Shown here in pieces: positions 1 through 29,794 of a stretch of 29,794 nucleotides of DNA. Both the position numbers and the translations under genes were made by a program. The notes under the pieces are model-generated. The model searched no databases. It was not told where the DNA came from and saw only the letters and a list, made by a program, of their open reading frames with translations. Every line of letters starts with the position of its first letter. Within the stretch, counting starts at the first letter, position 1. Source of the DNA: Albugo candida (Eukaryota); NCBI GenBank assembly GCA_040437565.1, contig JBDOQK010000028.1, forward strand, positions 372,001 to 401,794, read 5' to 3'.

Positions 1-1206
1 ACTCGAAGACCAGCAAAATAATATTCTGCCATTTTTGACCCTATCAACGTATACGCAAGCGGCTGTGATGGAAGTAATCTAGCCATGCAGATAAGGCTGG
101 AACAAATTCAAATTCAATTGTATTCGAGACTAAAAGTTTGAGTCAATAGGTAGTCAGAGTTCTACAGTAGAAAACAAGCCGTATGCAAATTCGTTCTTTG
201 TAGGTTACCCAGAAATTGTACATTTATTAAGAAAACGAAGCAGTGGGACAACAGCTAATCAATGACACAGATGGCGTCACGCTGATATGATATCAGGAAA
301 GCTAAGGTTCCCTATGTCATTGCTTGCAGAATTTTATTCACAAATAGGGCCTTTATCGAGCGTCAACGAGCTTGACCGCAGTGAGAATTGTTACTTTACG
401 ACAAATAGGCACTGACTTCATATTTCCAAGGCTTCTTTACTTTAAACCTTGTGAAATTCCCACAACAAATTCGTCGAAGACCTTTAAACTTGAAGCATAA
501 TCGTCTTCGAGGTGATTGCACACACATAGCTAGCTACTCCAAAGCAAAGTAAAGCAAAACAGACCTTCAGTACATTACCTCAATTAAATGCGTTCAAATT
601 TCACAACAGATTCGTAAATGTCATTGTTTATGGGAATGACAATTTTTTGTTACGTTGCCAACACTCTGCGATTGCTAATATACCTCTAGCAATCAAAATG
701 ACGCAACGCCTCGATTTCTAGTTCCATAACCTTATCCAAGGTTTTCTATGAGAGCTTTTGTAGCTGATTGATTTCCCCCTAAAGTGCTCGGCCCGTTGCA
801 GGAAATGATTTCTTCATAATGTCGCTTACAATGCGCGTGGGATTAGGAAAAGTGAGCCGATGCTTTATTATCAACATCCTACCTGCGCTATCCAGTCCAT
901 CTGTGCAATGAGCGGGGATTGCGAAATCCGCTGATGTTTCTTCCTTCGTTACAAGTTTGCATCAAGTGTAATGTGCTACGACGACAACATTGTAGACAGT
1001 GTCTCGAACCCTTCCGACTGGCACTGCAAATAATGCAAGTAGTTTAATGCTCCATTTCCTTTTACTTCTCCTATGTTACCCAGGCTTTGCAACACGATAT
1101 GAAAGGTGATAAACTCTCAGAATGTGACAGTGCTTCAGACATGTAATTGATATAAGATTTGCAATTGAACGTGCGTTGGGTAACTTATTCGTTGGCACAT
1201 ATATGA

Positions 1207-4200
1207 TCAGGATCGCATCTGTGTAAAACTAGTCGACCCATTAAATGCCGAACTGGACGACTGACCAAAAGGTGAAGCTGCAGAAGCACCAAACCCGTTG
1301 CCAAAGCCTGTACCTGCCCCTTGCGAGGATGCAATGCTGCCAAAGCCAGTGCCAACAGAGCGAAAGGAGCCGAAGCCGGAACCAGTTGTCGTAGATGGCT
1401 TGGTAGTACTCGAAGCAAAACCGCCAAATCCACTCCCGCTTCGTTGCTGAAGAGTGTTCGTCCCTCCGAACACTGCCGTCGTTCCACCAAAGGAAGCAGC
1501 CGAGTTTCCTAATGTGGAGGAGGCTCCAAATACTGGCACTGCTGTATTTCTCGATGTCGATTCTGAGCCGAACACTGATCCCGACTGTGGGGTGAGTTGA
1601 GTCAAAGATTGCTTACCATACTTCTTTTCGAGTAAACCGAATAGCTCCGTCTCACGCCCACTATATTTGGCTAAAGTCGTGTCGACGTCCTTTAGTTTTC
1701 CGGGATTATACTTTTGATAGAACTGAACAAGTCTTTCGCGATGACTGCTAGTCGTTCCTCCAAATGGTTTACTTATGGCCATTGGCTGAGAGGGTTTACT
1801 GAAGGTAGATCCAGGTTCCGATGTCCCAAAATTCGCCATGCTGCTAGTGTTTGGTCTTGTATTTGACGAGTTTCCGAATGACGTCAGAAAAGCAGTGCCG
1901 GGAGCACCAGCTGTACTGGAATTCGTTGATGGTGATGCTTGTATCGGGAAAAAAGTGCTTGTGTTGCCAAATGGGCTCGAATTTGTCGAGTGCCGCAAAG
2001 GGGCTACCGTATTCGGCACGGATTCCACTTGAACTTTATACTTATTACTAAGGCTTCTGAACAATTCATCTTCTCTTCCTTTGTACTTGTTCAGTGTCTT
2101 GTCAACATCAGCCAACTTTGACGGATTGTGTTTTTCATAAAACTTGACTAACCGTGCTCGTACTTGTGGATCGATTCTTGTTGTAAACGCTTCAGTTTGT
2201 GCGTTGGGCTTAGCTATAGAGCTTGGTATCTCTTTAGCAACGACATGTACTGGATTGTTTGCTCCTGTCGTGGTCGTTGTCTTGCTCATGGCATTGACTT
2301 GCCATGCAGAGACGTCACCACTTGATGTAGGTACTTTGTTTGGGATCACACCGCTTTCGATAAACTCCTTGACCAACGTCTTCACATTCTGTCGAGTTGC
2401 AAGTCCGTAGGTCACGAACAAACTCTCCAAAAGCTCACTTTCGCGACCTCGATACTCACTCAGCTGTCTCGCAACATTTGCTACTTTTTCGCCATCGATT
2501 TTAGTGTAAAACGCTTCCAGTCGTTGACCAAAACCGATCGATGGCGCAACGGTAATTCTGTTCACACCTCCGACAATCGGTGCTAGTCGTATTGAGTCAT
2601 TTGAATTATTTTTGCTCTTTGCGGAAACATCAGATGAGGTACAGGAGTCGCCTTTCCTGATATTTCGATGCATTGTTGATTCCAAGGGTGATGATTGATC
2701 ATCTGAGTGAATACTTTTTGTGTGCGTATTGTGAGCTTGTTGCGTACCAGCAACACTGACGGATTTCTTAGCATTTTCTGGGTTAATTTTACCAAATTCG
2801 ATTTGTCTTGGAGTCGGGACTGGAGATGGGATCGTGATTCGTGCACTTGACATAAGCTTACTGACAATTTGATCGGGATCTTTCCGGATTATTGCAGAAG
2901 AGATACTCTTCTTTCGCATAACGACAGTAGGGCCCAACATCCGACAATTTATGCCACCGTTGCACAGCTTTGCAAATCGCTCATGCATTGCTGCAGTAGA
3001 ACGCTCTGCCTCAGCTAGCCGTCTCACCATCTCTTTCGTACTTTCTGCTTTATCGCTAAAGACATTCCCAATCGGAAGTGTGATTTCGGGAATGTGTTGG
3101 TCTTGAACATGCAATGCTTCTATCGCGAGTGATAAGTCGCACACTTTGTTGTACTCTGTCTTTGACTTCTCGTAAGTCTGTTTCAACACGCGAAACAAGT
3201 TCTCCGCACGAAACGACGAAATAATCTGGTCATTGTTAGTTGCTTCCTCTAACAAAGTGAGATGCTGCTCCAAGTCATGACAGCATCTATTGATTTCAGC
3301 AATTCTTGCTTTCAGTTTCCTTCGCATCTCTGAAGATTCCATATCTAACGGCTGCTCATTCATCAATTGCTTCCATTGGACATTCTGCAGACCCTGGAAT
3401 AGCTCATAGCCAAACGCGATTTGTTCATGAACTTCACTATCGCTCCCAATCACATAGAGAGTGTCATTTTCAATTTTTTGACGATTTTCATCGAGCGTAC
3501 TGACGTCACGACACAAAGTAATTATATTCTGCTTCAATTGCCTCACTTCAATAAGAGGCTTTGCCTGAGCAGCGGAATTTTGCCTTGCTACATGCTCAGC
3601 GTTCTTCGTGGACCGCTGGACAGATGTCTCAAAGTTGTTGACAAGCTGTGCCATGTACTGCATTATATCGGATTCTGTCTCACTCGGAGCTCCAGAATGC
3701 GCCCATTTCACATTGCTGATCTTCATATCCTGTGCTGTTGACTTTGAAATGACGATAAATGGAGATGGATCCTGGGAGGAATCTTGTGAAATTGCGGAAT
3801 TTGAATGTTGCGCGGCATATGCATCATTCTTCACCTTATAAGGCACTTGAGTCTTTGCTGAAGCATTGGGCGGATACATCAGCGTCAGAGCTTTAGGCTG
3901 TAAAGGTTTCGGCTTGACTGAGGTATCTGGTGGATAAGCGGATACAGCGAGCGCAGGAATGGTTGTAGTCCTAGATGAAGCAGACTTCGAAGCTTGTAAT
4001 AATGGAGGCTTGGCTTTCGTCGAGGTATCTGGTGGATAAGCGGATGCAGCGAGCGCAGGAATGGTTGTAGTCTTGAATGAAGCAGACTTCGAAGCTAGTA
4101 ATAATGGAGGCTTGGCTTTCGTCGAGGTATCTGGTGGATAAGCGGATGCAGCGAGCGCAGGAATGGTTGTAGTCTTGAATGAAGCAGACTTCGAAGCTAG

Positions 4201-7200
4201 TAATAATGGAGGCTTGGCTTTCGTCGAGGTATCTGGTGGATAAGCGGATGCAGCGAGCGCAGGAATGGTTGTAGTCTTGAATGAAGCAGACTTCGAAGCT
4301 AGTAATAATGGAGGCTTGGCTTTCGTCGAGGTATCTGGTGGATAAGCGGATGCAGCGAGCGCAGGAATGGTTGTAGTCTTGAATGAAGCAGACTTCGAAG
4401 CTAGTAATAATGGAGGCTTGGCTTTCGTCGAGGTATCTGGTGGATAAGCGGATGCAGCGAGCGCAGGAATGGTTGTAGTCTTGAATGAAGCAGACTTCGA
4501 AGCTAGTAATAATGGAGGCTTGGCTTTCGTCGAGGTATCTGGTGGATAAGCGGATGCAGCGAGCGCAGGAATGGTTGTAGTCTTGAATGAAGCAGACTTC
4601 GAAGCTAGTAATAATGGAGGCTTGGCTTTCGTCGAGGTATCTGGTGGATAAGCGGATGCAGCGAGCGCAGGAATGGTTGTAGTCTTGAATGAAGCAGACT
4701 TCGAAGCTAGTAATAATGGAGGCTTGGCTTTCGTCGAGGTATCTGGTGGATANNNNNNNNNNNNNNNNNNNNNNNNNNNNNNNNNNNNNNNNNNNNNNNN
4801 NNNNNNNNNNNNNNNNNNNNNNNNNNNNNNNNNNNNNNNNNNNNNNNNNNNNGTAATAATGGAGGCTTGGCTTTCGTCGAGGTATCTGGTGGATAAGCGG
4901 ATGCAGCGAGCGCAGGAATGGTTGTAGTCTTGAATGAAGCAGACTTCGAAGCTAGTAATAATGGAGGCTTGGCTTTCGTCGAGGTATCTGGTGGATAAGC
5001 GGATGCAGCGAGCGCAGGAATGGTTGTAGTCTTGAATGAAGCAGACTTCGAAGCTAGTAATAATGGAGGCTTGGCTTTCGTCGAGGTATCTGGTGGATAA
5101 GCGGATGCAGCGAGCGCAGGAATGGTTGTAGTCTTGAATGAAGCAGACTTCGAAGCTAGTAATAATGGAGGCTTGGCTTTCGTCGAGGTATCTGGTGGAT
5201 AAGCGGATGCAGCGAGCGCAGGAATGGTTGTAGTCTTGAATGAAGCAGACTTCGAAGCTAGTAATAATGGAGGCTTGGCTTTCGTCGAGGTATCTGGTGG
5301 ATAAGCGGATGCAGCGAGCGCAGGAATGGTTGTAGTCTTGAATGAAGCAGACTTCGAAGCTAGTAATAATGGAGGCTTGGCTTTCGTCGAGGTATCTGGT
5401 GGATAAGCGGATGCAGCGAGCGCAGGAATGGTTGTAGTCTTGAATGAAGCAGACTTCGAAGCTAGTAATAATGGAGGCTTGGCTTTCGTCGAGGTATCTG
5501 GTGGATAAGCGGATGCAGCGAGCGCAGGAATGGTTGTAGTCTTGAATGAAGCAGACTTCGAAGCTAGTAATAATGGAGGCTTGGCTTTCGTCGAGGTATC
5601 TGGTGGATAGGCGGAGGAAGAGGTTGTTGGTAAATGGGAAGTCGGCATATTTGCTTGCGACGCTGGAGATGTATCCAAATGGTTTGTCGAGGTCGACGAC
5701 TTTGACGATACGAATTCTCCTTTTATCGACACTTTCAACGCGCAGTTAGAGGCTGTCCCTAAGTTGGAAGTCGACAGCAGAGACGGTTGAGCCTTTGAAG
5801 AGGTATCTGGAGGATACATGGTGGGCGACACTTTCACCTGTGAAGAATCAACGTTGATGGAGGCACAAGAGGGGGCAAGGATGAAGTTTTTCGATAGGTT
5901 GTCAGCCGGGAGCCGAGGCACTTGAGCCTTAGCTGAGGTGTCTGGAGGGTACATTGCTGCCGATAATTTCGGCTTTGGAGCCTCTTCCTCTGTCGAGGTA
6001 CTCGGTGCATGTGTAACGATAGGAACTGCCGTGTCACATGATGCAAGTTCCTCATTGATGGAAAAGCACACTGAAGAGAGATACTTTTCATGCGGTGAGG
6101 TTACTTTGCCACATGGTCGAAGGCTCGCGACCGGGCTAGTCCCTGCTATTGGAGTGCTTACATCAGTAATTGTGCAAAATCCCGGTGACTTTTGACAGTC
6201 GTCGTCCTCACTATCTTCATCTTCGCTATCTTCTGCAAAGAGCCAGTTGGTATACCAGTTCACAAAGATGTCTTCCGGTAGTATACCATCCACGAGCAAG
6301 GGTTTTAACAATGGAAGATGAACTTCTTCACAATATGTAGATCCAAGCGCTTTGAAAAGTTGACTGAAGTCTTCTGAATGGATTGCGCCCAATTCCGAAA
6401 CTGTAGTTTGGAAAGCGTCCCGTGCTGCCTTTCCCGCCTCAACACGTTCTGCTTCTTCATCAGCGCTTTCATCTTCTTCAGCGAATTCATTATCACCATC
6501 TTGACCATAGGACTCCGATTGCGTGGACGGATTGTTTACCTTTGCAGAATCTTTTAGCTGTTTAGCTGCGACATTGGTACTGGGTGTTGCAGTGAGCCCA
6601 CTAAAATCGAAACCAATGTTCTGATCCGCCAGTGTTGCTATCGATTTTATAGAAGTTGAAGATAATCCAAACTTATATGGAGCTGCTGAATCTTTTGTTT
6701 CAAATTTAAAACCTGAGCACGAGCTGTCTGCACGCGTCACCTGAGATTGGTTTGGATTCGGTATTGTACACGCTACGCATCGAAGTGCCTCGGAGTTGTC
6801 ATTTTGTACTGAGCAGCTCGCGCATCTCCAACTTCCTTCTCTAGGCATAAATTGCGAGAGAGGATTCTTGCTTATTGGAACGTCAGTCGTATCAGAAGGT
6901 TTTATTTGTTCTTCTTGGAGTGACATTTGATTTATTGCGTGGGAGCTGTACCACGCTAAGAACTCTTTTTTCTTGATGCAACCAGATTCACGAAATTGTT
7001 GTTGTATTGCTTCAGCCGACAACCGTGTGGTCTTGCAAGATGCATTTAGCAAATTAACAAATTCGCCAGTTCGTGCAAAGGGAATTTCTTCAGTATCATT
7101 GACGTCAATTTCCTTGAATACTTGTAGTGCATGCGTACAGTCCTTTTCAGCGGCCTCGTCTATATCACTCGGCTGAGATTGTGCTTGACGTTTAAAAACA

Positions 7201-8737
7201 TCAATCTTGCCAGTTCGTATCCCTTGTTGCTTTAATAACTTCTTGTCTGGTTTGATCAAAAAACCAATTTCTTCCCCAAAACTGAGATCTACTAGTGCAA
7301 AACTGACTACTAGACCTGATGTCGTGACGCTTGAAAGAATGGGGCATGGTGGATAGAGACCTCGGTCTAAGTTAACTGATTTGCTAGAATTAAGAACGAG
7401 CTGTAGCCCGACTGGTAACGACTCATCATCATTCACATCCATCGGTAAACGTGCTTGATACTTCTCTTGTGGTTTCCAAACTTCCCAATCATTTGAGTCT
7501 GGATCAGCGACAAGAAGCTCGATATCGGCGCTGAGTGAGCATCCGACGAAGAACATTCGCCTATCCGAATAATAGGTAAGATCACTTAAGCAATGTCAGG
7601 AGAGTGATAACTTGCCATTCCTCGAGAAAACACGAGTAGTATTGATGTTTGCGACAATCCATTGCTTCTGTGAAGGCAACGACTTCGTCTAGTGCAATTA
7701 TTCTTCTGTGTTCGTACAGAAACGCTTGCACTACTTCTTCTTCTTGTGTAGTATTCAAGGCTTTGTATCCCAAAAACATAAGCTCCTTTTCGGCCCAGTT
7801 GATGTGATGAACTATGTATCACATATCCCTTATAGAAATACACTTTGAAGTTTTGGCAACGTACCAATAAAATTACCAATTTCAGTGTCGAGAGACTCGG
7901 GAGGGGCAATATGTTCTGAATTGGTGGAAATAGACGAGCGATCATATATCCATACATTTCCATCATTGCTACCAAGTGCAATTTGCTTCCCGCATGGACT
8001 CCAACATGCTACAGCAGCAACACATGAGAGATTGTAGCGGCAATAATTACATTCTAGAGCCCACCAGAAGTTGCCGAGATGGAGTCAATGACATCTTTAC
8101 CACCGTCCAAACGATACAAAAAAGTTTCATTTCCGCTCGTGACTGCTAATAATTCCATCTGCTCGTCATTTTGACAGTTCCAAGGACGCCATGCCATCTC
8201 CAATAAAGTATTCCCAAAGTGTGCGAGGAAAAATGTTGCTTCTGATTTCTTCGTCTGTAAAATGGCTGTCTCGTAAAAGTAAACATTCTGATTGCAAGCA
8301 ACGGCTAAGATTTGCTCATTATGCGAAAGCGATATGTAATACGGAGAAGAGGGTAGAGCAATTTCAAAACAATATGCAGATTTTGTGCGATCATCCTCTT
8401 TCTCTGTCAGCGTAGGAAGCGCTACATGCGTGACATTCAGTCCGTGATCCAATGCTTCATCTCGCGCTTTGAGATACTTTTGACACAGATTCTCAGTGAT
8501 TCTATACTCACACACCATAAAGCCTACAAATATATGGTTAGAATTTGCTCCGATCAGACGTATGGACTTGCCATTTCGAGAGCAAATGTAGCTCAATCCA
8601 GATCGATTTCCATGCTGGAAAAGCTGTACGTTTACGCAGTTGTTGAATTCTAGAACTTTCTCAACAAACTGGGAATCAAAGTCCAGACTAATGCGTCCTG
8701 TGTCCAACATCCGCACATGTTCCACATCACGGTCCAT
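1207..8737 (-). CDS. NUP214: Nup214/Nup159-like FG nucleoporin. Proposed exons (minus): 8737-8572, 8523-8065, 8008-7865, 7811-7616, 7560-1207 (last exon spans the N gap at 4753-4852). At least ~2425 aa if the gap is 59+102n nt.
   Basis: Splicing joins ORFs 8054-8758, 7582-7779, 4707-7556 and 1207-3879 in consistent phases (1,1,1,2). The spliced product gives ATSACWSPCGKQIALGSNDG and YSCFLEEWRMFFVGCSLSADIELL, resembling Nup214 propeller motifs (CWSPKGKQL; YIEEW...S.EV). It also has a central coiled coil and a C-terminal S/T/G-rich FG tail (GFGGF, SPFG, AFNGSTSFTQMRS). 3880-4752 is open and in frame with the 890-aa ORF. Confidence 0.85.
1618..2526 (-). repeat. Three dispersed ~40-aa helical modules RL..FY.K.(N)P.KL.DVD.TL..Y.GRE.ELF..L..KY (about 2407-2526, 2038-2160, 1618-1743)
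   Basis: Direct comparison within the 890-aa translation. Confidence 0.85.
3919..5610 (-). repeat. Coding tandem array, 102-bp unit (YPPDTSTKAKPPLLLASKSASFKTTTIPALAASA), about 15-16 visible units, interrupted by an assembly gap
   Basis: gaggtatctggtggata recurs at exact 102-bp spacing (4022, 4124 ... 4736; 4879 ... 5593). Only the edge units are diverged. Confidence 0.97.
6752..6840 (-). other. RanBP2-type zinc finger within the nucleoporin
   Basis: GSWRCASCSVQNDNSEALRCVACTIPNP fits W-x-C-x2-C-x3-N-x(6-7)-C-x2-C. Confidence 0.85.
7561..7615 (-). other. Intron 4 (55 nt, GC-AG)
   Basis: TG|GCAAGT...GATAG; removal bypasses a stop and yields FLEEWRMFFVG in frame with the 949-aa ORF. Confidence 0.8.
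7812..7864 (-). other. Intron 3 (53 nt, GT-AG)
   Basis: G|GTACGT...CATAG; restores frame (FIVHHINWAEKELMF). An alternative in-phase donor GTAATT lies 12 nt upstream. Confidence 0.75.
8009..8064 (-). other. Intron 2 (56 nt, GT-AG)
   Basis: G|GTGGGC...CTGTAG; removal bypasses a stop and creates SACWSPCGKQ. Confidence 0.85.
8524..8571 (-). other. Intron 1 (48 nt, GC-AG, in frame with no stop)
   Basis: ATG|GCAAGT donor, CTAAC branch point, TTTGTAG acceptor. Because it is in frame it could also be retained. Confidence 0.65.
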
Positions 8738-8770
8738 TCTTGATCTGCGTTTTTCCAAAAATACCGACTA

Positions 8771-8934
8771 AACCGGTTTGTTGTGAACGTGTGAGATTAC
8801 AGNNNNNNNNNNNNNNNNNNNNNNNNNNNNNNNNNNNNNNNNNNNNNNNNNNNNNNNNNNNNNNNNNNNNNNNNNNNNNNNNNNNNNNNNNNNNNNNNNN
8901 NNAACCAGTTTGTTGTGGACCTGTGAGATTACAG
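8771..8934. repeat. 32-bp direct repeat (3 mismatches) on either side of the N gap just upstream of the nucleoporin start
   Basis: aaccggtttgttgtgaacgtgtgagattacag (8771-8802) vs aaccagtttgttgtggacctgtgagattacag (8903-8934). Confidence 0.7.
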
Positions 8935-9149
8935 TACTAGCCAATCATCGCTTATGAGTTTCCTCTAACAGGATGATTCACTTAACATATACCGTATGCA
9001 ACTCGATCCTTTTTGATTGGCCAAACTACTATGAAATACCTCTACAAATTGATTATCATAGCCTCCAGTATATTTGTGTACAAAGCAAAAGCAGCACATG
9101 ACAATATCACTTTATACCGGACGCAGGATTTTTGAAGAATGCTATAATG

Positions 9150-11100
9150 CATCAAGTAGCGTCAAAAGCAATTTTGAATATACATGGCTTTAAAAAGGGC
9201 TTTGCAATTTTTGAAATAATTGCAGAATATGGGGAGAAGCTTTCTTTGAAAATGGCAGGAGCTTAACAAAATTAATATTTTTACGAAGGTCGATCCGCTA
9301 TCACTCATCTTTTTGTTCAAAAAATCCAGTGCAAATCCTAGCAATATTGAAAAGAGGGATACTGGCTGCTATAGCGACAGCGAAACAAGGGCTGATAATG
9401 AAGTTGAGTTAAAGCGCATCCAAAAGCCTGTACGATACATTGGCAATACAGAAAGAAGCCAAGGACAGCAGATTGACCTTACTTCTTCATTCTTCAAAAA
9501 CACACGATTATCGGAAAACTGGTAAAATTTTTCGACATGATGCGCCAATCTTCACTGCGAGCGTGACGTCTCAGAAAATGAAAATCATCAGTGCTGCGGT
9601 AACAGCACTGAATTGCTGAATCCGAACGAGAAGTACAATGCAAGTACAGAAACTGATCAGTAATACAATGGAATCAGCCAATGCTTAAATACCTCCCTAA
9701 GAATGATAGCGACAAGCAAACTCACATTGAGATTCACGCGCTGACACAGTACGATTTTTTAGGTTTTGCGCAATATCGAATGTCGTCTAGGTGGCATTAT
9801 GAGTGATCTCAGGTGATCAAAGACCGGCGCGGCCGATTCTTGCTAAGAGTCGAATGATACTGCCGGACTAGTAAGAAGAGCAACACCGTATTACAACGGT
9901 AATGAAAGAGACAAAAGTAATCAACCACATGCGGAGTCGCTCCTCTCCCGGGTTTGAATGATAAGGTAGCTGCATCGAAGCATCAAGTCGATGCCGCTTG
10001 CCAGTGTATTATGATCGCGTTTGATTCGGCTGACAGAGGCATCTTGCCGCGACCACAACGTTCGTCGGCGATCATCTTCCTTAACAAAAAAATAAAAGAA
10101 TTGATCTGGCTATTTAGAGCGCCATAATTCTTTATGTCAATCTGCGCGTACATTCAGATTTCGAGCGCATCGATTGCAGTGCTTTTGTAACAAAAGTGGC
10201 CTACCAAGAGAAGAAACGTTTGTGCGAGAACTTTCGATGGATTTTCTTACTCAGGACCTGTCAAACATACAAGACTTGATGTCGATCCTGGAGATAAAAC
10301 ATACGCGACTCTCTCGGATTTCAAGAAACAAGCTGGTAAAGGAGACAATTGGCATCTATACTTCGCATCGTAAAACGAAAGTACATCGTAGAATTTTTTT
10401 TTTAGCCACTAGGCTGGCCTTCGACACCGTGAACAAAAAAAATAGCGATGATTCAGGAAGATAGAACTCAGTACAGTACACCGCACCGTGTGGTTGACAA
10501 AAACATCTTTTCTCTAAGATTTGAGTAAGCCCTCAAGCTGAGATGAAGGACATGGGATTTGAAATGATGGCATGGCTGCTACAAATGTACTTTATTTAGG
10601 GGCGATTCGACACTGCTCCCGAAGTACCGAGTAAATTCCAACGCAACTCGAACATATCAAGTGCACTGGGATGGATCTAGTACGAAGCTTGGGAATTAAG
10701 CAAATTAACCATACTCTCTTTCAGTCAGACCATGTCGTGTACTCGCATTACCAATTCGACGTTACTGAGTCCCTAAGGCTTGATCATGTATCGGAATATT
10801 CCATTTAGCGAGAAAGCGACTAGTTTTGATCACTTCCCAGTGTTACAAAACAATAATGCCCCTCTTATGTTTCGATTAATTCCGGTGGAGCAGTACGATC
10901 TTGCTAGAATGTCTGACACAAGTCTTGCATTGGACGTCATAATTCAAGAAATACTGTCATTCAAGAAATACCGCCTCCGGAACCAGATAAACAACGGAAC
11001 TTTGAACACATATTCGAAAAAGCGCATCTACTGGCATTCAGTTGGAATACAAATTATCGCTAAACTCTCCATAGAGATGTCAAATCCACTTCAATAGGTC
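9150..11100 (+). mobile_element. Degenerate non-LTR retrotransposon (L1/Tx1-like) reverse transcriptase relic; boundaries approximate
   Basis: Ordered remnants across frames: MRSRSSPGF (SPGPDG-like, ~9929), CIMIAFDSADRGILPRPQRSSAIIFLNKK (~10005-10090) and GDKTYATLSDFKK (FLDFEKA-like, ~10290-10327). Many stops and frameshifts. Confidence 0.6.
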
Positions 11101-11196
11101 CGATGCATACCTATTATGGTCAACCTTCTTGGAATGAAAGACATAGAGACCTAGAGACGTCACTTATGTTTACCCACATATCACCATTACATTCAT

Positions 11197-11330
11197 AATT
11201 TAAGGAGCTGCTATCCGGACCCCCCCTCTCCTCACATATGTTCCAGTCCACTGCTATATGTACACCCCCCGTTAATAGCCAATTAAAAGTCTGGAATACT
11301 TCCTCGCGTCGCAAAACTGTCCGGACGTGT
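11197..11330 (-). repeat. Copy 1 of a G-rich dispersed repeat (blocks A, B, C), probably the end of a DNA transposon
   Basis: Reverse complement matches 17927-17984 (A), 17998-18019 (B, 22 nt exact) and 18945-18960 (C, 16 nt exact). Confidence 0.75.
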
Positions 11331-12423
11331 AAATACTTGCTCACCTCTGTTCAAGTAGCAAGCTCGAGACCATGAACGAATAACAACAAAAAAGCAGCAT
11401 TTTGAAAGAAAACACTAGTCGTTTCGGTGAAGTCATAATCTTTCTCTTCCTATCTTTTCTGTACTAATTCAGCTTTTTTGCTGAATCTGAAGCGTTTGAT
11501 GTCGCAAAAATGATCTTTTGTCTTATTTCAGAAGCGATCAATTTCCTCCAGCTAAAAGAGCAGTGGTGTAGCATCCATATAATCGTGAGCACACATAAGC
11601 TCAATGAAAATGTGACTAATCATAACAGAGGTGGCTTCATAAACAAAAAAGCCTATGTCACAGCAAGCCAAGTCGTCTAATGCAGTAGCGAACATCATTC
11701 ATTCATTTAAGCGGCAATATTACAAATACAAGAACGGACGCATCAAAAGTAGCTTGAATATTTTTTCAAAAAATGTTTCTTTTAGCGAAAAGTCGAAGAA
11801 TCTGTCTGAACGACTCGACTGGTATACAATCAAAAGAATTAAATCAACCTGTATAGCACAGGAGCATGTACCAAATCCAGCAACTAGGAGAGATGTACCA
11901 CGTCAAAGTATTGTTTCAATCAAAAAGCCTTCAGCCTAGCCGAGAAAGAAAATTTGTCTCAGACTCCTCGAAGCAGACATACTGATCAATCACTTCAGAT
12001 TGTGGCTGTATAAGAACATGATCTTGGTTAAGATGCCATCTAAAAATCGGAGACGAGTGCAAGCATGGTGTATGATGCTGTGAGGAAGCCTTCATGATTG
12101 ATAAAAACATTCAGCACTGCTGGATGGCTTGTACAGTGCCAAGAGTATGTGAAGAGCAGCACATGACGGCCTATCGAGGTGTTTCTCCTATCCTGCATTA
12201 AAGATTGCTCGAGTTATTATACACTCGAATGACAATGATTAGAAAGAGTAGGAGGTGTTGTATCCTTAAAGTGATAAGTGTCGTGTACAAGTTACGGTCA
12301 TTGTCAAAAGTGTGTGAGAAGGCGCTGTTGGAATTGGCCATCTGGGCGACTATTCGTGTAATTTGTGACAGATGGCGCCGACTGACGGATGTGTCACTTT
12401 TGCATGGATTATGAGTGCGGCTG

Positions 12424-12651
12424 TGTAACGCCGGAAGGAGGAAGCAGAGGAAGATAATTGTTGGCGGAGCTGTATTTTATACCTGGTTCATGAGAGTGAA
12501 GTGTAGAAGCGATCAATAACTAGTAGTGCATACGAGTTGAACAAACTAGATCAGTATTGAATTAAGGAATCCTGGTTCACCTATCTGATTGGCTAATCCA
12601 GTTCTCCAACTATGTAGAGCTATGCATGCATGTACAACGGAGGTTGTTACA
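12424..12651 (-). repeat. Gypsy 3' LTR (228 bp)
   Basis: TGTAAC...GTTACA termini; PPT GGGGGGA immediately internal (12652-12658). Confidence 0.93.
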
Positions 12652-15600
12652 TCCCCCCGGAATTGACATCTCGTTGTCGCTTCTTGAAATCGGCGATGAG
12701 AACATTCCAATGAGAAATATGACGAATATCTTGTGCCGCTCCCATATAGCTTCGTGCTCGAGTAATCAATGCCACTTCACGAGCCATTCAGGTTTACGCT
12801 TAAATTGACGCTTCTGAAAATGCTGTTCTATGATGTGCATCGTGTCGCCACTGTCCTCTTCGAAATAGGTTGGGATGATTTCGAAATCGGACGAGTTTGA
12901 AATCGCGGTAGATTTCCCACATAGTGACTCAGCACATCAATATCGAAAGTAGAGTTCAATCGACTCATACTCCGAGGAAGCTTCAATTGCGCAACATTCG
13001 AGTCGACCATTTTTACAATTTGAAATGGTCCAACTTTGCAAGAAGCTATTTTGGCGCGTTTTCCATCAATGCCTTGTGTCAAATGTTTCGCAGGTATGCA
13101 ACGAGTATCCAACATGATCAAATCTCCAATTTTGTAAGTAATATCGGTGCGTTTTCTGTCGTAGCACTTCTTTTGACGATCCTGAGCTTGAAGTAAATGT
13201 TTCGTGGTTAGATCAATGATTTCTTGACGACGGCTTTGGAAATGTTTTGCACACTCAGCGATTGCACGTTGCACCTGAGTTGTGACGCAAGGAGTACTTA
13301 GCGAATTCAACGGATTGCGTTCTTTGCGACCAGTATCAATTCGAAAGGTGACATACCAGTTGATGCACTGACTAGCGTGGAATGAGTATATTTAATTGTC
13401 CCTAAATAATCGGACCAATCACGTCCATGATACGAAATCATACAGCATAGAGAGTCTTCCAAAATCAGATTTTGACGGTCTGTTTGTCCGTCGGCTTGTG
13501 ACCGATATGAAGTTGTCATATGCAGAAGAATTCCCATCAGCTTGGCAAGAGCGAATTAAAACTTCAAAACAAACTTGGAATCTCGATCGCTGATAATAAT
13601 CGATGGTAGAACATGATGATAAACGACACAATCAAAGAAATGACACGCTGTAATATGGGCATCATCATTGCGATTGCACGCTCTATATTTTGACCGTTTG
13701 GACAGTTTGTCGACAACTGTCATGATAGCATCGAATCTGTTTGATTTTGGTAATCCCGTAATGAAATCCATAGAGATAACTGACCAGAATTTTTCCGGAA
13801 TTGGGAACAGAATCATTTATCCATTCTTGCGAGCGTTCCTGTATTTCCAGCAAGGGCATGTTTCACAACTCCGTACGTAATATCGAACGTCTTGATTAAT
13901 TGTAGGCCAACGGTACCATTGAGCGATGCGTAAAAATGTTCGTTGAGCACCAGGATGTGCGGCAATGTTGGAGTAATGAAAGCATGCGATGATTGAAGTT
14001 AGCAGATAATTATCTTTTCTGTTCGGTACACACACACGCATCATCATTTGTGACTTGAATTAAAGCAAAATATATCCATTGGCAAATTCCTTGTAAACCG
14101 AATTGTACGAACCAAGCGAGCTCCAATTCTGAGATTCTTGTGTCACATTAACAGCCACGGATGAAGGCTCGGTTGCGCTTATAGAACGAGACGTACTTGA
14201 TTTTTCAAGTATATTGCCATTAGTAAGCTTCAAATCATCAACATTAAAGTCGCTGATAGAATCCTCCCTCTCGAGTATATGAAAGTGTGAGGATGAACCT
14301 GCGCAATTATGAACATCGAACTGTTGATTAGACACGACACCGTTGGCAATTCGGAACCTTGACGTGATAAAGCATCGGCTACCACATTAAAATGACCTTG
14401 AAAGTGATGCAGCTTGAATGTAAACTGCGAAAAGAATGTCAAATATCGAGCCAGCTTTGGCGAAACTTTCGGACGATGAAGAAACCATTGCATGCCGTGG
14501 TGTCTGTGTAGATGTCAGCTTCACGACCATAAAGATAATGACGCCACTTTTCCAATGCAAGCTTGATTGCAAAAAGTTCCTTTTCATGTGTCGGCCAATT
14601 AAGATCATGAATCCTCCATCTTCTTGGAAAAGAATGCAATGGGATGATAGCAACCAGAATGAAGCTAAGAAAGAGCACCACCAATACGATATCCAGAGGG
14701 GTCCGTTGTCACAATGAAACTATATTAGGCTGAAAGCACCGTATCCCGTCTGCTTTGCGTAGTTAAGCAGCCTCAAGCTCGGGTAGTACTCGGGTGGGTG
14801 ACCACCGGGGAAGTCCGAGTGCTGTCAACTCATTTTGACTTCAACGTCCTGAAGAGCGGCCTTGAGTTGCTCAAACGCATGAGTCTGGACATCCTTCCAT
14901 TCCCAAACATGTTTGTTCTTGACTAGAGGGCCAAGTGGTAACGCTAGAGTTGCGTAGTCACGAATGAACCGACGATAGTAACCAGCCACACCAAAAAATT
15001 AATAGTTGTTTCTGATTTGTAAGAGTCGGCCATGTCGCAATAGCTTCTGTCTTTCGAGTATTCACTCTAGTTCCTGAGCCGAAATGGTATGACCAAAAAA
15101 ATTCACTTCTGACTGGCCAAAACGACATTTGGACTGATGGCAGACTAACTTCTCACGCCGAAGAATTCCAAACAGAATTCGAAGAAGGTCAACATGTTCT
15201 TCCAGACTAGGGGGAACACAAAAACGTCATCTATATAGACAACAGTGAATTTGTATCTCGCAAAAAGTACTCGCATAAGACGAGACCAAAAATCAGGAAT
15301 ACCAGACAGTCCCATAGGAGCCACACACGACTGATAAGTTCTCGCATGTGTGCGAAAGGCGGTATAGTTGCGGCTTTTGAATGCGATCCGCGTTTGATGA
15401 TAGCCTTCGGCCAGATCTAGAACTGAAAAGATGACACAACCACACATCTGATAAGAAAGTTCGTCGATGGGAGGAAGTGGTATCTTCGGAATAATCGTCT
15501 AAAAATTGACCTACCGGTAATCAATAAACCATCGAAGAGGTAGATGCGCATTGTCAGAGCGTACCCATTCGGATCGTGATATGTTTTGCTAAGTAATAGG

Positions 15601-17280
15601 ATCCTTTTTAGATATATCATATATATTCGAAACCCGTGGAGAGTCTGAAACTTCGATTCAACCTTTCCTGAGCTTTTCCGCAACAAACATGTCAAGTGCA
15701 TCTTGTTGACCTTGGATAGGCGAAACGGGGCACAGTTGCTAGGTATAGAATCTGGTCTGATATAAAGATCAAAGCCAACACGACGTTCAGGTGGAAGTTC
15801 ATCAGGAAGTGTCTCTGGAAAGACATATTTATACTACTTCAAGAGCGTAGTAATTGATCGAGGTACCGTATCACCCTCCGTCATCAAAGCGCAGACCTTT
15901 ACGCGATAGACTTCATCGTATTCCCGATTCTTGACTTTGCGTTCAAATTTCACTGCAGCAATTTCCACATCAGTTTCACTACTTGTACCCGTACTAGTTT
16001 GTGTCGAAGGCAACCGCTGATGCGGAAATGAAATTACATGCAAACGCCAATCAAGCTGCGGTTGGCACTTGATAAACTACGGTTTGCCCAAGGTGACATC
16101 ATGAGAAGAGCCCAACGGCCATTCCATGATTTGCAAATTGCGAAATTTAAAGCGATCAAATATGATAGTTGCAACACCCTTTTTGATGGAGCGAGTTTTT
16201 GTAGAAGTTTCATCAAATCTTGTAACTTGGGAACCACCAGAGTGTGGCATTTTTTTCACCAAGCCGGGACGGACGACATTACAGGTTGCACCGCTATCAA
16301 ACATAATAGTGACAGGTGTTCCATCACAAGTTCCTTGTTTACGAATAAGTTCGTTCTCTGGATGCACCGGATCCTTCTATCTCGACAATATCCACTTCGT
16401 TCCCGAAACTTGTAATAGAAGGTAACGAGTACGTCGCTCTTGGAGACGTGGGAGCATTGAAGCTTACAGATGATTGTTCATGTCGAGTACCGTAAGATTG
16501 CTTCTTTTCATTCTTGAGCTTGTAACATTGCTCGATAACATGACCGGTTTCTTACAGTAGCAGCATTTCTCGACGAAGAAGTTGATGGTGAGGAGCGACG
16601 ATGTTTTGGGTATCCTGAATCGATCTTCACTAGTTCTGGTATATTCTCCTGCGTGACCGGTGATGCAGATGGTGATGATGATAATGCTGATTAGAATTTG
16701 CACGTGATCGTTCCTGCGTGTATACTGGTGGACGGTAATTCGTCCCCCGGACACGATGAGATCGATCTTACTCCAACGCAATCTTCATGGCCTGTGAAGC
16801 CGTAGCACACCAGCGATATTGAACTTGTTCACGTATGGGACTTACTCGTCCTCGTGTAAAGTAAGTAATCCTATCCAAGTCGCTCATGTCCGTAACTTGC
16901 ATTATAGCGTCACGGAAACGGAAAACGGGAAATATAGATTTCGAAGTTCGGATTGCTCTTCTGTTTGAGTGCGTATAATTGATCACGCAAGCATTCTTGC
17001 AGATCGGGGATACAAATTTATCATTTACTTGAACGATGAGGTCTTGCATGTCTTCGATAAATGGCTTCTTCAATTTGCACCAAGCTGCGGAATTTCCATT
17101 GAAATTGGCGGTCGTGATTGCAAAAATTCGAGCACTTTGATTGACATCGCGCCAGTCGATATTCTTTGCTTCGAAGTACTGAGCCAGTTGATCAAAGTAC
17201 AGATTGATGGATTCGCCCATTTTACCATCAAATTGAGGTAAGCTGATCCCTTCACTTTTATTTCACGCTTGGTCATAGCT
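12652..17280 (-). pseudogene. Gypsy gag-pol, fragmented by many stops and frameshifts
   Basis: ORF fragments 16768-17220, 16077-16367, 15145-15447, 14439-14684, 14230-14493, 13817-14047, 13556-13816, 13307-13537 and 12828-13310. The chromodomain is MHIIEQHFQKRQFKRKPEWLVKWH*LLEHEAIWE (~12735-12840). Confidence 0.92.
14722..14829 (+). rRNA. 5S rRNA: 5S rRNA copy lacking ~10 nt at the 5' end (probable pseudogene), followed by tcatttt
   Basis: ATATTAGGCTGAAAGCACCGTATCCCGTCTGCTTTGCGTAGTTAAGCAGCCTCAAGCTCGGGTAGTACTCGGGTGGGTGACCACCGGGGAAGTCCGAGTGCTGTCAAC closely matches oomycete 5S as I recall it. Box A (AGTTAAGC) and box C region are intact. The 5' strand of helix I (complement of GCTGTCAAC) is absent. 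Confidence 0.93.
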
Positions 17281-17521
17281 TCAAGGAATTGCTGCTGTTA
17301 TTCGACCAATTCGATCAATGTTTTCGTGGTGTCGTCGGGGGACCATCCTTGGGAGTTCAATGACGTCATGATAACCCAAAAACAAAAAAAAGTCCGACCA
17401 AATAGAGCCAGAGCAAACGACAAACACTCGTCGAGCGGCTTTCCCAATGTCGTGACGCTAAACAGCGCGTAAGAAAAACTCCTTCCGGACGACCAACTAC
17501 CAATGAGTTATGGGACCAGCA

Positions 17522-17531
17522 GCTGCTACCA
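17522..17531 (-). promoter_or_regulatory. Gypsy primer-binding site TGGTAGCAGC (tRNA-iMet 3' end)
   Basis: 2 nt after the LTR end; TGGTAGCAG is the complement of the initiator tRNA 3' end CTGCTACCA. Confidence 0.8.
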
Positions 17532-17533
17532 GT

Positions 17534-17704
17534 TGTAACGCCGGCAGGATGAAGCACACGAAAATAATTGTTGGCGGAGCTGTATTTGATAAAAATGGAA
17601 AGTGAGATTTTTCATTAAAGAATTCTGGTTGACCCATCTGATTGGTTAATCCAGTTCTCCAGCTATATAGAACTATGCATGCATGTACAATAGAGGTTGT
17701 TACA
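17534..17704 (-). repeat. Gypsy 5' LTR (171 bp)
   Basis: Homologous to 12424-12651 with a shorter, replaced middle segment; followed on the minus strand by AC-TGGTAGCAG. Confidence 0.93.
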
Positions 17705-17926
17705 GGCTGTTATTGATGTCACTTTAGTATGGTGTATACAGAACGATTGCGTATGAGAAAAGGAGTTGAAAAGATATTGGAGAGGTTGAAAGGTTGCTAG
17801 TTTACAATATGATAATCAGTATCAAATTTTCCTCTTGTGGTTAATCCGATTCCTTGTCTGCCAATAGGCAACATCATCACTTGAGTGACGAATCTGTTTC
17901 GAACAGATTCGTAACAAGAGGAAACT

Positions 17927-18967
17927 ACGCGTCCGAACAGTCTCGCGACGCGAGGAAGTTTTCCAGGCTTTTTATTGTCTATTAGGGGATATACAAAGGG
18001 GGTGTACATATAGCAGTGGCCATGTTTTATATATTTTAATAGCCACCCCTCCCCTAAAATCAAATATGAGTCTATTATACCTTGTGATGTTTTGGTTCGT
18101 TTGTGTGTTGAGTTCGGCGTTACAGTTTTGGTAAAGGGAGATGCGTTGACAAAAATTCCGATAGACGTATAATCAAATTAATAAAATGCTATGACTGCTG
18201 AATCTTTTCGATCGTTGATTTACTGAATTGTTTGAAAGGGTGTAATGAATGGGGAAGTTTATCACAAAAATGAGAGTGACGGATAAAATTCTCTATAGCC
18301 TGTACACTCCTAATTCCCACCTGCTCATACCTAGTTACTCATTTTCATTTTAAAGCTCCCAGCTGGACCAACATTTCCGCGCGGAATTCTAGGACAAGCG
18401 GGACATCGTCGGCGGAATCGCTGTGATTTCAGTAGCCTGAAGATAACCTGGTAAGAAGAAATCATACACGTATCGCTGTGGCTTACCTCAACGCCCATTT
18501 CTTGCACTTTTGCATTTCTTTTTCTATTGGTAATTGTCATGTCAGTTAGACAGTATCGAAGGGATCTTAATTCAAACCCGCATGCATGATGCTGTTGACT
18601 TACAACATCGCGCACTATAAAACAGCACGGTCGTTCAATGACGCCATAGCGAGGGACAGTCACCCGTGGTTGAACTATTTCAATGTCGCGTGAACCACAA
18701 ATCGACCATATTCCAATAGAAAGACATTAAGTGGGAGAAGAGGCCGTGGTCATGTAGCCCATATGTGCTATATAGGGTAAGGGGTTTTACGATGTCCCGC
18801 GCAATATTATGTAATCTANNNNNNNNNNNNNNNNNNNNNNNNNNNNNNNNNNNNNNNNNNNNNNNNNNNNNNNNNNNNNNNNNNNNNNNNNNNNNNNNNN
18901 NNNNNNNNNNNNNNNNNNGGGGGGGGGGTGGTGGTGGTTGGGTATCCGGATAGCAGCTCCCATAATT
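17927..18967 (+). repeat. Copy 2 of the G-rich dispersed repeat, inverted relative to copy 1, with ~0.9 kb (including a gap) between blocks B and C
   Basis: acgcgtccgaacagtctcgcgacgcgaggaag...ctatta; gggggtgtacatatagcagtgg; tccggatagcagctcc. Confidence 0.7.
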
Positions 18968-19209
18968 TAATATATCTATCAACTGTAGAAAAATTTGAGA
19001 AGATATTTTCGAGGTACGATTTCGATGTGTGCGCGCTATCAATTAGAAACCGCACAAAAGATTGCACATAAAGCCTTGTTGTTTGGTGGGTATATTGGGC
19101 CTCCTGAGCAACTTTCTTATGTTTTTTTCTCTCCGATCTTACACTTGCTACGACTTTTCACGAGATTTTCAACTCACCGTCTCCGTATTAAGTAGATGCG
19201 ATTTTCAAC

Positions 19210-21720
19210 TAGCCCTACTACAACGTTAGTCCATCACTTTGGATAGGTGCAATTTGGTCATACCGATCATTGAACTCAATCTTTCGAGTCTTCCACTGGC
19301 TAAATGTACTGCTCATCATATCAGATGGATCGAAATCAGTCTTGACTTGACAATACTCCACATTCCTTTTGCCACTTGGTCTCGAATGTAATGATAGCGA
19401 AGTTAAATGTGTCATGCTTTACAGCTGTATGTAGGGTTCGTTGCCATAACATGGCCCGCTTCATTGTCAACCCCGTATGGAAAAGAGGCTTGAGGTGTGA
19501 GAAAGCTTGCAATAAAAAATTTTGAAGCCGCTTTCCTTCCATTTGAGCTTTGCATGCCGCGACATAGTTAACCTCTTCAGTTGACTGGGCAACAATGCTC
19601 TGGCGTCTGCAAGCCCATGATATTGCACCTCCACAAGGCATTGCACGAAACCGGTAACTCTTTTCGTACTTCGGGGTCATTTCCCCAGTCAGAGTCGAAG
19701 TACCTGCTGACAGTCAAAACTGACTCTTGAACTTCTGCCATGTTTCGAGAGTATATAATTCCTTGTATCTTCGTGTCAATCAGGTATCTAAGAGCTCTTT
19801 TGTAGAGCCGATAATCTGCCGCGTAGGATTTTGCACGTAGCGACTCAGTTGTCCAACGGGATATGCGGGGTCAGGTCTGGTATACGTTGCGAGGTACATC
19901 AACGACCCGAAGAGACATCGGTATAGAATAGTCTTTCCATCTAAGGATATTTCCCCCCTTTCTTTCATATCTGTGTCCACCACAGTCAAATGTGTCTTGG
20001 TCTACATCGGAATTCTACTTGGGTGGTCATCACCAAAATTAAAGCGCTCAATAAGTTCCTAGCAATATTTTGTCTGGGTGGATCCTGGGAGATTGTTTAT
20101 CTGTTCCACCTGCACACCCAAGTACGTGTTTAATAGACCTTGGTCTTTCAACCCATGAAACTTGTCCAGAAGATCAAGTATTTTGATCTTGAAGTCAAGA
20201 GTTTTGGTTGCGCATAAATGTCGTCCACATAGAGAAGTAAAATAGGAAATTAGCCATTATGATCGTAGAAGTAGAGACACGATTCTGTCTCAAATTGCAT
20301 AGATCCATAGTCAATAAACAGCGATGCACTTCGGTGTTCCACTGGGTAGTTGATGTAGAACAAACCCGAGTAGCACTCCCTTCCAAATTGACGTAATCCA
20401 GAAAGTGATTTGTCAATGATGTAAATCATATCTTCTCTTGTGCAAGGATATCCCTAAACTTTCTTCCAGGAATTGGCCGATGTTCATAGAGGCATTGAGG
20501 TAGGCGATATTGATGTCAGTATGATAGATTTTGAGATCCTGTACACACCGCAATAAACATCCTGAACGTGGCCATGCGTACCACAGGGGAGAAAGTACCC
20601 TTAAAATGTATACGAGGCCTCTGCTTGGTATTCCTCGCCACAACTCATGCCTTCAACCTCACCAAGTAGCCTAAGTGATCTGTCTTCAGGATCGAAGACC
20701 CATATCAATCTGATTGTTTGTTTCCCACTTAAGATATCCGAAAGCGACTAATCTCTCTTAGCACTTTTTGGCTTTGAAGAAGCCATATTGGTACCCATTG
20801 CATTGCGCCACAATTTTGCGTGTTTTTCTATCGCATACCTTGGTGATATTCTTTAGGGATTTGATGTCCTTTTCGTGCAATTTGTGCCGCCCACGACGAT
20901 GCATGTTTGATGTTTTGAATGTTGAATACGATTTGTAATGCTCTAACCCTATAAGTTCATTTGGTGCTCCATTTTTAAACGGCAGTGAATGCCGCAACCT
21001 AGCAGCTCTCAGTAGGTTCGAATTTATTGTGGCGCGCTTTCTTTTGTGCATTCGGCAAAATTCGACCCCGCTTGAGCGTCGATGTTCGATTGATTGATTG
21101 GAGGGGATTTCTATTTGTTGGAAGGACTTGATGATGTGCTTTAGGTTTCTAGTCGCACTTGGTACTTAGTCTAAGCGATTGCTTAGGATTTCAATTTTTT
21201 GAAGATAAAATCTCAGATTTCGGCAATTTTCCTGAAACGCGACCATCTTCGATCACCTGCCAACGCTGTTTGCTACTTGGTAACGGTCCGTTGCAAGTTT
21301 CCGTTCGTTCTTTGAGTTGATAAAGTAGTCGTATTTGTGCTCATTGTCACGCGACTTATCTACGATTTTGTCCACTGTAGCCATATCGGTGACGTGACCG
21401 GCTGACTAGGCATCCCAATCTTCGAGATCACTACTATTGTCAAAAACGTTTTTGGCCTCTTCATTCCAATCTGAGCTTGAATCAGCTTGGGTATCCTGTT
21501 CAGCCTGTTCATCATTTGCAGGAAGAGCGGCCGCATCTCCACGAAATTTCACCTTTAGCTTTCCTGCGTATAGTTGAAGTTACTGGTAACAATTACGGCA
21601 CTGATGCTTAGTTTGTCTTCGCAAACGAGTTTCTAAACTCAATATGTATTTTTTTTTGACAATTTGCTGTCATCAAGAGCTTACCAACCATCAGTATGAT
21701 GCTAATACGGCGTTTCGTCA
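19210..21720 (-). mobile_element. Decayed Ty1/Copia fragment (integrase C-terminus, RT, RNase H); 5' end truncated
   Basis: IYHTDINIAYLNA, YRCLFGSLMYLATYTRPD, GGAISWACRRQSIVAQSTEEVNY motifs. Confidence 0.88.
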
Positions 21721-21739
21721 TGATCACCTGAAAGAAGAT

Positions 21740-22153
21740 GTGTTCATCTGTTCACCTCAGAATGTTGAAGGTAAGCCAAAATAAATTTTCAAGCTCAATC
21801 GAAATCTTAATGGACTATTCTCTCAGATGGGGTTTACGAAGTGTCAATCAGACTCATGTACGTTTGCGCGTAAAGATTTCAAGTCATGAGTTTATATCAC
21901 ATTGTATGTCGATGATATAATGATAGGAGCCAAAAATAGCGACTCGATCAAGGAAGTTGCAAACAAATTCTCGAAGTCACTTCAGTCTGAAGATTCTAGA
22001 AAAGGTGCAATTTATTCGTTTAGTATTGAAGTGGAAGATAAACAAGAGTTGCGGCAGTTAAACTCCAGTCAAGGAGCCTGAATTCAGAGAATGGTAGAGA
22101 ACTCAACCAATTCAACGCGAACTCAGTGTATACTTCAAATGTTACGACCGTTT
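21740..22153 (+). mobile_element. Plus-strand Copia RT, N-terminal part (host of a nested insertion)
   Basis: GLFSQMGFTKCQSDSCTF...YITLYVDDIMIGA...IQRMVE. Confidence 0.85.
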
Positions 22154-22391
22154 GGATGGAGCGTGTGTCAAAGGAAGAAAATACATCAACGTTAAGATGA
22201 CTAGTTCACTATTTGCTAATCTAAAGCTTATTCCAAATTTTCATGAAGTAACGTTGCCAGCATTACTTACATTAGTTACATGACTCACATTTGTAATTTT
22301 TGTGAGCCATCATCTAAAACTTCCCTGAATGTTCTCAGAGAATTCTCTGAATTTGGTGCGTCTACATGAGCGAGGATTGTTTTGTGCAACA
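22154..22391 (-). repeat. Copia 3' LTR
   Basis: Starts TGTTG on the minus strand after the PPT; aligns with 28010-28252; left end approximate. Confidence 0.8.
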
Positions 22392-23853
22392 CTCCCCCTC
22401 GACTTGAAATCTAATAAGAGTTTGAAATTTCTTTGTCGCTATCGGTTTTGTCGAACAGTCTGCCAGTTGGTGCTTCGTTGGAGTGTATATTAGATTTATG
22501 TCTCCAAACTACACATGTTCTCGTATAAAGTGATGCCAAACGTGACGTGTTTTGCACGACTGTGATATCTATCGTTTTGTGCCATAGCTATTGCAATTTG
22601 ATTATCAACGTAGATTTTAATTCCATTCTGTACTGGATAGCCCGTTTCCGTTTATAGTGATTTTAACCAATGTACTTCTTGAATATACATTGATATTGCC
22701 ATGTTATCTGCTTCAGCTGTGCTTAGCGAGACGTTATCTTGTGGTCTATATTTGAATACGACTGGCATAGTGTTTACAAAAACTATTATACCAGAAGTTG
22801 AACGTCGATCATCGCTATTGCTCGCCCAATCAGAATCGCTGTATGATGATTTTTCTAGAGTCGACGTTTCGCTTGTACAAAAAAGTCCGGAATCTGAAGT
22901 CGTCTCTAAGTAACGTAAGGCCCAAATTCCTGCAACCCAATGTTCTGAGCTTGTATTCTCCAAAATTCGACTGAGTTGGCAAACTGCGAATGCTTCATCT
23001 GACCTAGTACTCATCGCCACATATAAAAATGATTCGATAAGTGAGCAATATGGTCGCTTTTGCATTTCTTGATCTTTTTCATTGCAATCTCAGTACAATA
23101 ACGCTCGCATTGTATGCAGGAGATGATGTGTTTTGATTTGATTTTTCTATCATTTTTCTTTGTGCAAGCGTGCTGCGATAAAATTGAAGTTTTTTTCAGG
23201 ATAGTTCCATTCCAAGAATATATTGTGCTGCACCCAAATCTTTTAGTTTGAAAAAGTTTTGAAAAACTATGCTGAATCATTAGAATTATTTTCTCAATTT
23301 GGCTACAATCAGCATATCATCCACATAAAGTGCAAATGGAAAATTTTCTGTCTGGTGTTTCCAAGCAAAGATGAAAGCGTCGGAAAGACATTTTCTGAAC
23401 TTGAGCTGATCGAGAAATAATGTACCATATCGAGGATGCCTGCAAGAAACCATGGAGACTTTGTTTCACTCTGAATACCTTTCCAGACTCCGTTTTGTAA
23501 CCTTGAGGAGGCCACATGTATATTTCTTCGTCTAGGTGTCGATTCAGGAAATCTGCGTCGAGACATCGTACTTATTTATTTCGTACCCGAGCTGGCAGCA
23601 TAACGCTAAAAAGACTCGAATCGAGTTCGTACTGACAGCAGTGATTAACTTTCCTATCTGGAATCTGACGAAAACCTTGTGCAACAAGCGATCTTTGTAC
23701 CGGTGAATCTTTCCATGCATATCACGCTTGATTGTAAAGATTGCTCTACAACCGATAACTCTTCCATGTGAGGGTGCATTCGTCAATTACCATGTAACGT
23801 TCGATTCCGAAGGATACAGCTCAGACTCAGGATATTTCTTTCAATACTTGCTG

Positions 23854-24429
23854 TCATGGCTTTTGATAGATTCGGAATACTTCTATGGGTTCCTATTTGC
23901 GATACATGCGTTCTCTATGCTAATTCGAAGTCGTTTTATCTGCGACGGTCTTCATCAAGTGTTTCCTTTTTTTATTAGTTCAGCTCCTTACGGAACTGTT
24001 TCATCGAAAGTTGCAGAAGGGGGTAAAGCTCTGTCTCCGCGGGAGGTTGATTATCCACTAGTGCCGAATAGATAATGCTCACTATTTGAATNNNNNNNNN
24101 NNNNNNNNNNNNNNNNNNNNNNNNNNNNNNNNNNNNNNNNNNNNNNNNNNNNNNNNNNNNNNNNNNNNNNNNNNNNNNNNNNNNNNNNNNNTCATGGCTT
24201 TTGATAGATTCGGAATACTTCTATGGGTTCCTATTTGCGATACATGCGTTCTCTATGCTAATTCGAAGTCGTTTTATCTGCGACGGTCTTCATCAAGTGT
24301 TTCCTTTTTTTATTAGTTCAGCTCCTTACGGAACTGTTTCATCGAAAGTTGCAGAAGGGGGTGAAGCTCTGTCTCCGCGGGAGGTTGATTATCCACTAGT
24401 GCCGAATAGATAATGCTCACTATTTGAAT
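23854..24429. repeat. 238-bp direct duplication flanking an N gap (probably an unmerged contig overlap)
   Basis: 23854-24091 and 24192-24429 are identical except one substitution seen (ggtaaagct/ggtgaagct). Confidence 0.85.
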
Positions 24430-24938
24430 CAAATCTCCGCTTGGCACAATCCCACGAGTATGTTGTGATATTGGCAGATCTTCATTTTAAGCATGCGGAC
24501 TTTCATTGTCACGAAAGTCTACAATCTACATCCGACTGTCATCACATATAGTCATTGAGTGTTTATTTGCTCTTTCTGTGTTTCCGTCATCTTCATCGAT
24601 CTCCATCAAAACATCTTCGACAGCACGAACATGATCTGCTGGAAACTAACCTGGACCTTCATCATCCAAAATATTATCCGTCTCCATGTCATGATTATTT
24701 GCATGGTCTTGTATGTTATTATCGGACACTTTAGCGTGTGTAACCTGAATCGATTCCGGTAGTTGTACTGTTCTTAAAATCTCGACTTTTCCATAACCCT
24801 TGTAAACGTGACAACTTTCGAAATGTTCGCGTATCCTAAAAAACGCAAGCAAAATTTTTTTTTATTAAGTATACTTCTCTTTGCTTCATCATTATAGGTA
24901 TGTCCATTAGCACCGAACCGAGCACTCGAAAAGGACCG

Positions 24939-25158
24939 TGTTGTTGTTTTAGTTGGTAAAATGGAAAGTGAATATATCAGGGTCCTTGTTACTATTCTAA
25001 GCCCTAGCCTTTACGCATTGTCTTATAAGCTCCGCTGTATGAATCTTGATTGTTGGAATATGATGCACTGTCTTTACATTGTTTCTTGACTTCGCATATC
25101 AGCATCCGATTGGCGTAATCCTTCTGCAATATGCTGATTGGCTGATTCCATTGCGACA
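24939..25158. mobile_element. Solo LTR (220 bp) inserted in the Copia integrase
   Basis: TGTTG...CGACA termini, flanks gaccg/caccg (4/5 TSD). Excision restores KPDIGPFRVLGS (cf. KPDLSHLRVFGS). Confidence 0.8.
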
Positions 25159-28009
25159 CACCGATATCTGGCTTGATGCCAGAAGATACTTCCGTTGGTG
25201 TTATGGCTGCTCGTACGAAATTTGGTAATCGATTCGTAATATAAGCAGCAGGATTGACTGCTTCCGCCCACCATAACTTTACAACACATTCGTGCTCTAA
25301 CATGGTCCTTGGTTGCTTCTAAACGTTTCTTGAGGCTTAAACTAACGTGTACGGTGAACTAAGAACTTGGAAAAATAATATACATACTTTTGCTTTATGC
25401 TGATGCGTAGTGTTTCTGGATTATTCTGGCCCTCGTTACATTTACACTTTTTTTTCGTCCGTTTTCCCCTTCGCTTCCATTTGGATATATTTGGCCTCCC
25501 ACGTAAACCTAAGTGAGCAGTCGTCCGCTAAAGTCAAGCAAAATTAGCGAAACTTAGCCTTTTATCAAAACACTTCGAAATCGATATCTCACCCTAATTT
25601 CTCATACCACATTTGCTGTGGCCAAGTACTCCCTTCTTTACGCAAAGGATGGATTGAAGTCTCCAACTCTCGTATTGCTGGGGATTTCTCTTTTGTTAGC
25701 TTGAGGACTTTTGCCTCCAAATCTTATGTTACTGACCTGTGCTCAGTTGAAGGTGTCTATATTACTAGAATTAGACAAACTGACTTCTCTAGTTGCCTAG
25801 GCTATCTTAAATAACATANNNNNNNNNNNNNNNNNNNNNNNNNNNNNNNNNNNNNNNNNNNNNNNNNNNNNNNNNNNNNNNNNNNNNNNNNNNNNNNNNN
25901 NNNNNNNNNNNNNNNNNNACGAGACTGTGTCCAGCTTGTAAATGCTGTAAAGTTGAAAAAGTTGTTAAGTTGTAAAAATGGTCCGAAAGTACCGTGGTTT
26001 GCAAATTGGTGTGCGCCACACTACGGTGAGTAGAGCCAGCCAACTAGGACTAGGATCTGAGTTGCACTTGCCGTTCCACTCGCCTGTGCCATACCCGCAG
26101 CAATGATCTTCGACTTCTGAAAAATCCACCAAATGATCCTTGCGTTGCGAGTTGACGTGACCTGTGCTCAATTGCGTATCGATAAGCTTATTATCCAGCA
26201 CGATTGGAATTATGCGCAGGTATGTGATATCATGTTGTGTTACCTTAACTAGCATGCTCCCGATCCAATCTTCTTCTCAAGTTATAAGACTTGTGTTGAA
26301 TGCCTTCTTGTGTGGTACATACCCTTGAAACCTCTGAAGGTCAAGTGTTTCTTCTAGTGACATTTTGTTCATCTTTCAGCAAAACAATTTTGTTGCGGAT
26401 AATATGGAACTGTGGTCTGGTGTATGATCCCACTCTTCTTACATTCATGCAAAAATTGACCGTTGATATACTCTTTGCCGTTATCAGTCCAAATGCATTT
26501 GATATTCTATCCAGGTTGTCGCTCCATCATCGACTTATATTTAACGAAATTGCCCACAGCTTGCGACTTACTCTTTAGAAAATACACATTCACAAATCTT
26601 GACTAATCATTGTCAAATGTAACGACATATTTCAAACCGCCAGAAGAAGTTGGCAGCTGAAATACATTATTCGTCTTCGGCCCCTTACGATGCCGACTTT
26701 TGGCTCATCCACTGCATAGATCTTCATCAGTAGTATCGAGGCCAGAACGTTTAGCTAACTTGAAACCAGTAACACACTTGTCCAATTCATTGATTTTGGA
26801 TTCTGAAAAATGTCCAAGGCGTCCATGTCATACTTTAATTCTTAGAGACTATTCACCAAGTCCGATAATTGCTATCATTGATTGATCTTTCGACCGCTTG
26901 GATGCTCCGTTGAGTACACACATTTTTCCAGTAATAGGCACTCTGATGATTGGACCTGCTGAGCTTGCAATCTCGCACCAATTATCGCCAAGCGAAAACT
27001 TCAAACACTATGATACGAGTGCTTCAATCGATAAAAGACGTAGATCCAACTTCGGAACGAACAGAATTAGAGCATCATTTATGATTACTCTTTCACCATT
27101 TGTAAGCGTTATTGGTACTGTACCAGCTCCAATTGCTACGAAGTAAATGCCAATTGCAATCGAGATTTTAAAGTTTCAAAATTCCTCTTAACGAAGTCCA
27201 TATGACTGCTCGCTCCGCTGTCGAGAAACCAATGCATCGTTGTTTGATTTTAGACTGCCATAAATGCACGTGCATCGGGCTGTTGGGTTTTGTTCTCTTT
27301 ATTGCTCGAGGATTTTTCTCTGCAATCCCTATGTCGTTGTCCACGCTTGTTACAATGACAGCATCGTCCGTTCAAAAGCATTCCGCCATTCTTCTTTGGT
27401 TTTACTTGCTGCTTGATATCCACTTTTGTTGTCGTCAGCGCTACTTCACTACTTTCGTTTCGCTGAATATCCGAGCAGTCACGTTGTAAAATCTCTTTGG
27501 CACATGATAGTTCGATGTTGCCCATATTATCAATGCCTCTTGAAATATGATGATATTCTTCGGTCAGGATCCCAAGCAGTATTGAAAGTGCTTCATCTTC
27601 AGTGATTGGGTCCTCAATCTCGCCCATTTTCATACCTAATATGTCCAGCTATATCAAGTCTTTGACTGGAGTCTGTCCTTAAGTTGTACCTTGTTGTACA
27701 TACTCTTCTGAAAGAAAAACCGCTGAAGAGTATCTCATAGATGGTTTGCGCTAACTGTTATACGCACCATTGTCTGAAATGGTGTGCTCAGCTTCGTCGA
27801 TAAAAATCACGGAAGCTCGCCATGTCGTTTGCTTCTTACTGCGCTTATTCGATGGCATCTCCCACTGGTTAAGCCTTTGTATCATCGACATGACTCAATA
27901 GACTTTTCTTCGGCAGCTTCATTCTTGGATTGTATTCTCCAGTCTCAACAAAATATCTACTCGCAGAATGTTGTTGTTTATATCCATGGCTGATGTTCGG
28001 CTCATCACC

Positions 28010-28252
28010 TAATAGCGCTTGTGTCGAAATGAAAAAAATATAGAAGTGATTGTGCCATTCCCGTAAAGATCATTAGTTCACTATTCGCTAATCTAAGCCT
28101 TATTCCAACTTTTCTCGAAGTAACACTACTAACATTACTCCCATTAGTAACAAGACTAACGTTTATAATCTTTGTAAGTCATCATCTAGAACTTCCCTGA
28201 ATGCTCTCAGATAGTTCTCACGATGTAGTGCCTCTACATAGAGTTAGGATTG
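28010..28252 (-). repeat. Copia 5' LTR (outer ~12 nt missing)
   Basis: Aligns with 22154-22379; abuts the PBS. Confidence 0.8.
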
Positions 28253-28962
28253 GAACGGAATCGGAAGAATAAGATTTGAGAATGGGAAATCGACCATATC
28301 GCTCACTTGTCGGCACTCTTCTGCAAGGTGCATTGGAAACAATACCAATTATTGCTTGCGAGGTTTGCTAGCTTAGTCGACACCTGAAGCAACAAAGTGA
28401 ACAACAGTGTAATGCAGCAATCCGTTTTTTGCGCTACGTGAGGTCATCCGCAATGGAACGCATTTGTTATGAGGCTAAGCCAGGAAATAAAGAATTTATT
28501 GCTTACAGTGACGAGGATTTAGCAAGCAACAAGGAGTTCAATAGATCAACCTCCGGTATATTGGTGATGACAAACAACCCTCCAGTGAAATTCAAATCAA
28601 AATTGCAGTAGAGTGTGGCTCTCAGCCGAAGCTGAGTACTTTGCTTTCTCGTAATGCACCCAGGAAGTTATGCGGGTCAAAAGTTTATTATTAGCATTGA
28701 GGTTGAGGATAGATGACTCAGTGATTATTCATGAAGACAACCGAAGTGCAATTGGAATTGTCAACAGCGATTGATACCAAAATCGAGCTGAACATATGGG
28801 ATACCATTTTGTCCGTGAGAAAATAAAGGCTCAAAGGATCAAGCTCCAAGGTATTGAAACCGAGTTTTAGCTAGCTGATTACATGGCCAAGCCAGTGTCG
28901 CCAAAGAAACTGAATTAAATGCTGATTAAGTCTAATGTCGAGAATCTATCGCCCAGGGGAAG
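28253..28962 (+). mobile_element. Plus-strand Copia RT C-terminus and RNase H, continuing 21740-22153
   Basis: MGNRPYRSLVGTLL...AYSDEDLA...RSTSG...EDNRSAI...YHFVRE...LADYMAKP, then PPT-like AGGGGAAG at 28955-28962. Confidence 0.88.
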
Positions 28963-29139
28963 TATTGAAGCTGATGTCCCCCCAGCCAGTTTGGATCACA
29001 TCATCCGTTACAAATTGCACCAACTGGACACTAATTAATGGCTGTACCCGTCCAGTACTCATGACTTCGACTAACTACTCAAGTGACACCAAGAAACTTC
29101 TACATTTAGTATATATTACTTTCCGCATTTTTCTCAACA
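28963..29139 (+). repeat. Probable 3' LTR of the plus-strand Copia
   Basis: Begins TATTG (TGTTG-like) right after the PPT; a CAACA occurs at 29135-29139; no partner LTR in the window. Confidence 0.5.
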
Positions 29140-29794
29140 CCGATAATCCATCCATGGAAGGTGCACAGAATAAACTCGGATCTTCATTACCACCAGTTTT
29201 CATCCACTCTGGAAATCAGAATTACATACTTTGATCATTATAAATCATGTGCGAAGTTTTTTGCGCAAACATTCGATAACACGAAACGTGTTCTTGCGAA
29301 GGAATCTTTCATTCAACATAACTGCAGAAGCGAAATCTCACCTATGTATTATTATTCATGTGCCTGTAGTGGTGTATCATGATCTGTGGGGATTTAAATC
29401 ATAATTGGCGAACGAAAGCATCTAATTAATGGTATTTTGGTACCTCAGCCATAGCTCTCATTTGCCTTGTGCCTACACACGAATGGGCAACACAATATTG
29501 TAGTTGTATCTGTATGATTCTACCAGTTACTCCAATTTTCCATTTTCGAACTTCCCAGCGAAATCAGACTTCGGGAATGCTCTAAATCGTAGATTTAGCA
29601 CATAAACTTCCTTATTTTTATAGTTTTCGACACATTGCGGTAGATGAACAGGAAATAGTTTCTATTGGTGTGTAAGATCGAAACAGCCTCGTAGCACTTT
29701 TTCTGTCACGGAATGTTGGCGCTAGCCCATGTCGATTCTAACTCATGAAAAGAAAACATAACCCATACGAAAACATAATTGAATATGATGTCTG

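What the first reader, a model, noticed from the sequence alone, without database searches (positions are those of the whole stretch)
14700..14860. Near-pristine 5S rRNA captured antisense inside the RT-RNase H junction of a dead Gypsy element
Seen: on the minus strand pol reads HAFEQLKAALQ.., then 108 nt of antisense 5S with its tcatttt tail, then SFIVTTDPSGYRIGG. Roughly 20-25 nt of the expected linker (LPDF..P) is missing, and there is no TSD or poly(A). The 5S lacks ~10 5' nt but looks barely mutated while the host is riddled with stops, so it is either much younger than the host or is being maintained. Known: Cassandra TRIMs carry 5S in their LTRs and SINE3s have 5S heads, but an internal antisense pol insertion is neither. 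Inference: templated repair or retroposition of a Pol III precursor. The internal promoter and T4 terminator remain, so a chimeric 5S with a TE-derived 5' end could be transcribed, and any read-through would be antisense to RT.
Basis: partly seen in the sequence, partly recalled or inferred. Interest (0 to 1): 0.72.

Follow-up and report, generated by a model that had tools for sequence, protein, structure and literature searches.

The report
Truncated 5S pseudogene in dead Gypsy
A 5S ribosomal RNA copy that lacks its first ten bases was pasted, once, into the polymerase gene of an old broken Gypsy retrotransposon, replacing 35 bases; it looks like an ordinary scar of DNA repair, not a working gene.

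Summary
Rfam finds one 5S rRNA on the + strand (75.1 bits, E 2e-14). True 5S homology starts at 14722. It sits antisense between the RT and RNase H domains of a complete but decayed Ty3/Gypsy copy on the - strand (12424-17704), which has LTRs, a 5-bp target duplication and a pol gene split into many pieces.

Public contigs laid on the site show three things. Every listed sister Gypsy contig crossing the site lacks the insert and carries 35-40 native bases there. Genomic 5S copies begin with ten bases that the window copy lacks. The window copy differs from the majority 5S at two of 105 positions.

Both differences hit letters conserved in the Rfam consensus, so nothing points to maintenance. 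Two changes is also only mildly fewer than expected from the host's age (P 0.06-0.08).

The 126-base insert replaces 35 bases, has no target duplication, and has 3 unexplained bases at each junction. That fits capture of 5S-derived RNA/cDNA or array DNA during end-joining repair.

One independent contig spans the left junction. No listed contig shows the right junction. Expression could not be tested. Verdict: genuine, one-off, probably inert.

The parts
12419..12423 (.). Target-site duplication GGCTG, left copy, of the host Gypsy element
   Evidence: Same 5 nt at 17705-17709.
12424..12651 (-). 3' LTR of the host element (228 nt, TGTAAC...GTTACA)
   Evidence: Aligns with 17534-17704. 16 mismatches in 149 ungapped nt, plus one 57-nt indel.
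12652..12660 (-). Polypurine-tract-like run next to the 3' LTR (TCCCCCCGG on the + strand)
   Evidence: Read from the sequence. The assignment is by position only.
12828..14059 (-). Integrase region in pieces: H2C2 zinc finger 13817-14059, rve core 13556-13816, Tf2-type SH3 12828-13391
   Evidence: Pfam PF17921 at 1.3e-15 and PF24626 at 6.9e-11. PF00665 at 0.0013 is below its cut-off. The frames are broken.
14439..14718 (-). RNase H domain of pol. Its first codon after the insert is TTC at 14718-14716.
   Evidence: PF17917 5.8e-12. Sister copies align up to 14718. FIVTTDPSG is read.
14719..14721 (+). Left junction letters ACT, found neither in sister copies nor clearly in 5S. CT may be a mutated 5S 'CC'.
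   Evidence: Sister contigs stop at 14718 and 5S contigs start at 14722 (tables 5 and 7).
14722..14830 (+). 5S rRNA body, positions 11 to the 3' end. The first 10 nt of the genomic 5S are missing. Private changes lie at 14755 and 14760.
   Evidence: RF00001 75.1 bits.
14831..14841 (+). 3' trailer: CA, a T4 run (14833-14836), then GACTT, which matches the flank of other genomic 5S copies
   Evidence: table 7: seven X2 records continue TTTTGACTTTG... after ..CAACT. X3 and X6 records share ..CAACTCATTT.
14842..14844 (+). Right junction letters CAA of unknown origin
   Evidence: Sister copies resume at 14845 and have ..GTG before it (table 5c).
14845..15498 (-). RT domain and RT-RNase H connection of pol (..HAFEQLKAALQD, last host base G at 14845)
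   Evidence: PF00078 1.1e-09 for 15145-15498. Translation. Joints.
16077..16376 (-). Aspartic protease of the host element
   Evidence: PF13650 3.6e-06.
17522..17531 (-). Primer-binding-site-like TGGTAGCAGC, two bases inside the 5' LTR
   Evidence: Read from the sequence. The link to initiator tRNA-Met is recalled, not tested.
17534..17704 (-). 5' LTR of the host element (171 nt)
17705..17709 (.). Target-site duplication GGCTG, right copy

Best explanation
This is a non-functional, 5'-truncated 5S rRNA pseudogene. It arose once, when a chromosomal break inside an already integrated and decaying Ty3/Gypsy copy was sealed by end joining.

About 35 bp of the RT-RNase H linker were lost. A 120-nt piece of 5S-derived nucleic acid was pasted in instead, running from position 11 through the T-run plus 5 nt. 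One to three stray bases lie at each junction.

The piece came from the cell's extremely abundant 5S pool. The template was either cDNA or RNA of a precursor or read-through Pol III transcript, copied from its 3' end and stopping 10 nt short of the 5' end, or a fragment of 5S gene DNA. The data do not separate these.

Shown: the anatomy, the 35-nt replacement, absence from sister copies, and the loss of helix I. Inferred: break repair as the process, insertion after the element had integrated, and lack of function.
For: 1. Sister Gypsy contigs skip 14719-14844. Where the letters between the two sides are given, they carry 35 or 40 native nt there (5 contigs table 5c: X2 two, X3 one, X6 one, X23 one). 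By my hand translation, the 35 letters read in frame as ..QD-APVLKLPDQAKR-FIV.. Further sister contigs end in the same native letters: X2 loose ends, 2 records at 14718 and 4 at 14845.
2. The insert is 126 nt for 35 nt lost, a net +91. This shifts the frame and brings a TGA stop. There is no target duplication and no A-tail. Three unexplained bases lie at each junction.
3. Summed contig depth over the 5S part is about 1e5-9e5, against about 1e3 on the transposon flanks in the DNA runs X2 and X3 (table 2). The tool warns that this figure is no copy number. 5S is therefore a very abundant donor.
4. The insert's ends nearly coincide with the ends of the transcription unit (+11 to T-run +5). That is expected for a transcript-derived piece.
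5. The host element is old. Its LTRs differ at 16 of 149 aligned nt, K2P 0.117, and pol is split over many frames. The 5S has only 2 private changes in 105 nt. The likelihood ratio is about 3-4 for insertion after integration over insertion at integration.
6. The two private changes hit conserved model positions 45 and 50, and the closing helix is lost. There is no sign of selection.
7. An independent contig (X6 record 28, 14574-14783, 2 other letters) spans the left junction. Both flanks are collinear parts of one transposon copy in a gap-free stretch, 8903-18818.
Against: - No orthologous empty site was seen. All contigs lacking the insert come from paralogous copies. On the host stretches of 141 nt or more listed table 8, those paralogues differ from the window at about 8-19% of the letters. 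The timing relative to integration therefore rests only on 2 observed against about 6 expected substitutions (P 0.06-0.08).
- No listed contig spans the right junction. The table is cut, with 1002 pieces not shown.
- The RNA-or-DNA question is open. GACTT beyond the T-run argues against a normally terminated transcript, while the near-coincidence with the gene's borders argues against a random DNA fragment.
- No microhomology is visible at either junction.
- Break repair leaves no signature that is unique to it.
Confidence: 0.6

Rival explanations
1. The 5S was captured inside the Gypsy particle before integration. During plus-strand DNA synthesis, the growing sense strand left the minus-strand DNA after ..CAGGACG. 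It copied a co-packaged 5S precursor RNA from its 3' end towards its 5' end, then returned 35 nt further downstream. The element then integrated already carrying the antisense patch.
For: - Orientation and polarity fit exactly. In the element's sense direction, the 3' end of the 5S (with its U-run) comes first and the truncated 5' end comes last.
- Retroviral particles are reported to package Pol III RNAs, including 5S rRNA in MLV, and a 7SL piece was found patched into an experimental recombinant (PMC4997597, passages read).
- An insert as old as the LTRs is not formally excluded (P 0.06-0.08).
Against: - Two private substitutions against about 5.6-6.1 expected gives a likelihood ratio of about 3-4 against equal age.
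- No sister copy listed shares the patch.
- Switching from a DNA template to an RNA template during plus-strand synthesis is, as far as I recall, much rarer than switching between RNAs, which would give a sense insert.
- GACTT beyond the T-run requires a read-through transcript.
Confidence: 0.15
2. This is retroposition of a 5S transcript by a LINE-type reverse transcriptase. It would have been primed at a nick or a pre-existing break (endonuclease-independent), with 5' truncation and a target deletion instead of a duplication.
For: - 5' truncation with a preserved 3' end is the usual polarity of target-primed reverse transcription.
- LINE-1 is documented to carry along 5S pieces, which are often antisense and truncated (PMC13174262, passages read).
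Against: - There is no target duplication, no A-rich tail, no LINE sequence attached and no T/A-rich nick site at the junctions.
- In the L1 chimeras, the 5S pieces keep the 5' part (truncated at positions 46 or 90), and 20 of 27 have duplications. That is the opposite of what is seen here.
- No LINE was seen in the window, although I did not search for one specifically.
Confidence: 0.1
3. This is a functional or maintained chimeric 5S-like gene. TFIIIA and Pol III would use the retained internal control region and the T4 run, producing a transcript with a transposon-derived 5' end, or an RNA antisense to RT that feeds silencing.
For: - The internal region from position 11 onward and a T4 run are present.
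- Only 2 of 105 positions differ from the majority 5S.
- The minimum-energy fold pairs transposon-derived AAUGA with trailer UCAUU as a substitute closing stem.
Against: - Both private changes strike conserved consensus letters. One is model position 50, which by my recollection lies at the start of box A.
- Helix I is lost.
- The fold is no better than shuffles: z -1.03, with 31 of 200 shuffles folding as well.
- The ACTTTC motif that directly precedes the genomic copies is absent (table 7).
- The low divergence is statistically compatible with neutrality.
- It is a single locus.
Confidence: 0.03
4. This is an assembly artefact: a high-copy 5S read or contig wrongly threaded between two transposon pieces.
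For: - The window is a scaffold with five 100-N gaps and has duplicated gap flanks elsewhere.
- 5S is so abundant that short-read graphs break inside it.
- No listed contig spans the whole stretch or the right junction.
Against: - A contig from a different study and organism label (X6 record 28, 210 nt, 2 other letters) crosses the left junction and carries the window's private 5S letters.
- The two flanks are the same transposon copy, collinear and only 35 nt apart in element coordinates. A random mis-join would not give that.
- The nearest gaps are 5.8 kb and 4.0 kb away.
Confidence: 0.03

Closest known systems
Dispersed, truncated 5S rRNA pseudogenes ('orphons') outside the 5S arrays, as described in fungi and animals (recalled; the listing shows papers on rRNA pseudogenes and birth-and-death evolution of 5S, of which I read only the abstract starts)
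   Same: A single 5S-derived fragment away from the functional copies. It is truncated, lacks the closing helix, and carries changes at conserved positions.
   Different: Here the pre-insertion sequence is known, because the target is a repeated element. The 35-nt loss and the junction letters can therefore be read directly.
Filler-DNA or cDNA capture at double-strand breaks repaired by end joining. Examples: capture of linear fragments in yeast (PMC1976456) and NUMT-mediated repair in primates (PMC2567098), for both of which I saw only the listing and abstract start. Ty1 cDNA capture is recalled.
   Same: An insertion of unrelated abundant nucleic acid, with a small target deletion, no target duplication, and a few extra bases at the junctions.
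   Different: The donor is 5S rRNA or its gene, and the break lay in a transposon. The process is inferred from the scar, not observed.
LINE-1/5S rRNA chimeric insertions (PMC13174262, passages read)
   Same: A 5S piece that is truncated and antisense relative to a retroelement. Reverse transcription of 5S is plausible.
   Different: - The L1 chimeras sit at the 5' end of a new L1 insertion and keep 5S positions 1-45 or 1-90.
- They mostly have 7-17-bp duplications and the L1 nick motif.
- Here the piece lies inside an LTR element, keeps position 11 to the end, and has no duplication.
Host Pol III RNAs packaged in retroviral particles and occasionally patched into the viral genome: 5S in MLV and a 7SL patch in a recombinant (PMC4997597, passages read)
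   Same: A Pol III RNA segment inside a retroelement's coding region.
   Different: No evidence here that the patch predates integration. The orientation is antisense. The host is a Ty3/Gypsy retrotransposon.
Cassandra/Ajax TRIMs and 5S-derived SINEs such as SINE3 (PMC10946416, passages read)
   Same: A 5S-derived sequence physically joined to a retroelement.
   Different: In those families the 5S promoter module sits in the LTRs or forms the 5' head, and it drives the element's own transcription and spread. Here it is internal, antisense, 5'-truncated, present in one copy only, and it disrupts the element.
The 119-bp 5S gene inserted antisense in the rDNA spacer of turtles and crocodiles (PMC8789306, abstract and passages read)
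   Same: A gene-sized 5S insertion in antisense orientation into another repeat, by an unknown mechanism.
   Different: That copy is full length, conserved, expressed and incorporated into ribosomes. This one is truncated and shows no sign of conservation.

Membership tests
5S rRNA (Rfam RF00001): sequence family | Covariance-model score at or above the gathering score | tested here: met
   75.1 bits against 38, E 2.1e-14.
Functional 5S rRNA gene | Helix I formed by the 5' and 3' ends | tested here: not met
   The first 10 nt of the genomic 5S (..GTAGACGGCC) are absent (table 7). Six helix I positions are flagged as non-pairs.
Functional 5S rRNA gene | Conserved core letters intact | tested here: not met
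   The window has U where the consensus has C at model position 45, and U where it has A at position 50. The majority genomic 5S has C and A there (14755 and 14760, table 3).
Functional 5S rRNA gene | Upstream flank like that of the genome's other copies | tested here: not met
   The loose-end consensus of genomic copies ends ..ACTTTC directly before the gene in X2, X3 and X6 (table 7). The window has transposon coding sequence there. Whether that motif is needed for transcription was not tested.
Functional 5S rRNA gene | T-run terminator | tested here: met
   TTTT at 14833-14836.
Functional 5S rRNA gene | Transcribed and incorporated into ribosomes | not testable with these tools
   No RNA holder is listed. 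Only contigs were laid, and these cannot show transcripts.
Ty3/Gypsy LTR retrotransposon (the host) | Domain order PR-RT-RNase H-IN on one strand | tested here: met
   Pfam hits in that order on the - strand, 16376 down to 12828.
Ty3/Gypsy LTR retrotransposon (the host) | Two LTRs with TG..CA ends and a target duplication | tested here: met
   LTRs at 12424-12651 and 17534-17704, with TGTAAC..GTTACA ends and GGCTG on both sides.
Cassandra-type TRIM | 5S promoter module inside both LTRs of a short non-autonomous element | tested here: not met
   There is only one 5S match in the window, and it is internal. The element is 5.3 kb with pol.
5S-derived SINE (SINE3 type) | Intact 5S head at the 5' end, followed by a body and tail, flanked by a target duplication, in many copies | tested here: not met
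   The 5' end is truncated, nothing follows the T-run but 8 nt, and there is no duplication. Copy number of this form could not be counted.
LINE-mediated processed retrocopy | Target duplication and an A-rich 3' tail at a T/A-rich nick site | tested here: not met
   None of the three is present at the junctions. A 35-nt target loss is seen instead.
Filler capture at an end-joined break | Target deletion, no duplication, short extra bases or microhomology at the junctions, and a single locus | tested here: met
   35 nt lost; ACT and CAA at the junctions; sister copies lack the insert. These features are compatible with this process but not exclusive to it. An orthologous empty site was not available.

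The most novel reading that the evidence does not exclude
The 5S patch was acquired inside the Gypsy particle. A plus-strand DNA end would have switched onto a co-packaged 5S precursor RNA and back. That would make this a natural fossil of host Pol III RNA packaging and DNA-to-RNA template switching by a Ty3/Gypsy reverse transcriptase. The orientation and polarity of the insert fit this exactly, and equal age with the LTRs is not excluded (P 0.06-0.08).
Probability: 0.13. Interest if true: 0.5.

Novelty: new member of a known kind. Interest (0 to 1): 0.22.

Why it matters
The practical value is small. It is a clean natural example in which both the inserted piece and the pre-insertion sequence can be read, because the target is a repeated element. 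It shows how very abundant 5S sequences seed stray copies across a genome.

It also warns annotators that a full-length, high-scoring Rfam 5S hit (model positions 1-120, 75 bits) can be a truncated pseudogene.

It would matter more if a genome-wide census showed many such +11-truncated copies, which would point to a systematic reverse-transcription route. It would also matter more if the patch proved to predate integration.

Tried and rejected
- **Whole genome.** None is held for this window. No census of 5S copies, source gene or other truncated copies was possible.
- **RNA evidence.** No RNA holder is listed. X23 is only guessed to be RNA, and what it holds over the 5S part are contigs with 9-11 other letters.
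- **Right junction.** No listed contig spans it.
- **Metagenome scans for this organism's 5S arrays.** A 33-nt pattern gave 0 hits. A 24-nt pattern gave 1 hit, L001. That hit is a chance match in a G+C-rich contig with no Rfam 5S match at gathering score.
- **Earlier findings of this scan.** Both look-ups were blank.
- **Second 5S or a tRNA in the window.** None found.
- **RNA fold of 14712-14836.** z -1.03, so it gives no support for a substitute structure.
- **Literature search on Albugo.** I guessed the organism to be a white-rust oomycete from contig sets of about 33-38 million letters, about 42% G+C, and 'plant metagenome' holders. The guess is untested. The search for '5S rRNA', oomycete and Albugo gave 4 papers, none on 5S organisation judging by title and abstract start.
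- **Which 3' end form is the majority in the source organism.** This could not be settled. ..GTC|TACATTTTCA is seen in X6 (4 records) and X23 (1 record). ..GTCAACT|TTTTGAC.. is seen in X2 (7 records). ..CAACTCATTT|AAC.. is seen in X3 (2 records) and X6 (1 record).
- **Protein database searches for intact sister polyproteins.** Not run, because one search already gave the native linker.
Full report
**What is there.** Rfam finds exactly one RNA family in the window: 5S rRNA at 14713-14830 on the + strand, 75.1 bits against a gathering score of 38, E 2.1e-14. A permissive scan adds no second copy, and there are no tRNAs. The match is reported as full length (model 1-120). However, the first ten model positions are forced onto unrelated letters, and six positions of the closing helix are flagged as non-pairs.

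**The host.** The minus strand carries a complete but decayed Ty3/Gypsy element.
- Pfam places its domains in order: protease (16077-16376), reverse transcriptase (15145-15498), RNase H (14439-14708), integrase zinc finger (13817-14059), a weak integrase core (13556-13816, below cut-off) and a Tf2-type SH3 domain (12828-13391).
- pol is scattered over many stop-bounded pieces in all three frames.
- The LTRs are 12424-12651 and 17534-17704, with TGTAAC...GTTACA ends. They differ by one 57-nt indel and by 16 mismatches in 149 ungapped nt (p 0.107, K2P 0.117).
- They are flanked by a 5-bp duplication, GGCTG.
- A polypurine-like run and a TGGTAGCAGC primer-binding-like site lie where expected. Linking the latter to initiator tRNA is my recollection.

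**Evidence from public runs.** No whole genome is held. I therefore searched sequencing runs: 20 rows from 14 studies hold part of the stretch, and none is on record as RNA. I laid the contigs of three DNA runs (X2, X3, X6) and one run guessed to be RNA (X23) on 14400-15100 at 80% likeness. Four results matter.

1. **Sister copies lack the insert.**
   - Contigs of paralogous Gypsy copies align up to 14718 and resume at 14845 or 14850. On the host stretches of 141 nt or more listed in table 8, they differ from the window at about 8-19% of the letters.
   - Between those points they carry 35 or 40 other letters (5 contigs in table 5c: X2 two, X3 one, X6 one, X23 one). Further X2 contigs end in the same letters (2 records at 14718 and 4 at 14845).
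   - By my hand translation on the minus strand, the 35 letters give ..QD-APVLKLPDQAKR-FIV.., which is the usual RT-RNase H linker.
   - The window's 126 nt (14719-14844) therefore replace 35 native nt. The net gain of 91 nt shifts the frame and brings a TGA stop.
   - No listed sister contig carries the insert.
2. **The 5' end is truncated.** Genomic 5S contigs diverge from the window exactly before 14722 (records: X2 14, X3 6, X6 4, X23 1), and their consensus there ends ..ACTTTC GTAGACGGCC. The window copy lacks the first 10 nt, or 8 if C14720/T14721 are a mutated 'CC'. It also lacks the upstream motif.
3. **The body is almost unchanged.** Within 14722-14826, nearly all 5S depth in X2, X3 and X6 differs from the window at only two places: 14755 (window T, majority C) and 14760 (window T, majority A). 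These are Rfam model positions 45 and 50. Both are conserved letters in the consensus, and the majority matches them.
4. **The 3' end varies among genomic copies.**
   - Three forms are seen: ..GTC|TACATTTTCA (X6 four records, X23 one), ..GTCAACT|TTTTGACTTTGTATTG (X2 seven records) and ..GTCAACTCATTT|AACTTT.. (X3 two, X6 one).
   - The window reads ..GTCAACTCATTTTGACTT, then CAA, then host sequence.
   - Its AAC ending is therefore inherited from a variant source copy. The five bases after the T-run match the flank of other copies.

**Is it real DNA?**
- For: X6 record 28 (210 nt, 14574-14783, two other letters), from another study and organism label, crosses the left junction and carries the window's private 5S letters.
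- For: the two flanks are collinear parts of one element copy, 35 nt apart in element coordinates, inside a gap-free stretch (8903-18818).
- Open: no listed contig shows the right junction. The table is cut, so that junction remains unconfirmed by independent data.

**Young or maintained?** If the 5S were as old as the host's integration, about 5.6-6.1 changes would be expected in 105 nt, taking half the LTR distance. Two are seen, giving P(≤2) = 0.08 or 0.06. The likelihood ratio is about 3-4 in favour of a later insertion. This is a mild signal, and it needs no selection. A host 'riddled with stops' and a 105-nt insert with two changes are compatible with the same neutral rate. The two changes hit conserved letters, helix I is gone, and the fold is no better than shuffles (z -1.03). 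I see no support for maintenance.

**Mechanism.** Three features fit end-joining repair of a break with capture of abundant nucleic acid: the scar has a 35-nt target loss, no duplication and no A-tail; three unexplained bases lie at each junction; and the event is confined to one locus. Summed contig depth over the 5S is two to three orders of magnitude above that over the transposon (table 2; the tool warns that this is no copy number).
- The insert runs from +11 to five bases past the T-run, almost exactly the transcription unit. That favours a transcript copied from its 3' end. The polarity also fits extension of the element's sense strand on 5S RNA.
- The GACTT beyond the T-run favours gene DNA or a read-through transcript.
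- I cannot separate these two templates without the genome.

**Rivals.**
- *Capture inside the particle by a plus-strand switch.* Polarity fits, and 5S packaging and a 7SL patch are reported for retroviruses (PMC4997597, passages). It is disfavoured about 3-4 to 1 by the age test.
- *LINE-type retroposition.* Documented L1/5S chimeras keep the 5' part of 5S and mostly have duplications (PMC13174262, passages), unlike the insert here.
- *A functional chimeric gene, and an assembly artefact.* Both are unlikely.

**Comparison with known things.** This is not a Cassandra-type or SINE3-type arrangement (PMC10946416, passages). In those, the 5S module sits in the LTRs or forms the head, and it serves the element. 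It resembles stray 5S pseudogenes and filler capture at repaired breaks (listing and abstract starts only). The turtle rDNA-spacer 5S is also gene-sized and antisense, but it is intact and expressed (PMC8789306). My searches returned no paper whose title or abstract start describes a 5S piece inside pol of an LTR retrotransposon. That is a statement about those listings only.

**Verdict.** It is not supported where it suggests maintenance or a likely chimeric transcript. This is an ordinary pseudogene with an unusually legible scar.

Noticed in passing
window 3920-5615: A 102-bp tandem array (8.2 + 7.5 copies, 99% matches) split by a 100-N gap. It has strong G over C skew on the + strand. It lies inside a very long minus-strand open frame (1207-5745 and 4707-7595), so it would encode 34-residue repeats. 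Pfam gives only a sub-threshold RanBP zinc-ribbon hit in the upstream part.
   Followed up: partly
window 23854-24091 and 24192-24429; also 3996-4752 and 4853-5609: The sequences on the two sides of 100-N gaps are 99.6-100% identical. They look like overlapping contig ends that scaffolding left unmerged, or in the second case array copies.
   Followed up: no
window 22190-22379 and 28062-28252: A direct repeat of about 190 nt at 81% identity, 5.9 kb apart. It may be the LTRs of a second, older element.
   Followed up: no
window 11248-11331 and 17926-18019: An inverted 94-nt repeat at 79% identity on either side of the Gypsy element, outside its LTRs. It is probably fragments of another repeat family into which the element inserted.
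   Followed up: no
window 14400-15052, run X23: A 2216-nt contig of a sister Gypsy copy (about 10% different, without the 5S insert) is present in a run guessed to be RNA. This could mean that sister copies are transcribed, or that the run holds DNA (record 9).
   Followed up: no
window 14723, 14755, 14813, run X3: Some 5S-matching contigs of X3 end in letters that look like sequencing-adapter sequence (GCTCTTCCGATC and its complement). These are probably library artefacts assembled with the very deep 5S reads. That the letters are adapter sequence is my recollection (table 7).
   Followed up: no
3' flanks of genomic 5S copies (table 7): Several different 5S downstream flanks share a TTGACTTGG box some 15-30 nt after the gene, and the upstream flanks share ACTTTC just before it. 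These may be conserved flanking elements of this organism's 5S units.
   Followed up: no

Follow-up and report, generated by a model that had tools for sequence, protein, structure and literature searches.

Among the closest described counterparts of the sequence reported here is the tRNA-like element (TLE) of HIV-1, which is reported to be a folded mimic of the anticodon domain of tRNA-Lys3 and to bind LysRS (PMC5113203; PMC5689005). As in HIV-1, sequence that resembles the anticodon region of the primer tRNA lies here, in sense orientation, beside the PBS (primer-binding site) within the leader of the genomic RNA. The present sequence differs from the HIV-1 element in that no hairpin is predicted and in that it reproduces 22-29 letters of the tRNA almost literally and is not a structural mimic. 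Retrotranscribed tRNA-Gly beside HIV proviruses, described in a further report (PMC12220202), is a different phenomenon. In half-tRNA priming (Drosophila copia, Ty5, fungal Copia elements and Helenus), it is the anticodon stem-loop of initiator tRNA-Met (tRNA-iMet) that pairs with the PBS (PMC10886601). The same stem-loop is involved at the present locus, but elements with half-tRNA priming carry the complement of the arm as their PBS, whereas here the arm is in sense and its antisense score of 16 is at the level of shuffled sequence. The same source describes the TRIMp3 elements (Cassandra, Helenus and Ajax), whose LTRs contain tRNA or 5S sequence in the form of a near-complete gene with its promoter, unrelated to the PBS (PMC10886601). 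Sequence derived from a Pol III RNA likewise lies inside an LTR retrotransposon here, but, in contrast to TRIMp3, it is a 23-nt internal piece of a tRNA, is derived from the primer itself, and is located in the leader of an element that encodes pol, whereas TRIMp3 elements are short and non-autonomous. The block covers approximately tRNA positions 26-53 and is without the promoter boxes of the D-arm and T-loop.

Ty1 (through boxes 0, 1 and 2.1) and Ty3 (through the PBS and sites at the 3′-end) make additional contacts with their primer by means of sequences that are antisense to the T- and D-arms. Both resemble the present element in using initiator tRNA-Met as the primer and in having a PBS that starts with TGGTAGC near the LTR; here, in contrast, the additional segment is in sense, and, with the two tRNA types compared, complementarity outside the PBS that exceeds shuffle level is limited to weak matches with one of them (the L091 type, see below), the relevance of which is doubtful. 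The chimeras produced by copy-choice of RT, in retroviral recombination and between LINE-1 and small RNAs, share the origin that is proposed below, in which RT jumps at a microhomology from its template to a cellular RNA, copies this RNA and goes back. To our knowledge, there is no described case in which the anticodon arm of a captured primer tRNA has become fixed in a family, and the literature searched yielded no account of a PBS to which a piece of the primer tRNA is fused in sense. On balance, the block probably represents an inherited sense piece of the element's own primer, initiator tRNA-Met, and is a fossil of a template switch rather than a working mimic, a reading to which we attach somewhat more than even confidence on the basis of the sequence comparisons described here. 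This corresponds to the "captured primer tRNA" that was one of two possibilities offered in the preliminary description of the locus, and it is the one we favour.

The block is hosted by a Ty3/Gypsy element on the minus strand of the window (the whole stretch of 29,794 nucleotides from Albugo candida that was analysed), and all of the pol frames of this element are broken. All features of the element given below are on the minus strand. Its 5′ LTR (17534..17704) is 171 bp long, has the form TGTAAC...GTTACA and shows 89% identity to 12561-12651 plus 12424-12481 of the 3′ LTR (12424..12651), which is 228 bp long and carries an insertion of approximately 57 bp relative to the 5′ LTR. A target-site duplication of 5 bp, CAGCC, can be read directly at 17705..17709 on the 5′ side and at its partner, 12419-12423. 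Between the 5′ LTR and the PBS there is, also by direct reading, a spacer of 2 nt, AC (17533-17532), after which the PBS of the window copy starts with TGGTAGCAGC (17531..17522), two nucleotides from the 5′ LTR. The only exact occurrence of TGGTAGCAG in the window is the one at the PBS. A near-match to the PBS start at 7966-7974 was rejected as ordinary sequence with no adjoining LTR. A putative gag frame of 164 aa, open from stop to stop (16768..17262), matches no Pfam family above the cut-off. The broken pol (12828..16376), which is interrupted by many stops and frame changes, gives Pfam matches to PR (16376-16077, E 3.6e-06), RT (15498-15145, E 1.1e-09), RT_RNaseH (14708-14439, E 5.8e-12), the IN zinc finger (14059-13817, E 1.3e-15), the IN core (13816-13556, E 1.3e-03) and a Tf2-type SH3 domain (13391-12828, E 6.9e-11). 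A short polypurine run, GGGGGGA (12652..12658, direct reading), abuts the 3′ LTR. The TG...CA LTRs with a short duplication, the pol order PR - RT - RNase H - IN, the polypurine tract and the PBS just inside the 5′ LTR, the last judged against a natural fetched tRNA that may not be that of the host, are the features of a Ty3/Gypsy element. Self-BLAST of the element against the window revealed no second copy within it, and ARAGORN called no tRNA gene in the window.

A 5S rRNA-like copy of full length is located at 14713-14830 on the plus strand (Rfam RF00001, 75.1 bits, model positions 1-120), antisense inside pol between the RT and RNase H pieces; its helix I is poorly paired and it is followed by a TTTT run. 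The preliminary description had counted this copy together with the tRNA-like block as two Pol III RNA fragments held by one element. The 5S copy is indeed present, but nothing links it to the block, and it lies on the opposite strand.

Read on the minus strand, 17531..17490 consists of TGGTAGCAGC followed by the tRNA-like stretch, exactly as first described. The original count of 23 matches in 29 nt refers to a manual alignment with a conserved eukaryotic tRNA-iMet segment and was recounted by eye. For comparison we used 98 distinct natural tRNA-Met(CAT) sequences from public contigs, called by ARAGORN, which may differ from the tRNA of the host and which are a biased sample, having been fetched by patterns centred on the anticodon loop. 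The 29 nt of the window match positions 25-53 of these tRNAs at up to 24/29 positions, the value being 24 for 4 of the 98 tRNAs and 23 for 3, with a mode of 20-21. When the 45 nt after the PBS were aligned locally with 81 initiator-like tRNAs, again fetched sequences and possibly not those of the host, the sense score was 26, which was reached by 0/300 mononucleotide shuffles (mean 16.3, sd 2.0, maximum 23), and the antisense score was at shuffle level. The sense initiator-tRNA segment that had been proposed beside the PBS is thus borne out, and its resemblance exceeds that of shuffled controls. Local alignment and ungapped matching delimit a sense copy of initiator-tRNA positions 32-53 at 17493..17514, which covers the anticodon loop, the 3′ strand of the anticodon-stem, the variable loop and the 5′ strand of the T-stem.

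Similarity to tRNA in sense is confined to this block and does not exceed shuffle level elsewhere, whether in U5, in the remainder of the leader or at the 3′ end. Antisense similarity to an L012-type tRNA likewise does not exceed that of shuffles, the observed score being reached by 77 (U5), 54 (leader) and 193 (3′ end) of 200. With the L091-type tRNA, antisense comparison gave two weak matches above the shuffle mean, one in the part of the leader that follows the block (score 20, attained by 3/200 shuffles) and one in U5 (score 17, attained by 10/200), and, at the 3′ end, a score attained by 193/200 shuffles.

The stretch is contained in 20 sequencing runs, and the organism, of approximately 35 Mb, is also present in plant and soil metagenomes. 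Contigs of this organism from four runs (X1, X2, X5 and X19) were placed on 17250-17760 at 80% likeness, a threshold at which subfamilies may be mixed. Because 83-115 contigs per run match this interval, the family must be multicopy. Majority letters were taken from separate rows, among the best-supported 40 of 239 differences, so that they describe single positions and the phase over the full block is unseen. Most contigs differ from the window at six positions in the block and PBS, with similar counts in the four runs; in X1, as plus-strand letters, these are 17498 T>G (13 contigs, depth 1688 / 1822), 17502 A>T (11 contigs, depth 1143 / 1296), 17503 A>T (12 contigs, depth 1212 / 1296), 17519 G>A (10 contigs, depth 1058 / 1563), 17522 G>A (13 contigs, depth 1393 / 1563) and 17523 C>G (13 contigs, depth 1393 / 1563). 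The other letter at both 17522 and 17523 is carried by 9-14 contigs per run, representing most of the depth in X1 and X2 and all of it in X5 and X19 (92-100% in the three runs besides X1), and the window letters at these two positions are near-private to the window copy. The change at 17519 accounts for about half to four-fifths of the depth, the window letter being common to approximately one-third. In two X2 contigs, 17524 is immediately preceded by a loose end, ACCAACAAG, by which 17515-17523 are phased. The relationships among PBS, block and tRNA, the multicopy state of the family and its majority letters are direct observations.

The best-conserved part of the family leader is the 66 nt at 17432..17497, directly 3′ of the block, where no majority difference from the window was found among the best-supported 40 of 239 and where the summed contig depth is highest (bins 17430-17501). 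This deepest part of the leader may constitute a conserved cis element, for instance a signal for packaging or dimerisation.

Over tRNA positions 32-53 the family majority, with 21/22 matches, resembles the tRNA more than does the window copy, with 18/22 (best natural tRNA in each case). According to the preliminary description, a family consensus less tRNA-like than the window copy would have refuted its claim; in its core, the claim survives both this comparison and that with shuffled controls. Over positions 25-53, the majority matches 27/29 letters of the L091-type tRNA. The majority block has a sense score of 39 with initiator tRNAs, 27 with 110 other tRNAs and 16 in antisense, and none of its 300 shuffles reached 39 (mean 16.7, sd 2.0). 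The heptamer GTTGGTC occurs twice in the majority string, 23 nt apart, and flanks the sense block. The first copy (17514..17520), which reads GCTGGTC in the window, overlaps the 3′ end of the PBS, and the second (17491..17497) consists of the 5′ strand of the T-stem plus TC. The GTTGG of the sense block is the exact complement of CCAAC, which is the 3′ strand of the T-stem implied by the PBS; such complementarity is expected if the PBS and the sense block derive from one tRNA. A metagenome scan for the majority block and the tRNAs matching it returned 29 loci, all of them tRNA genes and none a Gypsy copy.

In the window, only the first 9-10 nt of the PBS still complement the 3′ end of an initiator tRNA. 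The majority PBS fits an initiator-type tRNA of natural origin (the L002 type) without gaps at 16/17 positions of its 3′ end, the single mismatch being a G opposite U, as compared with 13/17 for the window; 2 of the 98 natural tRNAs reach 16/17, and the mode is 10. The T-stem letters begin exactly at nucleotide 12 of the PBS, in agreement with the frame of the tRNA. Judged from the contig letters and the fit to a tRNA 3′ end, the family PBS is 17 nt long (17515..17531), and the 10-nt appearance of the window copy reflects decay. This bears on the hexamer TGCTGG, which had initially been taken as sense tRNA sequence: in most copies it corresponds to the 3′ part of the 17-nt PBS, from which the window differs at 17523, 17522 and 17519. 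The suggestion that AGCAG(C) of the PBS provided microhomology for a jump over the D-arm finds no support either, for the majority reads AGCACTT; the identity of AGCAG(C) to the 5′ strand of the acceptor-stem follows from the pairing of that stem.

No fetched tRNA combines the best fit to the PBS (L002 type) with the best fit to the sense block (L091 type). The L091-type tRNA fits the PBS at just 14/17 positions, and its acceptor-stem is therefore probably not that of the organism. A pattern scan for tRNAs with the 3′ end implied by the PBS gave 7 loci, 5 of which contain a tRNA according to ARAGORN; four of these are identical to the L002-type sequence and one is its L073 variant. The tRNA that best fits the PBS (16/17) was encountered as L002, L012, L069, L073, L081 and L143-L149, and also as L098-L100 and L108; it is situated on long IMG/VR contigs of giant-virus-MAG type and on their metagenome counterparts, always with the same flanks.

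The window copy itself is an old, dead member of the family, with LTRs that are 89% identical, a broken pol, a PBS reduced to 9-10 nt and a block that retains 18/22 tRNA letters. A match of 20/21 between window positions 17493-17516 (minus strand) and the 5′ end of an unrelated phage tRNA-Ile (L010) was selected by the pattern search itself, over a very large collection. This match, to the acceptor strand and the start of the D-arm, was created by the private changes of the window copy, and it illustrates that decayed tRNA-like stretches can come to resemble other parts of tRNAs by chance.

The arrangement is most simply explained by a double template switch, onto the primer tRNA and back. The founder leader would have begun with an ordinary PBS of 17 nt that complements tRNA positions 60-76. 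Its 3′ end would have received an insertion of approximately 23 nt corresponding to tRNA positions 26-48 (the anticodon arm and the variable loop), with the direct repeat GTTGG(TC) at both borders. The presence of GTTGG in the PBS follows from the reverse complementarity of the PBS to the 3′ strand of the T-stem, and any PBS that reaches the T-stem shares letters with its 5′ strand, since the two strands of the stem pair. In the tRNA, GTTGG would thus be located in the 5′ strand of the T-stem (positions 49-53) and probably also at positions 26-30, where many natural initiator tRNAs of the fetched set have G-TTGG. During minus-strand synthesis, RT copying the PBS region may have used one GTTGG to slip to the primer tRNA (annealed or co-packaged), copied it from approximately position 48 back to approximately position 26, and returned to the PBS at the next GTTGG. 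The plus-strand product would then consist of the PBS, tRNA positions 26-48 in sense, the repeat and the old leader, and this predicted order agrees with the order observed. The product of the switch would subsequently have transposed and founded the present multicopy family. A direct repeat of 7 nt with a spacing of 23 nt is what a template switch guided by microhomology usually leaves behind, as in retroviral copy-choice. Simple read-through of the primer beyond position 58 adds antisense, not sense, sequence. Stops of RT at G26 and A58, positions that we take to be modified in the tRNA, were considered as the borders of the insert and dropped as unnecessary given the GTTGG repeats. The mechanism of switching, its timing and the absence of a function are inferred.

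It is unlikely that the block is instead a functional tRNA mimic kept by selection, analogous to the HIV-1 TLE, which might bind MetRS, eIF2 or Gag/RT and might serve in the placing or release of the primer or in a switch between translation and packaging. In favour of such a role, the position beside the PBS parallels that of the HIV-1 element, both the window and the majority retain the CAT triplet and the greater part of the loop, and most copies of a multicopy family contain the block. Against such a role, minimum-free-energy folds of the window and majority versions contain no anticodon-type hairpin, and the folding energies of both are weaker than those of shuffles (z +0.6 to +2.2), so that the structured, HIV-1-like mimic envisaged as the second possibility in the preliminary description finds no support. 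The CTGGG/CCCAG stem, about which the preliminary description had asked, is not restored in the majority, in which the 5′ strand of the stem is PBS sequence and the 3′ strand has two mismatches. Furthermore, at 17513 (G>T on the plus strand) approximately half of the contig depth has A in place of C as the second C of the loop on the element strand, and across the block the summed depth drops to approximately half its value in the leader immediately 3′ of the block (17430-17501), which indicates that the block is not the best-conserved part. The good match of the majority to the tRNA says nothing about function, because a consensus recovers the founder with or without selection. The block is most likely a tolerated fossil rather than a structured tRNA mimic. 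By analogy with HIV-1, the sense arm might still act as a sequence-level decoy or handle for MetRS, eIF2 or Gag/RT that helps to load tRNA-iMet on the PBS or switches the RNA from translation to packaging, which we regard as improbable; if true, such a role would be an independent, HIV-1-TLE-like invention, reached in one step from a template switch.

A further reading dispenses with the PBS beyond its first 8-9 nt and takes the 40 nt from TGGTAGC onward as one contiguous sense fragment of an initiator tRNA of bacterial or organellar type, comprising its D-loop, anticodon arm, variable loop and T-stem and interrupted by a 2-nt insertion. The same letters would be explained in this way without any junction, and alignment of the majority with phage and bacterial tRNA-Met sequences (L048, L134 and L125) gives from 31/33 to 35/38 matches with one 2-nt gap. 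The spacing of TGGTAGC is native to bacterial and phage tRNA-fMet, in which this motif lies in the D-loop, 8 nt before the anticodon loop, and with the pattern "TGGTAGC, 8-12 nt, anticodon loop" all matches, 7/7 viral and 19/19 prokaryotic, were tRNA-fMet genes. None of these 26 matches, from a scan of viral contigs and prokaryote genomes, was a retroelement. A short PBS would also have a precedent in Ty3, the PBS of which is 8 nt. Nevertheless, a contiguous fragment requires an indel, whereas the PBS reading is ungapped and in frame (TGGT, 7 acceptor letters and 5 T-stem letters); the similarity begins at the position of a PBS, 2 nt after the LTR; block letters 12-16 would equal the T-stem strand further along only by coincidence, with odds of roughly 1 in 1000; and a eukaryotic retroelement packages cytosolic tRNAs, of which the fetched initiator D-loops are without TGGTAGC. 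The combination of a PBS with a piece of the primer tRNA is the better reading, since it is ungapped and in frame, starts where a PBS should, accounts for the two GTTGG as partners of one T-stem and calls on a cytosolic tRNA. A single contiguous fragment, the main rival of this reading, is unlikely.

Equally doubtful is capture at the level of DNA, by which a piece of a tRNA-iMet gene, a pseudogene or a tRNA-derived SINE would have joined the founder leader independently of reverse transcription. The complete 5S-like copy inside pol shows that Pol III-related pieces can land in this element, and the block has no feature that demands an RNA template. An unrelated insertion would, however, not be expected exactly at the PBS and bounded by PBS microhomology, and the inserted piece is only about 23 nt long and has neither tRNA ends nor A/B boxes nor a poly(A)/T tail. 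That a short stretch of tRNA-like composition resembles the tRNA merely by chance is very improbable: short tRNA motifs do recur, as in the 20/21 match of the window copy to phage tRNA-Ile, and CCCATAAC, which occurs once in the window, would alone be expected there 0.35 times by chance, but in neither case, window or majority, did any of the 300 shuffles attain the observed sense score, the majority resembles the tRNA more than the window copy does, and the comparison space was one tRNA, the primer, not a database.

If the template-switch reading is right, the block is a fixed, natural footprint of RT switching from its RNA template to its own primer tRNA and back, guided by a pentamer that any long PBS shares with the T-stem of the tRNA. 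Primer-derived sense sequence could then enter the leader of a retroelement in one step and provide raw material from which a mimic of the primer, comparable to the HIV-1 element, could evolve. Should the block be no more than a fossil, it would be a curiosity, confined to a single family of one small genome. Assignment of primer tRNAs on the basis of the PBS, and scans for tRNA fragments, will misread blocks of this kind, and single decayed copies are misleading as to PBS length, as illustrated by the 10 nt of the window copy and the 17 nt of the family.

Other repeats were observed elsewhere in the window. A tandem array at 3792-5764 consists of approximately 16 copies of a 102-bp unit, many of them 100% identical, and is interrupted by one step of 245 bp; it lies within or between two long minus-strand ORFs (1207-3879 and 4707-7556), and the sole Pfam match in this region is a weak one to a RanBP-type zinc ribbon. 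Two segments 5.9 kb apart, 22190-22379 and 28062-28252, form a repeat pair with 81% identity and may be the LTRs of another decayed element. Finally, a segment of 238 bp (23854-24091) is duplicated exactly at 24192-24429, the two copies being 338 bp apart.
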